Of a DNA stretch of 64,000 nucleotides, positions 1-64,000 are shown in pieces. The position numbers and the translations under genes were made by a program. Positions within the stretch are counted from its first letter, which is position 1. Every line of letters starts with the position of its first letter. The notes under the pieces are model-generated. The model was not told the DNA's origin, did no database searches, and saw nothing but the letters and a program-made list of their open reading frames with translations. The DNA comes from a phage. Location of the stretch: the sequence record PZ386977.1. One strand, written 5' to 3'.

Positions 1-299
1 TGCGGGCCATTTTTCTTAGTTTCTTGATGTGGAACTTCATAGACCTTAGGGTTAGGACATTCAATAAAATGCTCATCTAAATCGGTCGAGAATATTAAAG
101 TAAAACAATTACTGAATTTACCAACACCGGCCTGATAAATTTTACCTTCAGAAGTTCTAATTTCACAAACCGAGCCGGCATCAGTAACTTCTAAAACTTC
201 AAAAGGCTCGATAAGGTCATATGAGAACATGTTTTTAAGGCGTGGAGTAATATCCCCATTTTTAAAATTCATTTTATAAAAAGTATTAACTTTAAACAT
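1..299 (-). CDS. hypothetical protein, 5' portion only (ORF runs past window start)
   Basis: ATG at 297-299 (minus) with GAGGA upstream; frame open for 99 codons to position 1; not in ORF track because no stop lies in window. Confidence 0.4.
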   Translation of the reverse strand, partial: MFKVNTFYKMNFKNGDITPRLKNMFSYDLIEPFEVLEVTDAGSVCEIRTSEGKIYQAGVGKFSNCFTLIFSTDLDEHFIECPNPKVYEVPHQETKKNGP

Positions 300-311
300 A
301 ATTTCCTCAGT

Positions 312-327
312 GGGAGCCGAAGCTCCC
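312..327 (-). other. RNA stem-loop GGGAGC-UUCG-GCUCCC (minus-strand transcript), no U-tract
   Basis: Perfect 6-bp inverted repeat with 4-nt loop between stop of 335..700 gene and the SD of the next gene. Confidence 0.6.
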
Positions 328-334
328 AATTAAT

Positions 335-700
335 TTAGATATCAAATTCGTTAAGAACTACATCAAAGATTGCTTCGAGATGTTCAGGTTTAGCTCGGTT
401 GCTCAGGATATGACGAATCCAAGTTTTAACCAGAAGTTTACGATTATCACCATTCCAGCAAGGATGAGTACCTAAATCACGCTGACGGAAATCATCATCT
501 AATGCAATTTTAAAATTTGAACCTTCCATCGTGATTGAAACCGTGATACCATTTTCAAATCGCATATAAACGTAATTAGGAGTCATGCACTGTTCGATTT
601 CACAAACTGTACCGTTTTCGTGTTTCCATAAGCAAATAACTTCAGAAGAACCAGCAATACCGTTAGAAACATATTTACGTTCGAAGTTGGTGTAGTTCAT
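335..700 (-). CDS. hypothetical protein (121 aa)
   Basis: ORF track; early promoter just upstream; no recognisable motif. Confidence 0.6.
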   Translation of the reverse strand: MNYTNFERKYVSNGIAGSSEVICLWKHENGTVCEIEQCMTPNYVYMRFENGITVSITMEGSNFKIALDDDFRQRDLGTHPCWNGDNRKLLVKTWIRHILSNRAKPEHLEAIFDVVLNEFDI

Positions 701-741
701 TTTATTCTCCAGATGTTTAAGTTGTTTGTTGGTACAGGTCT

Positions 742-770
742 ATAATAACATAACCTGTACCAAAGTAAAC
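742..770 (-). promoter_or_regulatory. early sigma70-type promoter (GTTTAC -35, 17-nt spacer, TATTAT -10)
   Basis: Plus-strand ataata at 742-747 and gtaaac at 765-770; flanked by inverted repeat ggtacagg/cctgtacc. Confidence 0.6.
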
Positions 771-774
771 TGTT

Positions 775-1143
775 TTATGCAACTTTAATCCAATTGTCTA
801 AATTTAAAACACCTTTGGCTTTCATTTTTTCGATCAGGTTATCTGCTGTAATGCGTCCATTTTGATACCATGTAACATCTTCAGAGTAACCAGTTTCTTC
901 GTCAACATATGTTTCTGAACGAATTTTACCGGTAATAATAGTTTTTAATTCATATGTGTCACCTGTGAAAAAGTTTGCTAACACAATTTTCCAAGAGAAA
1001 TCATCAGAAGGACCTTCAGGGGTCATACAACCTACGAACTCAAATTGCTCTTTGTATAACATCCACTGGAATTCTTTAATTTCGATAGCTTTATAACCGT
1101 CATGGTCTTTACATTTGATGTATGAGTTCAGATTGATTTTCAT
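775..1143 (-). CDS. hypothetical protein (122 aa)
   Basis: ORF track; promoter upstream. Confidence 0.6.
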   Translation of the reverse strand: MKINLNSYIKCKDHDGYKAIEIKEFQWMLYKEQFEFVGCMTPEGPSDDFSWKIVLANFFTGDTYELKTIITGKIRSETYVDEETGYSEDVTWYQNGRITADNLIEKMKAKGVLNLDNWIKVA

Positions 1144-1185
1144 TTTGTTCTCCAGGTTGTTTTATTGATTAGGTGGTACAAGTCT

Positions 1186-1214
1186 ATAGTAACACATCCT
1201 ACAGGAGAGTAAAC
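1186..1214 (-). promoter_or_regulatory. early promoter (GTTTAC -35, TACTAT -10)
   Basis: gtaaac at 1209-1214, atagta 17 nt away on plus strand. Confidence 0.55.
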
Positions 1215-1250
1215 ATCTTTTTAAACTTTTTCTGCCCTAAACGCACAAAA

Positions 1251-1268
1251 GGGAGACCGAAGTCTCCC
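1251..1268 (-). terminator. intrinsic terminator hairpin GGGAGAC-UUCG-GUCUCCC followed by UUUUG on minus RNA
   Basis: Perfect 7-bp stem, tetraloop, T-run in minus orientation (plus 1241-1250 acgcacaaaa). Confidence 0.7.
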
Positions 1269-1273
1269 TAAAA

Positions 1274-1453
1274 TTATGCAACAACCTTTCCAAAACGAGA
1301 AGCATCATCTCGAAGAACTGCACGTGCTCTGCGCATGATCTTCTCAACTGTTTGATTAATACGAGAGTTCGACCCACGCTTGTATCCAGCGCGTTTAGAG
1401 GTACCATCAACTTTCTTTTCAACTGCTTTCTTTGCTTTAGCTTGTTTTGCCAT
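1274..1453 (-). CDS. small basic Lys/Arg-rich protein (59 aa), function unknown
   Basis: Own translation: MAKQAKAKKAVEKK...RFGKVVA, ATG at 1451-1453, stop immediately before terminator hairpin; below 60-aa cutoff of ORF track. Confidence 0.5.
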   Translation of the reverse strand: MAKQAKAKKAVEKKVDGTSKRAGYKRGSNSRINQTVEKIMRRARAVLRDDASRFGKVVA

Positions 1454-1748
1454 TATAAATTCTCTTTAAATGAAAATGCAGGACTTATTGACATTGCCTG
1501 CGCAAGCCCTCAAGGGGAACATAGGTTTTGGATATTTAACGACAGGATAACCATAAACCCGTCATCATACCAACCACGACTTAGACAGATAACCTTTTTC
1601 TGACGCGTGATAGTACAAAATACATTCAAGAGGTACACCGTAAAACTGCCGGGGTCTTAAAACTATAATGATTCGCAAATCATTAATCAGACAGTTCGAC
1701 GGCTCCTCGATTTTCTAGCCGCACTTAAGGTAGCGAATCACCTAAAAC

Positions 1749-1997
1749 TTATTTAAGGGTAATAACAAAATGACGTACTGCTTTACGAGCTGCAGAAGCC
1801 AAAGGCTTAGCATATTTCAGTTCATCTTTTGCTTCCAGTTCAGAGGCCAAAGCTGCCTGAGCAGGATTCAGATGTTTGAAATATCGCAGGATTTCCAGTG
1901 CTTCAGCTTCAACATCAATTGAAGCGCCGTAGTTTTCGTGACCGTTATTCCATGCGTTGCGTTGCAGTTCAAGAGCGTGTTGTAATTGTTTAATCAT
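1749..1997 (-). CDS. rIII: rIII lysis-inhibition accessory protein (82 aa)
   Basis: Near-identical to recalled T4 rIII (MIKQLQHALELQRNAWNNGHENYGA...); size and position next to gene 31. Confidence 0.85.
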   Translation of the reverse strand: MIKQLQHALELQRNAWNNGHENYGASIDVEAEALEILRYFKHLNPAQAALASELEAKDELKYAKPLASAARKAVRHFVITLK

Positions 1998-2121
1998 TTT
2001 AAATTCTCAATTCGAGATAATATTTAGTAGCCACGTTCGTCTGAATTTCACCTTCTTTCGACAAGTCTCTCGGTTGTAGGCTACCGCTTAGAAGAGTGTT
2101 CTCTTCATATAGTTATTTATA

Positions 2122-2454
2122 TCACTTATAAAGACACGGAATAGCTTTATAGTGGCATGTTACGAATTTCTGTTTAATTTCTTTAGGTTGTTTAAGTCCC
2201 AAAGCCACAAATGGATGTGGAACATTTCGAATTTGTCCAACTGGTAGTGGAGTCAAATCACCGACTTCAACAAAACCTTCAGGAACATCAGGACCTACAG
2301 AATGAACTACACATAGTTCAGGAACTTCACCTTGAACACGTTTACCAATCACAAGTCCTGATTCGGTAACTTCTTCATCACCTGCTTGAGCGGGTTCAGA
2401 AACCAGAATGACATATTCACCAACAGCACGAATTGGGAGTTGTACTTCAGACAT
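2122..2454 (-). CDS. 31: gp31 GroES-like co-chaperonin for capsid protein folding
   Basis: 110 aa, [34 protein letters not shown]... matches T4 gp31. Confidence 0.9.
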
Positions 2455-2484
2455 CTTATTTCCTTGTTGTTTGACGATAGATTA

Positions 2485-2509
2485 ATAATACCATACTATT
2501 CGTAAAGCA
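2485..2509 (-). promoter_or_regulatory. MotA-dependent middle promoter (MotA box TGCTTTA, 12-nt spacer, TATTAT -10)
   Basis: Plus taaagca at 2503-2509 and ataata at 2485-2490, upstream of gene 31 start. Confidence 0.6.
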
Positions 2510-2511
2510 TA

Positions 2512-2820
2512 TTACATAAGAAGCAAACGTTCTACCGGAGTACCATCAACCGAAATTACTTTATCAAGGCGGAAAGAACGCCACTGACCTAACTTGGTAT
2601 CGAATGCTCGAACTGATTCACGAGGTTCATAACGAACTTCTGTTGCCGGATTGTTATTTTCATATTTGACTTCAAGTTCATCACGAGAAGCAAACATCGT
2701 GCGAACATCACCATTAGCCTTTTCAAATATAACACAATGAACGCCTACAGACAGAATAGTTTTAATACGTTCACGAAGAACCATAGTTTCTTGTTCAGTT
2801 AAAATCATATTATTCACCAC
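2512..2820 (-). CDS. hypothetical protein (102 aa), 31.1-like position
   Basis: ORF track; overlaps cd stop by 11 nt. Confidence 0.6.
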   Translation of the reverse strand: MVNNMILTEQETMVLRERIKTILSVGVHCVIFEKANGDVRTMFASRDELEVKYENNNPATEVRYEPRESVRAFDTKLGQWRSFRLDKVISVDGTPVERLLLM

Positions 2821-3391
2821 AAAAGTTTCGGATTTGTTCCCAATTCAGAGAACGAAGATTATTACGAGAGTACTGAATTACTTCAATACCGGCTTGTTTA
2901 AGAATGTCTGCCCAATTTTCAGGAGATCTGTCATATAACTCAGCGTATACAACCTTTTTAATACCTGACTGCGTAATAGCTTTAGTGCAATCAGGACATG
3001 GAGAAAGCGTAGTATATAACGTAGCACCTTCAATAGAATTACCTTTACGAGCTGCAAATAAAATTGCATTCAATTCTGCATGTATTTCGTTATTAGCAGA
3101 CCATGCACTATGAGCAGCCCGATGTTCTTTAGCTAAAACAAAATTATCTACCCGTCCAAATGCTGTAGTGCCTTCTTTATGTCCAGCAACGATGGCTGGG
3201 ATTGGTTTATTCTTCAACCAACCATTTTCAGATGCATGTTCGCAACAGTTAACGCCACCTGCAGGTGAACCGTTATATCCAGTAGAGATAATGCGTCCAT
3301 CTTTTTCAATGACGGCACCAACTTTCCATGAACAACATTTTGATTCTTGAGAAATCAGATATGCAATCTGAAGGTATGTGCTAGCTTTCAT
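2810..3391 (-). CDS. cd: dCMP deaminase
   Basis: 193 aa; HAELNAI and PCxxC zinc-binding deaminase motifs; T4 cd size. Confidence 0.9.
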   Translation of the reverse strand: MKASTYLQIAYLISQESKCCSWKVGAVIEKDGRIISTGYNGSPAGGVNCCEHASENGWLKNKPIPAIVAGHKEGTTAFGRVDNFVLAKEHRAAHSAWSANNEIHAELNAILFAARKGNSIEGATLYTTLSPCPDCTKAITQSGIKKVVYAELYDRSPENWADILKQAGIEVIQYSRNNLRSLNWEQIRNFCGE

Positions 3392-4383
3392 TATTGAACC
3401 TTATTAATATAAGTTAACAGCTCTTTAGTTTGTTCCCAACTGATGCACGCATCGGTAACGGAAATGCCATAGGACATATTATCAGAAATTTTTTGATTTC
3501 CTTCATGTAGGAACGATTCTATCATAATTCCTTTGACCAAATCATTAGCTGCTAAATTTTTACCAATACCAATTTGATTGCTATAATGCCCTTCAGCGTT
3601 TGCATGGCTACAGTCAACCATTACATAATGATTCAGACCTACTGCCCTTGCTTTGTTAGAAGCTTCTTGAATATCAGAAGAATGATAGTTCGGGCCGTTG
3701 GTCCCGCCACGCAATACGATATGCGTATTCTGATTACCTTCAGCTTCAACAATGCCTACAGTACCATCGACGTCCATACCCATATACCGATGAGGCCAGG
3801 CGGCACTATACATCGCGTCTGTAGCTACTTTAATAGAACCATTGGTTGCGTTCTTGAAGCCTACGCACATCGGTAGACCTGAAGCAATTTCACGATGTGT
3901 CTGACTTTCAGTCGTACGGGCGCCAATAGCAACCCATGAGAAAATACCAGAAAGATACTTAATCGTGAATGGGTCTAATACTTCAGTTGCTAATGGAAGT
4001 CCCATACGTAGAAGTTTACGACACAATGTTCGTGCAACTATAAGACCGTGGTTCATATCAAAACTTCCGTCAAGATATGGATCATTTACAAGACCTTTCC
4101 AACCTACGGTAGTTCGAGGCTTTTCAAAATAAACGCGCATCACTAACAGAACATTAGGAAGACGAGTTTGAAGTTCAGCCAGACGTTTGCCGTATTCAAC
4201 AGCAGCAATAGGGTCATGAATTGAACAAGGACCTACAACAATAAGTTTGCGTGGGTCTTCACCATTCATAATCGAATTAACTTGTTCGCGATGAGAAGCC
4301 ACTTGTGATGCGTAAGCTTCCGACAAAGGAATAATCTCAGCCAGTTCTTTTGGAGAAATAAGTTTTCCGACGACAGGTAACAT
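3391..4383 (-). CDS. 3-deoxy-D-arabino-heptulosonate-7-phosphate (DAHP) synthase, class I (AroG/AroF-like)
   Basis: 330 aa; LIVVGPCSIHD, VMRVYFEKPRTTVGWKGL, IGARTTESQ, GFKN motifs as in E. coli AroG; stop overlaps cd start; AAGGA SD. Confidence 0.85.
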   Translation of the reverse strand: MLPVVGKLISPKELAEIIPLSEAYASQVASHREQVNSIMNGEDPRKLIVVGPCSIHDPIAAVEYGKRLAELQTRLPNVLLVMRVYFEKPRTTVGWKGLVNDPYLDGSFDMNHGLIVARTLCRKLLRMGLPLATEVLDPFTIKYLSGIFSWVAIGARTTESQTHREIASGLPMCVGFKNATNGSIKVATDAMYSAAWPHRYMGMDVDGTVGIVEAEGNQNTHIVLRGGTNGPNYHSSDIQEASNKARAVGLNHYVMVDCSHANAEGHYSNQIGIGKNLAANDLVKGIMIESFLHEGNQKISDNMSYGISVTDACISWEQTKELLTYINKVQ

Positions 4384-4503
4384 AACAATCCTTAGGAGAT
4401 ATAAACAGATTCTGATTCAACAATACCTTTAACCGGATTAGACAGGCTAAGTTGGTAGTGCTCAGATTTATGACCATTCTCGATAGTAATGAGATAACTC
4501 TCA

Positions 4504-4740
4504 TTATAGTGTTCCGTATACTCGAGTTGCTTCAACAAGACCATCACTGCCTAATTTAAGATTAGTAATTTGGTCACCATCTTTAGGATTAACGATTACG
4601 AGAAAAGAACGTGGAGATTCTTGAATAACTCGTAATGTTGCATCTTGGAAACGTTCAGACACTTTATTGATGAGTGCTTGAGCAAATTCTTTTACTTTAA
4701 TCTGAAATTCGTGTACTGTAATTGGGTTTTCACTTAGCAT
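4504..4740 (-). CDS. hypothetical protein (78 aa)
   Basis: ORF track; promoter upstream. Confidence 0.55.
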   Translation of the reverse strand: MLSENPITVHEFQIKVKEFAQALINKVSERFQDATLRVIQESPRSFLVIVNPKDGDQITNLKLGSDGLVEATRVYGTL

Positions 4741-4768
4741 TTCTATTTCCTCATTTGTTGGTAGAGTT

Positions 4769-4798
4769 ATAGTATCACAACTCCACCGTGTTGTAAAC
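4769..4798 (-). promoter_or_regulatory. early promoter (GTTTAC -35, TACTAT -10, 18-nt spacer)
   Basis: gtaaac 4793-4798, atagta 4769-4774. Confidence 0.5.
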
Positions 4799-4800
4799 CA

Positions 4801-5076
4801 TTAAATTGCTTTGCATTCAATTTTTTGTGTACCGAAATTGATATCACATTGGATAACTAAATCGCCGTCAAGATCAAATACCACTATGACGTGTGCAGAC
4901 CCAGGGAGAAGAGTAATAGCAATAGAATCTACTTGGTCTGGGAGCAAAGCATTGAGTACATGAGTTAGTTGAGCATGAACTCTGAGTTCGGCTGCATTAT
5001 CAAGCACTTCAAACATATTATTAGCAATAATCTGACTGAAGACTACCTTTACAATTTCAGAATAAGTTGGGAACAT
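4801..5076 (-). CDS. hypothetical protein (91 aa)
   Basis: ORF track. Confidence 0.55.
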   Translation of the reverse strand: MFPTYSEIVKVVFSQIIANNMFEVLDNAAELRVHAQLTHVLNALLPDQVDSIAITLLPGSAHVIVVFDLDGDLVIQCDINFGTQKIECKAI

Positions 5077-5083
5077 AATTACC

Positions 5084-5308
5084 TCAGTGTACAGTATTTA
5101 CTTTAACTCGAACAACAAATCGCTCGGTCGGTTCACCTACAGGAACAAACTCTACATGATATTCGCCTTTGTAACGAGTATTCAGATCATTACGAATTCC
5201 TGCGAGTTTGTTAATTAATGTAGGACTCATATTAAGTCCCACTAGTTTACGAAGCATTTTGTATGCTTCATCTTCGATTTCATGATGTTTATCGTACATA
5301 GTTTTCAT
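5084..5308 (-). CDS. hypothetical protein (74 aa)
   Basis: ORF track. Confidence 0.55.
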   Translation of the reverse strand: MKTMYDKHHEIEDEAYKMLRKLVGLNMSPTLINKLAGIRNDLNTRYKGEYHVEFVPVGEPTERFVVRVKVNTVH

Positions 5309-5479
5309 TTAACCATTCAATTGCCTGGTCGACGTTATCAAATATACCACCGTCCAAACGTTCTTCATGCTCATAGTCCAGCACATCAATACCGAACTGT
5401 CCATTTACTAAAGGCCAGGCAACAAACAAATATTCTTTATGCCGTTCAATGGCCTCAATCACTTCATATAATCGTTTCA

Positions 5480-5480
<1 letters not shown>
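5289..5480 (-). CDS. hypothetical protein (63 aa)
   Basis: ORF track; abuts pseT stop. Confidence 0.5.
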
Positions 5481-6566
<1,086 letters not shown>

Positions 6567-6567
<1 letters not shown>

Positions 6568-6866
6568 TATTTTATTCCTAAGAAAATTTCAAGAATACGA
6601 ATGTTATGCTCGCGCCGGTCTTTATTAATTTCAGCAACGTTTTTATTAATTGACGTACTTCTAACGTTTGAAGAAATAAATTTAATCATATGACTTTTGA
6701 GTTGTTGCAAATCCAACCCTTTTTCTTTAGCAGCTTTACGAAGAGCTTTACCTGCTTCATCTAGCGCCTTTGCTGCATCTTTGTCATAATTGCCAAGTGA
6801 CATTCCGCGACAGATATCAATATACTCATCAGACCGTTTGATGTAATTCTCTAGTAATGTTTTCAT
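6567..6866 (-). CDS. hypothetical protein (99 aa)
   Basis: ORF track; promoter upstream. Confidence 0.55.
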
Positions 6867-6894
6867 TTAGATTTCCTCAATTATCCATAGGAGC

Positions 6895-6924
6895 ATTATA
6901 ATCTGCTCCTGAGAGTTTGTAAAC
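6895..6924 (-). promoter_or_regulatory. early promoter (GTTTAC -35, TATAAT -10, 18-nt spacer)
   Basis: gtaaac 6919-6924, attata 6895-6900; -10 sits in inverted repeat ggagca/tgctcc. Confidence 0.55.
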
Positions 6925-7148
6925 TATTTTACTAAAGATTCAATATACTCGTGAAGAGCTTTAGTCGCTACTGCCCACTTATTCTGATATTCATTTTTCA
7001 GATTAGCACGAGACTGAACTAACAATCGGTCATTAGTCGGAGGCAAAGATTCTAATCGTTGAATCTGGCGCCCATAAATCATAGCCGCCATTTCAGATTC
7101 ATAGATAAGCCCTTTAATGTATTCATGCTGTTCTTTAGTCATTGGCAT
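6924..7148 (-). CDS. hypothetical protein (74 aa)
   Basis: ORF track. Confidence 0.5.
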   Translation of the reverse strand: MPMTKEQHEYIKGLIYESEMAAMIYGRQIQRLESLPPTNDRLLVQSRANLKNEYQNKWAVATKALHEYIESLVK

Positions 7149-7429
7149 TTTTCCTCTTTTAAACCACTACGATAATAACATATCATAGTCTTCTGGTCAT
7201 GTACATATCTTTTTACGTCGTTTAACCAGATACGAAATTCTTGAGAGTCTTCAAACGGCATTCCAACCCACGGATTACCATCAATAACCTTTACTTGCCA
7301 TTTCTGGTTATATTCAACAATAGATTCAGGCCATGGCGGATGTAAAGTTTCTTTAGGGCTTAAGGGCACATCCTGGGCACATCCAGCCAAAATACCAATA
7401 GATAATACAACTGCGGTTAATTTAATCAT
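7139..7429 (-). CDS. putative lipoprotein (96 aa)
   Basis: N-terminal signal peptide with lipobox LAGC (MIKLTAVVLSIGILAGCAQ). Confidence 0.6.
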   Translation of the reverse strand: MIKLTAVVLSIGILAGCAQDVPLSPKETLHPPWPESIVEYNQKWQVKVIDGNPWVGMPFEDSQEFRIWLNDVKRYVHDQKTMICYYRSGLKEEKCQ

Positions 7430-7782
7430 TCTGAGAGCTTCCTGAGGTCTTCTGCAAAGGAATCGAAGGACCTGTTGATTTGTTTTTCGACCAATCCTGG
7501 TTTACTTGCCACCACGTTCTTCTTCTTCGAATCCTTACGGAGCTTTTCATTTTCAGCCTTAAGTTGGTCAACTAAAACACGATTCTTATAAGTCATTTCT
7601 TCGATTGACTGATATTGAACCTTGAAGTCGTCTAATACTTTAGCATTGTTTTTAGCAGTCTCTTTAACAGAAGCCAATTCAGTATTCAGCGAATCAACTT
7701 TGTTGTTTAAGACAACTATTGTTACCGTAGAAACTAGAGCAAAAGCTGCTACTATAGCGTAAATCGGATTTACTTTAAGCAT
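7426..7782 (-). CDS. putative membrane-anchored coiled-coil protein (118 aa)
   Basis: Hydrophobic N-terminal segment IYAIVAAFALVSTVTIVVL followed by heptad-like charged region. Confidence 0.55.
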   Translation of the reverse strand: MLKVNPIYAIVAAFALVSTVTIVVLNNKVDSLNTELASVKETAKNNAKVLDDFKVQYQSIEEMTYKNRVLVDQLKAENEKLRKDSKKKNVVASKPGLVEKQINRSFDSFAEDLRKLSE

Positions 7783-8270
7783 GTTTTAATAATCTCAATG
7801 ATTTCATCTCGGGACAATCCATTGATAAGAACGGTTTTCAAACCATCACACTGGATTTTGTATGATTCAAACATTACACACAACTCTTCCGCTGTATGAT
7901 ATGGACTTGAGATTCCGAGACGGTTGAATTTGTCGGTAAGAGGGTCGCAAATGATGTAGAATTTTATACCTGCGATATGTACGTTGGGTTGACTAATATT
8001 AATGAACACATTAGCGTCGTATTTAGTCAAATTGTTTTGAAGAAATTCTACCATAGCATTAACTGCTTCTGGCATTGCTTCGCGTTTCTCTTCAGCGTAT
8101 CGGGTGGAATATTCCTTTTGCTTTAACTTCTTTTTAGCATTTTTCGCTAGAGTAGTACGAAGGTCCGTAAGATAACCAACTGCACGGCCTTTCTTAAAGA
8201 CCCGGATTCCATCTGTAGAATCACCAAATGCTGCCACAACCATATCGTTAGTAATCAATTGCATATTCAT
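7770..8270 (-). CDS. alc: Alc-like protein (size and position match T4 alc, inhibitor of host transcription on C-containing DNA)
   Basis: 166 aa between pseT block and rnlA as in T4; sequence not independently recognised. Confidence 0.5.
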   Translation of the reverse strand: MNMQLITNDMVVAAFGDSTDGIRVFKKGRAVGYLTDLRTTLAKNAKKKLKQKEYSTRYAEEKREAMPEAVNAMVEFLQNNLTKYDANVFINISQPNVHIAGIKFYIICDPLTDKFNRLGISSPYHTAEELCVMFESYKIQCDGLKTVLINGLSRDEIIEIIKTCLK

Positions 8271-8300
8271 AATTTTCTCCTCGTGTTGTTGATAAAAACC

Positions 8301-8330
8301 ATAGTAACACCATCCTTGGTGTTTGTAAAC
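8301..8330 (-). promoter_or_regulatory. early promoter (GTTTAC -35, TACTAT -10)
   Basis: gtaaac 8325-8330, atagta 8301-8306. Confidence 0.55.
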
Positions 8331-8332
8331 CG

Positions 8333-9466
<1,134 letters not shown>

Positions 9467-9483
9467 TCAGTTAGTTTTTTTAA

Positions 9484-9513
9484 ATTGTACCACAATCCTT
9501 GTGGTATGTAAAC
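9484..9513 (-). promoter_or_regulatory. early promoter (GTTTAC -35, TACAAT -10)
   Basis: gtaaac 9508-9513, attgta 9484-9489; overlaps 3' end of denA. Confidence 0.5.
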
Positions 9514-9923
9514 TACTTTTTCTTATGTTGGATATTCCAAGGCGGGTTGAACTTTTTGATAAAAAGCGGTTCTTCAAGGTCCATTGTTGCGATGGTCATT
9601 GAACCAAGTTCGTTGGTGACTGAAAGGTCAAAACATTGGCGGGCCCAGAATTCAACCTTTTTGCCTTGCATTAAGGCATCCAAAATCATAAGTGATTTTC
9701 TTGAATCTGAAGTCTGGTCTTTTCGATTTATGGCTGTTCGATAATAGTTAATACGTTTCTTTAAATTCTTGGTTTTACCAATATACACAAGTTCGTCATC
9801 TATAGCAATAGCATATATGACATTTTTCTTATTAGGGACATCAACTGTTTTAATTGTTGCATCTTCTAATAGCTCCAATTCTGTATATTTAATAAAGGAA
9901 TATTCGGCGGCGATATCTTTCAT
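9513..9923 (-). CDS. denA: endonuclease II (GIY-YIG family)
   Basis: 136 aa; VIYAIAIDDELVYIGKTKNLKKRINYYR GIY-YIG motif; near-identical to recalled T4 DenA. Confidence 0.9.
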   Translation of the reverse strand: MKDIAAEYSFIKYTELELLEDATIKTVDVPNKKNVIYAIAIDDELVYIGKTKNLKKRINYYRTAINRKDQTSDSRKSLMILDALMQGKKVEFWARQCFDLSVTNELGSMTIATMDLEEPLFIKKFNPPWNIQHKKK

Positions 9924-9949
9924 AATAAAGTGGGACCGAAGTCCCGTCC

Positions 9950-11128
9950 TTAGAAATATTTTTTGTATGAATTGATTACATTTTGGTCTACATCATTATC
10001 AATTTGTGCTACAAGATAAGAACTGATTTCAACTTCCTGAGGAGCGGCTTGAACTAAATCAGAGTTCAGGTATTCACGAATCCAAGGATACGGATGCTTG
10101 GTCGGAGCATCAGTGATTGGGCATGGCAACCCGCACTGTTTCATACGAGACACAGTCAAGTAATCAACAAAAGCACACATACTTTGCGTATTGATACCTG
10201 GACATGTACCATCTTTAAAGAGGTGTGCAGCCCATTCCTTCTCTTGACTATTTACTTCCATAAAAATGTCAACTGCTTCTTGTTCACATTCTTTAGCAAT
10301 TTGAACCCACTCATCGCCATCAGTACCAGATTGAAGTTGACGGATAATGTACTGAGTACCCTTGAGGTGGAGTTGTTCGTCACGAGCAATGAACTTCATA
10401 ATCTTTGCATTACCTTCCATAATTTCCATATTTTTATGGAAGTTGAAAGTACAAGCAAAAGATACATAAAAACGAATAGCTTCCAGGGCATTGATAACGT
10501 GAAGACAGAGATAAAGCGACTTCATCAGGTCTCGTTTACATTCTTCCAAATGAGTGAGACTGTTTGAATATGCTTCTAAATCATATTCATTTTCGGAAAA
10601 ACATTTAAAAATTTCTTTAGCATTTTCCCATTCACGTGTTTTAACCAGAACATCATCGTAATATTTACCTATTGATTCAGCTCGTTTCATGATTGCTTCG
10701 TCTAATACAATCTCATCAAATACCTTAGATGGGTCTGTATAAAGATTTCGCATAATATGAGTATATGAACGAGAGTGAATAGTTTCACTGAATGTCCATG
10801 TTGCAACCCATGTATCTAATGAAGGGTCAGAAATAAGTGCCATAAGTACCGCAGATGGGGCCCTGCCTTGGATAGAATCTAATAATGATTGATACTTAAG
10901 ATTGTTTGTAAAGATGTCCTGTTGGAACTGAGGAAGCTTATTGAACTGCGCAGAGTCCAACATCAAGTTTACCTCTTCTGGGCGCCAGAAAAACGACAAT
11001 TGCTTTTCAATAAGTTCTTCAAAAACTTTATGTCGCTGAATATCATAACGTGCGAGGCCAAGACCAGAACCAAAGAACATCGGTTCATTCAAAACATCGA
11101 CTTGTTGCGTGTTAAAAACTGTACTCAT
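9950..11128 (-). CDS. nrdB: ribonucleotide reductase small subunit, uninterrupted
   Basis: 392 aa contiguous ORF; di-iron ligand context (EEVNLM..., RDEQLH), position after nrdA. Confidence 0.9.
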   Translation of the reverse strand: MSTVFNTQQVDVLNEPMFFGSGLGLARYDIQRHKVFEELIEKQLSFFWRPEEVNLMLDSAQFNKLPQFQQDIFTNNLKYQSLLDSIQGRAPSAVLMALISDPSLDTWVATWTFSETIHSRSYTHIMRNLYTDPSKVFDEIVLDEAIMKRAESIGKYYDDVLVKTREWENAKEIFKCFSENEYDLEAYSNSLTHLEECKRDLMKSLYLCLHVINALEAIRFYVSFACTFNFHKNMEIMEGNAKIMKFIARDEQLHLKGTQYIIRQLQSGTDGDEWVQIAKECEQEAVDIFMEVNSQEKEWAAHLFKDGTCPGINTQSMCAFVDYLTVSRMKQCGLPCPITDAPTKHPYPWIREYLNSDLVQAAPQEVEISSYLVAQIDNDVDQNVINSYKKYF

Positions 11129-11182
11129 TATATTTTCTCACTTAGTTATAACTCATCCATGAGTAAATTATAATCAAAAGTC

Positions 11183-13438
11183 TTAAAGCTTACAAGCAGA
11201 ACAATCTTCAGCTTTAGGTGTTTCTAATTCATAGTCATCTGTACCTGACCCATCACGAGTGTTATGATAGTAGAGGTTTTTTCCGCCAAAGTACCAGAAG
11301 TAAAGCAGATCGTCAAGCATTACTGACATTGGCACTTTACCTTTCTCAAATACTGCAGGGTCATAGTAAGTATTAGCAGAAGCAGATTGGCACACCCATT
11401 TCAACATGATAGCAACTTGGGTCAAATAAGGTTTATTACCTTTCTTAGCAAGTTTCCACGCGTAGTCGTAAAGACCCATGTTATGTTCTATATTAGGAAC
11501 AACCTGACGGAAGTTGCCTTCTTTAGATTCTTTAATACTCACTGGACCACGCGGCGGTTCAATCCCGTTTGTAGAGTTTGATACTTGACTGCTTGACTCA
11601 CAAGGCATGAGAGCGCTAAGTGTACTGTTACGAATTCCGTGTTCTTTGAGTTCAGCTCGAAGTTCTTCCCAGTCACAGACGTAGTTCGGGGCTGCGATTT
11701 GGTCAATCTTTTTATTGTACCAGTCGATAGGTAATTCGCCTCTAGACCATTTAGTGTCTGAATAATACTCGCAACATCCTTTTTCTTTGGCGAGTTTGAT
11801 TGAAGCTTTGATAAGGCCATATTGCAATCTCTCAAACAATTCATGAGTCAAATCGTTAGCGTCTTCATATGAAGCGAAGTTAGAAGCTAACCATGCAGCA
11901 TAGTTCGTAACACCAACACCAAGATTACGACGCTTTTTGGCTTTTAAAGCTTCTGGAACCGGATAATCTTGATAGTCTAACAGGTTATCAAGTGCACGTA
12001 CTTGTACTTCAGCAAGTTCATTAATTTTATCTTGGTCTTGCCAATCAAATTTATCTAACACGAATGCAGATAATGTGCATAAACCAATTTCAGCATCAGG
12101 ACCATTCACATCATTAGTTGGAATAGCGATTTCACAACATAAGTTACTCTGACGAATTGGAGCTTTTTCACGAATAAATGGAGTGTAGTTGTTCGTGTTA
12201 TCAACGAATTGCGGATAAATTCGAGCAGTGCCAGAACGTTCAGTCATGAACAATTCAAAGAGTTCTAGTGCTTTGATTCTTTTCTTTCTGATTGTTGGGT
12301 CTTTTTCAGCTTTCTCATAAAGCTCACGGAATTTATCTTGATCTTCAAAGAACGAGTAGTATAGTTCGCCTGACATTTCGTGAGGGCTAAATAAAGTAAT
12401 ATAATCATTTTTACCAAGGCGTTCCATCATAAGGTCATTAATCTGAATTCCGTAGTCCATATGTCGAATACGGTTTTCATCCACGCCTTTGTTATTTTTC
12501 AGAACTAATAGGTTCTCTACTTCTAAGTGCCACATTGGATAATACGCTGTAGCAGCACCGCCACGAATACCGCCTTGAGAACAAGATTTTACTGCAGTTT
12601 GGAAATGTTTCCAGAATGGAATAACACCTGTATGTCGAACTTCACCCATACCGATCTTAGAACCTTCTGCACGAAGCATACCAACGTTGATACCAATACC
12701 AGCTCGTTTAGAAATATATTCAATAATTGATGCTGAAGTTTTGTTAATAGATTTTAACGAATCACCGGCTTCAATAACTACACAACTAGAGAACTGGCGA
12801 GTTGGAGTACGAGCACCTGCCATAATTGGGGTTGGCAATGAAACTTGATGAGTAGAAACGGCGTCATAAAAACGAATAATATGTTTCAAACGGTCATGAG
12901 TTTCATCTTGATGTAAGGCCATACCAATAGCCATGATAGCAAACTGTGGAGTTTCATAAATCTTCCCAGTTGTTTTATCTTTAACCAGGTATTTTTCTTT
13001 AAGCTGCATAGCACCAGCATAAGTCAGATCAAAATCTCGCTCATGTTTAATCCGAGAATCAAGATAAATGATTTCTTCTGCAGAATATCTAGACAACAAC
13101 TCAGGATCGTATTTGCCTTCATTAACACAATACGAGATATGGTCGATAAAAGCAGGAGGTTCAAACTGACCATACACATCTTTACGAAGTGCGAACATTA
13201 ATCCTTTAGCGGCAACATATTGATAATCAGGTTCTTCGACAGAAATCGAGTTAGCTGCAACTTTAATACAAATCTTCTGAATATCTTTGGTGCTCATCCC
13301 GTCAACAAGATGGGTCTTAATTTCTTCGTACAATTCATATGGGTCAATTTGTGTTCCTTCACACTGCCAAGTTAAGACTTGAATAATTTTCTGTGCATCA
13401 AAATTTTGGGATACACCACTGCTCTTAGTTACTTGCAT
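11183..13438 (-). CDS. nrdA: ribonucleotide reductase large subunit
   Basis: 751 aa; class Ia RNR catalytic motifs (NLCCEI, CESS...), C-terminal CSACKL-type tail. Confidence 0.95.
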   Translation of the reverse strand: MQVTKSSGVSQNFDAQKIIQVLTWQCEGTQIDPYELYEEIKTHLVDGMSTKDIQKICIKVAANSISVEEPDYQYVAAKGLMFALRKDVYGQFEPPAFIDHISYCVNEGKYDPELLSRYSAEEIIYLDSRIKHERDFDLTYAGAMQLKEKYLVKDKTTGKIYETPQFAIMAIGMALHQDETHDRLKHIIRFYDAVSTHQVSLPTPIMAGARTPTRQFSSCVVIEAGDSLKSINKTSASIIEYISKRAGIGINVGMLRAEGSKIGMGEVRHTGVIPFWKHFQTAVKSCSQGGIRGGAATAYYPMWHLEVENLLVLKNNKGVDENRIRHMDYGIQINDLMMERLGKNDYITLFSPHEMSGELYYSFFEDQDKFRELYEKAEKDPTIRKKRIKALELFELFMTERSGTARIYPQFVDNTNNYTPFIREKAPIRQSNLCCEIAIPTNDVNGPDAEIGLCTLSAFVLDKFDWQDQDKINELAEVQVRALDNLLDYQDYPVPEALKAKKRRNLGVGVTNYAAWLASNFASYEDANDLTHELFERLQYGLIKASIKLAKEKGCCEYYSDTKWSRGELPIDWYNKKIDQIAAPNYVCDWEELRAELKEHGIRNSTLSALMPCESSSQVSNSTNGIEPPRGPVSIKESKEGNFRQVVPNIEHNMGLYDYAWKLAKKGNKPYLTQVAIMLKWVCQSASANTYYDPAVFEKGKVPMSVMLDDLLYFWYFGGKNLYYHNTRDGSGTDDYELETPKAEDCSACKL

Positions 13439-13473
13439 ATATTCCTCAGTATAGGTTGATAGACATTACTCCA

Positions 13474-13496
13474 AACGGGATAGTATTTATCCCGTT
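13474..13496 (-). other. stem-loop (7-bp stem, 9-nt loop) in nrdA 5' region
   Basis: aacggga / tcccgtt inverted repeat; minus RNA followed by UUUGGAG. Confidence 0.45.
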
Positions 13497-13525
13497 AATT
13501 TATTATACACTTTTAAACTGAAGCG

Positions 13526-13780
13526 TTAATTATCCTCAGCAATAATTTCTTCGTATTCTTTAGGTGTCAAGACTGTGATATCGAAATAAACCAATGGTTC
13601 TTTTTCCATACCGTAACCACCACAAAATTCACGATATTCATAAATTCGTTCATGTGAATAACAAATGAATCGTTCACCTTTAATTGTGATTTCACTATTT
13701 GGTGAAGGGATATCCAGTTCACTTGGATTTTTCATTTCAAAAATTGTGGTGCCATATGAATTAATAAAACGTAAAATCAT
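13526..13780 (-). CDS. hypothetical protein (84 aa)
   Basis: ORF track; between td and nrdA. Confidence 0.55.
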   Translation of the reverse strand: MILRFINSYGTTIFEMKNPSELDIPSPNSEITIKGERFICYSHERIYEYREFCGGYGMEKEPLVYFDITVLTPKEYEEIIAEDN

Positions 13781-13781
13781 T

Positions 13782-14642
13782 TTATACCGCCATTTTAGCT
13801 TTGATAACTGGATGAGATTCGTAATTTTTAAGAACGAAATCGGAATGTATCATCGTTCCAGTAACCCAGTCCATTTGGATTTTTGTAGGCCAATTCTCAA
13901 AATTACTAGGCCAATTAATTTCAAGAGAACATAACTCTTTAGGTTCACGACGAAGAACTTCTTTGCATTGTTCTACATGATTGCTGTAGATATGCGTGTT
14001 GCCGCCTGAGAACACTAAATCACCTGGGATAAGGTTACACATCTTCGCTACAATATGCGTCAAGGCAGCGTACGAGGCAATGTTGAACGGCAGGCCCAAG
14101 AAAACATCTACACTGCGTTGATACCATTGTAAATCAAGATGTCCATTACGCACATTAAATTGATAGAACATATGACAAGGAGGAAGAGCCATTTGATTTA
14201 TTTCGGCCGGATTCCATGCAGAAACTATTTGACGACGATCATTAGGAAGAGCTTTAATACGGTCGATAGTTTTGACCAATTGGTCTACACCACCAAAATC
14301 ACGCCATTGTTTACCGTATATAGGACCAAGTTCACCACTATGATAACCAAGGTCTTTTGCCTGATTTTCGTAATTATCGTCCCAAATAGTTTTACCTTCA
14401 ATTAGACTACCATGAGTACGAAGACGTAATTCATTAACATTAGTAGAACCGGACATGAACCACAGTAACTCGGCAATACAAGCTTTCCATGCTAATTTCT
14501 TAGTTGTTACCGCAGGGAATCCTTTAGTCAGATCCCAACGTAATTTAGTTCCGAACAGGGCAATTGTTCCTGTGCCTGTACGGTCGTCTGTTTCGTAGCC
14601 ATTTTCTAGGATATCATTAATCAGGTATTGGTATTGTTTCAT
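13782..14642 (-). CDS. td: thymidylate synthase, uninterrupted
   Basis: 286 aa contiguous ORF; TS motifs (RRQIVSAWNP, PPCHMFYQF). Confidence 0.95.
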   Translation of the reverse strand: MKQYQYLINDILENGYETDDRTGTGTIALFGTKLRWDLTKGFPAVTTKKLAWKACIAELLWFMSGSTNVNELRLRTHGSLIEGKTIWDDNYENQAKDLGYHSGELGPIYGKQWRDFGGVDQLVKTIDRIKALPNDRRQIVSAWNPAEINQMALPPCHMFYQFNVRNGHLDLQWYQRSVDVFLGLPFNIASYAALTHIVAKMCNLIPGDLVFSGGNTHIYSNHVEQCKEVLRREPKELCSLEINWPSNFENWPTKIQMDWVTGTMIHSDFVLKNYESHPVIKAKMAV

Positions 14643-15226
14643 TTATACACACTCTCAGTAATTTCGGTGAGTTCATCGATTCTGTAGTAATGAGATTCTA
14701 CCATAGAACGTTGAAGCATAATATCTTGGACGAAATCTTTATCAAGTTGAACATCAGAATTAACACGACATTTCTTAATGATTTTAGTCATCACGATTTC
14801 ATCGGCATAAGGCAGCGCCTGTTTTAATAAAGCAGGACCGCCAATAACCGAGACATCAACATGTTCAGTAGAAAGTTTAAACGGTACGTCGGTTGAAGGG
14901 CTGAACAAGTTAATTTCACTACCCATTACCAAGGTAATAAATTCTGCTTGGGTGATATAGAAATGTGCAAGTTCGTCGGTTTTAGTCCTAGGCAGTTTTC
15001 TGGCCATATCGGTGACAACCACATGAGTACGATCCGGGAGTAGACGAGGTAATGATGCAAAAGTCTTAGCACCCATAACCAATACAGTGTTTTTAGTGCG
15101 AGCAACAAAGTTACTCATATCTTGTTTGATATGCTTCCACGGCAGTCCATCACCTAATCCAAAAGCATATTCCAGTTTATCATCAACTGTTTTAGATGGT
15201 GCGCATGCGAATACTAATTTAAGCAT
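14639..15226 (-). CDS. frd: dihydrofolate reductase
   Basis: 195 aa; GLGDGLPW and VIGGPALL motifs; overlaps td start by 4 nt. Confidence 0.85.
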   Translation of the reverse strand: MLKLVFACAPSKTVDDKLEYAFGLGDGLPWKHIKQDMSNFVARTKNTVLVMGAKTFASLPRLLPDRTHVVVTDMARKLPRTKTDELAHFYITQAEFITLVMGSEINLFSPSTDVPFKLSTEHVDVSVIGGPALLKQALPYADEIVMTKIIKKCRVNSDVQLDKDFVQDIMLQRSMVESHYYRIDELTEITESVYK

Positions 15227-15228
15227 TT

Positions 15229-15477
15229 TTATTTCCTCAGATTTTTCTTAACAACCTTCCAATCAGCTTTGAACATTTCAACGTCAGAGTGGTGAATCCA
15301 GAATCCTGCGCTTTCACCGTCTTCGTAAAGTGGACATCCATCGCATTCTTCGTTCCAGCCCATTTCACGTAAAGCTTCTTCAGCTTGTTCAAGGAGTTCA
15401 GCATCTTTACCGACGATGTTGAAGTACCATTTACCTCTAACTTCAGAATCTTTGATGCTCTGGCGTTGCAATCTCAT
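15229..15477 (-). CDS. hypothetical protein (82 aa)
   Basis: ORF track; promoter upstream. Confidence 0.55.
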   Translation of the reverse strand: MRLQRQSIKDSEVRGKWYFNIVGKDAELLEQAEEALREMGWNEECDGCPLYEDGESAGFWIHHSDVEMFKADWKVVKKNLRK

Positions 15478-15511
15478 TTTATTCTCCTCTTCACTTTTAT
15501 TTGATAGGGCT

Positions 15512-15541
15512 ACTATAACATAACCCTATCTGATTGTAAAC
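15512..15541 (-). promoter_or_regulatory. early promoter inside inverted repeat GATAGGG/CCCTATC (PeSL-like)
   Basis: gtaaac 15536-15541, actata 15512-15517; perfect 7-bp arms at 15503-15530. Confidence 0.55.
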
Positions 15542-15945
15542 TACTTTTTAAAAGTTTTTTGCAAAAGTTCGATGATTTCGTCGACGTTGGTTTCATCTAC
15601 GATACAATGGATTTTTGTTACACCTAAAGTTATACCTTCGTTAGTAGGTTGAGGCTTTACTAAATCTACCTCAGTAAAGTACTCAATAAAGTATTTGAAC
15701 TCATCAGGATAAATCTCAAAATAAGTTTCAATTTCACCACCGGCAGAACATACAGTACCATCTTCCATAGTTACACTTACTACGTTTGGCGTATCGCTAT
15801 CGTAATCAGGTTCCATTCCGTTTACAACAAAACTAGGCCCATGGAGTTCAATCAGTTTTAACATCTTAGCGTTATTATGTGGTGCTTCTTGAACAAAGTC
15901 ATCTTTAAATAAAGGATTAATGATATAAGATTTTCCGATTTCCAT
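15541..15945 (-). CDS. hypothetical protein (134 aa)
   Basis: ORF track. Confidence 0.55.
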   Translation of the reverse strand: MEIGKSYIINPLFKDDFVQEAPHNNAKMLKLIELHGPSFVVNGMEPDYDSDTPNVVSVTMEDGTVCSAGGEIETYFEIYPDEFKYFIEYFTEVDLVKPQPTNEGITLGVTKIHCIVDETNVDEIIELLQKTFKK

Positions 15946-15974
15946 TTTGATTTCCTCATGTTGTTGATAAGTCT

Positions 15975-16003
15975 ATATTAACACATCCAGGGAAGAAGTA
16001 AAC
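15975..16003 (-). promoter_or_regulatory. early promoter (GTTTAC -35, TAATAT -10)
   Basis: gtaaac 15998-16003, atatta 15975-15980. Confidence 0.5.
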
Positions 16004-16034
16004 AACTTTTTCGGCAATTTACAGATACTCAAAA

Positions 16035-16052
16035 GGGAGACCGAAGTCTCCC
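16035..16052 (-). terminator. intrinsic terminator GGGAGAC-UUCG-GUCUCCC + UUUUG downstream of gene 32
   Basis: Perfect 7-bp stem, tetraloop, T-run on minus strand. Confidence 0.75.
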
Positions 16053-16058
16053 AATTTA

Positions 16059-16958
16059 TTATAGACCAGCTAACAGGTCATCGAGGTCGCCGTCGTCAGA
16101 AGACGAGGAACTCATGAAGTCATCTTCAGTTTTTGCAGAACCAAAGGCTTCCATGTCTTTATCAAAATCGTCAAGGTCAGAAGCAACTTTATCTGCAACA
16201 GAAGCTGCGGCAGCTGCTGCACCACCAAGAGCGGCAGTACCAAGAACTTGATTAAATTTAGTATTCAATTCTTCAAACGATTTGAACTTATCTTTAGAAG
16301 TCATTTCAGAAAGGTCAACCATTTGTTCGAACAATTCTTTCTGGAAAGATTCATCATCAATGTTTGGAATCGCAGATTGATTCAGGAATTTAGATTCATC
16401 GTAGTTACTGAAACCAGAAACCTGTTTAACTTTCAGCACAAAGTTAGCACCTTCCCATGGGCAAGTTACATCAACAGGAGTTTCACCCATTTCAGTATCG
16501 ACTGCAATCATTGCATTGATTTTGTCCCAAATCTTTTTACCGAAACGATATTTGAATACTTTACCTTCATTATCTGGAGCTTGTGGGTCTTTAACAACCA
16601 GGATATTAGCCCAATAAGAAGTTTTACGTTTCAGTTGAGAATATTCTGTTTTGTTTGTATTGTATAGGTCATTTTTACTAATGTACTGACATACAGGACA
16701 AGAGTCATAATCGCCGTGTGTAGATGAACAGGTTTCAATATACCATTTGCCATTTTTCTTGAACCCGTGGTTAACAAGAATTGTAAACGGAAGTGCGTCA
16801 TCTGTTTTTGCCGGCAGGAAACGAATTACCGCTTGACCATTACCGGATGCATCGAGTTTCAGCTTCCATTCACCTTTATCTTCTGAAGAGAAACCTTTGT
16901 TACCATTCAGTTTAGCCATCTGAGCTGCGAGGTCTGCGGTACTTTTACGTTTAAACAT
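16059..16958 (-). CDS. 32: gp32 single-stranded DNA-binding protein
   Basis: 299 aa; [23 protein letters not shown]..., zinc-site Cys/His context, acidic Ser/Asp-rich C-terminus. Confidence 0.95.
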
Positions 16959-17036
16959 TTTTATTTGCCTTTATTTAGATTATTAATTAAATTTTACAGT
17001 TGGTTGCTACGACACTTATACCTCGTAGCTGGTATG
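16959..17036 (-). promoter_or_regulatory. gene 32 5' leader: AU-rich unstructured region plus hairpin 17006-17029 (translational operator-like)
   Basis: gcuacga/ucguagc 7-bp stem with 10-nt loop upstream of an A/U-rich tract ending at the gp32 ATG. Confidence 0.5.
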
Positions 17037-17039
17037 TTT

Positions 17040-17047
17040 TATTTATA
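17040..17047 (-). promoter_or_regulatory. late promoter TATAAATA upstream of gene 32
   Basis: Exact TATAAATA on minus strand. Confidence 0.6.
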
Positions 17048-17076
17048 CGGTAATTCTAACACAGATAGAATAAAGC

Positions 17077-17730
17077 TTAATACTTACATGATTTGATTGT
17101 TTCTATGAACAATTTCTTAGCAGCATTTCCATCGATTTGAAGTATTTTTCGATATGCCTTTAATTTGGTAGAATAATTTTGCCAGACTAAATTGTCAGTG
17201 AGTTCGTCATGCTTATCTATAATATTCAAAAATGAGTCCAACAATAAGAAAGTCTCAAATGAAATTATATTGCTTTGTAGCAATTTGAATATGTAGCTCG
17301 ACTGAACGTTGTTATTATAATCAAATATCTCTTGAAGCGCACTAACTTCAACTTTCTTACTGAAATAGTAGATGTTACGTACGTCTTCAGCAAACGTCTC
17401 TTTAGCTTGTTTGAGACGTCCAATATATTCCCTATAGAAAACTAATGCATCAGCGTCTGATATCTCACCAATCCATGCGTCTTGGTTAGCAACTAAGTTA
17501 CTAATGAATATCAAGGTGAGTTCCTTCAATTTATATTTCTCTGCTAGTTTTTCAAAGAAATATTTATCTCGGCGTTTTTGATACGCATTATCCGAAACAC
17601 GCATGCACCAGTTATATTTGATTACGTCATACCGACCATTAAAATGTTGTTTGCACATCAAGTATAGTTTGTATACCGATTTTCCGTTAATATAACGTTC
17701 TCCGTCAGGAGGCATGCGTATTTTAATCAT
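17077..17730 (-). CDS. 59: gp59 helicase-loading protein
   Basis: 217 aa; near-identical to recalled T4 gp59 (MIKIRMPPDGERYINGKSVYKLY...). Confidence 0.9.
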   Translation of the reverse strand: MIKIRMPPDGERYINGKSVYKLYLMCKQHFNGRYDVIKYNWCMRVSDNAYQKRRDKYFFEKLAEKYKLKELTLIFISNLVANQDAWIGEISDADALVFYREYIGRLKQAKETFAEDVRNIYYFSKKVEVSALQEIFDYNNNVQSSYIFKLLQSNIISFETFLLLDSFLNIIDKHDELTDNLVWQNYSTKLKAYRKILQIDGNAAKKLFIETIKSCKY

Positions 17731-18065
17731 AATAAGAAATCTAACGTATTAGTTTTTTCACCACGAGCAACTGATGGGCGAAGCATGTTTTCGTCAATTG
17801 CTTCGCTTGTAATTTTTTCAACAATTCCTGTAGGAATAAATTTAGCAAATTGCGTTTCTGGAATAGAATTTTCTTCTAAGAAAGCAGTTGTTGCTTCTAA
17901 ATAAGACATACCAAATTGTTCAACCATAGATTCGATAATGAATCCGTTTTCTTGTCGGTCAAGCAATTTAGCGATATCATCTTTATCATGTTTTACTGCT
18001 AATTCTTGTTCAGATAAACCGGCCTCATCAACCGGTTTAATATCACTTAGTGAAAACTGTGTCAT
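17727..18065 (-). CDS. 33: gp33 late-transcription co-activator
   Basis: 112 aa; MTQFSLSDIKPVDEAGLSEQEL...; overlaps gene 59 start by 4 nt. Confidence 0.85.
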   Translation of the reverse strand: MTQFSLSDIKPVDEAGLSEQELAVKHDKDDIAKLLDRQENGFIIESMVEQFGMSYLEATTAFLEENSIPETQFAKFIPTGIVEKITSEAIDENMLRPSVARGEKTNTLDFLL

Positions 18066-18312
18066 AAAGCTCGACTACCTCTTCGTTTTCAGCTTCAAAT
18101 TGGTCACGAGCGTCTTTATGATAAAGAGCTAACAAACGATTAAACATTTTTCCATCGACGCCAAGTTCTTCTTTAGCACGAGTACGAATGTCTTTAATCA
18201 GTTCATTATAACCAGAAATTTTAAGTTTGTTATCGGAAGCTTCCTTGACTAGTTTAGCCAGTTCTTCACCATGCACATCTTGATTAAATTCAACTGCTTC
18301 TTTCTTAGCCAT
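18043..18312 (-). CDS. dsbA: DsbA double-stranded DNA-binding protein
   Basis: 89 aa from ATG at 18310-18312 (MAKKEAVEF...); track ORF 18043..18330 begins at an upstream non-ATG codon. Confidence 0.8.
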   Translation of the reverse strand: MAKKEAVEFNQDVHGEELAKLVKEASDNKLKISGYNELIKDIRTRAKEELGVDGKMFNRLLALYHKDARDQFEAENEEVVELYDTVFTK

Positions 18313-18319
18313 GTTTACC

Positions 18320-19237
18320 TCAGAATTCATTAATTACACTTGTTAATTTAGAAAGACCAGATTTTACAAAATATGAATAAATCTTGCCTTTAGGTTGTTG
18401 TTTATATGAGTTATAATACTCTATAATGGTTGAAGCAATATTATCAGGGATATAATCAAAATCAATGAGAACCAAATTTTCTTGATACCGTTTATATTCT
18501 TCTGCACTTAATAATACTTCAGCTTGAGAACGGTCATTGGCAATTGCTTCAATAATCGATGTTTTCATACTCGGAGTTCGTTCACCTTCAACTCGAGTAA
18601 ACCAGAAGTCACCACGAACTCGAACCGATGCGACACCATCCTTACGGTCACCTTTAAGAATTTTAGTCATGCAATCAATTTCAGCAGAACCATTTTTAAT
18701 TTTGACCCATTTTTTCTGTGGTGGTGACCATTGTTTAACGTTAGGATATTTGTGTAATTGTGTAAAGTCACCATCTGATGCAACAATACATACTTTATGT
18801 CCAGCTAATGACAAATATTTAGTTAATACACCGATATGGTCATCCGCTTCATACTTGTCAATATCCATTACAACGTATGGCATGTATTTCTTAATCTCAT
18901 CAACAACTTGATGGAGTGCAGTAAAATATCCTTCCCAATCCCACTTTGAAGCTTCACGGTCTGTTTTACGGTTTTTCTTGTAATAATACGCAAAGTCCCG
19001 ACGCCAATAACCTGAAGTGGCATTATCCATACACAATACAAATTTTGTATAGCCTTGCTTACGGAACATCACTACATTTTTACGAATTGAATTCAAGATT
19101 ACATGGCGAACCATCGGAACAGTAATTTTATCGCCGTCTTCAAAGTTGTTTAATGCGGCTGCCAGTGCAATGTTACTAAAGTCGGCAAGTGCAATACCTT
19201 CTTTGTAATCTTCATCCAACATCATTTCTAAATCCAT
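18320..19237 (-). CDS. rnh: RNase H / 5'-3' flap exonuclease
   Basis: 305 aa; FEN-family acidic residues; T4 rnh size and position. Confidence 0.9.
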   Translation of the reverse strand: MDLEMMLDEDYKEGIALADFSNIALAAALNNFEDGDKITVPMVRHVILNSIRKNVVMFRKQGYTKFVLCMDNATSGYWRRDFAYYYKKNRKTDREASKWDWEGYFTALHQVVDEIKKYMPYVVMDIDKYEADDHIGVLTKYLSLAGHKVCIVASDGDFTQLHKYPNVKQWSPPQKKWVKIKNGSAEIDCMTKILKGDRKDGVASVRVRGDFWFTRVEGERTPSMKTSIIEAIANDRSQAEVLLSAEEYKRYQENLVLIDFDYIPDNIASTIIEYYNSYKQQPKGKIYSYFVKSGLSKLTSVINEF

Positions 19238-19269
19238 ATGAACCTCTTGTTCAGTTAGTCAACTTGTCT

Positions 19270-19299
19270 ATAGTAACACACTCATTTGAAAGCGTAAAC
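19270..19299 (-). promoter_or_regulatory. early promoter for rnh (GTTTAC -35, TACTAT -10)
   Basis: gtaaac 19294-19299, atagta 19270-19275; divergent from gene 34 late promoter. Confidence 0.55.
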
Positions 19300-19302
19300 T
19301 GG

Positions 19303-19310
19303 TATAAATA
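19303..19310 (+). promoter_or_regulatory. late promoter TATAAATA for gene 34
   Basis: Exact TATAAATA about 30 nt upstream of gene 34 ATG. Confidence 0.7.
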
Positions 19311-19340
19311 AGTATTATTGAAACAATAAAGGAAAAACGA

Positions 19341-22300
19341 ATGGCCGACATCAAACGTAAGTTCAGAGCCGAAGACGGTCTGGACGCCGGTGGCGACAAG
19401 ATTGTTAACGTAGCATTAGCCGACCGTACAGTAGGTACTGATGGCGTAAACGTTGACTTCCTGGTACAAGAAAACACCGTTCAAGTATATGATTCTACGC
19501 GTGGATATAACAAAGGATTTGTTGTTCTTTATGACAACCGTTTATATCAAGCAATAAATGATATCGTGTCTCCTTCCGGGGCATTTAACCTTTTACAATG
19601 GCGTGCAGTTCGTACTGATGCACAATGGATAACTGTCGCTTCTGGGAATTATCAACTTTCTTCAGGTGAATCGATTTCGGTTAACACTGGTGCCGGCAAT
19701 GATATGGTTTTCACGTTGCCAAATGCGCCGGTTGATGGTGACACTATTGTTTTGGCTGATATTGGTGGAAGAACCGGGGCAGTTAAAGTACAGATTAACG
19801 CGTCTGTGCAGAGTATTTTAAACTTTAGAGGCGAACAAGTTCGTACAGTTTTAATGACGCGTCCGCGTTCACAACTAGTGTTTGTGTTTAGTAATCGTTT
19901 GTGGCAGATGTATATCATTGATTATGGTAAAGAATCAATCACTGTTACACCTGCTACACCATATCAAGCGCAAGCAAACGATTTTATTGTTCTTCGTTTT
20001 ACTAGTGCAGCACCAATCGACATTACACTTCCACGTAATGCTAACAATGGTGATATAATCAGCCTAGTTGATTTAGATAAATTAAACCCACTGTATCATA
20101 CGATTATTAAAACATTTGATGATACAACGTCTATTGGCGAAGTCGGGACTCATATCGTCGAAGGCAGAACTTCTTCTGACGCGTTTTTTGTTTTTGATGC
20201 TGCAAATAGTTTATGGCGTATATGGGAAGGCGACCAGAAATCACGTCTTCGTATTATCCGTACAGATTCAAATATTCGCCCAAATGAAGAAGTTCTTATT
20301 TTTGGCACAAATAACGCTACAGCAGAAACTATTAATCTTACGCTGCCCACCGGAATTTTGAGTGGTGACACTGTTAAAATTTCAATGAACTACATGCGTA
20401 AAGGCCAAACAGTAAAAATTAAAGCTGCCGAAGGTGATACAATTGCTTCTTCTGTCGCATTACTTCAGTTCCCTAAACGTTCTGAATATCCACCTGATGC
20501 TCAATGGGTCTCTGTTACTGAACTAGAATTCAATGGCACTACTTCATATGTTCCTGTATTAGAATTAGCATATGTTGAAGACACCGATTCTGACACTCAT
20601 TATTGGGTTGTTCAACAGAATGTCCCTACAGTAGAACGTGTTGATGCTGGAACTGATGCTACACGAGCTCGTTTAGGTGTTATTGCTCTTGCTACTCAAG
20701 CGCAAGCAAATGCTGATTTAGAGAATACTCCAGCTAAAGAAGTGGCTATTACTCCTGAAACGTTGGCAAATCGTACAGCAACTGAAGCTCGACGTGGTAT
20801 CGCTAAAATTGCTACAACAGCACAGGTTAATCAGAATTCCACTGCAACATTTGTGGATGATACTATTGTTACGCCTAAAAAATTAAATGAGCGTACAGCA
20901 ACCGAAACTCGTCGTGGTCTTGCTGAAATTGCTACTCAGGCTGAAACAGATGCTGGTCTTGATGACACAACAATTATTACACCTAAGAAATTGCAGGCAC
21001 GTCAGGGTTCTGAAACACTATCGGGTATAGTTAAATATGTATCAACTACTTCTGCTACTCCTGCTGAAACTCGTGGAGCTGCAGGCACTAACGTTTATAA
21101 TAAAACCGTAAATAATTTAACTATTTCTCCTAAAGCCCTTGACCAATATAAAGCAACTTATGCTCAACAAGGTGCAGTAATTTTAGCTGTTGATAGTGAA
21201 GTAATTGCTGGTCAATCTCAGTCTGGATACTCTCATGCTGTAGTAACTCCTGAAACACTACATAAGAAAACTTCTACTGATGGACGTATTGGTTTAATTG
21301 AAATTGCTACGCAAGCAGAAACTAATGCTGGGACTGATTATACACGTGCAGTAACGCCTAAGACGTTAAATGATAGGAGAGCGACGGAAGGATTATCCGG
21401 CATAGCCGAAATTGCTACGCAAGTTGAATTTGATACTGGAACTGATGATACTCGTATCTCGACTCCACTGAAAATTAAAACTCATTTTGATTCTTCTGAC
21501 CGTACCAGTGTTAATTCTGATTCCGGTCTTATTGAAGAAGGAACCTTGTGGAACCATTATACTCTTGATATTTCTAAAGCAAATGAAACACAACGTGGTA
21601 CACTTCGCGTAGCGACTCAGGCAGAATCTAATGCAGGAACTTTAGATGATGTTCTTATTACTCCTAAAAAGCTTTTAGGGACTAAGTCCACTGAAACGTC
21701 TGAAGGTGTAATTAAGGTTGCTACTCGGGCTGAAACTGTAACAGGAACTTCTGCTAATACTGCTGTATCGCCTAAGAATTTAAAATGGATTGTCCAGAAT
21801 GAACCGACATGGGCTGCTACTACGGCAATTCGTGGATTCGTTAAAACTTCATCCGGTTCTATTACATTCGTTGGTGACGATACTCACGGTAGTACCCAGG
21901 ATCTGAATCTTTACGAGAAAAATAGTTATGCTATTTCTCCATATGAATTAAACCGTGTACTTGCTAACTATTTGCCATTAAAAGCAAAAGCTGCTGACGC
22001 AAGTTTATTAGATGGCATAGATTCATCTCAGTTCATTCGTAGGGATATTGCACAGACGGTTAATGGTTCACTAACCTTAACGAAACAAACTAATCTGAGT
22101 GCCCCTCTTGTATCATCTAGTACTGCTACGTTTGGTGGGTCAGTTTCGGCAAATAGTACATTAACTATTTCTAACTCCGGCACAGCTACTCGTCTGATTT
22201 TTGAGAAAGGACCTCAGACTGGAACTAACCCAGCACAGACGATGACTATCAGAGTATGGGGAAATCAGTTCGGTGGCGGATCAGATACAACACGTTCTAC

Positions 22301-23216
22301 TGTATTTGAAGTTGGTGATGAAACGTCTAATCATTTTTATTCTCAACGTAATAAAGATGGGAATATAGCGTTTAGCATTAATGGTACTGTAATGCCAATA
22401 AACATTAATGCTTCCGGTTTGATGAATGTTAATGGCGTTGCAACATTTGGTAGTTCAGTTACTGCTAATGGCGAATTTATCAGTAAATCACCAAATGCTT
22501 TTAGAGCAATAAATGGAAATTACGGATTCTTTATTCGTAATGCTGGTAATGACACCTATTTTATGCTCACTGCAGCCGGTGATCAGAGTGGTGGATATAA
22601 TGGATTACGTCCTTTGGCTATTAATAATCAGTCTGGTCAAGTAACGATTGGTGAAAGCTTAATCATTGCCAAAGGTGCTACTATAAATTCAGGTGGTTTA
22701 ACTGTTAACTCGAGAATTCGTTCTCAGGGTATTAAAACAACTGATTTATATACTCGTGCTCCTACCGCCGATACGACCGGATTCTGGTCAATTGATATTA
22801 ACGATTCGGCCACTTATAACCAATTCCCTGGTTATTTTAAAATGGTTGAAAAAACTAATGAAGTGTCTGGACTTCCATACTTAGAACGTGGTGAAGAAGT
22901 TAAATCTCCTGGTACTTTGACTCAATTTGGCAATACTCTTGATTCACTTTACCAAGATTGGATTACTTATCCAACAACTCCAGATGCACGTACCACTCGC
23001 TGGACACGTACATGGCAGAAAACTAAAAATTCTTGGTCAAGTTTTGTTCAAGTATTTGATGGTGGAAACCCTCCTCAACCTTCTGATATTGGCGCTTTAC
23101 CTTCTGATAATGCAACAATCGGAAACTTGACAATACGGGATTTCTTAAGGATTGGTAATGTCCGCGTTATTCCAGACCCTGTGAATAAATCTGTTAAATT
23201 CGAGTGGATTGAATAA
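19341..23216 (+). CDS. 34: gp34 long tail fibre proximal subunit
   Basis: 1291 aa; repeated tail-fibre motif units; first gene of 34-35-36-37 order. Confidence 0.9.
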   Translation: MADIKRKFRAEDGLDAGGDKIVNVALADRTVGTDGVNVDFLVQENTVQVYDSTRGYNKGFVVLYDNRLYQAINDIVSPSGAFNLLQWRAVRTDAQWITVASGNYQLSSGESISVNTGAGNDMVFTLPNAPVDGDTIVLADIGGRTGAVKVQINASVQSILNFRGEQVRTVLMTRPRSQLVFVFSNRLWQMYIIDYGKESITVTPATPYQAQANDFIVLRFTSAAPIDITLPRNANNGDIISLVDLDKLNPLYHTIIKTFDDTTSIGEVGTHIVEGRTSSDAFFVFDAANSLWRIWEGDQKSRLRIIRTDSNIRPNEEVLIFGTNNATAETINLTLPTGILSGDTVKISMNYMRKGQTVKIKAAEGDTIASSVALLQFPKRSEYPPDAQWVSVTELEFNGTTSYVPVLELAYVEDTDSDTHYWVVQQNVPTVERVDAGTDATRARLGVIALATQAQANADLENTPAKEVAITPETLANRTATEARRGIAKIATTAQVNQNSTATFVDDTIVTPKKLNERTATETRRGLAEIATQAETDAGLDDTTIITPKKLQARQGSETLSGIVKYVSTTSATPAETRGAAGTNVYNKTVNNLTISPKALDQYKATYAQQGAVILAVDSEVIAGQSQSGYSHAVVTPETLHKKTSTDGRIGLIEIATQAETNAGTDYTRAVTPKTLNDRRATEGLSGIAEIATQVEFDTGTDDTRISTPLKIKTHFDSSDRTSVNSDSGLIEEGTLWNHYTLDISKANETQRGTLRVATQAESNAGTLDDVLITPKKLLGTKSTETSEGVIKVATRAETVTGTSANTAVSPKNLKWIVQNEPTWAATTAIRGFVKTSSGSITFVGDDTHGSTQDLNLYEKNSYAISPYELNRVLANYLPLKAKAADASLLDGIDSSQFIRRDIAQTVNGSLTLTKQTNLSAPLVSSSTATFGGSVSANSTLTISNSGTATRLIFEKGPQTGTNPAQTMTIRVWGNQFGGGSDTTRSTVFEVGDETSNHFYSQRNKDGNIAFSINGTVMPININASGLMNVNGVATFGSSVTANGEFISKSPNAFRAINGNYGFFIRNAGNDTYFMLTAAGDQSGGYNGLRPLAINNQSGQVTIGESLIIAKGATINSGGLTVNSRIRSQGIKTTDLYTRAPTADTTGFWSIDINDSATYNQFPGYFKMVEKTNEVSGLPYLERGEEVKSPGTLTQFGNTLDSLYQDWITYPTTPDARTTRWTRTWQKTKNSWSSFVQVFDGGNPPQPSDIGALPSDNATIGNLTIRDFLRIGNVRVIPDPVNKSVKFEWIE
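20640..21790 (+). repeat. in-frame array of about 35-aa tail-fibre repeats within gp34
   Basis: Recurring units ...TRRGxAEIATQAETxAGxDDTTIiTPKKL... at least eight times. Confidence 0.7.
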
Positions 23217-23224
23217 GAGGTATT

Positions 23225-24352
23225 ATGGAAAAATTTATGGCTAAGTTTGGACAAGGATACGTCCAAACGCCATTTTTATCGGAAAGCAATTCAGTACGAT
23301 TTAAATTAAGCATAGCGGGCTCTTGTCCGCTATCAACATCTCCTGCTTATATTAAGTTCCAGGATAATCCACTTGGGTCCCAGGTTTTTTCCGTTGGATT
23401 AAACGTTCGTGTAATAAATCCTACAACAGGTGCAGTAGTTGAATCTAAGTCATATAATTTCTCTACTGAAAACGACGCCACGTCAAGTGCATTTGTTACT
23501 TTCATGGACACATATGCTTCAAATTTTATATTTGCTCTTGTTACTAATGCTAAAACAAACTTTCCTCCTGAAGTTCTTGCATGGTTTACTAAAGCTGGGA
23601 GTTCTGCTATTCCATTAGCTCAACAAGTTTTAAATATAGTGGACATTTCTTATTCTGCATTTTATATTTCTGGTAAGAATGCTATAGCACTAGAACATAT
23701 TAAGTATAGTAATAAGAAAACTTCAACCGACTATAGTACACCACTTGATGTTGTGTACGACACGATTGATGATATTGGTGCTACTGGCTTCCCTAGTCGT
23801 ACGTACGAATCGACAGACACATTTTTATCTGCTGTTGGAGGTACTAATAATGAAATTAAAAGGATGCCTACAACGTCCATTATTACACCTCTCGCCGGGT
23901 ATAAATTGAAGCCTGGAGATTTCCTTTATATGAAATTCCAACTAATGGCTGATGCCGATTTGTTAGCACAAGGGACGACACGACTTTCTATTCGTTTCTT
24001 TAAATCTCCTTCTACTTCACCTATTTCATTTAAGGATATAAACTTTGATGGGGCTGCAGGTGAATGGAAGATATATGAAGACTACATAGAAATTCCTGCT
24101 GGTGCTGATGGGTTCACGATTTATTGTTATCGTACAGCTCCAGACGGGCAAGGTGGATTAAGAAACGTTATATTCACTGAAGTATCATGTAATGGAAGCG
24201 TTTCAAAACCTGCGGAGTTTGGTATAAATGGTATTCGTGTAAATTATGTTTCAGAATCTTTAAGTGCCCCAGACATAATGACATTACCTACTCAATCTTC
24301 AACTGATACTGGTAAGGTATTTGGACAAGAATTTAAAGAAGCATCAGAATAA
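23225..24352 (+). CDS. 35: gp35 long tail fibre hinge
   Basis: 375 aa; position between 34 and 36; AAGAGG SD. Confidence 0.85.
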   Translation: MEKFMAKFGQGYVQTPFLSESNSVRFKLSIAGSCPLSTSPAYIKFQDNPLGSQVFSVGLNVRVINPTTGAVVESKSYNFSTENDATSSAFVTFMDTYASNFIFALVTNAKTNFPPEVLAWFTKAGSSAIPLAQQVLNIVDISYSAFYISGKNAIALEHIKYSNKKTSTDYSTPLDVVYDTIDDIGATGFPSRTYESTDTFLSAVGGTNNEIKRMPTTSIITPLAGYKLKPGDFLYMKFQLMADADLLAQGTTRLSIRFFKSPSTSPISFKDINFDGAAGEWKIYEDYIEIPAGADGFTIYCYRTAPDGQGGLRNVIFTEVSCNGSVSKPAEFGINGIRVNYVSESLSAPDIMTLPTQSSTDTGKVFGQEFKEASE

Positions 24353-24357
24353 ATTTA

Positions 24358-24381
24358 GGGAGACTTCGGTCTCCCATTTTT
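24358..24381 (+). terminator. intrinsic terminator GGGAGAC-UUCG-GUCUCCC + AUUUUUG after gene 35
   Basis: Perfect stem, UUCG loop, T-run on plus strand. Confidence 0.75.
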
Positions 24382-24382
24382 G

Positions 24383-24390
24383 TATAAATA
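24383..24390 (+). promoter_or_regulatory. late promoter TATAAATA for genes 36-37-38
   Basis: Exact TATAAATA immediately after terminator, about 25 nt before gene 36 ATG. Confidence 0.7.
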
Positions 24391-24414
24391 TGGTATACAT
24401 ATAAGGAGACAACT

Positions 24415-25074
24415 ATGGCCGATTTAAAAGCTGGTAGTACAACTGGCGGCGCTGTTATATGGCATCAAGGTAATTTCCCTTTAATGCCAGCAGGTGATGA
24501 CGTCCTGTATAAAACGTTTAAACTCTATTCAGAATATAATAAACCACAAGCGGCTGATAACGATTTCGTTTCTAAAGCTAACGGTGGTACTTATTTAAAT
24601 AAGGTAATTTTTAATAAAGGAATGACTGTCCCTGGCGCAGGATCAGGTGACAATGGTATTTTTGCTGGTCCTGGTGATAATGCCACGTATGATACTACAA
24701 ATATGGATATTGTTTCGTGGTACGGTATTGGTTTTAAATCATCACAAGGTTCAGCAGCCCGAACTGTTGTAATTAATACACGTAATGGTGATATTAGCAC
24801 AAAAGGTGTTGTATCAGCATCAGGTCAAGTAAGAAGTGATGCGGCTGCTCCAGTTGCAGTGAATGACCTTACTCGTAAAGATTATGTTGATGGACGAATA
24901 AATATTGTTACGGATAACGCAAATTCCCGTGTATTGCGTAAAGGCGATACCATGACTGGTACTTTAACAGCACCAAACTTTTTCTCACAGAATCCGGCGT
25001 CTGAGGCTAATCATGTTCCTCGTTTCGACCAGATTGTAATTAAAGATTCTGTTCAAGATTTCGGCTATTATTAA
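24415..25074 (+). CDS. 36: gp36 long tail fibre distal connector
   Basis: 219 aa; AAGGAG SD; position. Confidence 0.85.
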
Positions 25075-25082
25075 GAGGACTT

Positions 25083-28000
25083 ATGGCTACATTAAAACAG
25101 ATACAATTTAAAAGAAGCAAAGTGGCAGGAGTTAATCCTACTGCAGCACAATTAGCCGAAGGCGAATTAGCGATAAACTTAAAAGACCGAACTCTTTTTA
25201 CTAAAGATGACCTCGGTAATATTATTAGCCTAGGCTTTGCTAAGGGCGGGGATATTAATGGTAATGTAACTCAAACCGGCGATTATTTACAAAACGGCAC
25301 ATATAATCTTAATGGAAACCAGTTTGTTTATGCAGGAAAGTATATTGAATTCTTGCCAAAAACTGCTGGAAATGGTGCTTGGGCTAACCAACATTTGAAT
25401 AAAGCCCCTATCTTTACAGATTTAAGTTCAACTACTTCTGTTTCAGAATACCATCCGCTGATTAAACAACGCTATAAAGATGGAACTTTTTCTGCTGGTA
25501 CATTAGTAAACGAAGGTAGTTTTAAATTCCATTATATTGATGAAACCGGGACTTCAAAATACTGGACTTTTAATCGAAACGGTAATTTTCAAGTTGATTC
25601 CGGAAGTTTATTAGTATCTAATGGATATTTAGTTACTCAAAGTAATATTGAAACTAAAGCTGGTTCTTTAATTGGTCCTAAAGTTATTACCAAAAATATC
25701 AATGTGAGCACTAAATCTTGGGACACTAATATTGATACTGCATATGATTTAGTTTCATTACCGACTTGGCACTATATTCCAACCGAAACAGATTTGGATA
25801 CTAATGGTATAAACTACCTTCGTAAATTCCGCGGACATGTTTCTTCTGCTATTTTCCATGAAGTTGCTGATGCTCGTTCAGGTAAACCACAGAATATTTC
25901 GTATTGGACGGGACGTAATGCTGAAGTTTATCAATGGTCTTATACCACAGATGGGCGTATGTCTGTTGCTAATTCGATAGGTATAGGTCTTGCTGATGTT
26001 GGTGACCAAGGACGTTATCCATTGGTTTCGTTTGGTAAAGGTATTGCAATTGGTGACAATGATACTGGTATTAAATGGGTTCGTGACGGCGTTATCGATT
26101 TAGTTGCGAATGGTATTTCTGCCGGCACTATTCGTAATAACGGTATTAACAGTACTAAAAAATTGATGGTTGGTTATAGTCGAGATTCCGGTTCTACTTG
26201 GGATTTCCCAAATAATAACCAAGCAATGTTTACTGCGCGTACCGATGTTGATGGCAATAATAACGGTGATGGTCAGACTCATATCGGTTATAGCAGTAAT
26301 TCTAAAATGTATCACTATTTCCGTGGTACAGGTCGTATGTCTGTTAGCATGGGCGATGGACTTCTTGTTGAGCCTGGCATTTTAGATATTAAAACCGGTT
26401 CAAATTCGTTAAATTTGCGTGCTGATGGTACCATCGCTTCGGTTCAAACGTTAAAACTTAATAATGGATTATATTTTAATGGTGATGGAACTAATGCTTC
26501 TCTAGTTTTTAAAGCAGCTTCAGGTATTGATGGTACTAAGCAAATAATGTGGGAAGGTGGTACTCGTGCTGGGCAGAATAAAAGCTACGTAACTGTTAAA
26601 GCATGGGGTAATTCATTTAACGCATCCGGCGATCGTAATCGTGAAACTGTATTTGAAGTTAGTGACGGGCAAGGATATTATTTTTATTCACAGCGTGTGG
26701 CTCCAAGTGGCTCTGAAACTACTGGGCCTGTTGTAACCCAGTTCAATGGACAAGTTAATGCTAGAGGAAGCTTAATAACCGACGGAAGTCTTAGAGTTAA
26801 CGGATTAAGCACTCTAGTTGGCAACGTTACAATGAATAATGGATTGTTTGTTCAAGGTGGTGCCTCAATTACCGGACAGGTTAAAATTGGTGGAACAGCT
26901 GATGCATTAAGAATTTGGAATGCTGAATACGGGGCTATTTTCCGCCGCTCGGAAGCATCATTATATATTATTCCGACTCCTAAAGATGCTGGTGAAAGCG
27001 GTGGAATAAGTAATCTTAGACCATTGATAATAGAACTGAACACTGGCACAGTTAAAATGTCGCATGATGTTCATTTAGGAGATTCTGGATCTGGTACAGG
27101 ATTATTACAAGTAAGTAATAGTCTTAAAACTATTAAAATGATATGCCCAGTAACTATTAACGAACGTAATGCAGCGCTTACTCTAGATTCTCCTTCATCT
27201 TCTTCTGCTAATTATTTACAGGGTTCTAAAGCTGGAACTAGATCGTGGTATGTTGGTCTCGGTGGCTCTGGAAACGATTTATCACTTTATAGTCAATCTT
27301 ATGGACATGGTATTGTTATAAGCGATAATTTCGTGTCAATTAGTAAACCTCTTAAAGTTGGAAATGCTCAATTAGGTACTGATGGTAACATCACTGGCGG
27401 CACTGGTAATTTTGCTAACTTGAATACCACAATAAATAACCTTAAGACAGATATTGTCTCGAGTTACCCAATTGGTGCTCCGATTCCTTGGCCTACTGAT
27501 ACACCTCCTGAAGGTTATGCCATAATGGAAGGCCAAACATTTGATACTGGCTTGTATCCTAAGTTAGCTGCGGTGTATCCTTCTGGCGCTCTGCCTGATA
27601 TGCGTGGTCAAACTATCAAGGGTAAACCATCTGGGCGCGCTGTATTAAGTACAGAAGCAGACGGTGTTAAGTCACATAGCCATAGTGCAAGTGCATCAAG
27701 CACAGATTTGGGTACTAAGACCACTTCTAGTTTTGATTACGGTAGCAAAACGACTTCAAGCTTTGATTATGGTACTAAGACCAGTAATACCACTGGCAAC
27801 CATAACCATACGGTAAGTGGTAATACTAGTTCCGCTGGTGCGCACCAACACGCGCGTTCAGGTCCTCAGGTACAAGGCGGCATACCCACTAGCGTATTCT
27901 ATGATGGATACAATAGTGCGGGTCCAAACGGCAACGCTAAATTCACTGCAACCGTGAGTGGTGCTACTGCATCGTCGAATATGGCCAAAACTTCTTCAGA

Positions 28001-28220
28001 CGGTGCCCACACCCATAGTTGGTCAGGAACCACTAGCGCTACTGGTAACCATGCTCATACTGTGGGTATTGGTGCTCATACCCATTCGGTAGGTATTGGT
28101 GCTCATTCTCATACTGTTGCAATTGGTTCCCATGGACATACAATAACTGTAAATGCCACAGGAAATACAGAAAACACAGTTAAAAACGTTGCTTTTAACT
28201 ATATCGTTCGTTTAGCATAA
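25083..28220 (+). CDS. 37: gp37 long tail fibre distal subunit (receptor-binding tip)
   Basis: 1045 aa; C-terminal His-x-His array and ...[11 protein letters not shown] end typical of T4-type gp37. Confidence 0.9.
27711..27786 (+). repeat. tandem 30-bp repeat (2.5 copies) encoding G(T/S)KTTSSFDY within gp37
   Basis: ggtactaagaccacttctagttttgattac / ggtagcaaaacgacttcaagctttgattat / ggtactaagacc. Confidence 0.8.
28062..28142 (+). repeat. tandem 27-bp repeat x3 encoding V(G/A)IG(A/S)HxH(S/T) His-x-His units in gp37 tip
   Basis: Three consecutive 27-nt units, protein [27 protein letters not shown]. Confidence 0.8.
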
Positions 28221-28226
28221 GGAGAA

Positions 28227-28245
28227 GGGACTTCGGTCCCTTTTT
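28227..28245 (+). other. hairpin GGGAC-UUCG-GUCCC + UUUUU between genes 37 and 38 (terminator/attenuator-like)
   Basis: 5-bp stem with UUCG loop ending 10 nt before gene 38 ATG. Confidence 0.55.
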
Positions 28246-28250
28246 ATAAT

Positions 28251-28802
28251 ATGAAACTCTATCACTATTATTTTGACACTAAAGAATTTTACAAAGAAGA
28301 AAATTATAAACCATTAAAAGGCGTAGGATTTCCGGCTCATTCGACACCAAAAAAACCTTTAGACCCTAAAGAAGGCTATGCTGTTATATTTGACGAACGC
28401 GAGCAAGAATGGGTATATGTTGAAGACCATCGAGGAAAAACAGTATGGACATATGATAAGCAAAAAATTGTTATTGACACTCCAGGTGCTCTTAAAAATG
28501 TTACTACAGAAGAACCTGGTGAATTTGACCTTTGGACCGACGACGGGTGGAAGGAAGATGAAGCATATAAACGCGTAGTTCAACGTGATAAGAAAATTCA
28601 TGAACTCTATAAATTATTCAGTGTTTTAAGTTCTCTTATTGACGCAGAGGTTGCTAATAGAGAAGAAAAACGAAAATTTAAAGAGCTCAAAAAATTCTTT
28701 GCCCTTTTAGAAAAACATGAACATCTTGGCGGCGAATTCCCTAAATTCCCTGACCTTGAAAACAAATCTATTATCAAAGCGATTATAAATATCTTTAAGT
28801 AA
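28251..28802 (+). CDS. 38: gp38 tail-fibre assembly chaperone (T4 type, not T2-type adhesin)
   Basis: 183 aa; MKLYHYYFDTKEFYKEENYKP... and FFALLEKHEHLGGEFP match T4 gp38. Confidence 0.85.
   Translation: MKLYHYYFDTKEFYKEENYKPLKGVGFPAHSTPKKPLDPKEGYAVIFDEREQEWVYVEDHRGKTVWTYDKQKIVIDTPGALKNVTTEEPGEFDLWTDDGWKEDEAYKRVVQRDKKIHELYKLFSVLSSLIDAEVANREEKRKFKELKKFFALLEKHEHLGGEFPKFPDLENKSIIKAIINIFK
28784..28791 (+). promoter_or_regulatory. late promoter TATAAATA for holin gene t (inside 3' end of gene 38)
   Basis: Exact TATAAATA 20 nt upstream of t ATG. Confidence 0.6.
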
Positions 28803-28811
28803 GGAGGTATT

Positions 28812-29471
28812 ATGGCAACACCAAAAGTATCATTTTCGCCTAGTGATATTCTATTTGGGTTGCTAGATCGTATTTTCAAAGATAACGCTACTGGAAAGGT
28901 TTTAATGTCCCGAGTAGCGGTAATTATTCTTTTGTTCCTAATGGCACTAATATGGTACAAAGGAAGTATTTTGCTGGATTATTATGTAAGAGCTAAGTAT
29001 GATACTTATACTGAAATAATCCAAAAAGAACGAGCTTTACGTTTTGAATCTGCGGCTCTAGAACAACTGCAAATAGTTCATATCTCATCTGGTGCAGATT
29101 TTAGTGCTGTGTATTCTTTCAGACCTAAAAACTTAAATTATTTCGTCGACCTTATAGCTTATGAAGGCAAACTGCCTAGCACAATTTCTGAAAAGTCCCT
29201 TGGGGGATTCCCAGTAGATAAAACGGCCAATGAATATATAATTCATTTAAGTGGCCGTCATTTCTCGTCTAAATCAGAATTTGCATTTTTGCCTACAAAA
29301 TCTAAGACTGCCGAACTTTCTTATATGTATAGTTGTCCATACTTTAATTTGGATAACATCTACGCTGGAACTGTGACGATGTATTGGTATAAGGGGAGTA
29401 ATATACTTGAGGAAGATCGCTTAGCAGCTATATGCAACCAAGCGGTCCGAATACTAGGAAGGGCTAAATAA
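28812..29471 (+). CDS. t: holin T
   Basis: 219 aa; single N-terminal TMD (VAVIILLFLMALIWY) and large periplasmic domain; matches T4 T. Confidence 0.9.
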   Translation: MATPKVSFSPSDILFGLLDRIFKDNATGKVLMSRVAVIILLFLMALIWYKGSILLDYYVRAKYDTYTEIIQKERALRFESAALEQLQIVHISSGADFSAVYSFRPKNLNYFVDLIAYEGKLPSTISEKSLGGFPVDKTANEYIIHLSGRHFSSKSEFAFLPTKSKTAELSYMYSCPYFNLDNIYAGTVTMYWYKGSNILEEDRLAAICNQAVRILGRAK

Positions 29472-29744
29472 TTAGTTGTTAGAATACATCGCTAAATGAC
29501 GATAAATATTTTCAAAACCTTCATTGAATTCACTAATCAGTGTTTTCTTTTCTTCGGCAGTTAAATTTGTAATTAGTTTTCTAAAAGAATTCTGATTTAG
29601 CTGCCGACCATCTTTTTTAATTCCAATCTCATTCAAGAAACCGATAAAACTTGCTCGGTCTTCAACAATATCTTCCCTAGAGAATTTAATCAAAATAGAA
29701 GCAATAGTAATAATTTCGCGTACGATTTCAATGTCTTTATTCAT
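29472..29744 (-). CDS. asiA: AsiA anti-sigma70 factor
   Basis: 90 aa; MNKDIEIVREIITIASILIKFSREDIVE... matches T4 AsiA; stop abuts t stop. Confidence 0.9.
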   Translation of the reverse strand: MNKDIEIVREIITIASILIKFSREDIVEDRASFIGFLNEIGIKKDGRQLNQNSFRKLITNLTAEEKKTLISEFNEGFENIYRHLAMYSNN

Positions 29745-29777
29745 AACGTTTTATTCATTCCACTTAGTTGATATGGA

Positions 29778-29807
29778 TATAGTACCATTATCAGTGTTGA
29801 TTGTAAA
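29778..29807 (-). promoter_or_regulatory. early promoter for asiA (GTTTAC -35, TACTAT -10, 18-nt spacer)
   Basis: gtaaac 29802-29807, atagta 29778-29783. Confidence 0.5.
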
Positions 29808-29952
29808 CGGCTTTTTCTACGCTTTTAACGTAATCAATGTAGTCTTCCTGTTCATACGAGTGTAAGGCCAAGAATGGAACTAATAGTTCATTATAGACTA
29901 AAGCCTCACGCTCACGTTCGGCCTCTACTACGTTCTGAAGATTATGACTCAT
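29791..29952 (-). CDS. small acidic protein (53 aa)
   Basis: ATG at 29950-29952 with AAGGA SD; track ORF 29791..30006 is extended upstream over the arn-like gene. Confidence 0.5.
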   Translation of the reverse strand: MSHNLQNVVEAEREREALVYNELLVPFLALHSYEQEDYIDYVKSVEKAVYNQH

Positions 29953-30241
29953 ATTGTTCCTTATAACTATCAATGTAGTCCTGTATGTCGAAGAATGACA
30001 TTTCATATTCTAGGACATTAAGAGCCCGTTCTTCAGTATAGTCAGAACCAAAGACGATAGTGATTTCACCAGGCTTCATATGATTGAAATCGACACTAAA
30101 AGGAATACGAGAACATACTTCGTCTGCCATATCTACGATAACACTACGACACACTTCTCGGTTAACCTGATAAAGCTCTGCAAGTTCTTCACATCGAATA
30201 ACAAGTTCAGTGGCAGGATTTTCTTTGATTTTAGTAAACAT
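29942..30241 (-). CDS. arn: acidic protein, Arn (anti-restriction nuclease)-like by position and composition
   Basis: 99 aa, strongly acidic, next to asiA as in T4; identity not verified. Confidence 0.45.
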   Translation of the reverse strand: MFTKIKENPATELVIRCEELAELYQVNREVCRSVIVDMADEVCSRIPFSVDFNHMKPGEITIVFGSDYTEERALNVLEYEMSFFDIQDYIDSYKEQYES

Positions 30242-30315
30242 AGTCTTTACCCTTATGTTTTTGTTTACGCTTAGATTGAAGTTCTGATTTCTTCTTGTCC
30301 TTATGAACAGAAGCC

Positions 30316-30543
30316 TTATTGAAATCGTGTTTTGCTACAAGATTGTTCATAATGATTTATAACCTCGTTTAAACATTTGTCTGTGAAAGAAAACTTTTTA
30401 GCCACAGAACATTCAATAATATGCTCTTTCAAATCTTTAGGGTCGGTATAACCCATCTCAGTAATAAAGTGGCGAATTAAAGCTTTATTCTTATCATTAA
30501 CAGAATTAAAATAATCTGCTTTAGAATCAATTATTCTCATCAT
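30316..30543 (-). CDS. hypothetical protein (75 aa)
   Basis: ORF track. Confidence 0.5.
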   Translation of the reverse strand: MMRIIDSKADYFNSVNDKNKALIRHFITEMGYTDPKDLKEHIIECSVAKKFSFTDKCLNEVINHYEQSCSKTRFQ

Positions 30544-30808
30544 CTAATTTCCTTAATTGATATTGCAACGAGCTAATAATTTCTTCGTTCATTTTAATAT
30601 ACATGTCGCGCAAGAAAGGTTTTAACCCATCACGAATAATTGCTAACGTATCACCTTTACATAAATTAACCAAATAAGGATGATCTAAAGCATCCCAACC
30701 AGGCTGATTAGCATACATACCATAATTTTCTTCCATCATAGCATTCAGGCGTTTGATATGATTAATGTGGGCTTCAATAGCATCAATCTGGAGTTGTTTA
30801 AGATTCAT
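30527..30808 (-). CDS. hypothetical protein (93 aa)
   Basis: ORF track. Confidence 0.5.
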   Translation of the reverse strand: MNLKQLQIDAIEAHINHIKRLNAMMEENYGMYANQPGWDALDHPYLVNLCKGDTLAIIRDGLKPFLRDMYIKMNEEIISSLQYQLRKLDDENN

Positions 30809-31269
30809 TAGTAAAGGTCCTCAGAGTAAAGTTCTTTTTCATTACCACCACGTTCAATACGTACTTGTCCAGCGTAAGTTGCAATAATCATTGCTTCTTC
30901 ACGTGTCCAATAATTACTATATTGGTCAATAAACCCTTGGTCATCATCACAAACTTGTTGAGTAACTAATTGAGGTTTAACTACATCTAAAACTTCTGCC
31001 ATATCTTTAGAATAATGACGAGCACCTGGAATAATAAGAGTTCGTCCATCTTTTAATTTAAAACGGTTGGCTGCGCAGACAATTCGTCGTTGATACTTTT
31101 GGTTTTCATCCCAATACAGAGTCTGCCAACAGATTTCAGGAACTTCGTCTAAAACATTTTGTTCTGTATATTCACCACCGTAAGAAGCTAATTTAGCAGC
31201 CAGACTTTCCGGAGTCTCACGCGACAAAGCTTTATCTAACAGAGCTAAACGTTCTTTAAAAGTTTTCAT
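30808..31269 (-). CDS. hypothetical protein (153 aa)
   Basis: ORF track; start/stop overlaps with neighbours. Confidence 0.55.
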
Positions 31270-31595
31270 TTAAACCATTCCTTAACACGTTGCCAAATAG
31301 ATTTTTGTGATTGTTTATTTACACCAATCGAACGAATAACCGGTTGTGACTGCTGATATTCTTTATAATCTTCTTTATAGATTTCGTAAGCTGCATCAAC
31401 AAATGAACTGATCGCTGCCATAAAGTTTTTACGAAGGCCAAATGGCGCGTCATTATTTTCACGAATAACCGTATATTGGCCTGCTTTAATCTTTACAATT
31501 GTCCCTAAATAAGCCCCGTGATACCAAATATCCCATCCTTCCTGAGTAGGTTCTGCACATTTACGAAGTTCGTTAATAATATTCAGCTTATTCAT
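31266..31595 (-). CDS. hypothetical protein (109 aa)
   Basis: ORF track. Confidence 0.55.
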
Positions 31596-31605
31596 TATGT
31601 ATTCC

Positions 31606-32238
31606 TCACAGTACGTTAGTTACAAGTGTAATGATTTCTTTGGACACATTAGGGAAGTCAATATAAGTATATTTACCACCGATCTTAATCTTAACATCAT
31701 TTTCAAGAGAAGTAAACAGCTTTGATTCAGTTTCTGACATGTTGTATGCAAAGATTCTAAGAGCGCCATCTCGTCGAATTTCAATTTGGCGAATGCCTAG
31801 AACTCGTTTAGCGAATCGAACTTCTAAGTTACTACGGTTTTCACCAATTTCTTTAACTTCAACTTTATCTTTAATATTTTCAAAAACAAAGTTTGCTAAT
31901 TCATGCATTTCAGGAGTAACTCCACGTGCTTTTCTGGTGTTACGTTTCTGAAGAAGTTCTGGAGCATTTTCTTGGGCAAAGAGGTCTGCAGCTTTTTGGA
32001 TAATATCCATTGCTTCGCCTGTTGCTACAAGTCCATCACCTGATTTTTCGACTAAACCTTTCTTAATCAATACACCAATGTTAGAGTTAACAACTGATGC
32101 ATTGTATTCTGCTTCCAGAGCTTCACGGACATTGGCAGCAGTGGTGAAGTTGTTCTTAATGATATAAACCATTATTGCAGCAGTTTTTTCATTCAGAGCG
32201 TTTTCAGAAGCTTTGATGATGTAAGTAACTTTAGACAT
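31606..32238 (-). CDS. motA: MotA middle-transcription activator
   Basis: 210 aa; MSKVTYIIKAS...NIGVLIKKGLVEKSGDGL matches T4 MotA. Confidence 0.9.
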   Translation of the reverse strand: MSKVTYIIKASENALNEKTAAIMVYIIKNNFTTAANVREALEAEYNASVVNSNIGVLIKKGLVEKSGDGLVATGEAMDIIQKAADLFAQENAPELLQKRNTRKARGVTPEMHELANFVFENIKDKVEVKEIGENRSNLEVRFAKRVLGIRQIEIRRDGALRIFAYNMSETESKLFTSLENDVKIKIGGKYTYIDFPNVSKEIITLVTNVL

Positions 32239-32304
32239 TTTATTTCTCCAAATTAGTATTTGTTTTGATAGGTCTATAATATCATGTTTGAAGCAAAAGT
32301 AAAC
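32231..32304 (-). repeat. direct repeat copy A (promoter + leader + first codons of motA)
   Basis: ttagacattttatttctccaa ... gttttgataggtctataatatcatgtttgaagca shared with 32550-32625. Confidence 0.8.
32276..32304 (-). promoter_or_regulatory. early promoter for motA (GTTTAC -35, TATTAT -10)
   Basis: gtaaac 32299-32304, ataata 32276-32281. Confidence 0.6.
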
Positions 32305-32341
32305 TTTATTTTGGGCTCTTTTTAAAAAGCCCTGGTAAAAT

Positions 32342-32557
32342 TTACAAACTCATTTCTTTAATAAGGCCAATAAGTTTTGCCTTTTTAGAACGAAGCTTTT
32401 CTAAATGACGTCCATTTGAACCGCGAACCACTAAAGAATTGATTTCAACTTCTAAGAAATTTAATTCTTTAACAAGTGCTTTACGAGGAGCATTCATACC
32501 AGGTTTAACTTTACCGAAACGAGTAGTTGTGTTTTGGGTTAATTTCATTTTAGACAT
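32342..32557 (-). CDS. hypothetical basic protein (71 aa)
   Basis: ORF track; begins MSKMKL, inside duplicated promoter cassette. Confidence 0.55.
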   Translation of the reverse strand: MSKMKLTQNTTTRFGKVKPGMNAPRKALVKELNFLEVEINSLVVRGSNGRHLEKLRSKKAKLIGLIKEMSL

Positions 32558-32625
32558 TTTATTTCTCCAATTTGGTTGTTTTGTTTTGATAGGTCTATAA
32601 TATCATGTTTGAAGCACATGTAAAC
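32550..32625 (-). repeat. direct repeat copy B
   Basis: Same 21-nt and 34-nt blocks as 32231-32304. Confidence 0.8.
32597..32625 (-). promoter_or_regulatory. early promoter (GTTTAC -35, TATTAT -10)
   Basis: gtaaac 32620-32625, ataata 32597-32602. Confidence 0.6.
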
Positions 32626-32651
32626 TGTTTTGTGAGAAAAAATGCACAAAA

Positions 32652-32667
32652 GGGAGCCGAAGCTCCC
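32652..32667 (-). terminator. intrinsic terminator GGGAGC-UUCG-GCUCCC + UUUUGUG downstream of gene 52
   Basis: Perfect 6-bp stem, tetraloop, T-run on minus strand. Confidence 0.7.
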
Positions 32668-32743
32668 TAATCGTGATTGTCCAACCAATACAGCCAAATC
32701 ACTAGTGCAGCTATTGCACCGATAAATCCTAAGGCTAGGGCAC

Positions 32744-34069
32744 TCAAAGTGCCTCCAAGTCTTTAGTGTACTCTGTCACAACATCAGTAGACTTCCAATA
32801 CTCATTTTCTTCTTTCTTAGCTTTAGCTTCTTCTGCTAGTTTACGTGCTTCATCGGAAGTGATATGGAAGATGTTAAGACCTACTAGTTTATCGACGTGT
32901 TCTTTGTACATTTCGATTTGTGCTAGCTCTTCAGTCAAAGCTTTACGGGTCTTGCCTTGAATCACAATTTCGCCGGCAATAACTTTTTTGATGAAGTGTG
33001 CCTTAGCAAAAGCCAGTTTAAATGCTTTTTCAGATTCAAGAATTTTGTTGTCGATACGTTTCTGAACGTAAGTCTTACGGACTTCAACAAAATCTTTGAT
33101 TAAGTCTACTACATTATCGTAGACAGCTAATTTACCCTTTTCATTAATCACTGTAATGTTTTGTGAACGACGTTCGATGAGACTAAAATCTTTCATGATT
33201 TTTTCATGACGTAGCTCTTCGTCATCTGGAAGCGAGTACTCTTTACGGAACTTCACCTTAAACCCAAAGCCGTGTTCACCACAATCATCTTCCCATGAGA
33301 TTAGACCTTTATCTTCTAATGGGTCAAGAACCTTACTCACATACGTTTCACGGTCGAATTTATATGGTATTTCAGTTATCTGCATTTGAGTGCGAGATGT
33401 GAACTTATATGTTCCGTGAATCTCGTACCGTCCATCAACTTCATGTACTTCACCACTGAATTCCGGGAATTCAACTTTTGGCTTAGTGACATTTTTACCT
33501 TGAAGAGCTTGTAATACAGCCTTTTTTACCGATTTAAAACTATGAGGCAGAATATTTGTTGCGTAACCGGTTGCAATACCAGATACACCATTCAAAAGAA
33601 CTGTCGGAACAATAGGAAGATAGAATTTTGGTGGAACGTGTTCTTTATCTTCATGAGCTGGAGCATATTCAGTATCTTTATAGACATTATAGAAATTTTT
33701 ACTTACACGAGCAAAAATATAACGAGATGCTGCAGCTTTTTGGACTGTTCGAGAACCAAAGTTGCCTTGACCATCTAATAGTGGATAGTTGTTGTTCCAT
33801 GTGTTAGCCATTAATGCACCTGCATCTTGTGCAGAAGATTCACCATGGTGATAACCTAAATCTGCAACACCGCCTGCAATTGACGCAAGTTTATGAAATT
33901 TTTCTTTATTACCACGAGCCAAATCTAACGCACGATGAACCACAAAACGTTGAACCGGCTTAAATCCATCAATCATGTTTGGGATTGCACGGTTTTCAAC
34001 GGTGTACATCGCATATGCTAAGGCTTCGTTATCAATAATACTTTTTAGATTACGAGAATTCAATTGCAT
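32744..34069 (-). CDS. 52: gp52 DNA topoisomerase II medium subunit (GyrA-like)
   Basis: 441 aa; MQLNSRNLKSIIDNEALAYAMYTVENRAIPNMIDGFKPVQRF...; active-site tyrosine context. Confidence 0.95.
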   Translation of the reverse strand: MQLNSRNLKSIIDNEALAYAMYTVENRAIPNMIDGFKPVQRFVVHRALDLARGNKEKFHKLASIAGGVADLGYHHGESSAQDAGALMANTWNNNYPLLDGQGNFGSRTVQKAAASRYIFARVSKNFYNVYKDTEYAPAHEDKEHVPPKFYLPIVPTVLLNGVSGIATGYATNILPHSFKSVKKAVLQALQGKNVTKPKVEFPEFSGEVHEVDGRYEIHGTYKFTSRTQMQITEIPYKFDRETYVSKVLDPLEDKGLISWEDDCGEHGFGFKVKFRKEYSLPDDEELRHEKIMKDFSLIERRSQNITVINEKGKLAVYDNVVDLIKDFVEVRKTYVQKRIDNKILESEKAFKLAFAKAHFIKKVIAGEIVIQGKTRKALTEELAQIEMYKEHVDKLVGLNIFHITSDEARKLAEEAKAKKEENEYWKSTDVVTEYTKDLEAL

Positions 34070-34073
34070 ATTT

Positions 34074-34214
34074 TCACCATATTAATGAACGAATAACCAT
34101 TATAACATCTGAAATGAAAAGCACTACTTGTATTAGCCCAAACATCACACCGTAGTACAGAACCGTAAGCAACAACAAGAGCCCGAAGGCTCCTGCTAAG
34201 ATTTTCTTAATCAT
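34074..34214 (-). CDS. small hydrophobic protein (46 aa)
   Basis: Own translation MIKKILAGAFGLLLLLTVLYYGVMFGLIQVV...; ATG overlaps upstream stop (TAATG); below track cutoff. Confidence 0.4.
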   Translation of the reverse strand: MIKKILAGAFGLLLLLTVLYYGVMFGLIQVVLFISDVIMVIRSLIW

Positions 34215-34360
34215 TACTCGCCTTTTAACACGTTAAAAAGAGCTAAGACCGCTAAGGTGCCTTGTGATACGGCCTGTTGAAATACCGTTGTTTCGCCTGT
34301 AACTAAAGTGTTAACGAATAAAAACGACCAACACAACAATGCAATAATCCATGATACCAT
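34214..34360 (-). CDS. small hydrophobic protein (48 aa)
   Basis: Own translation MVSWIIALLCWSFLFVNTLVTGE...; GAGG SD; below track cutoff. Confidence 0.4.
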   Translation of the reverse strand: MVSWIIALLCWSFLFVNTLVTGETTVFQQAVSQGTLAVLALFNVLKGE

Positions 34361-34412
34361 TTTAATTACCTCACAAATAAATTAAAGGCCTATTAAGTTA
34401 GGCCTGTATAAA

Positions 34413-34859
34413 TTAGTAACTCTGCAGAATAAATTTGAAATTATCGGCCAGAAGACGGTTCATTTCAGTGAGTGTTTGATATTCTGATGTATGGTTGCGA
34501 GTGAACGCTAGAGCCAATTGTCCTTTACCATAACCAGTGGTCAGAGGTTTCATGTTCTTAGCTGAAACAAAGATTACATCGTATTCAATATTGTTAGTGC
34601 CCATGGTACGAGCTAGTTGTGAACGGCCTTGACGAATGTGAGAAAGAATTGCATCTAACCCTTGTTTAGAACGTTGACGTCCTACAAAGAATCGTGCTGC
34701 TACTTGACGCCAGTCAGATGAACCTTTAACGAAGAAGTAAAAACCTTCACGAGAACGAAACTCTTTAGAAACTTCAGAACCATATTCGCCATTACGAACT
34801 ACTGCAACAACTTCACCGCCAACTGCCAGAAGGTCTTTACGAGTTAAATATTTGGACAT
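34413..34859 (-). CDS. ndd: Ndd nucleoid-disruption protein
   Basis: 148 aa; ...[12 protein letters not shown]...[14 protein letters not shown]...[22 protein letters not shown] matches T4 Ndd. Confidence 0.85.
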
Positions 34860-34935
34860 GCTAATTTCCTCAATTGATTAATGTTTTTGTAATCCATGAG
34901 AGCATTATACTCTGCTCTCAAGAGTTTGTACAATT

Positions 34936-35136
34936 TTATTCGGTTATATCAGAACGTTCAAAAAGCTCTTCAACAGTTAAACATTCGGTGTCATCCTCAA
35001 TAAAGAATCGGGTCCAACACGTTGGGGCAATGCAGTTATGAGTTTGTCCGGCGATAGAAGCTACACGAATAAGCTGCTGTCCATTATTCAGGACGAATTT
35101 TTCACCAATTTCAACATCTTTAAAAAGCTTAGCCAT
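34936..35136 (-). CDS. hypothetical protein (66 aa)
   Basis: ORF track; promoter upstream. Confidence 0.5.
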   Translation of the reverse strand: MAKLFKDVEIGEKFVLNNGQQLIRVASIAGQTHNCIAPTCWTRFFIEDDTECLTVEELFERSDITE

Positions 35137-35165
35137 TTTGTATTCCTCGTGTTTTGATAGGACTA

Positions 35166-35195
35166 CTATACCATAATCCTACCTTGTTGTAAACA
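35166..35195 (-). promoter_or_regulatory. early promoter, PeSL-like (-10 inside taggact/aatccta repeat)
   Basis: gtaaac 35190-35195, actata 35166-35171. Confidence 0.55.
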
Positions 35196-35386
35196 ATTAA
35201 ATTACATTAAAATATGTTAAAGCTAACCATGTTCCAGTGAATGAACATGCAATGTAAAAAACCGTATCACAAATTGTTCTTAGTACAATAAGAAGTGCAT
35301 TTTTCATAAGTACCTCAACACAATTGAAAATATTATACAAATCATTGGGATACTAAGCAACCATATTCCGATCCACATTTTAGAGC

Positions 35387-35650
35387 TCATATCTCAACTT
35401 CCGCGAGTTCCATATATCCTTTGTTGATAACCTCTTTAAGGTCTTTAGAAAGAATAACACCAAAATGGTCGTTCATATGTCCGTTAACTAAACGAGTTAT
35501 TTCGGCTTCAGATGACATATAAGGCACGTCCGAGTCCCAATGAGATAGACTTAAATGAGTATAAATCATCCCTTCGTCATCTGCTGTGTTGTACATTGAA
35601 ACAAACTCACCGGTCACTTTATGTTTTGCGTAGAAAAATTTAAATTTCAT
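35387..35650 (-). CDS. hypothetical protein (87 aa)
   Basis: ORF track; promoter upstream. Confidence 0.5.
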   Translation of the reverse strand: MKFKFFYAKHKVTGEFVSMYNTADDEGMIYTHLSLSHWDSDVPYMSSEAEITRLVNGHMNDHFGVILSKDLKEVINKGYMELAEVEI

Positions 35651-35676
35651 GATGTTATCCTCTTTTAGATAGGACT

Positions 35677-35706
35677 ACTATATCATAGTCCTACTTAGTT
35701 GTAAAC
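35677..35706 (-). promoter_or_regulatory. early promoter, PeSL-like (-10 inside perfect 8-bp repeat taggacta/tagtccta)
   Basis: gtaaac 35701-35706, actata 35677-35682. Confidence 0.55.
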
Positions 35707-35719
35707 ACTTTTTATGAAA

Positions 35720-36340
35720 TTAAAGATGAAGATACCAACCGTTGTAGTTGCTCTTACGAACGATTTTCTTTAGGTCTTCATGGTCTCCCACGAACTTTAT
35801 AGAATAAGAGAAGACGTCAGGTGAGGTTTCTTTGACATTCAATATAATAATACAGTCTGCAACTCGATGATTAAGGAAGGGCCCTATGTTGATTCCGTTG
35901 CCACCCGGATAATCACCACTGTATCCTGTGGTAACAGAAATCCATTTAGAATCCATCTGATGTGTCTTGACTTCTACACGAATTCCACAATATTTAGGAT
36001 GGGCTAACACGTCCCACGCATACGTGTACGGGTCTTCTACGTCTTCAATACCTTTATTAACATATCCGTCTAGCCAATTTGCTACTACATACTCTGCAAA
36101 GACTGCAACCTTACAACGTCGAACTACGTCTTCTTTTATTTGACCTGGATCTTGTTTCAACGAGTACCGAGCAGTGTCAGCAATCTTCACTTTCATTTCA
36201 CTAGTCAAAAACTCATTCGACAGGATAAATGTCGGAAGATTCTTCAGTCTCAACAGTCCCAAGTTCGTCTTTACCATAGATACCTCTGATGTGTAGTTCG
36301 CCAAAATAAATGCGGTCTCCTTCTTCAAGATAGTTAGCAT
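35720..36340 (-). CDS. denB: DenB (endonuclease IV)-like by position; true start probably internal
   Basis: 206-aa ORF between ndd block and rIIB; sequence not independently recognised. Confidence 0.45.
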   Translation of the reverse strand: MLTILKKETAFILANYTSEVSMVKTNLGLLRLKNLPTFILSNEFLTSEMKVKIADTARYSLKQDPGQIKEDVVRRCKVAVFAEYVVANWLDGYVNKGIEDVEDPYTYAWDVLAHPKYCGIRVEVKTHQMDSKWISVTTGYSGDYPGGNGINIGPFLNHRVADCIIILNVKETSPDVFSYSIKFVGDHEDLKKIVRKSNYNGWYLHL

Positions 36341-36500
36341 CTACAGGTGGAATTTCATTAACAACTTCGTCGCATTCTAACCAGCCGTAGTGTGCATCAC
36401 CAGGATGTTTTACCAATTTAGCACAATAAACTGATTTACACTTATGATGACCACGAAGATTAGCAATTTTGGATTCTGATACGTCAAATGGATGAATCAT
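36213..36500 (-). CDS. hypothetical protein (95 aa)
   Basis: ORF track; start just after rIIB terminator. Confidence 0.5.
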   Translation of the reverse strand: MIHPFDVSESKIANLRGHHKCKSVYCAKLVKHPGDAHYGWLECDEVVNEIPPVDANYLEEGDRIYFGELHIRGIYGKDELGTVETEESSDIYPVE

Positions 36501-36520
36501 AATTACCCCTAAAGAAAAAA

Positions 36521-36536
36521 GGGGACCGAAGTCCCC
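36521..36536 (-). terminator. intrinsic terminator GGGGAC-UUCG-GUCCCC + UUUUUU after rIIB
   Basis: Perfect 6-bp stem, tetraloop, 6-T run on minus strand. Confidence 0.75.
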
Positions 36537-36541
36537 AATTA

Positions 36542-37489
36542 TTATTCTGCAAATAATTCAGTAACGTCTGAAATTACTTCATAACGACAAGTACGCATCT
36601 TAGCATCACCATAGTCAACCGGGATGGATACAACATCACGTGGATGAACTTTAACCTTAACAACTTTATCTGAGCTTGAACCAAAGTGGCGAATATAAGA
36701 TTTAGCACAAACGTGGAGACCGCGAGAACAGGTTTGAGTATCATCGTCGTTAACTCGAGTACGAGGCATTGAAACAACTTTACCTGGGGAGTTATCAAAT
36801 GTACCACTATAGCAGTCTAAATAGTCCTTACGAACTACTTTCCACGCATAGAAATACCCATCTTCAGTGATTTCAATATCATTTGCAACCAAGAAGTCGA
36901 ATAAACGTTGTACAGCTTTTTCGCTCGGGTTTTCTAACAGGTTTTCAAGGAACGGCAGATAGAATTTAAAGTCTTCGCCTTTTTCCATGGAATCAATAAT
37001 ACGATTAACCAGTCCTGAACGAATTTCTATACCTTGATAAAATAAACTACCACCTTCAATAGTAACATTACCATCAACAAACTTACTAATAGCTTTCTTG
37101 ATGTTAATAAGTTCGACAGCTTTACTAAGGTTTCCTGCGACCAGATTAGCTTTAATTTCTTCAAAATTTGCATGACTTGATGGGGTCGCATTGTATGCTA
37201 CGCGTCCTTCAATAATTGAAATAAATTTAGATGACGCGTTCCATACGATTTCAGGACGATGTCCGCCGATAATAGGTTCATCATTTTCTGGAACTTCTTC
37301 GATTACATAAGAGGCATCGTTTGCTTCAGGGACAACGCCTTCTGCTTTAAAATTCTTAACAATCTTACGAAGAGTATCTGTTGAAATGTCGAAGTAATCG
37401 GCAATTTCTTTACGAGTCCATTTGCCTGATTCAACCAGGCCGTAAGCTTCTAACTGTTCTTCTTGGGACAAGCATTTGATATTGTACAT
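36542..37489 (-). CDS. rIIB: rIIB membrane-associated protein
   Basis: 315 aa; starts MYNIKCL; directly downstream of rIIA as in T4. Confidence 0.85.
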   Translation of the reverse strand: MYNIKCLSQEEQLEAYGLVESGKWTRKEIADYFDISTDTLRKIVKNFKAEGVVPEANDASYVIEEVPENDEPIIGGHRPEIVWNASSKFISIIEGRVAYNATPSSHANFEEIKANLVAGNLSKAVELINIKKAISKFVDGNVTIEGGSLFYQGIEIRSGLVNRIIDSMEKGEDFKFYLPFLENLLENPSEKAVQRLFDFLVANDIEITEDGYFYAWKVVRKDYLDCYSGTFDNSPGKVVSMPRTRVNDDDTQTCSRGLHVCAKSYIRHFGSSSDKVVKVKVHPRDVVSIPVDYGDAKMRTCRYEVISDVTELFAE

Positions 37490-37498
37490 AATGTTTCC

Positions 37499-39712
37499 TT
37501 ATTTGGCCGCTTCCACGGCCTTCATGAATTTAACGATTTGAGCGACCTGTTCTTTAGAAAGAGTACCACGTCGTCCCATGTATTCTGACACAATATGATA
37601 ATTGGTTTCGAATTCAATAACCATTTTATCATCATTATCGTAAGCATTATCTTTAAGCTTATCGAAAATTTTAGCACACAATTCTAACTTCCTGTTCAGG
37701 TCTCTGTTTTCAGCACCTGCGAATCGATTCCATCCCCAACGATTATTTACTGTTGAGAGTTTTGCAAAATCTTTACTGATTTCTTTGTTTTTAGAGCTAA
37801 AATACTTACTAAGGAAGTTAAGCTCTTCATTACGAGTAATATGATTCAAATAAGGCTGTGCTCTACGACTTGGTGATACATACTCATCATAATCCACTTT
37901 ATCGATTAGCGTAATATAGTCATTAATTGATTTTTCGAACAAGCATTCTACTTCACCAAGTTTACGAACTTTTTTAGCAATCTGTGGACGAACTACAGTG
38001 AACTCTTTAATACCTGACAAATCAGCAATACGGGTCAAGAAATTGGAGTCATAGTTCAACCAACCTTTATCTGCGTCAAGACATTCAGCATTAGAACGAT
38101 TACGAACTATAGCATAACCTTGGATTTCATCTGCTTCACTTGCCGGAATAAAGAGGTCTTCTGATACCCAAACATCGTTTTCATTCTTAAAGAATCGATG
38201 AGCACTTGGCGATTTAGGACGAGGCTCGTTAGTCCGTTTCCTGACTTCAATCCATGGCTTAACGATTTGTAAAAGCTCTGAAGTCTTGTACATGTTAATG
38301 TTGTCGCCATCAAAGATAACTTTAAGGCGTTCCAGAAGTTTCATTGCATCTTCGTCTGTAGGGTCAACGAATAGTACACTTTTACCAAAACCGCGTGGAA
38401 CTTTACCAGTTAATTTAACCTCGTCTTTAGACATTTCAATTGAATTAAGAGCTCGCATTAATGGAACGCGTCCCTTAACGTCGTCAATAACGATTTCAAC
38501 ATTTTTAATGTTAATGCCAATCAGGCTGTTAATTGAAATGGTCGATGATGAGCTACCACTTTCACGAATACGACGAAGACGAGGGGATTCAACGATATCG
38601 TATACAACGCCAAGATTACACCACTCAGGCCCCATTTTAAAACGTTTGTACAACTCAGAATAAGTTAATTGTTCTTTAGAGTATTTCAGTGATTCAATAT
38701 TAGACCCGGCCTTTTCCATGTATTTACGAGCGGTATAGCCAAGAGAATCAATTTCACGGAACACATGACGTGGGTATTTACAATCAATCCATTTCTTAGA
38801 ATCTTCAGCGAACAATTTAGCATCGATTTCTGCAACTCGTTTATGGATATTTGCTACTGTACGTTTATCAAATGACAATGCTTCACGAGACGGAGCTACG
38901 TCTAGTTCACCCATAGGGAATTTAATATAAGCTGTAGTGCATCGTGTCATCATCCATGTTTGTTCTTTAATAACACTTCCAATTGGATATACAATACCAC
39001 CATAAACAGCCATGATATTACCACGTTCACCCCATGGAGCTTCCTTGGCCAAATATACATCGTCAAATTCAGGGAAGTATTTAATATCTTTAACACCACG
39101 AACTTCTGCAATATCACCTAGAGGACGCATAACATAAGCAATTTCGGATGCAAACTTTTCAAAATCTTCTGGGTTAACCGGTACGACTACTTCTACACCC
39201 GTACGGTCATCAGGACCCATCTTATCTACAAAGGTTGGCTTAATTTGTGGACCTGTGTCATCTTGGTAGATTACGTAACCACGAACTTCGCCGTTGTGAT
39301 AAGACGTAAGGTTAAACGTATCAGTATATGCTAATGGAGCTTTAGAACCGAGTCCAAATCCACCAATGAAATCGTTGCTCGATGTTTTAGTTGAAGCAAA
39401 ATATGAGTTATAGATTCCTGGCTCTTCGTCATTACCTCGAATGGTGAAATCGCTCATACCAGGACCAAAGTCTCGAACTACAAAGCGTGGGTCTAAACGA
39501 CCTGGAGCCTGAACAATAAACTTATCAGTGCAACCATTAAGAATTTGTCCATCGATACAGTTTGTAATTAATTCACGTACACAAGCCAATTCTTTGTTTG
39601 TATAAAGGTCATTAGACAAAATCTTATAAACTTTGCTATTGCCTTGAATAGTGAATGCTGTGCTCTTACCGCCTGAACCAATAATCGTTTCTTTAGCCGT
39701 TTCAATAATCAT
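37499..39712 (-). CDS. rIIA: rIIA protein (GHKL-type ATPase-like N-terminus)
   Basis: 737 aa; N-terminal ELITNCID...DFGPGM...GGFGLGSKA ATPase-like motifs; size and position. Confidence 0.85.
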   Translation of the reverse strand: MIIETAKETIIGSGGKSTAFTIQGNSKVYKILSNDLYTNKELACVRELITNCIDGQILNGCTDKFIVQAPGRLDPRFVVRDFGPGMSDFTIRGNDEEPGIYNSYFASTKTSSNDFIGGFGLGSKAPLAYTDTFNLTSYHNGEVRGYVIYQDDTGPQIKPTFVDKMGPDDRTGVEVVVPVNPEDFEKFASEIAYVMRPLGDIAEVRGVKDIKYFPEFDDVYLAKEAPWGERGNIMAVYGGIVYPIGSVIKEQTWMMTRCTTAYIKFPMGELDVAPSREALSFDKRTVANIHKRVAEIDAKLFAEDSKKWIDCKYPRHVFREIDSLGYTARKYMEKAGSNIESLKYSKEQLTYSELYKRFKMGPEWCNLGVVYDIVESPRLRRIRESGSSSSTISINSLIGINIKNVEIVIDDVKGRVPLMRALNSIEMSKDEVKLTGKVPRGFGKSVLFVDPTDEDAMKLLERLKVIFDGDNINMYKTSELLQIVKPWIEVRKRTNEPRPKSPSAHRFFKNENDVWVSEDLFIPASEADEIQGYAIVRNRSNAECLDADKGWLNYDSNFLTRIADLSGIKEFTVVRPQIAKKVRKLGEVECLFEKSINDYITLIDKVDYDEYVSPSRRAQPYLNHITRNEELNFLSKYFSSKNKEISKDFAKLSTVNNRWGWNRFAGAENRDLNRKLELCAKIFDKLKDNAYDNDDKMVIEFETNYHIVSEYMGRRGTLSKEQVAQIVKFMKAVEAAK

Positions 39713-39724
39713 GTTTTTCTCTCA

Positions 39725-39925
39725 TCACAAGTTACGTTTAAAAATTTCTGCTACTTCAAGAAGTTCTTCTTTAGTAGCTGTATCGGTTTGTATTTTATAT
39801 CGAATTTCTTTAAAGCGTTCTTTAAAGGACTCTGCTGACTCGATATCAAAAAATCTTTGGATAAGCCGGAATTCCCGGAGCACTGCTTTATCAAAAAGTT
39901 CCAAGTCCACGTTATATGTTCTCAT
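39725..39925 (-). CDS. hypothetical protein (66 aa), rIIA.1 position
   Basis: ORF track. Confidence 0.55.
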   Translation of the reverse strand: MRTYNVDLELFDKAVLREFRLIQRFFDIESAESFKERFKEIRYKIQTDTATKEELLEVAEIFKRNL

Positions 39926-40017
39926 AATATTCTCTTCAGTAGATTCCTAGGGCACTATTACTAAAGACCATATAATCTATCATCTTATGTGTAATAGTGC
40001 CTCAGGCGATTCAGGAT

Positions 40018-41118
40018 TTACGCTGTGAAGATTTTATCCCACATCGCAACAACTGCATCTCGGTTATACTTCTTCCATACTGCTTCAGCACGTTTAACTC
40101 TAGCTTCGTATGTGTCAGTGAATTCTAATACAGCTTTTGTGTAAAGCGCAACTACTTCTTTCTTAGGAGTAGAGGAATCAATTTCTACACGCACAGTATC
40201 TGGGTCATATTCGAATGTCGCGTGCGGATAATCCTTAAAAACTAACTGAATCACAGGGACACCTTTAGAGATGGCTTCAATAGAACTATTCTCTACTGTA
40301 CCTGTGTCAGGACACGTATTGATAAGTGCTTTAGCTGTTTTAAGACGTTCCATGATTTCACTGTGTGGAGCATCAATAATAACAGGATATTTAGCTGGCG
40401 GTGCCCATTTACTAGGACAGTATCCTGCACCGTTTTCGCCTAGTGCTTTAATCGCTTCAAGAGCAACATCAGTACGACGCATCTTAGTGTCATAACGTTG
40501 AGCACTAATAATCAGATCAGTCGCTGGAAGAACTTCAGGTTTCTCATTCAAACAAATAACCGGATAATCTTCGGCTTCAAACAACGGATTTGCTCGCCAA
40601 TAATCATAATCAATTTTGTCAGTCAGACCTGAAGTCATATAACAATATTTGCGTTCAAATTCACGGAAGGCTTTAGTAGGAGCATAACTCTTGCCACCAT
40701 TCTTATGAATTTGAATAGTCTGGTCCCAAATTTGAACAATGCCACGAGATACCGGTTCAAATGGTGTTGCCATAAAATTCTTATGAACTTTAGAGAGACC
40801 TGCGTCTTTAATTGCCTGAACGGTTAGTTTGGTCGGTTCCATTGTAACAACGAAATCGTACTCATTGATGCCGGCTAGTTCAACAATCTTACGAGCCATA
40901 GTATAACTCATACCTAGACTGAATTTAGTCAGACGACCAACAGGATGATGATTAACCTTCCAGTCACCAAACGTGTCATTATCAAAGCCGATATAATCAA
41001 TATCAGCACCGATGGACACAAGATATTTCAACACATTTAAATGTACCGCTTCAAGACCACCTTGTACACGTTCTGGGTTAAATGGGACTGCGCGAGATGG
41101 GATAAACATAACTTTCAT
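40018..41118 (-). CDS. putative GT-B glycosyltransferase
   Basis: 366 aa; C-terminal ...GTVENSSIEAISKGVPVI... resembles the nucleotide-sugar-binding E-x-E region of GT-B enzymes; not an obvious T4 alpha- or beta-gt homologue. Confidence 0.5.
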   Translation of the reverse strand: MKVMFIPSRAVPFNPERVQGGLEAVHLNVLKYLVSIGADIDYIGFDNDTFGDWKVNHHPVGRLTKFSLGMSYTMARKIVELAGINEYDFVVTMEPTKLTVQAIKDAGLSKVHKNFMATPFEPVSRGIVQIWDQTIQIHKNGGKSYAPTKAFREFERKYCYMTSGLTDKIDYDYWRANPLFEAEDYPVICLNEKPEVLPATDLIISAQRYDTKMRRTDVALEAIKALGENGAGYCPSKWAPPAKYPVIIDAPHSEIMERLKTAKALINTCPDTGTVENSSIEAISKGVPVIQLVFKDYPHATFEYDPDTVRVEIDSSTPKKEVVALYTKAVLEFTDTYEARVKRAEAVWKKYNRDAVVAMWDKIFTA

Positions 41119-41144
41119 AATTAAGCCTTATTAAAATTAAAATG

Positions 41145-41162
41145 AAGCTCCCGAAGGAGCTT
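41145..41162 (-). terminator. hairpin AAGCUCC-UUCG-GGAGCUU + U-rich tail overlapping gene 39 stop
   Basis: Perfect 7-bp stem, tetraloop; minus RNA continues cauuuuaauuuu. Confidence 0.6.
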
Positions 41163-42978
41163 AGGACATCCATTCTTTACGAAGTTCTGAATCATCACCC
41201 AACAACATTTCAAAGAGTTCTTTCCAATTTTCAGGAAGTTTAACTACGTCGTACACAGGGTTCTGAATCATTTCACGATACTCTGACTTTTCAAGGGAGC
41301 CTAATCCCTTGATGTATCGAATACTATGCTTAGGCAGCGTATCTTTAGCTTCTTCATACTCAGCTACAGTATAAAACCATTTTTGAGTTTTGCCAATTTG
41401 TGCAATAATTACAGGTGTTTTAACAAAGCGAATACGTCCTTGTTCAAACAATTCAGGCCAATTACTAAAGAAAGCAAGCAAAGCCGGATAGATACTTCCA
41501 AGGCCGTCATGATCGGCATCGGTCATAATTGCAATATTACGATAGTTCGTATTCTCTGCCTTTTCACCAAGAATAAGACCTGTGATAGCACAGATATCGA
41601 ATAACTCTTTGTTCTTCATCATATCAGCATATGACATACCCCAGCTATTCATCACCTTACCACGTAATGGGAATCCACCGTGTAGTTCACGGTCACGAAC
41701 ATCAATGAGATATCCAATCGCCGAATCACCTTCTGTTAAGAACAATGTCGTATCTGCATCTTTACCACATTGGTTAGCTTTAATATGCTTATGAACCTTA
41801 GCTTTAGTTGCCTTTTTAGCTGCTTTAGTTTCTGCAGCCTTTTCTGCTGCCAATTTACGAGCTAATGCTGCTTCAACAATAGGCATAATCAAAGCTTCGT
41901 TTTTAAGAAGTGCCTGAGCAATTTTCTTAGCATCTAATTGGATATGATTACGAATATCACCATACGTTGACGTTAAACGTTCTTTAGTCTGAGAATCAAA
42001 ACGCATGTTGCTCATGTCTCTAATAAACATCAACATTGTGAGGCATTCTTTAACACGAGCTTTAGTGACTTCAATACCCTTATATTTCTTTTTAATACCA
42101 GGCAAAAGATGTTCGCAGATATCGTCCATTACACATTCAACATGATGTCCACCATTTTTAGTATGGATGTTATTCACATAAGTTAAATGACGGAAGCCAT
42201 CTGGTGATGTTGTGAATGCTATAGAGACTTTATCATTTTCTTGAATGATATTATCTTCACCAAATTGTTTAGCAAATCGTTTAAAATTACCATCAACCTT
42301 TTTACCATTAAATGTGAACTTGATATCAGGATAAACGACTGCCAATGTTTGAAGTCGGTCTAAAGTAATATCTAAATAAATTTGAGATAAATTATGCTCT
42401 TCAAATGAAGTGAAATCAGGAGTGAAGATTACTTTAGTGCCTTTACCTTTAGATTTCTTAGAAGACCATGATTTGTTTTCCATTCCGTTTGAACAGTTAA
42501 CAGTGATTTCATTTTCGCCATCTGACGTGATGCCTGTAAACAACGTAGAGAAGATATTAGTTAAACTACTCCCGACGCCGTTCATACCACCAGTCTTGCG
42601 TTCAGAGTCATCACCAAAGTTACCACCGGCTTTTGGAATAGTCCAGGCTGCTACAGGTCCAGGAATTTGTTCACCCGTTTGGTCGGTAACTAAACCTTGA
42701 GGAATACCGCGTCCGTTATCTTCCACCGAAACTTGGTTATTTTTAATTTGCACATCAATTTTATTTGCAAACTTAAATGATGTACGAATAGCTTCATCAA
42801 CCGAGTTGTCAATAATCTCATCGATTAATTTAACCAGACCTGGAACATATTCAACTTGTTGATATTTACCAAACAAAAAACGCTCATGGGCTTCTTTGGC
42901 CGAAGAACCAATATACATGCCACTACGTTTCTTAATATGTTCTACATCTGACAATACCTTAATTTCATTTTTAATCAT
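41161..42978 (-). CDS. 39: DNA topoisomerase II large subunit (GyrB-like), single uninterrupted gene
   Basis: 605 aa; GHKL ATPase and Toprim motifs in one contiguous ORF. Confidence 0.9.
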   Translation of the reverse strand: MIKNEIKVLSDVEHIKKRSGMYIGSSAKEAHERFLFGKYQQVEYVPGLVKLIDEIIDNSVDEAIRTSFKFANKIDVQIKNNQVSVEDNGRGIPQGLVTDQTGEQIPGPVAAWTIPKAGGNFGDDSERKTGGMNGVGSSLTNIFSTLFTGITSDGENEITVNCSNGMENKSWSSKKSKGKGTKVIFTPDFTSFEEHNLSQIYLDITLDRLQTLAVVYPDIKFTFNGKKVDGNFKRFAKQFGEDNIIQENDKVSIAFTTSPDGFRHLTYVNNIHTKNGGHHVECVMDDICEHLLPGIKKKYKGIEVTKARVKECLTMLMFIRDMSNMRFDSQTKERLTSTYGDIRNHIQLDAKKIAQALLKNEALIMPIVEAALARKLAAEKAAETKAAKKATKAKVHKHIKANQCGKDADTTLFLTEGDSAIGYLIDVRDRELHGGFPLRGKVMNSWGMSYADMMKNKELFDICAITGLILGEKAENTNYRNIAIMTDADHDGLGSIYPALLAFFSNWPELFEQGRIRFVKTPVIIAQIGKTQKWFYTVAEYEEAKDTLPKHSIRYIKGLGSLEKSEYREMIQNPVYDVVKLPENWKELFEMLLGDDSELRKEWMS

Positions 42979-43027
42979 GTTGTCTCCTCGTTATGAAGGT
43001 ATTCTATCATCTGAAATCTAAAGCAAA

Positions 43028-43043
43028 AAGGGCCGAAGCCCTT
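43028..43043 (-). terminator. intrinsic terminator AAGGGC-UUCG-GCCCUU + UUUGCUU
   Basis: 6-bp stem, tetraloop, U-run on minus strand; overlaps stop of 43042..43464. Confidence 0.65.
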
Positions 43044-43464
43044 ATTTAAATTTAATTTTCTGAAGTGCATCAATTGCAGCCAAACGCCCTTGTTCACTTT
43101 TAACTTTAATGACCACATCGCCTGATACGATCACCGAACCATCAACAAATTCTATAGAGCCTTTTTTGAAATCGACAGATGTATCTGGTTCCGGAACTTC
43201 TTCAAAGAATTTAAATTCTGCACCATAAATCAGAATATCACCTTGCATACTAATGATTGTACGTCCAGGTCCATCGGTTTCAGCGGCAATCATTGAAACA
43301 CCGTAACCAATCATCTCTTCTACAATAAAATCTCTTGATAATAAAACTGTATGCAGAGTAGTGTTAAGACGTTTACCAGTTGTATTAAGAATTCTCAAGA
43401 AATTATCTTCTTGACCTTTGATAATACGATATTTCTTACCAACTTCAAAACCTTTAAAAGCCAT
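43042..43464 (-). CDS. hypothetical protein (140 aa)
   Basis: ORF track. Confidence 0.55.
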   Translation of the reverse strand: MAFKGFEVGKKYRIIKGQEDNFLRILNTTGKRLNTTLHTVLLSRDFIVEEMIGYGVSMIAAETDGPGRTIISMQGDILIYGAEFKFFEEVPEPDTSVDFKKGSIEFVDGSVIVSGDVVIKVKSEQGRLAAIDALQKIKFK

Positions 43465-43466
43465 AA

Positions 43467-43646
43467 TTAACCCTTTTTAAGTAAGTCGTAAAAACCACCG
43501 TTCACATGTTTAGGAGCAGAAACCCGACGAGTAGACAGACGATGACATTCAGGGCAAACATCGTTTTCTCGTTCAGAAATCCTTTTAATTTTTTCATATT
43601 CATGACCACAATCTTCAGATTGGCATTTATAGTCGTATAACGGCAT
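43467..43646 (-). CDS. small zinc-ribbon protein (59 aa), FmdB-like CxxC...CxxC
   Basis: Own translation MPLYDYKCQSEDCGHEYEKIKRISERENDVCPECHRLSTRRVSAPK...; below track cutoff. Confidence 0.55.
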   Translation of the reverse strand: MPLYDYKCQSEDCGHEYEKIKRISERENDVCPECHRLSTRRVSAPKHVNGGFYDLLKKG

Positions 43647-43648
43647 TA

Positions 43649-44053
43649 TTATTCCTTAAAATGTGCTTTCAACATTTGATACAAAGACCATGCCTGGTCG
43701 TTATTTTCGATAGTAACTTTCATTACTGGGAATTCTGTGAAATCTTCTATCTGTTCTTGCTCTTCAGAAGCTTGGTATGGATTTTCCACTTCATCAAAGA
43801 ACTCGGCTTCATTCGTGGAGAGCCAGATAAAGTTTTCATCAAGGATATCACCGCCTGTTGCGTATCCAACCATGCCAGTAGATGTCACAATTTTAGTAGG
43901 ACGACCAAGATGGTCAACATCTAATACTTTAAATGGTTCCATGCCAAGACGTCGTGCGTAAATCCCATTATCAGTGTGGTTTTTAATAAACTCTTCTTGG
44001 GCACGTTTATCTTTAAATTTGTACCATGAGTTAACGCGGAATTTATTAGCCAT
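43649..44053 (-). CDS. hypothetical protein (134 aa from ATG 44051-44053)
   Basis: Track ORF 43649..44071 starts at TTG; internal ATG (MANKFRV) has GGAAGGAAA SD. Confidence 0.55.
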
Positions 44054-44280
44054 TAGTAAGTTTCCTTCCAATAAGTTGTACCGTTTTCAGTGATTTCACG
44101 GAAGATACCATAGATAGGCATTTCATCACCGAGTTTTTCGTAAACGTAAACCACTTCGGTGTAGCATAAAAATTCAGTCCAGTTTTTCTGTACAACAACT
44201 AAATCAGGATTAAACAGAACATCTTCAAACTCATCGATGTTTGAATCAGTAGTTACGTTTTTAATGATTTGACGTTTCAT
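44053..44280 (-). CDS. hypothetical protein (75 aa)
   Basis: Track ORF extends to 44325 into the promoter; ATG at 44278-44280 (MKRQIIKN) has GAGGAG SD. Confidence 0.5.
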
Positions 44281-44308
44281 AATATTCTCCTCTTGTTTTG
44301 ATAGGTCT

Positions 44309-44338
44309 ATAGTATCATAGACCATAGTTGTTGTACAT
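44309..44338 (-). promoter_or_regulatory. early promoter, PeSL-like (TGTACA -35, TACTAT -10 inside ggtctat/atagacc repeat)
   Basis: tgtaca 44333-44338, atagta 44309-44314. Confidence 0.5.
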
Positions 44339-44862
44339 CATTTTAGCAAAATAAAATCAACTTGTTCTGCCAATGAACGTCTAAACATTAATTGACAACT
44401 TCCGAGGATGAAATCAGGTGCTTCATAGACCGCGATGTAGTATCCTTTAGCTTTCAAGAGTTCAACATCCACCTGGTCATCAAACCATGCATAAACCGCG
44501 TCAACACTTTCAAATCCAAAATAGAACCCTTGAGCCCAATCTTCGTTCAATTCAAATGTGTGCTCAATTCTATAGTATCTTAAGATATTTTGTTCAAGGA
44601 GTTTGTCTTCATTTACTGTAGGACGATTAGGGACATTATAGTTGTCGCCGTGATGGTAGAAGTTACCTGAGAGTATTCCATGCTTATCAAGGAACTCCCA
44701 TGTTTCTTCAGAGTTGTCGGTGCCCGACCAACCGTAAGGTGAGCGAGGTTCTTTATTCCAGGAGATTTCCCAAATTCTGACGGCTTTACCATCTTCGATA
44801 GCAACTCCTGGTAAAGATTCACGTTGAGTACAAAAACTACGTTCTACGCGGTAAACTAACAT
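44338..44862 (-). CDS. hypothetical protein (174 aa)
   Basis: ORF track; promoter upstream. Confidence 0.55.
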   Translation of the reverse strand: MLVYRVERSFCTQRESLPGVAIEDGKAVRIWEISWNKEPRSPYGWSGTDNSEETWEFLDKHGILSGNFYHHGDNYNVPNRPTVNEDKLLEQNILRYYRIEHTFELNEDWAQGFYFGFESVDAVYAWFDDQVDVELLKAKGYYIAVYEAPDFILGSCQLMFRRSLAEQVDFILLK

Positions 44863-44888
44863 ATTATTCTCCTCTAGTCGATAGATTT

Positions 44889-44917
44889 ATAGTATCAAAA
44901 CTAGAGGAGAAGTAAAC
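44889..44917 (-). promoter_or_regulatory. early promoter (GTTTAC -35, TACTAT -10) inside cctctagt/actagagg repeat
   Basis: gtaaac 44912-44917, atagta 44889-44894. Confidence 0.55.
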
Positions 44918-44921
44918 AACT

Positions 44922-45341
44922 TTATGCAAAAGATGCTGGACAATATTTTTTGATTTGGAACTCAGGAACTACCATGAACTGCCCGGCAAAAACAATGTTA
45001 TAAAGCTTGACACCATCTTCTACCCATTGGTCACTAATAAATCCGGCGATTTGCTTAGTTTTCCATGGCGTTCCATCAGTTGCAGCAGCAATAGTAAATT
45101 CATGGTCTTTTACAACTAAAACAGACCTGCACAGTTTCCATTTGAACGCTTTTTCTTCTGGTTCAATGAATTGGCTTTTAACGTAACCAATGTTGCCATC
45201 AGCATCACGAACTTTAACTTCATTGCGACCAAAAACCGGATCACTTACATAAAGAACTTCAACCAACTTACCAGCGACTTTAGAGCGAGAAGCATCTGAT
45301 ACGTGTACATAATCACCAATAGAGAGATTTGCAATATTCAT
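44922..45341 (-). CDS. paralogue family member 1 (139 aa): KOW/SH3-like N-terminus plus conserved C-terminal DQW(V/I)EDG domain
   Basis: Shares GFISDQWVEDGxKLYNIVFxGxF and ASRSKxAGxLVEV with the next two genes. Confidence 0.6.
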   Translation of the reverse strand: MNIANLSIGDYVHVSDASRSKVAGKLVEVLYVSDPVFGRNEVKVRDADGNIGYVKSQFIEPEEKAFKWKLCRSVLVVKDHEFTIAAATDGTPWKTKQIAGFISDQWVEDGVKLYNIVFAGQFMVVPEFQIKKYCPASFA

Positions 45342-45350
45342 AATAATTCC

Positions 45351-45806
45351 TTAAGCTTTACGAGGAGACACATAGCGAGTGATTTCAGATTCTTTAACAA
45401 CTCGGAAGTCACCTAAGAATACGATATTGTATAACTTTTCACCATCTTCAACCCATTGGTCACTAATGAAGCCGCACATAATATCAGTTTTGTTTGGATA
45501 ACCGTATTCATCGATGAAGTCAAATTCTTTATCAGTCTGGAATTCAACACCTTTGCAAAGGGCCCATTTGAACTGTACATTGGGTTCAGTAGAAGCAAAA
45601 TGAGCGCTCACATGAGTTTCCAAGAATTTAGGACTTACGTAAGCGTACTGAGTTTCAGTTTTTCCAGAACTAGGAATGATTCGAACTTTAACTTCTTTAA
45701 CACGACCAGTACCATTAGTACGAAGTCCGACAACTTCAACCAGACGACCTGCAGCTTTAGAACGAGATGCAGACGATACACGCTTAATTTCACCAATAGT
45801 AATCAT
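45351..45806 (-). CDS. paralogue family member 2 (151 aa from ATG 45804-45806)
   Basis: Same motifs; track ORF start at 45869 lies upstream of the predicted promoter. Confidence 0.55.
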   Translation of the reverse strand: MITIGEIKRVSSASRSKAAGRLVEVVGLRTNGTGRVKEVKVRIIPSSGKTETQYAYVSPKFLETHVSAHFASTEPNVQFKWALCKGVEFQTDKEFDFIDEYGYPNKTDIMCGFISDQWVEDGEKLYNIVFLGDFRVVKESEITRYVSPRKA

Positions 45807-45836
45807 AATTTCTCTCTCTTTGTTTAAGTTGAATTC

Positions 45837-45865
45837 ATTATACTCCATCCGTCCTTGGATGTACA
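45837..45865 (-). promoter_or_regulatory. early promoter (TGTACA -35, TATAAT -10)
   Basis: tgtaca 45860-45865, attata 45837-45842. Confidence 0.5.
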
Positions 45866-45868
45866 ACA

Positions 45869-46363
45869 TTAATTAAGGATATTAACCACAGCACTACGTG
45901 GAACTACACTAAAATCACCTGCATGAACAACGTTCAGAAGTTCAACACCGTCTTCAATCCATTGGTCAGTTACCCATCCATTTACTGGACCGGCGAATGG
46001 GCGTCGAATTGAAACATATTTACACAACAAATCAGTAGGCTCAATAGGCTTAATCAGAGTACCGTACATACAAGCGATGTCCATATCAAAGTGGAGACCA
46101 TCTTTAACAGGTGCTTCTTCAATCAACAGTTCAAAGTCGGTGCTTGGAAGGGCGGTAGTAGAAATTGTACCGTATGAATTTTTAATTTCTAAGAATAACC
46201 AAGGGCCTTCAACTTGTTTGATGAAGTTAACAATAGTGAAACTATTACCTTGAGTGGCACCTAAAATTTCACAAAACTTTTCATAAGCTCGCACTGAAGC
46301 ACCATACCAGTTGATTTGTTTTTCATCTTTCAGGATGTAAGTAGCCGTAGTATTGATATTCAT
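45869..46363 (-). CDS. paralogue family member 3 (164 aa from ATG 46361-46363)
   Basis: C-terminal GWVTDQWIEDGVELLNVVHAGDFSVV; track start at 46405 lies inside promoter. Confidence 0.55.
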   Translation of the reverse strand: MNINTTATYILKDEKQINWYGASVRAYEKFCEILGATQGNSFTIVNFIKQVEGPWLFLEIKNSYGTISTTALPSTDFELLIEEAPVKDGLHFDMDIACMYGTLIKPIEPTDLLCKYVSIRRPFAGPVNGWVTDQWIEDGVELLNVVHAGDFSVVPRSAVVNILN

Positions 46364-46393
46364 AATGTTTTCCTGTTTGGTTAAAATAGAAAG

Positions 46394-46423
46394 ATTATAC
46401 TCCAACCATCCTTGGTTGTAAAC
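46394..46423 (-). promoter_or_regulatory. early promoter (GTTTAC -35, TATAAT -10, 18-nt spacer)
   Basis: gtaaac 46418-46423, attata 46394-46399. Confidence 0.5.
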
Positions 46424-46427
46424 TGGT

Positions 46428-47105
46428 TTATCGCTGTTTTACACTTAACGGGTCAGGATTCTCAGGGACATCTTCAAGGCCAAGCGCATAACGCTGAGCA
46501 TATTTTAACATCAAAATATCTTTAGCACAATCGTGAATACTATCATGGGCAACGAATCCTTTTAGCGTACCCATCGGTAATGGACACATACTTAATCCTC
46601 GTGTCAACGAGTAAGCTTCGATTGCCGTACGAATATCACGTTGAGCCCAGAATTTAACAGGTTCTAATTTATCGGTATCAATATCTGGTTCAAGAACACC
46701 TTCATCACGATAGAGGTCACGAATCAAATCGACCAAGATCGGGAAGTCAAAGCTCATACCACGGCACCACATCTGTGATTTCCATTGGTCAACTTTATTA
46801 GCTCGACAATAATCTAAAAAGATTTTAATGCCTTCAAGCGTAGTGACATCGTCTTCAGACGGGGCCAGGTTTTTACGTGCTTCTGCTGATTGTTCTTTCC
46901 ACCATTTCATAGTGGATTTAGCGAAAACTCGCTTCCCTTTTTGAGAAGCTAAATTAAATTTAATTCGCTTACCTCGTTGAACAAGTTCTTCAAATGTTTC
47001 AACAACTTCAGGGTCCGAATTATATGCAATAACCGCAAGGTCAATAACAGCAGCTTTTGACGTATTGCCGAATGTTTCAAAATCTATAATAACATCAGTG
47101 CTCAT
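46428..47105 (-). CDS. dexA: exonuclease A (DnaQ-like 3'-5' exonuclease)
   Basis: 225 aa; IIDFETFG exo I motif, FVAHDSIHDC C-terminal motif; matches T4 DexA. Confidence 0.9.
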   Translation of the reverse strand: MSTDVIIDFETFGNTSKAAVIDLAVIAYNSDPEVVETFEELVQRGKRIKFNLASQKGKRVFAKSTMKWWKEQSAEARKNLAPSEDDVTTLEGIKIFLDYCRANKVDQWKSQMWCRGMSFDFPILVDLIRDLYRDEGVLEPDIDTDKLEPVKFWAQRDIRTAIEAYSLTRGLSMCPLPMGTLKGFVAHDSIHDCAKDILMLKYAQRYALGLEDVPENPDPLSVKQR

Positions 47106-47114
47106 AATTTTCTC

Positions 47115-48428
47115 TCAAATAAAATGGACGTCAAAACGACCACGAGTTGTGCCGACATACAATAACTGTTTAGCTAATTCTGAATCGGCATAATGGATAC
47201 ACGGTGTATAAACAAAGGCCGTGTCAACAGACATACCCTGGGCCTTATGGAAGGTTGATACTGGTAGTGCCTTCACCTTAGTGAACATACGTTTAGCATC
47301 CCAGAATTCACTCCATGGAGCTTTACCACCTTTATTCCAGAATTTGTATGTTTCTGCGGTCTTAGCCAAAAACAAATTGAATTTATAAAGCTCTTCTTCA
47401 GAAGAAATAACCTTTATATCTTCGCGGACGTATTCTTCATCATCGCCATATGTTTCTACTGTAAGATTCCAGTATCGTATCATATATTCGCCTGAAACAC
47501 CACGTGCTTTAACGAATGTAGACGTTTCTACAGCGTCTCGAATACGAACGAACTGCCCGTTATTGAAAAGCATTTCGGTCATATTTTTGCCATCTAGCTT
47601 ATACGTCTTGGTAAACGGCTCTTGTAGAACAATGACTTCATCTTTAATAAATGGCTTTTCTGTTTCGAGAAGTTTTCGGCGAATAATTGAATTCAACTTA
47701 TCTACTGACTTATTTGTGAATGCCATCATTCGATTTTCGAAAAGGTCTTCAGGAGTTTTAACGACATTAAAATAGTTCATCATATACGATTTAAGGTCTG
47801 TATATCCATGAACACCGTGCCCATCAACTACTTTATCATAAATCCATTTGCCATTACGAATATCAGTCGCAACATCAATAATTGGCGCATTGCTACGTTT
47901 AACTTCTGTAAGGTTGCATTGCACGAAGTCTTTGTGAGTGAAGAAAGGACTTAGATACGCAGTGGATTCGCCTGGGTCTACAGGTCTAATCTGACATCGG
48001 TCGCCAATTCCAATTACTGTGCACCATTTAGGGATACTAGCTAACATTATTTTAAACAGAGAACGGTCGCACATTGACGCTTCATCAAATAACAGTACAC
48101 GGCACAAGGCTAAGTCGGGAACCTTTTTCTGTTCAAATAATACGTTTTCTTCGTATGTAGTTGGGTTGATTTTAAGAATGCTATGAATAGTCGATGCTTC
48201 TTGACCTGCAAGTTTGCTTAGAACCTTTTTAGCAGCATGTGTAGGGGCTGCTAAAATAATACCTGATTCTCCAGAAGAAATAAGGGCTTCAACGATGAAT
48301 CTAGTAAGGGTCGTTTTACCTGTACCAGCAGGTCCATTAATAGTTACGTGATGTTTCTTTTCTTTAATAGCTTTCATAACAACGTTGAAGGCGTTTTTCT
48401 GGCCTTCAGTCAAATCATCAAATGTCAT
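47115..48428 (-). CDS. dda: Dda SF1B DNA helicase
   Basis: 437 aa; Walker A GPAGTGKTT, DEASM Walker B. Confidence 0.9.
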   Translation of the reverse strand: MTFDDLTEGQKNAFNVVMKAIKEKKHHVTINGPAGTGKTTLTRFIVEALISSGESGIILAAPTHAAKKVLSKLAGQEASTIHSILKINPTTYEENVLFEQKKVPDLALCRVLLFDEASMCDRSLFKIMLASIPKWCTVIGIGDRCQIRPVDPGESTAYLSPFFTHKDFVQCNLTEVKRSNAPIIDVATDIRNGKWIYDKVVDGHGVHGYTDLKSYMMNYFNVVKTPEDLFENRMMAFTNKSVDKLNSIIRRKLLETEKPFIKDEVIVLQEPFTKTYKLDGKNMTEMLFNNGQFVRIRDAVETSTFVKARGVSGEYMIRYWNLTVETYGDDEEYVREDIKVISSEEELYKFNLFLAKTAETYKFWNKGGKAPWSEFWDAKRMFTKVKALPVSTFHKAQGMSVDTAFVYTPCIHYADSELAKQLLYVGTTRGRFDVHFI

Positions 48429-48736
48429 CGTAAAGTCCCTGCAATTGGAATACTAACAATACGGCCAGTATCTAGAATTCGTTGATATAATCTTTGCGTC
48501 TCCGCATCTAGTTTAACGTGTTTCATTTCAAGCTTATTAAACCAGAACTTACGCGGAGTTTCGACCATTCTTAGAACTCCCATTTTTAAATCTGTTTTAT
48601 ACTGTGTTTTCAAAGTATCGAAAACTTTATCTGCAATATCCTTTCTAAAAAATACTGCAGGACGATGCTCATCAAGTGGAACCGGGACAGTAAATCCTTC
48701 CATATCTCGATAAACTATTGCATATACATAAACCAT
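48425..48736 (-). CDS. hypothetical protein (103 aa), dda.1 position
   Basis: ORF track; overlaps dda start. Confidence 0.55.
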   Translation of the reverse strand: MVYVYAIVYRDMEGFTVPVPLDEHRPAVFFRKDIADKVFDTLKTQYKTDLKMGVLRMVETPRKFWFNKLEMKHVKLDAETQRLYQRILDTGRIVSIPIAGTLR

Positions 48737-48738
48737 AA

Positions 48739-49485
48739 TTAACCTTTAATCAGTTGGAATAATGATGCGCTAAGTGGTAGGCCACGTTTCAATTTTAATT
48801 TACCAATGAAACCAATCTTTTCAAAACGTTGCAGACCTTGGATAACTTTATCATATGTATCGAAAAGCGATTCAGCGTCAGTTAATTTAGTTTTAGTTTT
48901 CCAGTCAGAGCCTTTAAGAAGAACGTTGAGTTTAGTAAGTTCATGGCCTTCTGCTTGATGTGAGCCATTAATGCGGGCTTTCAAAGCAACAATTCTAAGT
49001 TTAGATTCGTTAGATAAAGGTTGATTTTTCATCATGTTCGCCATATGCTTAACACGATTTTCACGTTTTGCTCGGATTTTTAAAATAGTATCATAAACCT
49101 TTTTGATTTGAGCCCATTTCTTCTCGTCGAGATTAAGTTTCTCTACTTTACGGGCAGAAGGATTAGCGATACGCCTTGCAATGGCATCACGTTTCTCAAT
49201 AAGTTCTTCTAATGTTAAATCAGAACGAGCCGTGTTATATTTTTTCTTAACTGGGATAACATTACCTTTAATGTAGCCGATATCGTTATTAAAACGTTCT
49301 AAGGATAATTTCTCACCTTCAACAGAGTTATTGAAAGATTCACCTGAGTAAGCGCAGACCTTTTGATCAAGAACGTTTTTAAGGTAATTAAAGTCTAAGT
49401 TAAAATCCTTAGAGCGTCTCTTCGCAGAAGCTCTGGTGTGGTCAAGACGACGATTGATTTTGTTAATTTTATTATTTGATAACAT
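48739..49485 (-). CDS. hypothetical basic protein (248 aa)
   Basis: ORF track; promoter upstream; no confident motif. Confidence 0.5.
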   Translation of the reverse strand: MLSNNKINKINRRLDHTRASAKRRSKDFNLDFNYLKNVLDQKVCAYSGESFNNSVEGEKLSLERFNNDIGYIKGNVIPVKKKYNTARSDLTLEELIEKRDAIARRIANPSARKVEKLNLDEKKWAQIKKVYDTILKIRAKRENRVKHMANMMKNQPLSNESKLRIVALKARINGSHQAEGHELTKLNVLLKGSDWKTKTKLTDAESLFDTYDKVIQGLQRFEKIGFIGKLKLKRGLPLSASLFQLIKG

Positions 49486-49535
49486 AATATTTTCCTCTGT
49501 CTTACGGACGTTAAGGTCATTTAGCTGATAAGCTT

Positions 49536-49563
49536 ATAATATCATGCCCTCAGGTAGTGTACA
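49536..49563 (-). promoter_or_regulatory. early promoter (TGTACA -35, TATTAT -10, 16-nt spacer)
   Basis: tgtaca 49558-49563, ataata 49536-49541. Confidence 0.45.
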
Positions 49564-49638
49564 CTCTTTTTTCATAAAATGCTTTAATTTTTTATGTGTT
49601 ATAATGGTTCTGAGTTCCATCCGGTTATTCCAATCCAG

Positions 49639-50247
49639 TCAGTAACCGACAATAGACAGATTCCAGATTGTATAACGTCCATCTTGAATAATAGAATCTA
49701 CACGCAGTGTAGTCCCTATAGGGAGCATAAATTCACATTCGTCAGATATAAGTCTAGCATTAGACCGTCTTGTCGCTTCAGGGAAAGCTCCATTGAACTC
49801 ACAAGATGGCGCAGCCAGAATCATGTTAAGCATATGTTCACGGAAGTTGAAAGCAAATGGTGCATCTTTGATGCAGAACATATTAAATGTTCCATAAAAA
49901 TTATATGAAGCGAAGTTACGTGCTACACCAAACACCGGACTAAAGCTCATTACTCTGTCAAATTTAATAATACTACCAACACCTTTATCATCGAGTGTGG
50001 CCATAGTTTTCTTAGAGATTCCACGATACATTGTCTCAGGAACTGAAGACGTCCAATTTCTACGAACGATTGAACTTAACTCCTGTTGAATACAGTCTGG
50101 CTTGTTTTCCATACACTGCCAAAGGATGCTTTGTTCATTATCGTTGAATTGACTATCAATTTCGTACTGCAATTCATCTTGATATTCAGGGCATTGAGCA
50201 CGACGAACCATTTCTTCAATTTCACATTCATTATACGGCATAAACAT
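49639..50247 (-). CDS. modA: ADP-ribosyltransferase, ModA/ModB family
   Basis: 202 aa; R (MYRGISKK), S-x-S (MSFSP), E-x-E (SDECEF) catalytic triad motifs. Confidence 0.7.
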   Translation of the reverse strand: MFMPYNECEIEEMVRRAQCPEYQDELQYEIDSQFNDNEQSILWQCMENKPDCIQQELSSIVRRNWTSSVPETMYRGISKKTMATLDDKGVGSIIKFDRVMSFSPVFGVARNFASYNFYGTFNMFCIKDAPFAFNFREHMLNMILAAPSCEFNGAFPEATRRSNARLISDECEFMLPIGTTLRVDSIIQDGRYTIWNLSIVGY

Positions 50248-50275
50248 TTAGGTTTCTCCTGTGGTTGATAAAGGT

Positions 50276-50304
50276 ATAGTATCATCGTCGGTAGAGTTTG
50301 TACA
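50276..50304 (-). promoter_or_regulatory. early promoter (TGTACA -35, TACTAT -10)
   Basis: tgtaca 50299-50304, atagta 50276-50281. Confidence 0.5.
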
Positions 50305-50886
50305 CTAAAAATTCAACATTTTTAAATGAATGATTTTGTATAGTCGAGATAAAGGGTCATATTCTAAGTCTTCAATTTCTACAATCTCAAATCTAGAGAT
50401 ACCTGAGACCATGTATTCTTGTTCAGATTCAATCATATCTAGGACGTCAACACGTTTTTCTTCCATAACATGCTTAGGGTTCTTTCCGGCGAGTACAATG
50501 TTAACCATGTTTTGGTAGTAATCGAAAATGAACGGAGCATTCCTGAGACTAAGAATAGTGTACGTTTGATATTCCCAACTCCCAGAGAACTGTCTGGCCG
50601 TACCAAAGTCTGTTGTAAACGATGTTACTCGCCCGGGAGACCAATGACATCCAACAGAAAGAAGGGAAAGACGTTCTACTTCTTCTGGAGTTACACCACG
50701 GTAGAGTTCTACTGGTACTGTAGAAGTCATATGCTTACGAACAAGATGGTCTAATTCATAGTGGAAATCTGGGTCTTCCTTAGAATCAGTGCAAGCCCAG
50801 AGAATGTTTTGTTCTTGTTTAGTGAATTTATCATCAATTAGTGCTGCGAGATATTCGCGTTCTTGAAGTTCAGATTGACATGTCAT
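50305..50886 (-). CDS. modB: ADP-ribosyltransferase, ModA/ModB family (second copy)
   Basis: 193 aa; R (LYRGVTPEE), S-x-T (TSFTTDFG), E-x-E (ESEQEY). Confidence 0.7.
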   Translation of the reverse strand: MTCQSELQEREYLAALIDDKFTKQEQNILWACTDSKEDPDFHYELDHLVRKHMTSTVPVELYRGVTPEEVERLSLLSVGCHWSPGRVTSFTTDFGTARQFSGSWEYQTYTILSLRNAPFIFDYYQNMVNIVLAGKNPKHVMEEKRVDVLDMIESEQEYMVSGISRFEIVEIEDLEYDPLSRLYKIIHLKMLNF

Positions 50887-50913
50887 GATAGACCTCCATT
50901 TAAAGATAAGCCT

Positions 50914-50942
50914 ATCATAACACGAGAGGAGGGAATGTAAAC
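50914..50942 (-). promoter_or_regulatory. early promoter (GTTTAC -35, TATGAT -10)
   Basis: gtaaac 50937-50942, atcata 50914-50919. Confidence 0.45.
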
Positions 50943-51102
50943 TACTTTTTAAGCTTTCCTACTAAAGGTCCATCAGGGCCGGGTTGTTCTAACATGAATA
51001 ACGATGCTTTAAAAAGCAATGTCAACCCTTTCACCATTCGATACCATGTCTCAAAGTCTTTTTCCTTGATTTCTAGTAAGAATTTCTCTTTAAATTTCTC
51101 TT

Positions 51103-51291
51103 TCATTTCCAAGGACTCCATGGTGGAGGGTCGTCATAATAAGAAGCCAGGTCTTTCAGGGCTTCGACAGGTAAACTAAAGCCGTGTCGTTGTATAATAC
51201 TATCTAGTTCATCAACAAGTTCACTACGATGCACTTTAGGAGCCTTGACTTCAGGCTCATCAAACATACTCATCAAGTCCATATTATTCAC
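51103..51291 (-). CDS. hypothetical protein (62 aa)
   Basis: ORF track. Confidence 0.45.
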   Translation of the reverse strand: MNNMDLMSMFDEPEVKAPKVHRSELVDELDSIIQRHGFSLPVEALKDLASYYDDPPPWSPWK

Positions 51292-51748
51292 CGAGATAAA
51301 AACTAGCAGGTTCAGAGAATGTTTCTAGCGCTACACCTTTTGTCTTAAAAAATTTCCAAATAGCTCGTTGCAAATGGATTAAATCTGCTAATGATGTAAT
51401 AAAGTATTTTTTGGCAAAATACTTATGGTCTCGCTTTTCAAACAGGTCTAAACGCTTTTCAGGATTCGCATAAACAGCATTTTCTGTAGATTCGTACCCT
51501 AAATCCTTTATGCCTTCTTCAAGACTAAACGGAGAATTTTTAGAATGAGTAATAGCTCCAACTCGCTCTACACGAATTTTGTAACCTTTAGGAATCTGCA
51601 ATTTGCAGAATTCTTCTACGATATATTGCGGATTATTTAGACTTTTGTTAATGAGAATAGCTATTTCTAGTGGAGTCTTATCTTCTACTGGTATATGTTT
51701 AAATGACTTGGCTTCAAGCAAATACATTTTAAATAACATAGCATCCAT
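51284..51748 (-). CDS. hypothetical protein (154 aa)
   Basis: ORF track. Confidence 0.55.
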   Translation of the reverse strand: MDAMLFKMYLLEAKSFKHIPVEDKTPLEIAILINKSLNNPQYIVEEFCKLQIPKGYKIRVERVGAITHSKNSPFSLEEGIKDLGYESTENAVYANPEKRLDLFEKRDHKYFAKKYFITSLADLIHLQRAIWKFFKTKGVALETFSEPASFYLGE

Positions 51749-51954
51749 TATAATTTCCTCAATGGTTCACCCATATAAAGTTTTACAATACGTTCGCCTT
51801 CATCTTCGACGAGCTTTTCTTCATGTTTCTGGAATTCTTTAGCCATATTCTCTTCAAGAACATCCAGCCAATCTTCTGGACCGACACCATCGTCCCAGCT
51901 TTTAAACCATTTAACTATCTTGTTCATTCGCAGCTCCCTGAGCTTGAACCACAA
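51748..51954 (-). CDS. hypothetical protein (68 aa)
   Basis: ORF track; stop/start overlap. Confidence 0.5.
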   Translation of the reverse strand: MWFKLRELRMNKIVKWFKSWDDGVGPEDWLDVLEENMAKEFQKHEEKLVEDEGERIVKLYMGEPLRKL

Positions 51955-52112
51955 TCAGAATAACTTGACCCAGAATCACCAGGCCAAGACGATACGTATG
52001 AATGATTATAACTTGAAGAGTTTGAAGCAGACTTAGGACGAACAACTTCTTCCATCATGCCGTCGCCAATGTATTCCCAACTTTTTTCGTGTGTATCAGG
52101 AATAGGCATCAT
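51924..52112 (-). CDS. hypothetical Ser-rich protein (62 aa from ATG 52110-52112)
   Basis: Track ORF 51924..52235 overlaps upstream gene by 110 nt; internal MMPIPD start has AGGCGAAGG SD. Confidence 0.45.
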   Translation of the reverse strand: MMPIPDTHEKSWEYIGDGMMEEVVRPKSASNSSSYNHSYVSSWPGDSGSSYSDCGSSSGSCE

Positions 52113-52125
52113 ACCTTCGCCTGGT

Positions 52126-52353
52126 TTAACAGCAAATAACTTCTTCAGTATCGTAAGCATTAATTGTTCCTCGAACAAAACGAACACCGCCATCATCCCA
52201 ACGGATTTCAGCATTAAATTTGACGTCTTCACCATCCATCATGAATGAGTGTACGACTACATCATCATAATATCCAAGACCGTATTTCAACGAAACTTCT
52301 TGAGCAATCAAAGCACCTAATGTGTTATTAGGTTTAATCCAACGATTTAACAT
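52126..52353 (-). CDS. hypothetical protein (75 aa)
   Basis: ORF track. Confidence 0.5.
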   Translation of the reverse strand: MLNRWIKPNNTLGALIAQEVSLKYGLGYYDDVVVHSFMMDGEDVKFNAEIRWDDGGVRFVRGTINAYDTEEVICC

Positions 52354-52426
52354 ATTGTTCTCCTCTTGAGTAAGTAAGAATATCTTAACACAGTTTTTAG
52401 TGGATGTAAACTCTAGAAACGAAAAA

Positions 52427-52446
52427 AGGAATCCCGAAGGATTCCT
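52427..52446 (-). terminator. intrinsic terminator AGGAAUCC-UUCG-GGAUUCCU + UUUUUUC after soc
   Basis: Perfect 8-bp stem, tetraloop, 6-T run on minus strand. Confidence 0.8.
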
Positions 52447-52454
52447 TAAATTAT

Positions 52455-52691
52455 TTAACCACTTACTGGTGTAGGGGTAAACATTGCAGCGTTCTTAGTA
52501 CGCCAATCTGCTGCATCAGAAACGACATCAGAATAAGCTGCATTTTCTGATGGAAAGATTTGGTAATGAGAATCTGCAATCCGATGTTCGTTTGAATAAA
52601 TCTCAAACGGAACAGAAACTTCCATACCTTTTACTTCTTCGCCTTCACCAGCAGGATGCGTAAAGGTTTTGATGTTTACATAACCACCCAT
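52455..52691 (-). CDS. soc: Soc small outer capsid protein
   Basis: 78 aa; MGGYVNIKTF...HYQIFPSENAAYS; from memory closer to RB69 Soc than T4 Soc. Confidence 0.85.
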   Translation of the reverse strand: MGGYVNIKTFTHPAGEGEEVKGMEVSVPFEIYSNEHRIADSHYQIFPSENAAYSDVVSDAADWRTKNAAMFTPTPVSG

Positions 52692-52722
52692 AATTAACTC
52701 CTTTGTTGTTTAATTACAGGTG

Positions 52723-52730
52723 TATTTATA
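52723..52730 (-). promoter_or_regulatory. late promoter TATAAATA for soc
   Basis: Exact TATAAATA on minus strand about 30 nt upstream of soc ATG. Confidence 0.7.
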
Positions 52731-52736
52731 ACTTAA

Positions 52737-53258
52737 TTAGTAACCATTATCCTGACGTTCAAAGTTGTGTTGGTTTTTCAAGTAGTAAAGTTTAAAGATT
52801 TCTTCAGCAGAAAGACCAAGACCTTGGAACATATTTAGAACGAAATGCAGAATATCAATCATTTCAAATTTAATTTCAAGCTGGTCTTCAGGAGACAGTT
52901 CATCGATACGACGATTTCGATATTCAGCATGTTGTGCTTTCCATGGCTTCCATACACTGCTGGCGGCTTTTTCACCATTGCTCATACCACCAAGTGAAGT
53001 CAGCAGTTCACGGAATTCATCATCAATATAATCTTTCTGATTACGCAGCCAATCAACAACATCACCAGCAGTAGCCAATTCATCAGGATGTTTGTTATGT
53101 TCAGGCTTGTCATTTGCCAGACGAACCTGTAAAGATTTCTGCATATCAAGCATTACCTGAAGTGGGTCTTTATCTTCGTGAATCAGAGCATTAAAATAAG
53201 CTTCTTCTGCTTTATCAACACCAGAAATAAGTTGTGAACATTCGTTAAAGTGTGCCAT
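52737..53258 (-). CDS. 56: gp56 dCTP/dCDP pyrophosphatase
   Basis: 173 aa from ATG 53256-53258 (MAHFNEC...); MazG-like EIxDILHFVLNMF; track ORF starts at upstream TTG. Confidence 0.85.
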   Translation of the reverse strand: MAHFNECSQLISGVDKAEEAYFNALIHEDKDPLQVMLDMQKSLQVRLANDKPEHNKHPDELATAGDVVDWLRNQKDYIDDEFRELLTSLGGMSNGEKAASSVWKPWKAQHAEYRNRRIDELSPEDQLEIKFEMIDILHFVLNMFQGLGLSAEEIFKLYYLKNQHNFERQDNGY

Positions 53259-53346
53259 TATTTTTCCTTTCAATTCAGTATAAGAGAGTTAATTCTAACA
53301 TTAATTTTATAAAGCGTAATAAATAATAGGTAACTAAGGAGATATT

Positions 53347-53544
53347 ATGTTTAAACTTACATCGTTAATCAACGCTATTAAAGGCAATAAAAAGAAAACT
53401 GCTATCGCCGCAATAGTTGTAGGTGGCATTATTTCATGGAACTTCGGGATTGCACCATTGTTAGTTGCCCATGGTATTATAGTTCCTTCTGTTCCATTGG
53501 ATACCGTAGTTGATTTGGCCTTTGCTATTATAGGACTTGTTTAA
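53347..53544 (+). CDS. small two-TMD membrane protein (65 aa) on plus strand
   Basis: Strong AAGGAG SD 7 nt before ATG; hydrophobic segments AIAAIVVGGIISWNF and VVDLAFAIIGLV; convergent with gene 61. Confidence 0.5.
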   Translation: MFKLTSLINAIKGNKKKTAIAAIVVGGIISWNFGIAPLLVAHGIIVPSVPLDTVVDLAFAIIGLV

Positions 53545-54563
53545 ATCTTCGAATAACGAGATAATCTCATTTTAGCATGCAACCCACTTGAAATATTCTG
53601 TTTCATATATTCTAAAATTTCTTGTGGTGTTGCATTTTCTTTCATTACCATATCATTCACATCCTTTGAACTCCATGGAGCTCGGTCCCAGAACATAACA
53701 CGTTCACCTGCATCAACTAATCGCTTCATACGAGCTATAGTATCCGGATGCCTAGGTTCATTATCCATTACCCATACCCGACGTTCTTTAAATGGTACCA
53801 CATCTAAATCTATCGAGCCGCCTGTAATAGCGATTGCATTGGGTATGAATAAACTATCAATAGGACCTTCCATTACCCAGACGTCTCCTTCCTTAACACG
53901 TTCAACACCATAAATTTTTGTTGCAGACTCAAACGCTTTAATAGTGATATATTTCTGAGGAGCATCTTTACGAAGTGCACGTCCTTGGAATGACTCGGCC
54001 TTCCCGTCTTTATTAAAAATAGGAATCACTAAACGTGGCTCGGGAATCTCTTTCTTATACGTGCCTGGTTGAATCTTGTTGACCAATTTAGGCCATTCTA
54101 ATGTGAACCATAATCTGTTCCACGATTCTTTAGGAATACACCGAGACTTAACATATTTCACAATAGGATGCTCTTCAGGCAACTTGTCCAGGCGAGAACA
54201 AGACGGCAAAGAATTTATAGTCTTTTTCTCCGGTTCTGGTTTATGTTCAGGAACCTTTTCAATCTTTGGTTCCATTCTAGCTTTTTCTTTACGAACTTCC
54301 ATTAGATATTCGCGATAAAGCTCTTCATCATACTCTTTTAAGTATCCGGAAATCGTATTATGATATTGGCAGTTATAGCAATGCACATTACCCGGAGTAC
54401 CGCCATAATACCATCCGCGAGCTTTCATTGCATCTGTCTGAGAGTCGCCACAAACTGGACATCGAAATGTTAATTTAAATGTGCTTGAATTATTGATTTG
54501 TCTAAAACGAGGTAGGTGAGAAAACGCACGATAAGCAAATTCGTTATCTATCCATTCAGCCAT
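53541..54563 (-). CDS. 61: gp61 DNA primase
   Basis: 340 aa; N-terminal zinc ribbon CPVCGD...CYNCQYH; Toprim motifs. Confidence 0.9.
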   Translation of the reverse strand: MAEWIDNEFAYRAFSHLPRFRQINNSSTFKLTFRCPVCGDSQTDAMKARGWYYGGTPGNVHCYNCQYHNTISGYLKEYDEELYREYLMEVRKEKARMEPKIEKVPEHKPEPEKKTINSLPSCSRLDKLPEEHPIVKYVKSRCIPKESWNRLWFTLEWPKLVNKIQPGTYKKEIPEPRLVIPIFNKDGKAESFQGRALRKDAPQKYITIKAFESATKIYGVERVKEGDVWVMEGPIDSLFIPNAIAITGGSIDLDVVPFKERRVWVMDNEPRHPDTIARMKRLVDAGERVMFWDRAPWSSKDVNDMVMKENATPQEILEYMKQNISSGLHAKMRLSRYSKI

Positions 54564-54576
54564 AGTATTCTCCAGA

Positions 54577-54596
54577 GGCCTTAAATTAATAAGGCC
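54577..54596 (-). other. hairpin GGCCUUA-6nt-UAAGGCC directly upstream of gene 61 SD
   Basis: Perfect 7-bp inverted repeat between 61.1-like stop and gene 61 start; no U-tract. Confidence 0.5.
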
Positions 54597-54602
54597 ATCA
54601 TA

Positions 54603-55097
54603 TCACAACTTATTAATATTTACTTTAATTCGCTTTCTTTTCTTGGAAGGAATTTGTTCTGGACCTTTATTTACGACTGCACCTGTAGTTGTTCCTGATG
54701 CAATAGCTTGAGGGCTGCCACCTGAATCACCAGCCACCATATCCTCAAATAAAGGGAGTTCTTTAAATATTTCTTTCTGCTGTTCTTCCGTAATGTTATA
54801 GCGTGAAGCTACAGCACTCCAGGCAGACATCATTGAGGCCATTCCATTAAGACCTGGAACAGTGCTCATCATTCGCTTCATTGAACGAACTGAAGCATGA
54901 AAAGGTGTATAAGCCGCTTTCTCTTCGGGAGTAGAAGGACGTTTAAGAACACTTCCACGTTCGTCGATTATTTTGGCTTCATACGCTTTCCATTCTGTAA
55001 AAGGTTTTTGCATTAGTCGAATAAACTTATATGCATAAACTGAATCTATTGCAGTGTTAATAATACCCATAGGTACCTCCTGAGTATATTTAATCAA
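54603..55097 (-). CDS. hypothetical protein (164 aa), 61.1 position
   Basis: ORF track. Confidence 0.55.
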   Translation of the reverse strand: MIKYTQEVPMGIINTAIDSVYAYKFIRLMQKPFTEWKAYEAKIIDERGSVLKRPSTPEEKAAYTPFHASVRSMKRMMSTVPGLNGMASMMSAWSAVASRYNITEEQQKEIFKELPLFEDMVAGDSGGSPQAIASGTTTGAVVNKGPEQIPSKKRKRIKVNINKL

Positions 55098-55287
55098 TCA
55101 CAAAGATCGCTTTATCACCGTTCGCATCTGTGACTTCATATGTAGTGTCTTCATAGTGTGGAATATTCCAAATTACACCATCATTAGCTTTTACGCTAAT
55201 ATGGCATTGGTGTTTTGAAACAACTTCATAATCTTCAAAACTTGTAAAAACACTAATTTTAGAACCAGTGCAAATTGCAGTAGTCAT
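55090..55287 (-). CDS. hypothetical protein (65 aa)
   Basis: ORF track. Confidence 0.45.
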   Translation of the reverse strand: MTTAICTGSKISVFTSFEDYEVVSKHQCHISVKANDGVIWNIPHYEDTTYEVTDANGDKAIFVID

Positions 55288-55288
55288 T

Positions 55289-55948
55289 TTAACCTCGATT
55301 CATAAATGCATTAAATATTTGGTCATCAACAGAAATTTCTAATTCGACTTCAATTGCTTCAGCCTTTTCTTCAGGTGGTAATTCGTATCCACATACTACA
55401 ATTTTTTCATCGATATCAAAATATACAGAAGCAATATGATTAATGTTATTTTCAGTTAAGTCTAAATCAACATCAACATCTTTTTGACCTACACTTAAAG
55501 GATAACTAATACGGGTTATTTTATTATCTTTAACAAAGAGTCCACCAACATACTCTGTACTACGTTTGAAGTTTACACGTTTCCGAATTGAAAGATATGA
55601 TACATCTTTACCGTGAGCTCGGCTCATAGGACATAATGAATAACTAGAATAAGAGATGTCAAATCCTACGCCTTCAACATGTGCTAGAGTATCATGAGTA
55701 AACCAATTATAGTCGTATGCCAAATCCATTAAATTATAATATGTGAAAGGCACAGGATTAACGTCATACGTTGTACCTTTAAAATCTGCCCAGGCAACGA
55801 TTTCGTTATCTTTAACAATTACAAAAATTACACCAATATGGTATCCGTTATTATTTTCATTCGGCGTTATATTATAACATTGTGCATTAGGAAATTTACC
55901 ATATTTAAATGGCGCGTTTTTGTGCATGTAATAAATCATATTATTCAC
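55289..55948 (-). CDS. hypothetical protein (219 aa)
   Basis: ORF track. Confidence 0.55.
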   Translation of the reverse strand: MNNMIYYMHKNAPFKYGKFPNAQCYNITPNENNNGYHIGVIFVIVKDNEIVAWADFKGTTYDVNPVPFTYYNLMDLAYDYNWFTHDTLAHVEGVGFDISYSSYSLCPMSRAHGKDVSYLSIRKRVNFKRSTEYVGGLFVKDNKITRISYPLSVGQKDVDVDLDLTENNINHIASVYFDIDEKIVVCGYELPPEEKAEAIEVELEISVDDQIFNAFMNRG

Positions 55949-56234
55949 CTGTGATTTCGGTTACGATATCTTTGTTATCGAAATTAGGGTCACAATACAA
56001 AACATAGTTGTACTGCATGATACCGCCAGACTTAAGTTGTTCAACAACTTTATTAACCATATTAGGACGGTCTCGTTTAGTGATGTTCATGATATCAGAG
56101 AAGATTTGTTGTTCAACATCTTCTTGATTTGCAGTCATTGACCACTCACAGAGGTCTTTATCATAACCTGCTGTAACTGGAGCTGGTGCACATGATACTG
56201 CAAGTAAGATTGCTGCCAATGATAACTTTTTCAT
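55941..56234 (-). CDS. sp: Spackle-like periplasmic protein (superinfection exclusion / gp5 lysozyme inhibitor)
   Basis: 97 aa with cleavable signal peptide (MKKLSLAAILLAVSCAPAPVTA) and conserved-looking GYDKDLCEW...QYNYVLYCD; T4 sp size and position. Confidence 0.6.
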   Translation of the reverse strand: MKKLSLAAILLAVSCAPAPVTAGYDKDLCEWSMTANQEDVEQQIFSDIMNITKRDRPNMVNKVVEQLKSGGIMQYNYVLYCDPNFDNKDIVTEITGE

Positions 56235-56263
56235 TTTAACTCCTTAGTTGATTTGATAGGACT

Positions 56264-56293
56264 ACTATACCATAGTCCATCTATAATGTAAAC
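56264..56293 (-). promoter_or_regulatory. early promoter, PeSL-like
   Basis: gtaaac 56288-56293, actata 56264-56269 inside ggactact/tagtcc repeat. Confidence 0.55.
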
Positions 56294-56297
56294 AAGT

Positions 56298-56546
56298 TTA
56301 TTCTTTTTCGCGAATAATAATTACTTGTTGAGGCTGCTGAGCGGATTTCTTTTCGGCAACGATAGACCAAATTAAAGTTCCAATCCAACCAATCATCGTC
56401 CAGTTAAAGAGTAAAGATACAAAGAAGATTGCTGTTGTGCTTTTTGTGCCACGAATAAGTGCGATTACCCAAGGCAACATGTAAATGATGATTGAACCAA
56501 TACCTGCGATTAAAACTGCTACTGAACTAGCTACAAATAATTCCAT
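56298..56546 (-). CDS. small integral membrane protein (82 aa, two TMDs)
   Basis: Hydrophobic segments VAVLIAGIGSIIIYMLPWVIALI and FFVSLLFNWTMIGWIGTLIWSIV. Confidence 0.55.
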   Translation of the reverse strand: MELFVASSVAVLIAGIGSIIIYMLPWVIALIRGTKSTTAIFFVSLLFNWTMIGWIGTLIWSIVAEKKSAQQPQQVIIIREKE

Positions 56547-56574
56547 GTTAATTTCCTCTTGATTTGTTATGTTT

Positions 56575-56604
56575 ATAATATCTTGTTTTAACTTTGGTGT
56601 AAAC
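56575..56604 (-). promoter_or_regulatory. early promoter (GTTTAC -35, TATTAT -10, 18-nt spacer)
   Basis: gtaaac 56599-56604, ataata 56575-56580. Confidence 0.5.
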
Positions 56605-56607
56605 CAA

Positions 56608-56976
56608 TTAATTAAATTTGTTTAAACGTTCAATACACTGGACGTAGTTATTAGCGATTTGTTTCTGGGAAGGCTCTTTACCAGTTGTTTCAACATAGCG
56701 AATGAATGCGATTTCAGTAGCCTGTAAGCAATGTTCTTTAACGCGTTGTTCTTTTGTCAATGCTACAGTATCAGAATCACGATAACGTTGAGCATGGGCA
56801 TCAGCTTGAATCATTCGATTACCTACAGTAACTGGGTCTTCCACTTCAACTTTAGGTTGGTTGTACTGTTTAACATTCGGGTTATAAATCAATTGGCCAA
56901 CATTATTAGGGATAAAGCCATGGGCACCACATCCGGTTAATCCAAATACCATTGCTAAAGCGATTAATTTTTTCAT
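56608..56976 (-). CDS. putative lipoprotein (122 aa)
   Basis: Signal peptide with lipobox LTGC (MKKLIALAMVFGLTGCGAHG). Confidence 0.6.
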   Translation of the reverse strand: MKKLIALAMVFGLTGCGAHGFIPNNVGQLIYNPNVKQYNQPKVEVEDPVTVGNRMIQADAHAQRYRDSDTVALTKEQRVKEHCLQATEIAFIRYVETTGKEPSQKQIANNYVQCIERLNKFN

Positions 56977-57004
56977 TTCAATTTCCTCTGTAGTTGATAG
57001 AAAG

Positions 57005-57034
57005 ATAGTAACACATTATGTAGTGCTTGTAAAC
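57005..57034 (-). promoter_or_regulatory. early promoter (GTTTAC -35, TACTAT -10)
   Basis: gtaaac 57029-57034, atagta 57005-57010. Confidence 0.5.
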
Positions 57035-57036
57035 AG

Positions 57037-57249
57037 CTATTTTAAACTTTTGCGAAATTTGCGTTTTTCTTGACGAATCTGTCGTTTAGTCGGACGTACA
57101 GCAAATTTAACGAAGTCCACTTTGCCGTGTGGAAACTTTTCAGATGCTTCACAGTCCATCATTAGTTCCCATCCTTCCAGAATAAGAGCTTTCCATTGCG
57201 TAGTTGATGCAAATTCGTATGTCGATGGTTTAAACACAGTTGAATACAT
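57037..57249 (-). CDS. hypothetical basic protein (70 aa)
   Basis: ORF track. Confidence 0.5.
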   Translation of the reverse strand: MYSTVFKPSTYEFASTTQWKALILEGWELMMDCEASEKFPHGKVDFVKFAVRPTKRQIRQEKRKFRKSLK

Positions 57250-57250
57250 A

Positions 57251-57442
57251 TTATCCTCTTAAATCGGCTTCAAAAACTTTCTCGTCATTAACAAATGCTT
57301 TAACTAATGCTTTGTTCACTTCAGCAAGTTGTACCGCAACCCACTCGATTTCTTCGCGATCACCTGATAACATGATATCTTTAGTGAACATCTCGCCGCT
57401 TTTAAACCAACCGATAAAAGTAACTTTAGTTAATTTGCTCAT
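57251..57442 (-). CDS. dmd: Dmd-like antitoxin (inhibitor of host RnlA/LsoA RNase toxins)
   Basis: 63 aa from ATG 57440-57442 (MSKLTKVTFIGWFKSGEMFTKDI...EVNKALVKAF); GAGGA SD; resembles recalled T4 Dmd. Confidence 0.6.
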   Translation of the reverse strand: MSKLTKVTFIGWFKSGEMFTKDIMLSGDREEIEWVAVQLAEVNKALVKAFVNDEKVFEADLRG

Positions 57443-57756
57443 ATTTCCTCGCAAAATGCCCATTCAGCGTGATAAACTGTAGCACCTTTAGTATCATTCA
57501 TTTGAACTACGTCTACCGGAGAAATTACTCGATAGAGACGTGGTTCACCTCCATAAGAGCGTGCTGCTCGTCCTGCATAAATCTTTGCTAAACCGATATC
57601 TTCAGTAAAGAATACACGATTCAAGTTTTTCTTACGCCCAGTTTCAGACAGAACTCCTGTTTCCTCAGGAGGACAAAGCATGTTTTCGATGTTAGCTGAA
57701 CTACTTGAACCGTGATAAAAAATCTTAAATTCTGCTTTACAATCGATGGTTTTCAT
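57439..57756 (-). CDS. hypothetical protein (105 aa)
   Basis: ORF track; stop overlaps dmd start (ATGA). Confidence 0.55.
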   Translation of the reverse strand: MKTIDCKAEFKIFYHGSSSSANIENMLCPPEETGVLSETGRKKNLNRVFFTEDIGLAKIYAGRAARSYGGEPRLYRVISPVDVVQMNDTKGATVYHAEWAFCEEI

Positions 57757-57782
57757 TTTGTTCTCCAGTAGTTGATAGGTCT

Positions 57783-57811
57783 ATAATAACACAACTACTG
57801 GAGAAGTAAAC
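57783..57811 (-). promoter_or_regulatory. early promoter (GTTTAC -35, TATTAT -10)
   Basis: gtaaac 57806-57811, ataata 57783-57788. Confidence 0.55.
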
Positions 57812-58186
57812 TTAAAAACGTAATTTAGATATATCTGCGTTGATTTCGTTTTGGTTTGCGTCGTATGCAATTAAACGAACCGCTTTAGATGGGTCATTCA
57901 ATGCATAGAAATGATGGAACATTGCTCGAACGATATCGCCATTTACGAGTTCTACCTGGATAGGAGAACCTTTTTCGAGTTGGAAATGTTCATAAGCTTT
58001 GATGGTTCGTAGATAATCAAGTTTTTGATTTCCAGCTCCAACTATTTGTACGATACGTTTGCCCATGTTTTCCATACGAGATACAATAGTTTTAGGAGCA
58101 AGAATAACGTAGGTTGCCAGCGGAGAAACTACTTCAACAGTTGTGTTTTCGGTGATTGCAGTAAAAATTGCTTGAGACATATTCAT
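57812..58186 (-). CDS. hypothetical protein (124 aa)
   Basis: ORF track. Confidence 0.55.
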   Translation of the reverse strand: MNMSQAIFTAITENTTVEVVSPLATYVILAPKTIVSRMENMGKRIVQIVGAGNQKLDYLRTIKAYEHFQLEKGSPIQVELVNGDIVRAMFHHFYALNDPSKAVRLIAYDANQNEINADISKLRF

Positions 58187-58251
58187 AATGTTTTCCTCTT
58201 GGTTGGTGTAAGTTCATCATATCATGCTTAGAGGAAGATGTAAACCCCGAA

Positions 58252-58269
58252 AGGAGACCGAAGTCTCCT
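58252..58269 (-). other. hairpin AGGAGAC-UUCG-GUCUCCU just after gene 41 stop (weak U-tract on minus RNA)
   Basis: Perfect 7-bp stem, tetraloop; T-run lies on the plus-strand side. Confidence 0.5.
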
Positions 58270-58274
58270 TTTTA

Positions 58275-59717
58275 TTAAAATTTTAACTCATTGGCTAAGC
58301 TATCTAGGTCAGCACGTGTTGCTTTGGCTTTACCTACGCGTTCCGTGCGATTCACCTCTGCCTGACGCATCTGAGCACCTGCGTTTTCATTTACTGTGTT
58401 AGGTGTGTTCATGCCTTCTTGCTCAATCTCAACCCATTTCTGATTGCCTTTACGTACACCCATCAAGAACTTGTTCCACTTATTCTTATCACCATATCGT
58501 GATTTGATTTGTTTGATAAGTTGTTGTTCAGCTTGTGCAAGTTCTTCGGTTTCAATTACGGCCAACATGAAATCTGCCGTTGCTGGTAAACCTGCTGATT
58601 CTGCAATATCACTCATGTTCATGTCTGAAGCATCCCATGCTGCACGTCCTACTTGGGCTGCAGTCCATAGAACTGTTTCAGATTCTACTGCTAATGCACG
58701 AAGTTCTTCTGCGATAGCTTTAACTAATGTGTAACTATTTTCAGTGTAAACTCTGATACGACAAGACCCACAAATACCTAAGTAATCAACCATGATTACA
58801 GATGGCACAAAGTTCTTCTTAAGTTTTAACTCATTAAGCAATGCACGGAATGTATTAGCATTAGCTCCACCAGTAGGATACTGTTTAACTACTAAACGTC
58901 CTAATGTTGTTTTTGAACGCCATTTTTCCATCTTGGCTTTATATTCAGCATAAGATACGTTACCATCATCGATATCATCGAGTGATACGTCAAGCATGTT
59001 TGCGTCTATACGCTTAGCACAAACTTCTTCAGCCATTTCCATGGAAATATAAAGAACATTATGTCCTGTTTGAAGATAATCTGCAGCAAGTGAACAAAGG
59101 CCTAAAGATTTACCAACGTTAACACCGGCCATTAAAACATTCAGTGTACCTGTTTCTGCACCACCTTTGGTGATTTTATTAAGAATGTTTAATTTGAACG
59201 GGACCTTACGTGCTTTATTTAGATAAGAAAGCCAGCGTGCTTCGTAGTCTTCCATCCAGTCATGACCAACATAACTATCAAACGAAATTGAAAGTGCTTG
59301 ACGCATAATATCAGGAATAGCTCCTACGTCAGGCATTTTCTTGTTACGTTGTTCTGGAGGTAGTTCAGCATTAGACTGAATCTCAATGATTTTGGATGTA
59401 GCATTATACATCGCTTTTTGCTGAACATATTTCTCAGTTTCTTTAACCAACCATTCGTGGTCTTCAGGAGTATCAGCCAATTTTTCAATTAGGTCCGAAG
59501 TTCCTTTATATTCGGCTTCAGTTAAAGAACTGTTATCTAAAGCCACCTTTAATGCATTGATAGATGGCATTGCATTATATTCGTTAACGTGGCTCTTTAT
59601 AATTTTAAAGACATTTTTTGCCGGTCCACGCTCAAAGTAATCAGAATCCATATAAGGCCAGACCTTAGAAAAATAAGCCTGGTCGTATACTAGATGAGAC
59701 AAAATAATTTCTACCAC
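58275..59717 (-). CDS. 41: gp41 replicative DNA helicase (DnaB-like)
   Basis: 480 aa; Walker A AGVNVGKS; RecA-fold helicase motifs. Confidence 0.95.
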   Translation of the reverse strand: MVEIILSHLVYDQAYFSKVWPYMDSDYFERGPAKNVFKIIKSHVNEYNAMPSINALKVALDNSSLTEAEYKGTSDLIEKLADTPEDHEWLVKETEKYVQQKAMYNATSKIIEIQSNAELPPEQRNKKMPDVGAIPDIMRQALSISFDSYVGHDWMEDYEARWLSYLNKARKVPFKLNILNKITKGGAETGTLNVLMAGVNVGKSLGLCSLAADYLQTGHNVLYISMEMAEEVCAKRIDANMLDVSLDDIDDGNVSYAEYKAKMEKWRSKTTLGRLVVKQYPTGGANANTFRALLNELKLKKNFVPSVIMVDYLGICGSCRIRVYTENSYTLVKAIAEELRALAVESETVLWTAAQVGRAAWDASDMNMSDIAESAGLPATADFMLAVIETEELAQAEQQLIKQIKSRYGDKNKWNKFLMGVRKGNQKWVEIEQEGMNTPNTVNENAGAQMRQAEVNRTERVGKAKATRADLDSLANELKF

Positions 59718-59726
59718 GATAACTCC

Positions 59727-60089
59727 TTAAAAGAATTTAAATTTTTTCTTGGTCCGTTCATTAAAAGCTTGTTGTACTTGCATTGTAACACATTTTTCAA
59801 CATGTGGTGCAAGTTCTGCTTTTCTGTCTTGGTCAAGAACTGCAAAGTCCATTACGATTTTACCATCAACCCAGTCTAGTTTTGTAATATAGACTATATG
59901 ATGGGAACCGTCTTCAAGTGTAATCAGAATCTCTTGAATGACATTTTCCATTGCTGAACGGACAATTTTAAGAGATTCATTAAACACTCGTTCTTTGCGA
60001 ATGTCCTCCCCTTCCAAAGAAGGGGATTCATCAACGATTTCTAGATTTAAATCATCGAGATTATTCATCGAAATCTTCCATTTCGTCAA
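59727..60089 (-). CDS. 40: gp40-like head vertex assembly protein (by position between uvsX and 41)
   Basis: 120-aa ORF; true start may be the internal MNNLDDL. Confidence 0.55.
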   Translation of the reverse strand: MTKWKISMNNLDDLNLEIVDESPSLEGEDIRKERVFNESLKIVRSAMENVIQEILITLEDGSHHIVYITKLDWVDGKIVMDFAVLDQDRKAELAPHVEKCVTMQVQQAFNERTKKKFKFF

Positions 60090-61233
60090 GGTCGTTTTCT
60101 ATATCTGCTGCAGACGGAGCATCAGAAGCTTTAACCGGAACTTTAGTTGTTGCTTTGCAATTAATAAGGTCGTTAACAGCGTCATCAACTTCTTTAATAG
60201 AAGAGATAGCACCTAGTTTATATTTAGTTTCAATTGCATCTCGGAAAGGTTTGTGTTTAAACAACGGTCCCCAGAATTCTACACAATCAGTAGCTTTAGC
60301 ACGCCACGATTTCTCTTCACGAATCATTTCACCTGTTTCTTCGTCAAGGAATTCACGAGCATACCAACCAGCTTTAGGCTTAACAACAAATCCAATTTCA
60401 GTTGCCATTTCTAACAAGCCACTGAATGGGTCGATACCGCCATCAAAATTAACCGTGATCGGGAAAGTAGATTTCTCTTTAACTGTACGAGATTTTTCTG
60501 CTTTCAACGTGAAGTCATAACCGGTCAATTCTGTACCTTCTTTAACCTGACGTTTAGAGATAAAGAATACAGTGTTAGCAGAGTAAAGAATACCTGTACC
60601 ACCACCCATAATCTCTTTAGGATATAGTCCGCCTATTTCCATTGCTGTATGGTTGATTGCAACACACGGAATATCTTTAATAGTCAGATAAGGAGTCACA
60701 ATACGGAACAGAGATTTAAGTGCCTTAGCACGAGACATATCACCTACGACTTTCTCGTTCAATGCATCTTCGGTTTCTTTCTTAGATGCAGTATTACCGA
60801 TTGAATCGATAAAGATAATAACTTTATCACCGCGTTCAATAGCGTCAAGCTGATTAGTCATATCAACTTTAAGTTGTTCGACAGATTGAATCGGAGTATG
60901 AACTACACGGTCTAAATCGACACCCATTGAACGAAAATAAGATTCTGAAGCACCGAATTCCGAGTCATAAAACAAACAGATTGCATCTTTATATTTCTTC
61001 ATATACGCTGCAACCATAGTCAGTCCAAACAATGTTTTAAAATGTTTAGAAGGTGCAGCAAAAATAGTCAAGCCTGATTGCAATCCTGCATTCAGAGCAC
61101 CACCTAGTGCGATATTCAACATCGGAATACGAGTAGGGACTTCATCACGATTATTAAACAGCTTAGACTTAGTCAAGTCTGCAGTCATTTTAGAAGTAGA
61201 AGCTTTAATCAGACGAGATTTTAAATCAGACAT
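60061..61233 (-). CDS. uvsX: UvsX RecA-like recombinase
   Basis: 390 aa; Walker A context and RecA core; acidic C-terminus DLDEMEDFDE. Confidence 0.95.
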   Translation of the reverse strand: MSDLKSRLIKASTSKMTADLTKSKLFNNRDEVPTRIPMLNIALGGALNAGLQSGLTIFAAPSKHFKTLFGLTMVAAYMKKYKDAICLFYDSEFGASESYFRSMGVDLDRVVHTPIQSVEQLKVDMTNQLDAIERGDKVIIFIDSIGNTASKKETEDALNEKVVGDMSRAKALKSLFRIVTPYLTIKDIPCVAINHTAMEIGGLYPKEIMGGGTGILYSANTVFFISKRQVKEGTELTGYDFTLKAEKSRTVKEKSTFPITVNFDGGIDPFSGLLEMATEIGFVVKPKAGWYAREFLDEETGEMIREEKSWRAKATDCVEFWGPLFKHKPFRDAIETKYKLGAISSIKEVDDAVNDLINCKATTKVPVKASDAPSAADIENDLDEMEDFDE

Positions 61234-61286
61234 TGTATTTTTCCATAGGCATCATTATATTTTACTCATGTTTAAAAGATAAGACG

Positions 61287-61311
61287 ATTATATACTAAGG
61301 GTTATACAGCA
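61287..61311 (-). promoter_or_regulatory. candidate middle promoter for uvsX (MotA-box-like TGCTGTA, 12-nt spacer, TATAAT)
   Basis: Plus tacagca 61305-61311, attata 61287-61292; one mismatch to TGCTTtA. Confidence 0.45.
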
Positions 61312-61331
61312 TTTAAAACTTTAAATGGCTC

Positions 61332-61880
61332 TTAACGAGCCCATTTGATGATTTCTGTAATCAAACCATTACGTTCGCTTGCATTAAATCCTATAACTTT
61401 GTTAGCACCATCATGATTAAGTAATTGATACGTTTGGATTTTGTTATGAATTGCAAACTCTTCAAAATGTGAAATGACTGTATTAAAACCGAATGAAGAC
61501 AAAGTAATAAGGTCGTCTTCAAAACTTTCAGTCATTTCGTTACGTGTTAAAATAATTGTGAACACATCATGGTTTTGGCAAAGACGAACATAATCCTGCT
61601 CATAAACATCAAGAACAGAGTCCGCATCTTGTCGAATACGTCCATAAACCCAGTTACTAATATATCCACGGTCTAACAGATAAATCTTAGTAGGGTCTAA
61701 ATAATTCAACATCGTTTCGAAACAGCCAACTTCATTTCTAGACTTAACATCGAAACGTCCATCAACTGTTCGTTTAGGGAAATCAATCTTTACATATCTT
61801 TCACTAATTTCCATTATGTCATTAATGAAAGTTGTTTTACCAGCATTATCCGGGCCATCTACTAAAATAATTTTAGCCAT
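61332..61880 (-). CDS. P-loop nucleotide/nucleoside kinase-like protein (TMK/dNK fold)
   Basis: 182 aa; Walker A VDGPDNAGKTT and LLDRGYISNWVYG resembling the thymidylate-kinase DRY...S..AY motif; GAGGA SD. Confidence 0.55.
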   Translation of the reverse strand: MAKIILVDGPDNAGKTTFINDIMEISERYVKIDFPKRTVDGRFDVKSRNEVGCFETMLNYLDPTKIYLLDRGYISNWVYGRIRQDADSVLDVYEQDYVRLCQNHDVFTIILTRNEMTESFEDDLITLSSFGFNTVISHFEEFAIHNKIQTYQLLNHDGANKVIGFNASERNGLITEIIKWAR

Positions 61881-61881
61881 T

Positions 61882-62781
61882 TTATTCCTCGATTACGACA
61901 TCTTCGTATTTAGGTATATTATACGGTGAAGAAATTAAAGCATTAAAGTAGATGAACTCACCAAGACCTGGATGGAATACTTCTTCAGGATTTTCGAAAT
62001 ATTGAATCTTCGGACGTCCTTTAAGAATTTGATAGTACTCAGTTTTAGTTGGATTAAAAATTCGAATCAGCGCTTCTTCAGGATACTTATTTCTGTCGAA
62101 ACTATTATTTGGATCAGTTATATAAAGCGGTTGACCTAATTGAATTGCGCATTCAACCACTTGTTCAAAACGATAGCATGGGTCACTAATTCGAAATGGA
62201 TGAAAAATACCATCTAGATGAATAGGAGCCAAATCACCTACAAGACGCTGCATGACGGAAGGACATATAACTTTCTGCGTTACGATAATCTTATTACCAT
62301 CTGCACCTGCGTTAACCAGCACTTCTTTTTGACGTTCATTCAACACAGTAGTTTGAAGTGAACGATTAACAGACAACATGTCGGTTTTTAAGAATTCATC
62401 AATATAAAAACGTGGTTTATTAGGGTCTGCAGTGATATTGAAATTGAATTCTACGTCAAAAGCGCCATCATATCCAGTGATATCTGTGATTAGAAAATCA
62501 CAATCATAATAAGCAATTAATGAATCAACCACAAATTCATTTTCAGACCAGAAATATTTACGAGTGTTATACGCGTTATCTTTATACCATAATGGAACAA
62601 ACTTAAATTCTGGGAAAAGACGTTCACATTCTTTAATATCAGATGCATTACGTGGATATGTAATCACATCACCTGGATTAGCACGGTGCAAATGAAGTTG
62701 GAAGTTGCCATCCTTAAGGATGGCATACTGTCCAGTTTCATAAGACCGCATACTCAAGATTGGTACGCGGAAAATAGCCAT
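61882..62781 (-). CDS. hypothetical protein (299 aa) in the slot where T4 has beta-glucosyltransferase
   Basis: ORF track; start overlaps next gene stop; no recognised motif. Confidence 0.55.
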   Translation of the reverse strand: MAIFRVPILSMRSYETGQYAILKDGNFQLHLHRANPGDVITYPRNASDIKECERLFPEFKFVPLWYKDNAYNTRKYFWSENEFVVDSLIAYYDCDFLITDITGYDGAFDVEFNFNITADPNKPRFYIDEFLKTDMLSVNRSLQTTVLNERQKEVLVNAGADGNKIIVTQKVICPSVMQRLVGDLAPIHLDGIFHPFRISDPCYRFEQVVECAIQLGQPLYITDPNNSFDRNKYPEEALIRIFNPTKTEYYQILKGRPKIQYFENPEEVFHPGLGEFIYFNALISSPYNIPKYEDVVIEE

Positions 62782-63497
62782 TAGTCAAGGAATCCTTTAA
62801 CATAATCAAAATCACGTTCAAACACATGGGCACTTACCATGGTATGAGTATAATCACCAACTTCTACACCGCATTCGTTAGCGATATAATGAAGTAATTT
62901 TCCTTGGAGATAAAAATCCAACTGCATAACAACAGCACAGTTCTGAGAACGCATATGACAGTGGGTATAAAGCTTACCATCACGAATATAATAAGTTACT
63001 GAGTCAGTACATGGATATTCAAGTGTTTCGTCCGAATCAAGCAAAGCCTGATCAGAACTTTCTAGAATTTGGAACACAACTCTTCGAGAGTTAGGTTTTT
63101 CTTTAAGTTCTTTTAGAAGAGTTGGTAATTGGGCCGCAATGCGAGGACCATAGAAAGTGTTGAAGTTCGCCGGCAAAACATCTGATTTTGGTTTAGAAAT
63201 AAATTTAGCGACATTAGGATATGCCTTAAACGCTTCTTCTGCGTTGGTACCACCAGAAATCATAAACTTCCAGAAGTCTTCGGCATATTCATAAGAGATG
63301 CGGTTAATACGTGGGTCGGTCATTTTGAATGATGACGGATTGTCAACAACTACTGTCATGGACCCAATTTCATTACAACGTCCAATACGAGAATCAGTTA
63401 CGAATTCCGGGTTTTCTAAAATTTCACGATTGACTGCTTTAAATGCGGTTTGAAAATCTGCGGCTTTGATATATTTCATTGTGTTATGTTTTCCCAT
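62781..63497 (-). CDS. 42: thymidylate-synthase-superfamily enzyme at the gene 42 position (dCMP hydroxymethylase-like)
   Basis: 238 aa; PNSRR phosphate-binding motif and catalytic-Cys region YPCTDSVTYYIRDGK...MRSQN; GAGG SD. Confidence 0.65.
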   Translation of the reverse strand: MGKHNTMKYIKAADFQTAFKAVNREILENPEFVTDSRIGRCNEIGSMTVVVDNPSSFKMTDPRINRISYEYAEDFWKFMISGGTNAEEAFKAYPNVAKFISKPKSDVLPANFNTFYGPRIAAQLPTLLKELKEKPNSRRVVFQILESSDQALLDSDETLEYPCTDSVTYYIRDGKLYTHCHMRSQNCAVVMQLDFYLQGKLLHYIANECGVEVGDYTHTMVSAHVFERDFDYVKGFLD

Positions 63498-63539
63498 GTT
63501 TACCTCAATACAATTTATTATATACTCGATTCGTAAAGC

Positions 63540-63779
63540 TTATTTGAATTTCTTGGCAGTGTTGATATACCGTAAAGCTTCAGCATCGATACTTCCAAGA
63601 ACACTATGAAGAAATGCATCAGCGTAGTATTCCAATTGAACAGGTTCTTTAATCACTTTAGCCGCTTTGGTTTCAAACAGGCCCATAAGGGCCTTTTTAA
63701 GAATTTGTTCGTTAGTGTTCAGTTTAATAGTCAAAATCTCTTCATTAAGTTGATGATTAAAAGTTTTTCTAGAAATCAT
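63540..63779 (-). CDS. hypothetical protein (79 aa)
   Basis: ORF track. Confidence 0.5.
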   Translation of the reverse strand: MISRKTFNHQLNEEILTIKLNTNEQILKKALMGLFETKAAKVIKEPVQLEYYADAFLHSVLGSIDAEALRYINTAKKFK

Positions 63780-63970
63780 TCCGGGTACCTCAGAGCGTCA
63801 TCAGAGTTAGTTATATCAATAATAGATATAGAGTTTTCTGCTAACCCGTTTTTAGATAATTGACGTTTATAATATCTTTCACAATATGTACACGTTGATC
63901 CGCAGATTTCATTAGCACAATCAAAATCTGGATGTCTGAACCACCTTTTTTCTAAAAAGCCATCTAACAA
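63776..63970 (-). CDS. small Cys-rich protein (64 aa), possible zinc binding
   Basis: CANEICGSTCTYCERYY cluster of five Cys. Confidence 0.45.
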   Translation of the reverse strand: MLDGFLEKRWFRHPDFDCANEICGSTCTYCERYYKRQLSKNGLAENSISIIDITNSDDALRYPE

Positions 63971-64000
63971 AGAGGTTTCAATATTTACTGTATGTGAAAA

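Follow-up and report, generated by a model that had tools for sequence, protein, structure and literature searches.

The region separating asiA from motA in this phage raises the question of what its small genes do, and in particular whether they make up a reservoir of anti-restriction or host-shutoff functions, as a first-pass annotation of the DNA had proposed. The region was therefore studied within the window, that is, the whole stretch of 64,000 nucleotides that was analysed (record PZ386977.1).

Gene content of the asiA to motA interval

The window DNA is 98.9% identical to that of the Mosigvirus phage phiEC1, and the interval shows synteny with T4 motA–arn.4–arn.3–arn.2–arn.1–arn–asiA.1–asiA, so that the T4 counterpart proposed for it, read from asiA to motA (asiA-asiA.1-arn-arn.1-arn.2-arn.3-arn.4-motA), matches. 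All of the ORFs named in the first-pass annotation were found on the minus strand (Table 1), with the tight overlaps it had described (1 to 35 nt) and with a GAGG/AAGGA-type Shine-Dalgarno sequence at normal spacing before every start. Its count of six uncharacterised small genes needs to be revised on two points, since there are seven of them and one, arn.4/emp, has already been characterised. Each ORF matches a PHROG family (E = 1e-22 to 1e-73), the pooled pN/pS values against four close relatives lie between 0.00 and 0.27 for every ORF, and the gene order is found again in 45 T4-like loci, which shows that these are real genes and not chance ORFs.

Table 1 Features of the motA to asiA interval, in window positions
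Feature	Position	Strand	Product or sequence	Basis
Promoter-like site, sigma-70 early type	32276..32303	-	TTTACT, 16-nt spacer, TG-extended TATTAT	putative
motA	31606..32238	-	activator of middle transcription, 210 aa	Pfam, PHROG and T4 identity
arn.4/emp orthologue	31266..31595	-	109 aa, full-length form	T4 and AV110 identity
arn.3 orthologue	30808..31269	-	153 aa, helical N-terminal region and ~95-aa conserved C-terminal domain (very likely PF26092)	
arn.2 orthologue	30527..30808	-	93 aa	T4 Arn.2, 40% over 90 aa, E = 4e-20; PHROG 1844 at 9e-42
arn.1 orthologue, long form	30316..30543	-	75 aa	PHROG 4452 at 9e-40 over positions 1-72
DUF7230 gene	30231..30350	-	39-aa lysine-rich basic protein	Pfam PF23876; PHROG 1359 at 6e-22
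Cryptic Arn homologue	29942..30241	-	99 aa, pI 4.3, net charge -12	predicted fold, profiles and slot
ORF at the AsiA.1 position	29791..29952	-	53 aa, acidic	PHROG 5245 at 2e-31 over positions 1-53
Promoter-like site upstream of asiA	29779..29807	-	TTTACA, 17-nt spacer, TG-extended TACTAT	putative
asiA	29472..29744	-	anti-sigma-70 factor, 90 aa	Pfam AsiA (PF09010) 2.4e-32; T4 AsiA identity 73%

Both flanking genes are identified, MotA by its two Pfam domains (MotA_activ, PF09114, 2.4e-39; MotCF, PF09158, 2.2e-8), by PHROG 1345 (5e-90) and by 51% identity to T4 MotA, and AsiA as given in Table 1. The ORFs for Arn.1, Arn.2, Arn.3 and Arn.4 are clear orthologues of the T4 genes (73%, 40%, 83% and 75% identity, respectively), in the order motA>arn.4>arn.3>arn.2>arn.1. 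Our main reading, to which we assign a probability of about 0.75, is that the T-even phage 'arn operon' is present here in its Mosigvirus (RB69-type) allele, and that it holds mixed host-takeover factors and not a pure anti-restriction battery. The locus is overall a known one, and what is new is one family member and some corrections to the annotation.

The locus is otherwise ordinary, being present in more than 700 phage records. No paralogues of the island proteins were found elsewhere in the 64-kb window, and an Rfam scan of positions 29000-33000 gave nothing above noise.

The acidic protein of the Arn slot

The 99-aa acidic protein had been described as Arn-like, which is right for its fold and its remote homology but is something that ordinary sequence similarity (BLAST, Pfam) could not have shown. 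Its identity to T4 Arn is only about 14-15%, blastp between the two gives no match even at E<=10, and tblastn with a protein of either the T4 or the window type fails to recover the other type. No Pfam match was obtained at E<=0.1, and the Arn family (PF22134) is not among the matches listed by the scan. A phmmer hit to the PP7 coat-protein tandem dimer in the PDB (E = 5e-4) was rejected, since the tandem repeat counts twice towards its score, the single-copy chain giving E = 0.8.

Structure prediction, which had been suggested as a check for a DNA-mimic fold, does return T4 Arn as the top PDB match. The AF2 model (pLDDT 85.5, pTM 0.71) was compared by Foldseek with 350,542 PDB chains, and 3wx4 (T4 Arn) ranks first with a probability of 1.00, 90 aligned columns and TM-scores of 0.67/0.68 in the two normalisations, at a Foldseek E-value of only 1.8e-3. 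The next matches have TM-scores of about 0.3-0.5, and every other PDB chain listed stays at or below 0.5. The alignment under the model is shallow (7 sequences, all at least 77% identical), and the pLDDT of the five models ranges from 68 to 85.5.

The two families were also compared as sequence profiles. With narrow profiles hhalign initially returned a probability of 3.5% (P = 0.012), and with enriched ones it reached 80% (P = 1.4e-5) over 78 columns. An HMM of the 99-aa family, built without any T4-type sequence and searched against 2,405 ORFs, recovers every T4-type Arn (8 out of 8), with E-values from 5e-5 to 3e-4 (about 6e-5 for T4 Arn itself), retrieving the proteins of this slot alone and no unrelated ORF below E = 1. 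The window type and the T4 type are moreover connected by a chain of BLAST-significant intermediates, all of which come from the same genomic slot, flanked by DUF7230/arn.1 on one side and asiA.1/asiA on the other. The eight slot variants that were compared have lengths of 86-99 aa, carry a net charge of -9 to -16, and have in common a C-terminal EDY motif and an invariant Gly. The T4 protein fits the same description, with 92 aa, a net charge of -9 and the C-terminal motif, (L/I)EDY or in a looser form (I/L)(E/Q)DY, that it shares with the window protein. The distribution of the two types follows genus, with 485 phage records for the T4 type (none of them below 88% identity to T4 Arn) and 179 for that of the window.

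A resemblance to Arn could also be convergent, both proteins having arrived at a common small alpha/beta sandwich and the window protein having an unrelated role, for instance as a modulator of transcription or of the nucleoid acting with MotA and AsiA. The low identity, the silence of BLAST and Pfam, the modest Foldseek E-value and the shallow alignment behind the model would all be compatible with this, and since T4 Arn also binds H-NS, a nucleoid or transcription role suits the fold. Convergence is nevertheless improbable in our judgement, considering that the TM-score is high in both normalisations and stands apart from those of the other chains listed, that the hhalign and HMM evidence is independent of structure, and that the intermediates form a chain within one slot and the motif and the Gly are common to both types. 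The 99-aa protein is thus a highly diverged Arn homologue, with the same predicted fold, the same slot and a relationship detectable by profiles.

T4 Arn is a DNA mimic that inhibits McrBC, and it also binds H-NS and PUA-Cal-HAD (PMC12707154, PMC12871103). Extrapolating from it at this level of identity, the window protein would act in a similar manner, as an acidic DNA mimic occupying the surface with which a modification-dependent nuclease (McrBC, for example) or another DNA-binding defence or nucleoid protein contacts DNA, and it would protect hydroxymethylcytosine DNA before glucosylation or without it. The mode proposed is that of Ocr (T7) and ArdA (Tn916), which are likewise small, very acidic and expressed early, and which fill the sites where restriction or defence enzymes bind DNA; they are analogues only of the Arn homologue. 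The targets need not be the same as in T4, where residue N70 is critical for PUA-Cal-HAD and has no obvious conserved counterpart in the window protein. The substitution N70S alters the block of PUA-Cal-HAD (PMC12871103), and together with the documented targets McrBC and H-NS (PMC12707154) this suggests that Arn is an evolvable multi-target mimic. The extreme divergence of the slot among genera could reflect retargeting in an arms race.

The neighbouring small genes

For Arn.4, a function can be proposed from a close orthologue. The preprint of September 2026 on the Mosigvirus AV110 describes Gp94, or Emp (elongasome-modulating peptide), which binds MreB/MreC/MreD and under which peptidoglycan synthesis is mislocalised and growth ceases (bioRxiv 10.64898/2026.09.14.751387). 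The 109-aa CDS adjoining motA in AV110 agrees in length and in calculated mass (12.74 kDa) with what is published for Gp94/Emp (bioRxiv 10.64898/2026.09.14.751387), and 104 of its 109 residues (95%) are identical to those of the window Arn.4, which has the same length, lies likewise immediately downstream of motA and shows no difference of substance. Growth inhibition and MreB/C/D binding are therefore the activities to be expected of the window protein on the strength of this identity, and since its orthologue has a published function, Arn.4 can no longer be counted as uncharacterised. The identity to T4 Arn.4 given above is that of the C-terminal 67 aa. The N-terminal 42 aa are kept in T4 as well, where the start codon of the reference strain is ATA and not ATG.

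Arn.3 very likely belongs to PF26092, since homologues 62-97% identical to it carry this family in precomputed annotation. Our own Pfam scan reported PF26092 neither for the window protein nor for the family members scanned, the model apparently not being in the copy of Pfam used. The phage domain of ~95 aa is very widespread, with 3,467 clusters at 50% identity from T4-like, jumbo and small marine phages, and no solved structural relative of it was found in the PDB. Its invariant residues (Arg-His / Gln-Gly-Phe-x-Asp / Arg / Gln / Glu) form a constellation from which Arn.3 would be a small enzyme or a ligand-binding domain, presumably non-toxic to the host. The AV110 genes of unknown function beside gp94, gp92 and gp93, gave no growth inhibition in the Emp screen (bioRxiv 10.64898/2026.09.14.751387); we take these to be the orthologues of Arn.2 and Arn.3 from their position in the text of the preprint. 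By Foldseek, the Arn.3 model matches regions of three uncultured-phage proteins annotated as 'large polyvalent protein associated domain' (probability 0.98-0.99, 17-25% identity), but the TM-scores are partial (0.35-0.37 of the query) and the Pfam LPD families have no match to Arn.3. This hints that the domain could be one module of injected multi-effector polyvalent proteins, and is to be read as a lead and not as membership. None of ten long proteins with the Arn.3 domain (225-434 aa) has a Pfam domain, and there is no recurrent partner among the 128 genes neighbouring Arn.3 in non-T4 phages. These neighbours include helicases, NADAR, AAA and NinG.

The remaining small genes mostly call for changes in annotation. 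The 75-aa Arn.1 aligns with a 72-aa, TTG-initiated T4 ORF, to which the 73% identity refers, whereas the annotated T4 arn.1 has only 43 aa. In all genera examined the long form is kept, starting with ATG, GTG or TTG behind a Shine-Dalgarno sequence; a search for related loci with a single Arn.1 sequence found one locus only. The gene placed between the 75-aa and 99-aa ORFs was missed by the first-pass annotation and belongs to DUF7230 (49.3 bits against a gathering cutoff of 27, E = 5e-13). It is present in all 45 of the T4-like loci having both asiA and motA (64-97% identity), including an unannotated copy in T4 (locus L002, 2084-2200), and is the most consistently detected small gene across the T4-like loci examined. 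As for the 53-aa ORF, its start is preceded by an AAGGA Shine-Dalgarno sequence and agrees with the family profile, unlike an upstream ATG that would give 71 aa; the ORF has only an N-terminal MSHNL... module in common with T4 AsiA.1. Sequence searches of Pfam, NCBIfam and the PDB gave nothing significant for this ORF or for Arn.1, Arn.2, Arn.3 and Arn.4.

Expression and role of the island

The genes from motA to asiA would form one run of nine co-oriented, overlapping and probably translationally coupled genes, whose early transcription most likely starts at a sigma-70 promoter 5' of motA and meets no internal terminator. The candidate promoter falls within the intergenic gap of 103 nt that precedes motA. 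Consensus matches in the region do not outnumber those in shuffled sequences, so that the call rests on the position of the site and the quality of its match. The only minus-strand terminator-like hairpin in the scan (30696-30677) lies inside the arn.2 coding sequence, with a count that is not above shuffles, and the cluster contains no convincing terminator by this comparison. The arn transcript of T2 has been assigned to the middle class (bioRxiv 10.64898/2026.06.19.733364), whereas no MotA-box promoter was seen inside the island, the only boxes with one mismatch being within motA.

In T2/T4, the arn operon (arn.4-arn.3-arn.2-arn.1-arn) is protected from RNase E by ArcZ, a small RNA of the host that stabilises it; the RNase E site described for T2 is in a 70-nt 'intergenic region' between arn.2 and arn.1, where mutation of GCAUU alters expression (bioRxiv 10.64898/2026.06.19.733364). 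The window shares the gene order, the orthologous Arn.1-Arn.4 and the position of the Arn-type gene, last before asiA.1/asiA, but differs in the regulatory sites. In arn.2, the 3'-terminal site that pairs with ArcZ, CCAGGGAAAT, is confined to Tequatrovirus-type loci, the window having TGAGAATAAT at the aligned position and CGCCACTTT in place of CGGCATTTT, and the GCAUU motif upstream of arn.1 is likewise found only in loci of that type. Another possible ArcZ site at about 31224 (-27.7 kcal/mol, the best duplex in the operon) was not considered significant, as several sites elsewhere in the 64-kb window equal it. The '70-nt intergenic region' of T2 corresponds to the N-terminal coding part of the 75-aa Arn.1, which overlaps arn.2 by 17 nt.

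One could instead suppose, as the T2 preprint does for the spacer, that this sequence is non-coding, and extend the idea to the smallest ORFs (the 39-aa and 53-aa ones and the N-terminal extension of the 75-aa one), some of which would then be untranslated, their sequence acting as an RNA-level regulatory spacer. The effect of the GCAUU mutation and the T4 reference annotation, with its short arn.1 and no gene at the 39-aa position, speak for this. It is hardly credible, however, given that the N-terminus of the long Arn.1 (…DYFNSLN…K..I..FI.E.GY) is conserved as amino acids across genera while start codons and nucleotides vary, that DUF7230 is a Pfam family with a pN/pS of 0.07, that the 53-aa ORF aligns end to end with its PHROG, and that the window lacks both the ArcZ site and the motif and still retains the encoded peptide. 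The whole island could also be the anti-restriction or anti-defence reservoir that was first proposed, each small ORF neutralising a different restriction or defence system. The co-transcription of the T2 genes with Arn, the speculation on counter-defence in both recent preprints, the polyvalent-protein matches of the Arn.3 model, and the hypervariability among genera of the Arn and neighbouring AsiA.1 slots, as expected of arms-race genes, are in its favour. Neither our searches nor the literature provided evidence of anti-restriction activity for Arn.1-Arn.4, DUF7230 or the AsiA.1-like ORF, and known anti-defence families were not matched in Pfam, NCBIfam or the PDB. Arn.4/Emp, the sole member with experimental data, targets the elongasome and not a defence system, Arn.3, Arn.4 and DUF7230 are conserved backbone genes and not variable cargo, and the 'anti-restriction nuclease' label carried by arn.1–4 in some records follows from the propagation of the gene names arn.x and not from evidence. 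We thus consider a dedicated reservoir to be distinctly unlikely, while the host-takeover part of the original claim is documented for one member, through the MreBCD activity of the AV110 orthologue of Arn.4 (bioRxiv 10.64898/2026.09.14.751387).

A more speculative reading, which we hold to be unlikely, is that Arn.3 represents a new class of counter-defence enzyme or sponge within its vast domain family and, in parallel, that the Arn slot is a swappable cassette for DNA-mimic specificity. If so, this unstudied phage family, very large and possibly found inside polyvalent proteins as well, would have Arn.3 as its T-even representative, the invariant constellation would be an active or ligand-binding site acting on a nucleotide-derived molecule or on a signal of host immunity, and the Mosigvirus Arn variant would block a defence system other than the one blocked by T4 Arn.

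For annotation, Arn.1 should be taken as about 70-75 aa and Arn.4 as 109 aa, the DUF7230 gene is to be added in T4, and in RefSeq the 'anti-restriction nuclease' label sits on the wrong genes. The T2 model of ArcZ and RNase E regulation acquires a caveat, its 'intergenic region' being conserved coding sequence. The study of the near-identical Mosigvirus AV110 reports no Arn homologue (bioRxiv 10.64898/2026.09.14.751387), a gap which is filled here, the present evidence indicating that there is one and that divergence had hidden it. An Arn superfamily is thereby defined, whose acidic members occupy a single slot and fall into at least eight sequence types in the set of slot proteins compared. 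Given that DNA-mimic specificity flips with a single residue between T4 and T2 Arn (PMC12871103), the eight types are a natural panel for mapping this specificity, and the Mosigvirus member predicts how RB69-type phages may cope with McrBC-like modification-dependent nucleases.

Gene content of the motA-asiA interval

The window comes from a T4-like Mosigvirus. Escherichia phage phiEC1 shares 98.9% identity with the 2.9-kb interval, and many RB69-type phages share 97-99%; the interval matches 758 phage records, 148 of these with a query coverage of at least 80%. The genes of the island form an uninterrupted run on the minus strand, in an order that can be compared with the annotated T4 order asiA, asiA.1, arn, arn.1, arn.2, arn.3, arn.4, motA. 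The small ORFs reported here by the first-pass annotation are indeed present, as indicated by the overlaps of 1-35 nt between neighbours, the GAGG/AAGGA Shine-Dalgarno (SD) sequence before every start, the end-to-end PHROG matches of all ORFs (E = 1e-22 to 1e-73) and a pooled pN/pS of 0.00-0.27 for each against four close relatives; a 39-aa gene had been overlooked. The locus is real, correctly placed and already well known.

Features of the island and its surroundings in the window; identities to T4 are from BLASTP
Feature	Position	Strand	Comparison
71-aa basic ORF, early-type promoter-like site	32597-32624	-	
71-aa basic ORF	32342-32557	-	PHROG 6200
motA	31606-32238	-	51% identity to T4 MotA
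109-aa ORF (Arn.4 counterpart)	31266-31595	-	75% identity to T4 Arn.4 over C-terminal 67 aa
Arn.4 start region	31470-31595		homologous to T4 (L002) 3334-3460, -
153-aa ORF (Arn.3 counterpart)	30808-31269	-	83% identity to T4 Arn.3
Best predicted ArcZ duplex, inside arn.3	31195-31224	-	
93-aa ORF (Arn.2 counterpart)	30527-30808	-	40% identity to T4 Arn.2
Terminator-like hairpin	30696-30677	-	
75-aa ORF (long Arn.1)	30316-30543	-	73% identity to 72-aa TTG-initiated T4 ORF (annotated T4 arn.1, 43 aa)
Long Arn.1, first ~29 codons	30457-30543	-	T4 (L002) 2307-2393, -
39-aa ORF (DUF7230)	30231-30350	-	Pfam DUF7230, E = 5e-13
99-aa acidic ORF (Arn homologue)	29942-30241	-	
53-aa ORF (AsiA.1 position)	29791-29952	-	
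asiA	29472-29744	-	73% identity to T4 AsiA

The overlooked gene codes for a lysine-rich, basic DUF7230 protein and runs from the last part of arn.1 into the first part of the Arn gene. It was found in 45 of 45 T4-like loci having asiA and motA, and the T4 reference genome (L002) carries an unannotated copy with 79% identity (2084-2200, minus strand). The first ~22 residues also match four further PHROGs of differing lengths. The 53-aa ORF has only an N-terminal MSHNL module in common with AsiA.1. This module, MSHNLENV(I/V)E.QR..E, is common to at least four otherwise differing proteins (50-112 aa) encoded directly upstream of asiA in several genera, including ORFs of the compared loci L024, L026, L029, L031 and L037, which suggests that recombination has taken place at a conserved start of the gene, or that the proteins have an N-terminal function in common. 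The 71-aa protein encoded at the T4 motA.1 position is very basic (pI 10.9) and unrelated to T4 motA.1, which is a 49-aa membrane protein; the gene comes with an early-type promoter-like site of its own (TTTACA, 16-nt spacer, TG-TATTAT).

Early-type promoter-like sites are also located upstream of motA (TTTACT, 16-nt spacer, TG-TATTAT) and upstream of asiA, the number of such matches not being above that in shuffled sequences. A search for a MotA-box middle promoter found none. The cluster shows no convincing terminator, since the sole minus-strand terminator-like hairpin lies within the arn.2 coding sequence and such sites are no commoner than in shuffled sequence.

The 99-aa acidic protein and the Arn family

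The acidic protein had been described as Arn-like from the sequence, and the evidence from fold, profiles and gene position agrees with this. No similarity to Arn was detectable by BLAST or Pfam. The 99-aa protein belongs to a narrow family of 6 clusters, each at least 79% identical; that of T4 Arn is narrow too, and an hhalign comparison of the two narrow alignments gave a weak result (P = 0.012). Structure prediction, which had been proposed as a way of looking for DNA-mimic folds, was carried out with AlphaFold2 without templates and without Arn sequences in the alignment, and gave a model with a pLDDT of 85.5 and a pTM of 0.71. Its best match among 350,542 PDB chains was the T4 Arn crystal structure (3wx4; probability 1.00, TM-score 0.67/0.68 over 90 columns, 14% identity), all other matches listed having a TM-score of 0.5 or less.

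The island was then considered in the T4-like loci among 77 gathered for their Arn.3 relatives. These have a conserved backbone, motA>arn.4>arn.3>(arn.2)>(arn.1)>DUF7230, followed by a variable slot of 222-1113 nt with 0-3 ORFs before asiA. The first ORF past DUF7230 frequently codes for 86-99 aa with a net charge of -9 to -16 and a C-terminal (L/I/F)(E/Q)DY, and the slot proteins are linked in a BLAST chain that takes in both T4 Arn and the 99-aa protein. With these intermediates added, hhalign gave a probability of 80% (P = 1.4e-5 over 78 columns). An HMM based on no sequences other than the window type and relatives with 30% identity to it finds eight of eight T4-type Arns among 2,405 ORFs (E = 5e-5 to 3e-4), and, besides the family's own members, all of its matches with E < 1 sit in the same slot. 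The agreement of predicted fold, profile, synteny and composition thus identifies the 99-aa protein as a divergent Arn homologue. The window type is found in 179 records of the phage collection, including RB69ORF259c, and is nearly always annotated as hypothetical; the T4 type is found in 485, and tblastn of either type over this collection does not retrieve the other. Arn is explicitly listed among the T4 proteins without a homologue in Mosigvirus AV110 (bioRxiv 10.64898/2026.09.14.751387).

As a DNA mimic, T4 Arn inhibits the restriction of non-glucosylated hmC DNA by McrBC; H-NS is another of its binding partners (review PMC12707154). T4 Arn blocks the PUA-Cal-HAD defence system as well, which T2 Arn does not, owing to a single N70S difference (PMC12871103). 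From these known activities we propose that the 99-aa protein would act as T4 Arn does, and the divergence within the slot may reflect retargeting.

Arn.1 to Arn.4

The arn transcript of T2 is shielded from RNase E, which acts in a "70-nt intergenic region", by pairing of the host sRNA ArcZ with the arn.2 3' end (bioRxiv 10.64898/2026.06.19.733364). With the ArcZ sequence confirmed (Rfam RF00081, 120.8 bits), a duplex scan of T4, which is closely related to the phage from which the site is known, recovered the arn.2 3' end as the best site (-23.6 kcal/mol). This site, CCAGGGAAAT, is limited to Tequatrovirus-type loci; the window has TGAGAATAAT at the aligned position, and has neither the ArcZ site nor GCATT (the RNase E motif GCAUU). 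Its best predicted duplex (-27.7 kcal/mol, at ~31224, encoding SRETPESLA) is stronger than that of T4 arn.2, but is not significant and is probably due to chance, since the 64-kb window has about four more distinct sites that score as high. What was described as an "intergenic region" in T2 matches the ~29 opening codons of long Arn.1 (67-75 aa), with GCAUU falling in the codons Arg-His-Phe. The peptide is conserved in different genera, its start being ATG, GTG or TTG and preceded by an SD sequence. The window retains this N-terminal peptide despite missing both elements.

The conserved part of Arn.3 is a C-terminal domain of ~95 aa, and its homologues carry the precomputed PF26092. Searching 1.84 billion representatives with a profile gave 3,467 matches (E<=1e-3), of which 1,412 reach E<=1e-10, and many are stand-alone proteins of 90-100 aa; a Pfam scan of the longer members found no domains. 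Neighbouring genes in non-T4 phages are heterogeneous, and the BFVD matches are uncharacterised phage proteins; three "large polyvalent protein associated domain" proteins are also matched in part. The conserved polar residues of Arn.3 suggest a catalytic or ligand-binding role. One compared locus, L016, has an apparent tandem arn.3 duplication (4001-5320; copies 81% and 78% identical to that of the window) along with arn.2 fragments and split asiA and holin matches; either the phage is rearranged or the assembly is at fault.

Arn.4 had been counted among the uncharacterised proteins, which no longer holds, as its AV110 orthologue has been characterised. In a preprint of 16 September 2026, 45 early AV110 proteins were screened, and Gp94 (109 aa, 12.74 kDa, adjoining the MotA-like gp95) was the strongest growth inhibitor; it gave lemon-shaped cells with mislocalised peptidoglycan synthesis, interacted with MreB and, more weakly, with MreC and MreD in a two-hybrid assay, was partly counteracted by MreB, MreD or MreBCD, and was renamed Emp (bioRxiv 10.64898/2026.09.14.751387). 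The AV110 CDS beside motA has this length and calculated mass (109 aa, 12.74 kDa) and is identical to the window protein at 104 of 109 positions. The adjoining gp92 and gp93, which we take from their position to be Arn.2 and Arn.3, did not inhibit growth in that screen (bioRxiv 10.64898/2026.09.14.751387). The T4 reference has ATA in place of the Arn.4/Emp start, while the full-length ATG is kept in the window and in six of six other Tequatrovirus-type loci listed, and in-frame conservation persists over the 41 codons upstream of the annotated T4 arn.4. The 68-aa protein annotated in T4 thus probably reflects a mutated start codon or a wrong annotation.

Annotation and probable exchange of the island

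The product name "anti-restriction nuclease" is carried by Arn.1 in RefSeq and by Arn.1-Arn.4 in some GenBank records (NC_055781.1, OP870147.1 and OR352940.1 were examined), while the true Arn-fold gene is usually labelled "hypothetical protein". The label derives from the gene names arn.x (PHROG 4452) and not from evidence. In locus L010 (IMGVR_UViG_2974739009_000001, 3017-5750), motA and gp52 are of the Mosigvirus type (100% and 99% identical to the window) and arn.2, arn.1, arn, asiA.1 and asiA are of the T4 type. This pattern suggests natural recombination, the breakpoint being near arn.4/arn.3, and the island would thus be exchanged between genera.

Of the earlier reading of the island as a source of host-takeover and anti-restriction functions, the Arn-like protein and, for Emp, host takeover are upheld; the idea of a general reservoir of anti-restriction genes remains unproven. 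What is new is a cryptic member of the Arn family, together with several annotation corrections.

Follow-up and report, generated by a model that had tools for sequence, protein, structure and literature searches.

Shuffling of small early genes between repeated promoter elements has already been described in T4-type phages. In RB49 and phi1, where the process was shown experimentally, circles form between flanking promoter-early stem-loop (PeSL) elements and crossovers fall between the -10, the SD, and the ATG (PMC2839356). The same process has been extended to T4/PST (PMC4122927), whose PeSLs read TTTACW ... TAYWAT, carry a stem-loop just before the promoter and the SD and start codon at the 3' side, and accompany indels and replacements between close T-evens, such as ndd.4/.5 vs ORF268/269. 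As far as these two papers relate the work of Repoila et al. (1994), the hyperplastic internal-protein (IP) loci of T-even phages likewise hold small, early, non-essential genes that are shuffled between T4 early-promoter elements with AT-rich hairpins (PMC2839356; PMC4122927).

The locus described here matches this PeSL modular shuffling (Arbiol 2010; Comeau 2014). The phage is an RB69-like T-even of the genus Mosigvirus (RB69 group), the locus lies immediately before motA, and the window analysed is the complete 64,000-nucleotide stretch of sequence record PZ386977.1. The novelty resides in the position upstream of motA and in the genera concerned, which are absent from both papers; motA, RB69, and JS98 are not mentioned in PMC4122927. 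Similar to ORFan192 of RB49/phi1 (PMC2839356), two elements consisting of stem-loop, AT-rich stretch, early promoter, SD, and start codon flank a small gene without annotated function, every module comes with a promoter and a hairpin of its own, a close relative has one chimeric element in place of this arrangement, and the crossovers fall in the same region. The RB49 elements, however, are near-perfect sigma-70 promoters (TTGACA/TATAAT) with polyG/polyC stems often located within the promoter, whereas the elements at motA are of the GTTTAC/TG/TAnnAT type with the hairpin upstream. In addition, the downstream gene encodes a key regulator, whereas in RB49/phi1 it is one more gene of unknown function. 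At 88% identity, the paired copies also stand far above the genome-wide family (~59%). In contrast to RB49/phi1, the present case comes from sequence comparison.

Compared to the T4/PST PeSLs, the locus adds the 52-motA slot, four slot states (empty, 71-, 75-, and 73-aa gene), three genera, and signs of conversion between paired copies. The IP loci, as covered in the two papers, are located elsewhere and contain a different class of genes, encoding injected internal proteins. In integrons, too, single-gene cassettes are swapped at one fixed site, and a circular intermediate has been proposed; yet these cassettes are promoterless and require attC sites and an integrase, while the modules at motA have their own promoters, no recombinase nearby, and junctions that spread over the repeat.

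Two cassettes flanking the 71-aa gene

Gene 52 forms the upstream boundary of the variable slot and motA lies on its other side. The features are:

31606-32238, minus strand: motA, 210 aa, activator of middle transcription, the gene predicted to be driven by proximal cassette A (open reading frame; MotA annotation in >30 near-identical Mosigvirus records)
32230-32313, minus strand: cassette A (motA-proximal)
32313-32332, minus strand: stem-loop between the stop codon of the 71-aa gene and cassette A
32342-32557, minus strand: 71-aa basic gene, optional cargo, phrog_6200 (open reading frame)
32549-32634, minus strand: cassette B (distal), whose ATG starts the 71-aa gene
32637-32667, minus strand: predicted intrinsic terminator (fold and annotation in relatives)
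32667-32747, minus strand: TTG-start open reading frame of 27 codons (26 aa and stop), putative hydrophobic peptide LSALALGFIGAIAALVIWLYWLDNHD (translation)
32744-34069, minus strand: gene 52, topoisomerase II medium subunit, 441 aa (open reading frame and annotation)

The neighbours of the slot are arn.1-4, motA, 52, 52.1, ac, and ndd. The TTG-start frame overlaps the stop codon of gene 52 (TTGA) and occupies the position of T4 MotA.1 (49 aa); its positional counterpart in Dhakavirus and in 348Ecol098PP is a 34-aa open reading frame.

The initial annotation had reported two copies of a cassette ~320 bp apart (32231-32304 and 32550-32625), each comprising an early promoter, an SD, and the first codons of a gene. 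Both copies are indeed present at these positions and extend ~10 nt farther upstream, and both downstream reading frames begin with MSK. The shared layout is a T4-type early promoter, a leader, and a GGAG ribosome-binding site followed by 8 nt and ATG-TCT-AAA at the 3' end of the cassette. In cassette A, an AT-rich stretch (CCCAAAATAAAG) immediately precedes the -35 (G)TTTACT (32303-32298), the spacer contains TTTGCTTCA, and the -10 TATTAT (32281-32276) is followed by the leader CAAAACAAATACTAATT, the SD (GGAG, 32249-32246), and ATG TCT AAA (32238-32230). The corresponding elements of cassette B are the AT-rich CATTTTTTCTCACAAAACAG, the -35 (G)TTTACA (32624-32619), a spacer containing TGTGCTTCA, the -10 TATTAT (32602-32597), the leader CAAAACAAAACAACCAAA, the SD (GGAG, 32568-32565), and ATG TCT AAA (32557-32549). 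With a 16-nt spacing between -35 and -10 and a TG extension in both copies, the cassettes fit the T4/PST consensus TTTACW..TAYWAT (PMC4122927) and presumably act as early promoters. The combination of the conserved TATAGACCTATCAA, GTTTAC, and a TG-extended TAnnAT is common to the cassettes and nine other sites, giving 11 early-promoter-like sites in the window, 10 of which share GTTTAC, N17, and TAnnATAGAC-like motifs.

A repeat search returned two matches, 32259-32313/32580-32634 (55 nt, 91%, spacing 321) and 32230-32266/32549-32585 (37 nt, 84%, spacing 319), which alignment resolved into a single repeat interrupted by a 2-nt indel. Measured from 10 nt upstream of the -35 to 6 nt past the ATG, the cassettes are 86 and 88 nt long and identical at 77 of 88 positions (88%), with perfect blocks of 37 nt (the longest) and 22 nt. 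Even when up to three mismatches are allowed, the 64 kb contain exactly two occurrences of the 33-mer promoter core and two of the 22-mer TTGGAGAAATAAAATGTCTAAA (chance expectation 0.00 and 0.01, respectively). Among the 11 early-promoter-like sites the two cassettes are the most similar pair (83%), and since all other pairs average 59% identity (sd 4.5, maximum 72%), their likeness exceeds the common promoter consensus. Similarity by chance or by consensus only is thus excluded by the twofold occurrence of both words and by a pair identity 5 sd above that of the other pairs, and an assembly artefact by the identical arrangement in 77 independent Mosigvirus-type records. A third SD-start block was looked for at ndd, which also begins with MSK, and was not found.

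The stem-loop preceding cassette A (GGGCUUUU-UAAA-AAGAGCCC; fold -14 kcal/mol, z = -3.9) carries a terminator annotation in SA79RD. Its sense strand has no U-tract, making a role as canonical terminator doubtful and an attenuator or RNA-end hairpin more likely. It accompanies cassette A regardless of the upstream gene, being also located 3' of the 75-aa gene in JS10, IME281, and JK08, and its second base pair differs between Mosigvirus and Dhakavirus by a compensatory change from G-C to A-T. The hairpin at 32637-32667 (GGGAGC-UUCG-GCUCCC followed by UUUUGUGCAUUUUUU; fold -17.6 kcal/mol, z = -5.6) is annotated as terminator in SA79RD, PhAPEC2, and WFK; it is predicted to close the gene 52 transcription unit and at the same time to provide the stem-loop part of cassette B. 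Both hairpins are presumably active at their cassettes.

Cargo and junctions of the slot in related phages

The gene between the cassettes had been described as basic and its downstream neighbour as motA, and both descriptions hold: the 71-aa product has a pI of 10.9, and motA is confirmed by its reading frame and by annotation in relatives. The 71-aa protein belongs to PHROG family phrog_6200, which is without known function, and a Pfam search yielded only a sub-threshold match. Its AlphaFold2 model (pLDDT 76) consists of a basic disordered tail (residues 1-22) followed by a generic helical hairpin, and a PDB structure search with this model returned no match at E<=0.001. Homologues are confined to Mosigvirus and Dhakavirus, with 8 clusters among 5.8 billion proteins, and dN/dS relative to the Dhakavirus orthologues is 0.2. 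With motA, the gene shares just the leader and the first three codons; self-duplication of motA as its source is excluded, MSK being all that the two proteins have in common.

Comparison with related genomes revealed that relatives without the gene are shorter by one repeat period and keep a single cassette. The flanks are matched by ~150 Mosigvirus records, only 90 of which cover >=80% of a query including the gene; RB69 and about half of the ~150 records lack the 71-aa gene, have one cassette, and are exactly 320 bp shorter. In total, the gene was found in 77 Mosigvirus-type and 17 Dhakavirus records, and an even-step sample contained 17 gene-bearing alleles, 10 empty alleles, and one other. 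Between fixed anchors, empty alleles measure 251-255 bp and filled alleles 569-575 bp. A shared arrangement with diverged, non-repeated flanks, named by the initial annotation as evidence against its reading, was not seen in Mosigvirus. Filled and empty alleles are interspersed on neighbour-joining trees of both flanks (unbootstrapped), a pattern that exchange of flanks, rather than repeated excision, may have produced, given that T-even genomes recombine freely.

Judged from finished genomes, the deletion endpoints fall within the repeat, at positions that vary from strain to strain. Of 12 empty alleles examined, 10 have one and the same cassette type if the ATG and ATA variants of the spacer are pooled. 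Most empty alleles are of B type up to ATGTCTAAA, which places the exchange within the 22-23-nt SD-start block, while RB69 combines a B-type upstream part with an A-type leader and thus points to an exchange within the 37-nt promoter core. The empty cassettes of mar005P1 and F2 have a B-type upstream part, an A-type TTT spacer, and a B-type leader. Among the empty alleles, at least two junction classes and probably three can be told apart, although the three classes could in part result from point mutations or conversions that followed one event. The spacer triplet is polymorphic (ATG, ACG, ATA, TTT), and exchanged patches also occur in gene-bearing strains: cassette B of SA79RD contains an A-type spacer and cassette A of UGJNEcP2 a B-type leader. 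Because the diagnostic bases shift between copies in different strains, gene conversion is indicated.

In Dhakavirus, Tequatrovirus, and IMG/VR contigs, the slot is empty or contains the 71-aa gene, an unrelated 75-aa gene (phrog_10955; JS10, IME281, and Tequatrovirus JK08), or an unrelated 73-aa gene (phrog_13302; L028), and it is always bordered by early-promoter cassettes. In IMG/VR, an exact search with the Mosigvirus core gave no matches, and a degenerate-pattern scan recovered Dhakavirus-type and Tequatrovirus-type loci only. T4 has a single cassette in the slot. In Dhakavirus, the hairpin and cassette A are orthologous to those of Mosigvirus and the promoter core is still repeated (34-49 nt exact), whereas leader and start have diverged, and the 71-aa orthologue has another leader and begins with MNK. 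Each lineage carries its own bases in both copies, GCTTCAAAC..ATATTAT in Mosigvirus and GCTTTAAAC..ATACTAT in Dhakavirus. The empty Dhakavirus allele, L032, has its own mosaic SD, and in JK08 a T4 backbone meets a Dhakavirus module at CTATCAA, just past the -10, and at AAAATGTCTAAA.

Probable recombination between the cassettes

Taken together, these comparisons make it very likely that the repeat is a tandem pair of early regulatory cassettes and that recombination between them leads to loss or exchange of the 71-aa module. Flanked by this pair, the 71-aa gene would form a self-contained module, expressed early and placed directly before motA, and motA would retain its own promoter and translation start with or without it. 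As direct repeats 320 bp apart, the cassettes could be paired out of register by the phage homologous recombination system; a crossover would then delete the module, leave one chimeric cassette, and release a circle of ~320 bp. A module would be inserted or replaced by the same reaction in reverse or by double exchange with a relative infecting the same cell, and non-crossover events would copy patches from cassette to cassette and keep the copies alike. Selection for common regulatory sequence, for example a putative RegB/S1 site or the MotA-box-like word, could add to this similarity. We infer that the agent is homologous recombination, that a circle forms as intermediate, and that loss is the usual direction in Mosigvirus. 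The initial annotation had considered the gene as inserted or duplicated by recombination between cassettes: recombination is supported by the relatives, but the gene is a duplicate of nothing, and loss is likelier than insertion within Mosigvirus, given that Mosigvirus and Dhakavirus differ in this gene to the same extent as in motA (dN 0.235 vs 0.234; dS 1.16 vs 0.97).

This equal divergence also weighs against a single ancient insertion of the module, along with a second promoter copy, into an empty ancestral Mosigvirus slot, in which the repeats would be a scar rather than an active recombination substrate. Such an event could explain why T4 and RB69 have one cassette and why most empty alleles are of one type, and one-crossover integration of a circle would yield flanking repeats of this kind (PMC2839356). 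However, the equal divergence, together with the orthologous hairpin and cassette A, indicates that the two-cassette state is probably older than the split of the two genera. The chimeric cassettes of RB69 and mar005P1/F2 differ from each other, empty and filled alleles are interspersed on the flank trees, and Dhakavirus has an empty allele with a mosaic SD of its own. We therefore regard a single insertion as improbable.

Selection for identical regulation (promoter strength, leader, RegB/S1 start region) might alternatively keep the copies similar without any role in rearrangement, given that conservation of T4 early promoters, described as 'uber' UP/-35/TGn/-10 promoters, extends far past the -35 and -10 (PMC2988021) and that T4, Dhakavirus, and Mosigvirus all retain MSK and ATGTCTAAA at motA. 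The SD block GGAGAAATAAA also matches 9 of the 11 positions of the RegB/S1 consensus GGAGRAYARAA (PMC3014915), compared to 10 of 11 in T4 motA (GGAGATTAGAA), the mRNA of which is a good RegB substrate (PMC3014915; PMC1702504). Selection as the sole cause is nonetheless very unlikely: the other early promoters in the window average 59% identity and have unrelated spacers and leaders, the 71-aa orthologue of Dhakavirus functions from another leader and start, diagnostic blocks are exchanged between the copies as linked patches that vary by strain, and deletion endpoints lie exactly inside the repeat. Recurrence of junctions at CTATCAA and at AAAATGTCTAAA (motA start) in independent events and different genera could suggest a site-specific cassette system, integron-like or based on a homing endonuclease, in which a dedicated enzyme recognises the cassette site and moves modules; Comeau 2014 left open the choice between homologous and site-specific exchange (PMC4122927). 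Yet no recombinase or homing-endonuclease gene is located within ~2 kb either side of the cassettes, the junctions spread over at least three repeat positions with patchy conversion tracts typical of homologous exchange, and the motifs at which junctions recur are just the longest runs of sequence that heterologous cassettes still have in common, so that we give a dedicated enzyme next to no credence.

A MotA-box word in the spacer and the use of the locus

MotA boxes, (a/t)(a/t)TGCTT(t/c)a, are centred near -30, ~12-15 nt upstream of a TAnnnT -10. The spacers of both cassettes contain such a word, TGCTTCA (within TTTGCTTCA in cassette A), which reads TGCTTTA in Dhakavirus and is absent from the T4 motA promoter. 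Its GCTT lies just 9 nt upstream of TATTAT; a MotA-dependent middle promoter at TGCTTCA is excluded by this spacing, with no other TAnnnT at the right distance. It is conceivable, if speculative, that MotA binds the spacer word and shuts off its own promoter, and that the slot serves as a dedicated 'plug-in' site for accessory genes that are very early and self-limiting. In that case, a gene entering the slot by cassette exchange would join a MotA-autoregulated and RegB-limited pulse of expression.

Given that the downstream gene is motA, the arrangement bears on whether its expression is insulated from, or altered by, upstream insertions. More generally, the locus offers a compact and naturally replicated test bed for the gain, loss, and swapping of small accessory genes in T-even phages, with an essential neighbour left undisturbed. 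The two promoters are paralogous copies and can collapse in assemblies or in culture, which calls for caution. For annotation, the cassette pair accounts for RB69-group genomes that differ by one small gene at the 52-motA slot, and one PCR suffices to score the 320-bp difference in size.

A direct repeat around the 71-aa gene

Megablast places the window in Mosigvirus (RB69 group), with 97-98% identity of the locus region to many Escherichia and Shigella phages, in whose annotations gene 52 and motA are named. All genes between 30.5 and 34.9 kb of the window are carried on the minus strand and, in order of transcription, the interval from gene 52 to motA comprises:

34069-32744, minus: gene 52, topoisomerase II medium subunit
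32747-32667, minus: hydrophobic ORF of 27 codons with TTG start (LSALALGFIGAIAALVIWLYWLDNHD), overlapping the gene 52 stop (TTGA)
32667-32637, minus: strong intrinsic terminator, GGGAGC-UUCG-GCUCCC plus U-tract (fold -17.6 kcal/mol, z -5.6)
32634-32549, minus: cassette B, the distal promoter-leader-start copy, between the terminator and the 71-aa ORF
32557-32342, minus: 71-aa ORF, downstream of cassette B
32332-32313, minus: hairpin GGGCUUUU-UAAA-AAGAGCCC (fold -14 kcal/mol, z -3.9), preceding cassette A
32313-32230, minus: cassette A, the proximal copy, just before motA
32238-31606, minus: motA

The 27-codon ORF corresponds in position to MotA.1 of T4 (49 aa) and to a 34-aa ORF of Dhakavirus; it is without annotation in most Mosigvirus records, and its stop runs into the terminator stem.

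The initial annotation described a directly repeated promoter-leader-start cassette on both sides of the 71-aa gene, and alignment bears this out. Taken from 10 nt 5' of the -35 through ATG+6, the copies measure 88 and 86 nt and are identical at 77/88 positions; the two segments returned by the repeat search (spacings 321 and 319) constitute a single repeat with a 2-nt indel. Exact identity is found in a block of 37 nt, reaching from the promoter core into the leader, and in one of 22 nt (TTGGAGAAATAAAATGTCTAAA), each of which occurs just twice in 64 kb at up to 3 mismatches (expected 0.00 and 0.01). Similarity due to promoter consensus alone can be ruled out: while 10 of the 11 early-promoter-like sites in the window carry GTTTAC, N17, TAnnAT-AGAC and ATC, A and B show 83% identity over 92 nt, against a mean of 59% (sd 4.5) and a maximum of 72% for the remaining promoter pairs. 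Cassettes A and B also have spacer and leader in common, two parts not constrained in the other promoters, and the repeat is therefore real beyond the plain consensus. The product of ndd (34859-34413; upstream region 34860-34990) likewise starts with MSK, yet neither the codons used (ATG TCC AAA) nor the SD or the promoter is related to those of the motA and 71-aa cassettes, so that an MSK start alone is not diagnostic of the repeat.

Both copies begin with an upstream hairpin and an AT-rich tract, followed by a -35 (G)TTTAC(T/A), a 16-nt spacer, a TG-extended -10 TATTAT, the conserved start region TATAGACCTATCAA, a leader of 17 or 19 nt and, at the 3' end, GGAG, eight A-rich bases and ATG TCT AAA. 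The hairpin structure before cassette A is kept between genera (window 32313-32332 against L005, L006 and L010), reading GGGCTTTT-NAAA-AAGAGCCC in Mosigvirus and GAGCTCTT-GAAA-AAGAGCTC in Dhakavirus, with one compensatory pair (G-C to A-T) and another changed from C-G to U-G. The loop is GAAA, a GNRA tetraloop, in Dhakavirus and most Mosigvirus strains examined, UAAA in the window, and GGAAA, one base longer, in PhAPEC2 and JS09.

With a pI of 10.9, the 71-aa product is a basic protein; it belongs to PHROG 6200, a family of unknown function, and has no family in Pfam. Its AlphaFold2 model (pLDDT 76) combines a disordered basic N-terminal tail with a helical hairpin and has no significant match in the PDB. 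The gene is under purifying selection (dN/dS 0.20-0.23 against Dhakavirus orthologues). In Escherichia phage ECCR664, the final third of the gene is out of frame owing to a one-base deletion in an A-run (TCTAAAAGGCAAAAC vs TCTAAAAAGGCAAAAC), which is due either to a sequencing error or to decay of this copy.

Filled and empty alleles and their junctions

Relatives of the 71-aa gene are confined to Mosigvirus-type and Dhakavirus-type sequences. Comparison with related genomes by tblastn gives 94 phage records with the gene: 77 are of the Mosigvirus type (identity >=80%) and the other 17, at 60-80%, belong to Dhakavirus. RB69, with 185 bp between motA and gene 52, is empty, as are others. The flanks find a match at 95-99% in about 150 Mosigvirus records, yet just 90 records cover >=80% of a query with the gene in it; an even-step sample of 154 RB69-query matches gave 17 filled alleles, 10 empty ones and 1 other. 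In 18 retrieved Mosigvirus loci, the distance from a fixed anchor in gene 52 to one in motA is 569-575 bp for filled alleles and 251-255 bp for empty ones, a difference of one repeat period, and every empty allele has exactly one cassette. The module is hence optional and bounded by direct repeats, and natural variants differ by exactly this module. Phage F2 (NC_054913) bears the taxonomy line Tequatrovirus, yet at this locus it shares 95% identity with RB69 and carries the Mosigvirus cassette; its classification is odd or its genome a mosaic.

Four markers discriminate A from B: the upstream context (hairpin in A, terminator in B), the first three spacer bases (TTT in A; ATG, ACG or ATA in B), the leader (AAATACTAAT in A, AAAACAACCAAA in B) and the codon following ATGTCTAAA. 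Ten of the 12 empty alleles examined are B-type and turn to motA only past ATGTCTAAA, which places the exchange within the SD-start block (phi25-307, O157 typing phage 6, S143_2, WFK, phiC120, AV116, G2469 and 348Ecol098PP; mar005P1 and F2 for the leader marker). The single cassette of RB69 joins a B upstream part to an A-type leader, and exchange here falls within the 37-nt promoter core. Junctions thus lie at several positions inside the repeats. Sequence patches also move between the copies: mar005P1 and F2 combine B upstream sequence, an A-type TTT spacer and a B leader; the filled strains SA79RD and UGJNEcP2 carry an A-type spacer in cassette B; and UGJNEcP2 has a B-type leader in cassette A. 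Lineage-specific bases are common to both copies (GCTTCAAAC...ATATTAT in Mosigvirus vs GCTTTAAAC...ATACTAT in Dhakavirus). Such patterns are expected from unequal crossing-over combined with patchy gene conversion between the copies.

The proposal that the gene was inserted or duplicated by recombination between cassettes is upheld as to recombination, through the filled and empty alleles and the junctions inside the repeats, with loss favoured over gain within Mosigvirus. Against JS98, the 71-aa gene of the window has diverged as much as motA (dN 0.235 and 0.234; dS 1.16 vs 0.97), and hairpin and cassette A are recognisably orthologous in Mosigvirus and Dhakavirus. The two-cassette arrangement therefore probably predates the split of these genera, and for the empty Mosigvirus alleles loss is the simpler reading. 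Filled and empty alleles are intermixed on the neighbour-joining trees of both flanks, which is only supportive, since the trees are unbootstrapped and these phages recombine. The Dhakavirus 71-aa gene has an MNK start and a different leader; given that the leader end of motA and MSK are found on the 71-aa gene only in Mosigvirus, the motA start has been copied onto this gene, lengthening the repeat from ~40 to ~86 nt.

Other occupants of the slot

The slot is also taken by heterologous modules. Of the Dhakaviruses, JS98 and dhabil have the 71-aa gene there. In JS10 and IME281, the same two cassettes enclose a 75-aa gene (PHROG 10955) unrelated to it. A third cargo, a 73-aa gene (PHROG 13302, phrog_13302), is found in IMG/VR contig L028 (1090-1329), whose proximal promoter differs and is joined at TATAGACCTATCAAATAAATGG. 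An empty Dhakavirus allele is present in IMG/VR contig L032 (about 525-640), its SD region being mosaic in the order A-B-A (GGAGATACAAAATGTCTAAA), and in T4 the slot is empty and the promoter spacer unrelated. Shigella phage JK08 (Tequatrovirus) combines a T4 backbone with the Dhakavirus 75-aa module and a Dhakavirus-type motA promoter; its left junction lies in CTATCAA directly past the -10, its right junction in AAAATGTCTAAA at the motA start, and its proximal cassette is a hybrid with B-like bases 5' of the -35. L029 and the IMG/VR contigs L026 and L027 group with JK08 in backbone (T4-type), Dhakavirus 75-aa module, motA promoter, junctions and hybrid proximal cassette; the two contigs, along with several further records of like length, seem to match JK08. 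The Mosigvirus 348Ecol098PP (Escherichia phage; locus about 735-950) has a gene 52 3' end, a small membrane ORF and a terminator (GGAACCTTCGGGTTCC) of Dhakavirus type; the tail of the terminator is joined to a B-type cassette of Mosigvirus, making the phage a mosaic between genera whose breakpoint falls in the stem-loop portion of this cassette. Identity of the cassette repeat is 84-90% in Mosigvirus, falling to 67-76% in Dhakavirus and to 63% in JK08. Judged by these sequences, the gene 52-motA slot is a general exchange point.

Relation to PeSL elements and predicted regulation

Cassettes A and B share the layout of T-even promoter-early stem-loop (PeSL) elements, in which a stem-loop lies just 5' of the promoter (consensus TTTACW..TAYWAT), and an AT-rich region and -35/-10 are followed by a 3' SD and start codon (PMC4122927). 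They have every sequence-level defining feature of these elements. In RB49/phi1, inverse PCR revealed circles that had formed between flanking PeSLs; crossovers lay between -10, SD and ATG, and one circle species occurred at ~1 per 1e5 virions (PMC2839356). By analogy, the homologous recombination system of the phage might act on identities of 20-40 nt at the motA slot, excision would yield a ~320-bp circle able to re-integrate at any similar cassette, and both cassette promoters would be active. Neither PeSL paper (PMC2839356, PMC4122927) mentions motA, RB69 or JS98, and we consider this locus and these genera a new instance rather than a new kind. The slot extends published cases slightly, in a cassette pair with evidence of concerted evolution, in four states of one slot across three genera, and in its downstream gene, motA, a key regulator that activates middle transcription and whose own start region serves as a recombination site. 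It offers a convenient model for measuring cassette-mediated gene flux.

The SD block GGAGAAATAAA fits the RegB/S1 consensus GGAGRAYARAA (PMC3014915) at 9/11 positions, and T4 motA RNA is a good RegB substrate (PMC1702504); the motA and 71-aa messages might both be RegB-limited. A MotA-box-like word lies in the early-promoter spacer of cassette A (TTTGCTTCA, 32289-32297, minus), in cassette B (TGTGCTTCA, 32610-32618, minus) and in both Dhakavirus copies (TCTGCTTTA). Its GCTT is just 9 nt from the -10, too close for activation, which rules out a normal middle promoter. Sequence comparison finds no such word in the motA promoter of T4, and the 9-mer WWTGCTTYA occurs 21 times in the window (9 expected); the word may be a site of MotA autoregulation, or a coincidence. 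The hairpin before cassette A is predicted to attenuate rather than terminate transcription, and motA may therefore receive read-through from cassette B in filled alleles.

Follow-up and report, generated by a model that had tools for sequence, protein, structure and literature searches.

The two small hydrophobic open reading frames (ORFs) between ndd and gene 52 in this phage DNA (sequence record PZ386977.1; the whole 64,000-nucleotide stretch analyzed is referred to here as the window) are conserved genes that encode very hydrophobic α-helical peptides of 48 and 46 amino acids (aa). The 48-aa ORF is almost certainly ac and the 46-aa ORF gene 52.1, and it is highly probable that the two are the Mosigvirus (RB69/HX01-type) orthologs of these T4 genes, with a mechanism derived from T4. 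Both are known genes of T4, many Mosigvirus records annotate them, and they are not new. The initial annotation had described two overlapping hydrophobic ORFs of 46 and 48 aa between ndd and 52, with SD sequences and TAATG coupling; the ORFs are confirmed, on the minus strand (the initial annotation gave no strand), and GAGG, AAGG, and TAATG can all be read in the sequence (Table 1).

Table 1. Features of the ndd-gene 52 interval and its neighbors (positions are those of the window)
Feature	Position	Strand	Description
ac (ORF A)	34360..34214	minus	ATG start; 48 aa; MVSWIIALLCWSFLFVNTLVTGETTVFQQAVSQGTLAVLALFNVLKGE
Gene 52.1 (ORF B)	34214..34074	minus	ATG start; 46 aa; MIKKILAGAFGLLLLLTVLYYGVMFGLIQVVLFISDVIMVIRSLIW; hydrophobic, conserved
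TAATG stop/start overlap, ac/52.1	34216..34212	minus	Read from the sequence
SD-like GAGG	34372..34369	minus	8 nt 5′ of the ac ATG; read from the sequence
SD-like AAGG	34224..34221	minus	6 nt 5′ of the 52.1 ATG; read from the sequence
ndd, nucleoid disruption protein	34859..34413	minus	Pfam Phage_T4_Ndd, E = 2e-89; phrog_1102, E = 1.4e-56; upstream neighbor
Gene 52, topoisomerase II medium subunit	34069..32744	minus	phrog_551, E = 2.7e-216; Pfam DNA_topoisoIV, E = 1.2e-77; downstream neighbor
Predicted P52 ortholog (T4 middle promoter)	34123..34099	minus	MotA box TGCTTT, 12 nt, extended -10 TGtTATAAT; 52.1 codons 31-39
Stem-loop	34405..34386	minus	AGGCCT, 8-nt loop, AGGCCT, extendable to 7 pairs, then T-rich run; terminator-like; ndd-ac spacer

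The 1-kb stretch around the locus is 97 to 98% identical to approximately 150 Mosigvirus records in GenBank, i.e., RB69/HX01/JS09-like T-even phages of Escherichia coli and Shigella; on the strength of this identity, the window is assigned to a genome of this genus, of the RB69/HX01-like type. The 48/49-aa ORF is labeled “Ac acridine resistance protein” in HX01 and many other records, and most Mosigvirus records annotate both ORFs, with the 46-aa ORF given as “hypothetical protein”; the PhAPEC2 record describes the latter as [quoted passage not shown] The gene order in the T4 reference record is ndd-stp-ac-52.1-52. The implication of the initial annotation that these small ORFs were unannotated therefore fails, since GenBank and RefSeq carry annotations of both in many relatives; the two small genes, though listed in reference annotations, fell below the cutoff of the ORF scan.

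The junctions within the interval are compact. In the TAATG pentamer, the ac stop codon (TAA, 34216..34214) and the 52.1 start codon (ATG, 34214..34212) have one A in common, and a start/stop overlap of 1, 4, or 8 nt was present at the 5′ end of 52.1 in each phage examined. HX01 has a 4-nt ATGA overlap, with CAA (Q49) in place of TAA, and an 8-nt overlap (ATGATTAA) is found at the Tequatrovirus, Gaprivervirus, Jiaodavirus, and Dhakavirus loci and in Yersinia phage P8. The TGAGG(A/T)AA..ATG context of the ac start also occurs in other phage genera, and the ac SD is given as a ribosome binding site in the annotation of phage Mizar. At the other end of the pair, 4 nt separate the 52.1 stop codon from the gene 52 ATG in the window, and the SD-like GGTGA of gene 52 (34078..34074, minus) extends over the two final codons of 52.1. 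Thus arranged, ac, 52.1, and 52 appear to form a translationally coupled string 3′ of ndd. Directly 5′ of ac, the best candidate for a sigma70-type promoter was just a weak 9/12 match, located inside ndd, and transcription of ac by read-through from the ndd promoter is more likely. A 32-nt direct repeat shared by the ac start region and the region upstream of ndd (75% identity) was treated as chance, and an Rfam search of the ndd-52 interval gave no match.

Identification of the 48-aa ORF draws on family membership, sequence alignment, and synteny. The ORF matches phrog_2501 (E = 4.5e-22), as do T4 Ac (E = 2.2e-25), RB32 Ac (E = 6e-25), and a Klebsiella jiaodavirus homolog (E = 2e-17), and its BLASTP alignment with T4 Ac has 37% identity over 35 residues (E = 2e-7). 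Synteny is as in T4: ac is on the same strand, 3′ of ndd(/stp) and 5′ of gene 52, and its stop codon overlaps the 52.1 start. In an alignment of nine Ac sequences, a hydrophobic N-terminal segment is followed by a short polar break, after which comes a conserved SVF.Q..(A/S)QG block, in which G34 of the window protein aligns with G38 of T4 Ac; the G38R substitution makes T4 acriflavine resistant (10.1101/2025.06.30.662393). The position four residues before this glycine is occupied by a small residue (A or S) throughout the alignment, which argues for a small-xxx-Gly helix-packing motif in the SVF block. The small-xxx-Gly face of helix 2 (A30xxxG34 in the window, A34xxxG38 in T4) is likely to be the helix-packing surface. 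An AlphaFold2 model of Ac, computed from a five-sequence alignment and of moderate confidence (pLDDT 76), places helices at residues 2 to 21 and 25 to 45, in agreement with the two helices of an ESMFold model of T4 Ac (10.1101/2025.06.30.662393).

T4 Ac (gene ac, 51 aa, AAD42488.1) and the window protein (48 aa) thus have similar sizes, the same protein family (phrog_2501), the same slot overlapping 52.1, and the same organization: an N-terminal hydrophobic helix, a polar break, and a second helix with SVF.Q..AQG that includes the glycine equivalent to G38, a position at which G38R abolishes the function of T4 Ac. Unlike T4 Ac, the window protein belongs to the RB69/RB32-type branch. Its polar break is TGET, compared to IDAS in T4 Ac, and it ends in KGE with the 1-nt TAATG overlap, whereas T4 Ac ends in ND with the 8-nt ATGATTAA overlap.

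In the copies of Pfam and NCBIfam searched, no family was matched by Ac even at E values of ≤10, and a precomputed PF26944.1 tag on P0004 was not reproduced. A word-indexed family search with Ac recovered just four near-identical proteins, and phmmer, run exhaustively against 1.84 billion representatives, recovered two genuine Ac clusters together with three long repeat proteins. The latter (He_PIG/MBG/PATR domains, with GTVFE..GSGT..TLA repeats) were judged to be spurious. Among PDB chain sequences, Ac gave three chance-level matches only (E = 1.6; aldehyde dehydrogenase, ATPEG1), and the gp52.1 profile gave none at E values of ≤10.

The 46-aa ORF matches the full length of the Pfam DUF7396 profile (PF24129; positions 1 to 46 of 46) with 79.9 bits against a gathering cutoff of 27 (E = 1.6e-22), as well as phrog_3595 (E = 9.7e-23), and it is 72% identical to T4 gp52.1. 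Homologs were found by tblastn in 728 phage records; all 12 database homologs compared carry DUF7396, and 11 of the 12 are exactly 46 aa long. Twenty of the 46 columns are invariant among 13 sequences, including LYYG and QVVLFISD, and the window ORF has the pattern LYYG...QVVLFISD...SL.W, the length of 46 aa, and the position directly 5′ of gene 52. T4 gp52.1 (46 aa, AAD42526.1) resembles it in length, in the LYYG and QVVLFISD blocks, in adjoining gene 52, and in containing the embedded promoter P52; the two differ in the N-terminal hydrophobic stretch (residues 7 to 18), which is AGAFGLLLLLTV in the window and GYSLALAALLVA in T4. Gene 52.1 had not been considered in the initial annotation.

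Hydropathy and the predicted helical models both support the proposal that the two ORFs encode membrane peptides. GRAVY values are 1.13 for the Ac peptide and 1.86 for gp52.1, higher than those of 78 and 84, respectively, of the 86 ATG-initiated ORFs of 40 to 60 aa that the window contains across all six frames. AlphaFold2 models gp52.1 as one uninterrupted helix (residues 2 to 45; pLDDT 97). As AlphaFold ignores the membrane, gp52.1 in the membrane could either be one long transmembrane helix or bend at LYYG into a hairpin.

An ORF of 40 to 60 aa is by itself not beyond chance, given 86 such ORFs in the window, and the status of both ORFs as genes is based on homology and conservation of frame rather than on size. 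Loci were compared from Mosigvirus, Tequatrovirus, Gaprivervirus, Jiaodavirus, Dhakavirus, and Yersinia phage P8. The initial annotation had named, together with lack of ribosome occupancy, nonconservation of the reading frames in related phages as refuting; both frames were open in all phages compared (9 to 11), and the annotated frame was the only one free of stop codons in all of them. Where dN/dS between the window and other phages could be computed, it was 0.09 to 0.58 for ac and 0.09 to 0.18 for 52.1. Between genera, dS was saturated (>1.2, often not computable), with dN of 0.36 to 0.75 for ac and 0.20 to 0.32 for 52.1, and within Mosigvirus 52.1 has one to three synonymous and no nonsynonymous differences. 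Both proteins are, on this comparison of sequences, under purifying selection.

Part of the conservation of 52.1 may be due to DNA rather than to protein. Codons 31 to 39 (VLFISDVIM) are encoded by GTGCTTTTCATTTCAGATGTTATAAT, and this most conserved block of 52.1 coincides with an ortholog of the T4 middle promoter P52, with the elements GTAGTGCTTTT, a 12-nt spacing, and TATAAT with an upstream TGn; the −10 hexamer is TATAAT in the window and TATTAT in T4. The consensus for MotA middle promoters is a (a/t)(a/t)(a/t)TGCTTtA box, 12 ± 1 bp, and a sigma70 −10 element, TAtaaT (PMC2988021). Within the window this type of pattern is not rarer than chance (24 found versus 20 expected), and the case for P52 therefore rests on conservation and orthology. 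P52 is found at the same codons in 11 of 11 phages from five genera, and third-codon positions are invariant in 5 of 10 degenerate codons in the P52 block versus 1 of 31 elsewhere in 52.1 (Fisher P = 0.0018). In T4 coordinates, the −10 element has its end at 165234, and the start it predicts is at 165227, identical to the mapped P52 start; Table 1 of PMC2988021, citing Stoskiene et al. (2007), prints this start as “65227,” between entries for 153011 and 166702. In the window, the predicted start is near 34092, ∼23 nt 5′ of the gene 52 ATG. The best-conserved stretch of gp52.1 would thus double as the promoter, predicted to be MotA type, of the topoisomerase gene.

Carried to its limit, this argument would leave neither ORF translated, with conservation of the interval explained entirely by DNA or RNA signals (P52, the hairpin, and the gene 52 SD). 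DNA-level constraint inside 52.1 is real, third-codon positions being frozen in codons 30 to 39, and one or the other ORF is left out by some annotators. Outside the promoter block, however, amino acids are kept while synonymous sites are saturated (dN of 0.2 to 0.36 versus dS of >1.7), and in each genus the annotated frame is the sole open frame. For T4 ac, moreover, phenotypes are known from missense, knockout, and deletion mutants, and expression of ac from a plasmid sensitizes E. coli (10.1101/2025.06.30.662393). Absence of translation is consequently very improbable, and we regard ac and 52.1 as protein-coding genes.

A second reading concerns Stp, with which the initial annotation had tentatively paired Ac. 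That proposal held for the 48-aa ORF, which is the Ac ortholog, and failed for the 46-aa ORF, which is 52.1 (DUF7396) and not stp; likewise, of the alignments to T4 Ac and Stp that it suggested, the former was obtained with the BLASTP score given above and the latter was not, the best tblastn E value for Stp being 0.14. This search, with T4 and Gaprivervirus Stp against the 64-kb window, gave only scattered chance hits, the best of them off-locus. Among phages at large, Stp is widespread (799 phage records at E values of ≤1, of which 609 cover ≥80% of the peptide), and stp is present at the Tequatrovirus, Gaprivervirus, and Dhakavirus loci compared. Between the ndd stop (34413) and the ac start (34360) of the window there are 52 noncoding bases and no stp ORF. 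A nine-residue resemblance at the syntenic spot (VTNLYRPNL versus VMQFYRNNL; E = 26) was considered as an stp relic and found to be unsupported by alignment of the spacer DNA. Stp is thus missing from the ndd-52 interval, with no recognizable homolog in the 64-kb window.

That one of the two peptides is nevertheless a Stp-like activator of the host anticodon nuclease PrrC has position in its favor, as T4 stp lies between ndd and ac, and nothing else. T4 Stp (26 aa, MSNFHNEHVMQ...GVFGR, a PrrC activator) shares only this ndd-ac neighborhood with the window peptides: it is polar and basic rather than a membrane peptide and has no sequence similarity to either ORF, whereas both ORFs encode hydrophobic helices. 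Each ORF has a clear other ortholog in T4, nothing in the window matches Stp better than the value already given, and the stp slot is here the noncoding spacer. We consider this reading vanishingly improbable, and a PrrC-related role for the pair is without support. The pair is instead already known, because ac and 52.1 are each recovered in silico as members of their own families, neither is recovered as Stp, and neither shows a sequence link to the host peptide AcrZ or to another small membrane protein of solved structure.

The spacer that takes the place of stp contains a stem-loop, which is the only element of its centroid fold (−10.5 kcal/mol) and is annotated as a putative terminator in the PhAPEC2 record. 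The fold z-score of the whole 76-nt stretch is −0.66, i.e., the stretch is not more structured than its shuffles; since the 7-bp hairpin alone is stable, no regulatory RNA is claimed. In stp-bearing phages, the last stp codons (GVFGR) form a GGCGTC-TTCG-GACGCC hairpin just 5′ of the ac SD. Mosigviruses have the AGGCCT hairpin at this place instead, and a stem-loop ahead of ac, whether or not stp is present, is therefore the conserved feature.

The function of Ac can be considered through its T4 counterpart. Knockouts, indels, and a missense change in T4 ac lead to acriflavine resistance, and Ac expressed from a plasmid sensitizes E. coli, with Ac-expressing cells also more sensitive to ampicillin, from which the authors infer impaired efflux; the alleles behind all functional data are T4 type, the ac homologs in that study being 93 to 100% identical to T4 ac (10.1101/2025.06.30.662393). 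The name “acridine resistance” protein is the reverse of what the wild-type allele does in T4, which is to confer acridine sensitivity. Extrapolating from T4, Ac would be made before replication and, at an early stage of infection, would insert into the inner membrane of the host, where its presence would lead to a buildup of acridine dyes in infected cells, either through raised permeability (Silver's model) or through blockade of efflux by the AcrAB-TolC pump (the 2025 preprint). Because Ac would cause acridine accumulation, loss of ac would give an acridine-resistant phage. By this analogy, the Mosigvirus Ac probably confers the acridine phenotype.

Obstruction of AcrAB-TolC is argued in the preprint on the basis of the gain in ampicillin sensitivity; its evidence, not yet refereed, consists of overexpression phenotypes and structure prediction (10.1101/2025.06.30.662393), and a 2026 PNAS paper (PMC13250531) repeats the obstruction as an assumption. 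By analogy with these findings, efflux-pump blockade is a possible mechanism for Ac, at less than even odds. A host precedent for a small peptide at this pump is E. coli AcrZ, a 49-aa inner-membrane peptide that binds AcrB and modulates pump specificity. AcrZ and Ac are similar in size and are single- or double-helical membrane peptides, and Ac has also been proposed to act on AcrAB-TolC, but this is a functional analogy only: the two have no detectable sequence relationship (the PDB chains searched presumably included those of AcrZ), and AcrZ modulates the pump, while Ac is proposed to block it. The older explanation, that Ac raises the permeability of the envelope and hence the uptake of acridines (Silver, 1960s), is the historical reading of the dye-uptake experiments as the preprint recounts it (10.1101/2025.06.30.662393), and disturbance of the bilayer, or of a route that does not involve porins, would be just as conceivable for a membrane peptide with two helices. 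The ampicillin sensitivity of Ac-expressing cells, taken by the preprint authors as a sign of impaired efflux, weighs against uptake, which we consider somewhat unlikely as the mechanism.

For gp52.1, a search recovered no functional literature, and its sole mention is as an end point of the T4 deletion gp52.1-rIIB, which is viable (PMC9712115). In VR25 (Gaprivervirus) and C6 (Dhakavirus), the ac slot holds an unrelated peptide, phrog_9347, and 52.1 is kept. Most likely, gp52.1 is a small, nonessential protein of the inner membrane, co-produced with Ac or with the peptide that fills the ac slot in place of Ac, and its conservation is most likely due in part to the embedded promoter. It could alternatively serve the topoisomerase rather than Ac, for instance by tethering gp52/gp39/gp60 to the membrane or by regulating it. 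At each locus examined 52.1 sits 4 to 8 nt 5′ of gene 52, whose SD overlaps the end of 52.1; 52.1 is retained where the phrog_9347 peptide replaces ac; it is found in more records (728) than either of two Ac types (463 and 274); and the RB32 record describes gp52 as “membrane-associated.” The linkage to gene 52 is, however, partly explained by P52 lying inside 52.1, and the deletion running from 52.1 through rIIB is viable in T4, though normal replication needs gene 52 function. A topoisomerase role therefore seems improbable. Still less probable, in our estimation, is that ac and 52.1 are a coupled two-peptide inner-membrane module directed at a host envelope machine (e.g., AcrAB-TolC), in which gp52.1 is constant and the upstream slot exchangeable, filled by Ac/phrog_2501 in most T-even phages and by phrog_9347 in VR25 and C6. 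If such a module existed, acridine sensitivity would be a laboratory side effect, and its natural role would be to shut down host efflux or export during infection.

For the scan of this genome, the result is mainly negative, in that the interval holds neither a new small-peptide system nor a Stp-like activator of the anticodon nuclease. The presence of P52 within 52.1 should temper what is inferred from the conservation of the gp52.1 protein and, in the design of 52.1 mutants, makes a start-codon knockout preferable to deletion of the gene. Gene 52.1 nevertheless encodes one of the best-conserved small membrane peptides of the T-even phages.

The gene order ndd-ac-52.1-52 appears to consist of an exchangeable ac slot followed by a constant 52.1. 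In Gaprivervirus VR25 and Dhakavirus C6, the slot holds a hydrophobic peptide of the phrog_9347 family, which is unrelated to Ac but retains the terminal ...ND and the 8-nt overlap (ATGATTAA) with the start of 52.1. Ac itself falls into two divergent allele types, that of T4 and that of RB32, with 463 records matched by tblastn for the T4 type and 274 for the window type. RB32 is a Tequatrovirus, yet its Ac is of the RB69/Mosigvirus-like type, which suggests intergeneric exchange. The Ac homolog P0004 is tagged PF26944.1 in a precomputed table, but neither it nor any other Ac sequence matched the local Pfam copy, even at an E value of ≤10.

Gene 52.1 contains an element orthologous to P52, a mapped middle promoter of T4. 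This element is composed of a MotA box, 12 nt, and TGtTATAAT and coincides with VLFISDVIM, the most highly conserved block of gp52.1. Across five genera, synonymous positions are frozen at the P52 block (5 of 10, versus 1 of 31; P = 0.0018). Deletion of 52.1 would also eliminate the gene 52 middle promoter.

A stem-loop is always found 5' of the ac Shine-Dalgarno sequence in the window and in loci L003, L005, L006, L007, and L010. Where stp is present, this structure is a tetraloop hairpin formed by the final codons of that gene, whereas the AGGCCT hairpin of Mosigvirus, which lacks stp, is unrelated to it. The ac start region also carries one copy of a 32-nt direct repeat (75% identity), the other copy being just upstream of ndd near a promoter-like sequence; the repeat is probably due to chance.

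Features in and around the ndd-52 interval (window numbering unless a locus is named)
Feature	Position	Strand	Remarks
32-nt direct repeat	34345-34376; 34890-34921		
TGTACA-17-TATAAT	34932..34904		promoter-like
AGGCCT hairpin	34386-34405		with T-run
GGCGTC-TTCG-GACGCC hairpin	L003:1320-1345 (T4)		also at stp 3' ends in L005, L006, L007, L010
P52 ortholog	34099-34123	minus	within 46-aa ORF
phrog_9347 peptide	L010:541-708 (VR25); L011:547-708 (C6)		53-55 aa
Ac alleles	L003:1353-1508 (T4); L007:683-838 (RB32)		
26-aa ORF	32667-32747	minus	TTG start; hydrophobic; MSALALGFIGAIAALVIWLYWLDNHD
Small-ORF run	34936-35650	minus	upstream of ndd
DenB	35720-36340		
phrog_5941 peptide	L008:504-677, L009:504-677 (Klebsiella jiaodaviruses); L011:293-466 (C6)		57 aa; small, hydrophobic
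ECML-359 ORF	L005:387-599		hydrophobic

Further small ORFs lie in and around the interval. The 26-aa ORF shares 4 nt with the end of gene 52, including its stop, and stands where T4 has motA.1; it has no PHROG match and is annotated in HX01 as a hypothetical protein (D299_gp206). The run upstream of ndd corresponds to T4 ndd.1-ndd.x and comprises ORFs of 66 aa (Ndd.1-like), 47 and 28 aa (hydrophobic), and 87 aa; DenB comes next. In HX01 the 28-aa ORF bears the label "outer membrane protein." The phrog_5941 peptide, assigned in the Klebsiella phages and C6, lies there between ndd and ac or stp and is absent from T4 and the window; ECML-359 has a similar ORF at that position.

GenBank records of close relatives annotate the ndd-52 interval inconsistently: 52.1 is omitted in Mizar and ac in PhAPEC2 and ECML-359, 52.1 is named "recombination endonuclease subunit" in Yersinia phage P8, and features under the match in ECCR664 and vB_Eco_F27 are labeled "naphthalene 1,2-dioxygenase."

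One database protein, P0016 (47 aa; ENA contig of 2,178 bases), joins gp52.1 residues 15 to 46 in frame to a T4-like Ndd N terminus (MKYMTVTDLNNAGAT). This fusion looks like a natural deletion of most of ndd, stp, and ac, a genotype that would be expected to be acridine resistant.

Follow-up and report, generated by a model that had tools for sequence, protein, structure and literature searches.

The window analysed here is a stretch of 64,000 nucleotides of phage DNA (sequence record PZ386977.1). Between rIIA.1 and the topoisomerase gene 39 it was found to carry an ORF of 366 amino acids on the minus strand, opening with ATG, where the original prediction had placed a glycosyltransferase (GT) (Table 1). 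That phage T4 encodes no glycosyltransferase at this location, as had also been claimed, agrees with the T4 junction, which consists of genes 60 and 60.1 together with a defective mobA. Gene 39 of the window is a single unsplit ORF of 605 amino acids, unlike that of T4, which is divided into 39 and 60; the gene 60 translational-bypass element and the mobA remnant are thus absent from the window. The window belongs to a Mosigvirus: at the nucleotide level the region is 98-98.6% identical to that of many Mosigvirus (RB69-like) phages, with the Mosigvirus NicPhage being 98.2% identical to the GT region. The GC content of the GT gene (0.38-0.42) is the same as that of its flanks and so gives no sign of recent acquisition, and a recent foreign origin of the gene was rejected on this basis. 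In the Escherichia phage IME08 (genus Dhakavirus), rIIA.1 and gene 39 are separated by a gap of 579 bp with no ORF or annotation (positions 2437-3015 of locus L006); this gap has no similarity to the GT gene, ruling out a GT remnant at that junction. Among the Mosigvirus phages the GT gene is situated approximately 21 kb away from the arabinose cluster described below.

Table 1. Features of the window discussed in the text, with positions numbered from the first nucleotide of the window.
Feature	Position	Strand	Remarks
rIIA	37499..39712		Named by synteny with the RB69 record
rIIA.1	39725..39925		PF24210 match
Inverted repeat, 16-nt arms, 29-nt structured loop	39946..40006	minus	Between GT stop and rIIA.1 start
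GT gene, 366 aa	40018..41118	minus	ATG start; corresponds to RB69 ORF003c/gp3 and HY126 glycosyltransferase; PHROG 8302
Segment TGTVENSSIEAISKGVPVI	40249..40305	minus	GT residues 272-290
AAGG, Shine-Dalgarno-like sequence	41126..41129	minus	7 nt 5' of GT ATG; identical in RB69
Hairpin, 7-bp stem, UUCG tetraloop, U-rich tail	41145..41162	minus	Between gene 39 stop and GT start
Gene 39, 605 aa	41161..42978		GyrB, HATPase and Toprim domains
MotA-box-type middle-promoter-like match	43001..43025	minus	Pattern match; just upstream of gene 39
182-aa ORF, RB69 gp45 type	61332..61880	minus	Position and length match RB69p045; no Pfam match
Second putative DNA arabinosyltransferase, 299 aa, RB69 gp46:47 type	61882..62781	minus	~99% nucleotide identity to ORF046+047
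5-hydroxy-dCMP synthase, RB69 gp48 type	62781..63497	minus	PF00303; PDB 9iqc/9ir2, E 1.5e-159; 98% to gp48

The GT gene had been described as flanked by terminator hairpins of its own. This holds for the UUCG hairpin (AAGCTCC-TTCG-GGAGCTT followed by CATTTTAATT), which matches a terminator-like pattern and overlaps the stop codon of gene 39; in related records its counterpart bears the annotation 'terminator'. Folded in a context of 57 nt, the hairpin has an energy that does not stand out (z -0.8), and it is best described as a putative terminator-like or RNA-stabilizing element. The structure on the other side of the gene is an inverted repeat that folds well as RNA (z -4.1); for want of a U tract it does not qualify as a canonical terminator. 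Each of the two structures is also conserved in RB69, with a substitution in one arm of the inverted repeat. The inverted repeat was also considered as a repeated element, which was rejected as it occurs only once in the window. A segment of its loop (39965-39975) was seen to be complementary at ten of eleven positions to the first codons of rIIA.1 (39912-39922), such that an alternative pairing could mask or expose the start of that gene.

Patterns for sigma-70-like, MotA-type and late (TATAAATA) promoters gave no match between gene 39 and the GT gene. An autonomous GT transcription unit was accordingly rejected, and read-through from gene 39 is favoured. The GT gene would be co-transcribed with gene 39 in pre-replicative leftward transcripts that pass, or are stabilized by, the UUCG hairpin, with the MotA-type match just upstream of gene 39 being the nearest candidate promoter for such a transcript. 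Over the window as a whole, the MotA-box-type pattern (TGCTT-N13-15-TANNNT) was found 22 times against 11.7 expected, a count reached in one of 100 shuffles. Its matches, several of which lie just 5' of gene starts, include 43001-43025(-), 61918-61942(-) and 34099-34123(-), and one falls within the gene for the first transferase, ahead of that for the kinase.

The GT protein is 98.9% identical to RB69 ORF003c/gp3 (NP_861693.1), with four substitutions (E16D, R62H, N85H and T327I). Over its full length (1-366 of 366) it belongs to phrog_8302 (E 7.7e-222), a group labelled 'unknown function' in PHROGs. Homologues at least 95% identical were identified in 154 phage records and homologues approximately 42% identical in 55 Acinetobacter phage records, a degree of conservation that places the ORF far beyond chance. 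The gp3 family was found in 212 phage records only, one of them a Tegunavirus record, and the matches listed occupy one place per record in Mosigvirus and two in the Acinetobacter phages. It is a very small family. A word-indexed search of 5.8 billion proteins returned five clusters, and an exhaustive search of 1.84 billion representatives gave 15 proteins at E<=1e-3; the members that could be traced are proteins of Mosigvirus and Acinetobacter phages and metagenomic sequences.

In the Acinetobacter phages Maestro (078, 077) and DLP3 (gp77, gp76), gp3-family genes occur as tandem copies inside the arabinose cluster (positions 9001-11300 of locus L002 and 6477-8772 of locus L004, respectively). 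The DLP3 proteins gp77 and gp76 are 43.6% and 41.7% identical to the GT protein over its full length, and 57.4% identical to each other. These identities make a lineage-specific duplication the likeliest origin of the tandem pair, and on this reading the Mosigvirus GT would be co-orthologous to both copies and not to gp77 specifically. The one-to-one orthology of gp3 and DLP3 gp77 implied by the pairing of Lee et al. (PMC13326640) is therefore unsupported. In databases the Acinetobacter paralogues carry labels as different as 'hypothetical protein' and 'putative DNA alpha-glucosyltransferase'.

Two records depart from the intact single gene. That of LH01 carries the GT gene in two pieces. That of Shigella phage JK45 (MK962757.1) has an exact tandem duplication of 503 bp covering the 3' third of the GT gene and the downstream intergenic sequence (positions 1307-2109 of locus L007), creating a second ORF of 136 amino acids that ends in 130 residues matching the GT C-terminus exactly. 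This duplication may be real or may be an assembly artefact. The JK45 record is classed as Tequatrovirus, yet its GT locus is Mosigvirus-like.

Searches of the GT protein against Pfam-A identified no family at E<=10, including Glycos_transf_1 and Glyco_trans_4, and NCBIfam likewise gave no family match. Against PDB sequences there was a single match, to entries 9IQZ and 9IR0 (E 3e-247, 98% identity over all 366 residues), and a profile of the gp3 family searched against all PDB sequences retrieved 9iqz only. With no GT4 match from Pfam, NCBIfam or the PDB profile search, sequence methods cannot place the protein in GT4. The two structures were released on 2025-07-16 and are labelled in Foldseek as 'phage HY126 glycosyltransferase' (9IQZ, apo) and the same protein with UDP (9IR0). 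The paper associated with them is He et al. 2026 (Nat Chem Biol). The HY126 protein differs from that of the window by eight substitutions, seven of them at positions that vary in the family, with N56T lying at a position that is invariant in alignments that are themselves small.

An AlphaFold model of the GT protein reached an overall pLDDT of 62.7, with residues 114-187 below 50 and the N-terminal domain of low confidence; this mediocre quality is explained by the shallow alignment that results from so few homologues. When searched with Foldseek, the model matched the HY126 structure first and then mostly GT-B glycosyltransferases, and the hallmarks of that class were found, namely two Rossmann-like beta/alpha/beta domains with the active-site cleft between them. 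The GT-B assignment made in the original prediction therefore stands, carried by the 98%-identical crystal structures and by the structural neighbours. By analogy with 9IR0, which was deposited as a UDP complex, the GT protein can be expected to bind UDP as the nucleotide of its sugar donor. The top structural neighbours were PimA (2GEJ), BshA (3MBO), WaaG (2IV7), WaaB and tll1591, at 10-15% identity, and the nearest of these are mostly retaining enzymes of GT4 type.

A C-terminal segment with an E-x-E motif had been put forward as resembling the donor-binding region of GT-B transferases. The segment is indeed present (residues 272-290) and its two glutamates, E276 and E281, do not vary in alignments of the family, but their spacing is E-x4-E. 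The motif reads T272-G-T-V-E276-N-S-S-I-E281-A-I-S-K-G, with G273 standing where the first glutamate of the GT4 EX7E motif would be expected, and the helix context E-A-I-S-K-G-V-P-V resembles the end of that motif. With EX7E absent and no profile match, the protein does not belong to CAZy family GT4 in the strict sense. Residues 272-290 are likely to make up a loop and helix in the C-terminal Rossmann-like domain that bind the nucleotide sugar. E281 has been aligned with the ribose-binding Glu-311 of the T4 alpha-GT (Thomas et al. 2018, PMC6024577). Kinship to T4 alpha-GT (GT72) or beta-GT (GT63), in structure or in sequence, was found to be no closer than to other GT-B families.

Arabinose in RB69 DNA was reported by Thomas et al. 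2018 (PMC6024577), who proposed ORF003c as an arabinosyltransferase acting on hydroxymethylcytosine (hmC). The original prediction had referred to this proposal, and both the ORF and the 2018 proposal are as stated there; the modified base is 5-hydroxycytosine and not hmC. NMR has defined the RB69 base as beta-D-Araf-(1->3)-alpha-D-Araf-5-hydroxy-2'-deoxycytidine (Lee et al., NAR 2026, PMC13326640). In the same work, the thymidylate-synthase homologue gp48 was demonstrated to introduce the 5-hydroxyl at the level of dCMP, the gp46:47-type transferase was put forward as the enzyme that links the first (alpha) arabinose to 5-hydroxycytosine, and gp3 was named 'beta-arabinosyltransferase 2'. Two arabinoses have been reported for RB69 (PMC13326640), for NicPhage (PMC13390438), whose DNA holds 5-ara-dC and 5-ara-ara-dC, and also for Bas46 and Bas47. 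The DNA of DLP3 carries three arabinoses, and that of Thanatos, which has one ara-GT syntenic with gp46:47, is mono-arabinosylated (PMC13326640).

Both the synthase and the gp46:47-type first transferase are encoded in the window, consistent with membership of this arabinosylating group. The synthase carries the L143E, D169N and N177D signature typical of 5-hydroxy-dCMP synthases (read from a BLAST alignment re-registered by hand). Its stop codon and the start of the following gene have one base in common (62781), an arrangement suggestive of translational coupling. The first transferase gave no Pfam or PDB sequence match. In the RB69 record (positions 1098-1998 of locus L008) its gene is split into ORF046 and ORF047 by one additional T, at alignment column 545, which the intact gene of the window lacks, in agreement with a published remark attributing the split to a sequencing error. 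The gp46:47-type family was identified in 349 phage records, from phages of Escherichia, Klebsiella, Serratia, Yersinia, Proteus, Enterobacter, Edwardsiella, Pectobacterium, Erwinia and Acinetobacter, and it adjoins the synthase wherever the matches listed carry annotation. No sequence similarity was detectable between the GT protein and this transferase, with the gp46:47-type protein of Maestro as proxy (E 0.94). The neighbouring gp45-type ORF corresponds to a predicted thymidylate-kinase-like nucleotide kinase (PMC13326640). Genes for UDP-arabinose synthesis (RB69 gp50-55) would lie beyond the end of the window.

The identity of the GT protein, its fold class, the binding of UDP by its 98%-identical crystallized homologue and the presence of the other pathway genes in the window are established. 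Taken with the chemistry above, they make it probable that the GT protein is a UDP-arabinofuranose-dependent, chain-extending DNA arabinofuranosyltransferase, the second to act, as Lee et al. 2026 propose. In such a pathway, dCMP would be converted to 5-hydroxy-dCMP by the thymidylate-synthase homologue and incorporated at replication, after which the first transferase would put alpha-D-arabinofuranose on the 5-hydroxyl. The GT protein, as a soluble GT-B enzyme, would then transfer a further arabinofuranose from UDP-arabinofuranose to the first one, in beta-(1->3) linkage, on double-stranded phage DNA, giving the di-arabinosylated cytosine of RB69, NicPhage, Bas46 and Bas47. The longer glycan may widen protection against host nucleases and other defences. 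In this scheme the donor sugar, the acceptor (the first arabinose, not the base) and the linkage made are those that we infer for the enzyme.

The chain-extending role is supported by the distribution of the family, the relation of copy number to glycan length and the extension observed with the DLP3 proteins in vitro. In the few phages analysed, the number of gp3-family copies tracks the length of the glycan: Thanatos is mono-arabinosylated, Mosigvirus phages have one copy and two arabinoses, and DLP3 has two copies and three arabinoses. When combined in vitro, gp76 and gp77 of DLP3 lengthen the glycan of RB69 DNA using UDP-Araf, jointly adding a third arabinose, and no GT acted individually on 5hoC-DNA (PMC13326640). 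The name Aat is used for transferases that add extra arabinoses. A citing paper reports that Bas46 lacking 'the arabinosyltransferase Aat' is susceptible to a plasmid-encoded defence (PMC13216743).

The main alternative is that the GT protein is the primary transferase, placing arabinose directly on the modified cytosine as proposed for RB69 ORF003c in 2018 (Thomas et al. 2018, PMC6024577), or that it performs both additions. This reading is kept in consideration because the HY126 homologue is titled simply 'phage HY126 glycosyltransferase', a generic name that would also fit a first-step enzyme, and because the structural relatives are retaining enzymes, which would fit the alpha first linkage if the donor were a UDP-alpha-sugar. 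The second arabinose has been assigned a beta linkage (PMC13326640), and if the donor were a UDP-alpha-sugar, forming this bond would call for an inverting mechanism, whereas the GT4-type neighbours are mostly retaining. However, the gp3 family was undetected in most lineages that possess the synthase and a gp46:47-type transferase; one Dhakavirus (IME08) has the first transferase with no gp3-family remnant at the junction, and mono-arabinosylated Thanatos has a single ara-GT, the one syntenic with gp46:47 (PMC13326640). Furthermore, the DLP3 homologues were individually inactive on 5hoC-DNA and yet extended DNA that was already arabinosylated (PMC13326640). A role in the first addition is for these reasons considered unlikely.

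It is far less probable that the protein acts on a target other than DNA, such as host lipopolysaccharide, a lipid or a phage or host protein, with its link to DNA modification being coincidental. PimA, WaaG, BshA and WaaB do act on lipids, LPS and small molecules, and the Mosigvirus gene is distant from the arabinose cluster, but neighbours sharing 10-15% identity say little about the acceptor. The Acinetobacter homologues, moreover, lie inside the arabinose-DNA cluster and act on DNA in vitro (PMC13326640), and the tracking of glycan length by copy number also argues for a DNA substrate. Lastly, the missing Pfam and NCBIfam matches, the divided gene of LH01 and the partial duplication of JK45 might suggest an inactive or decaying remnant. 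This is effectively refuted by conservation: the ORF is intact in the window, 154 records conserve it at 95% or more, the motif residues are invariant across homologues of only about 42% identity, and the crystallized homologue binds UDP.

With chain extension retained as the preferred role, a more specific joint reading can be offered, although we regard it as doubtful when taken as a whole. It holds that the protein is a lone inverting enzyme (or one using UDP-beta-D-Araf) on a GT4-like fold and that its gene forms part of a portable glycan-extension cassette. If this were true, a beta-(1->3) Araf-Araf bond on DNA would be made by a GT4-like scaffold with a truncated E-x4-E motif, the Mosigvirus enzyme would work without a partner, unlike the mutually dependent Acinetobacter paralogues, and a hairpin-bracketed cassette would have landed at the rIIA.1/39 junction, which is occupied by mobile-element debris in T4 and by the empty 579-bp gap in Dhakavirus.

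The GT gene is already known, having been identified in 2018, crystallized in 2025 as a 98%-identical protein and placed in the pathway in 2025-2026. What the window adds is a correct annotation for a gene that is mostly called 'hypothetical protein' in databases. The original prediction is supported overall once the acceptor chemistry, the likely step and the type of one hairpin are corrected. Among the hypermodifications of phage DNA, arabinosylated 5-hydroxycytosine has been characterized recently; it blocks many restriction enzymes, hampers nanopore sequencing and has been reported to reduce Cas nuclease activity, and the set of host defences that a phage evades appears to be tuned by how many arabinoses are attached. 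Identifying the transferase that sets the chain length is of relevance to the engineering of therapeutic Mosigvirus phages and to the production of DNA with defined glycosylation.

Among known systems, RB69 gp3 is the closest, occupying the same locus between rIIA.1 and gene 39 with the same conserved flanking hairpins, and it shows no difference of substance from the GT of the window. DLP3 gp77 and gp76 share with it the invariant residues G20-G21, R208, E276 and E281. They differ in being two genes in tandem inside the arabinose cluster and in needing each other for activity, whereas the Mosigvirus gene is a single copy away from that cluster. GT4-type enzymes (PimA, BshA, WaaG and tll1591) have the same GT-B architecture of two Rossmann domains; the GT of the window differs from them in its proposed acceptor, a sugar on DNA, and possibly in stereochemistry, which may be inverting. 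The T4 alpha- and beta-GTs resemble it in being GT-B enzymes that use a UDP-sugar to glycosylate a modified cytosine of phage DNA once replication has taken place.
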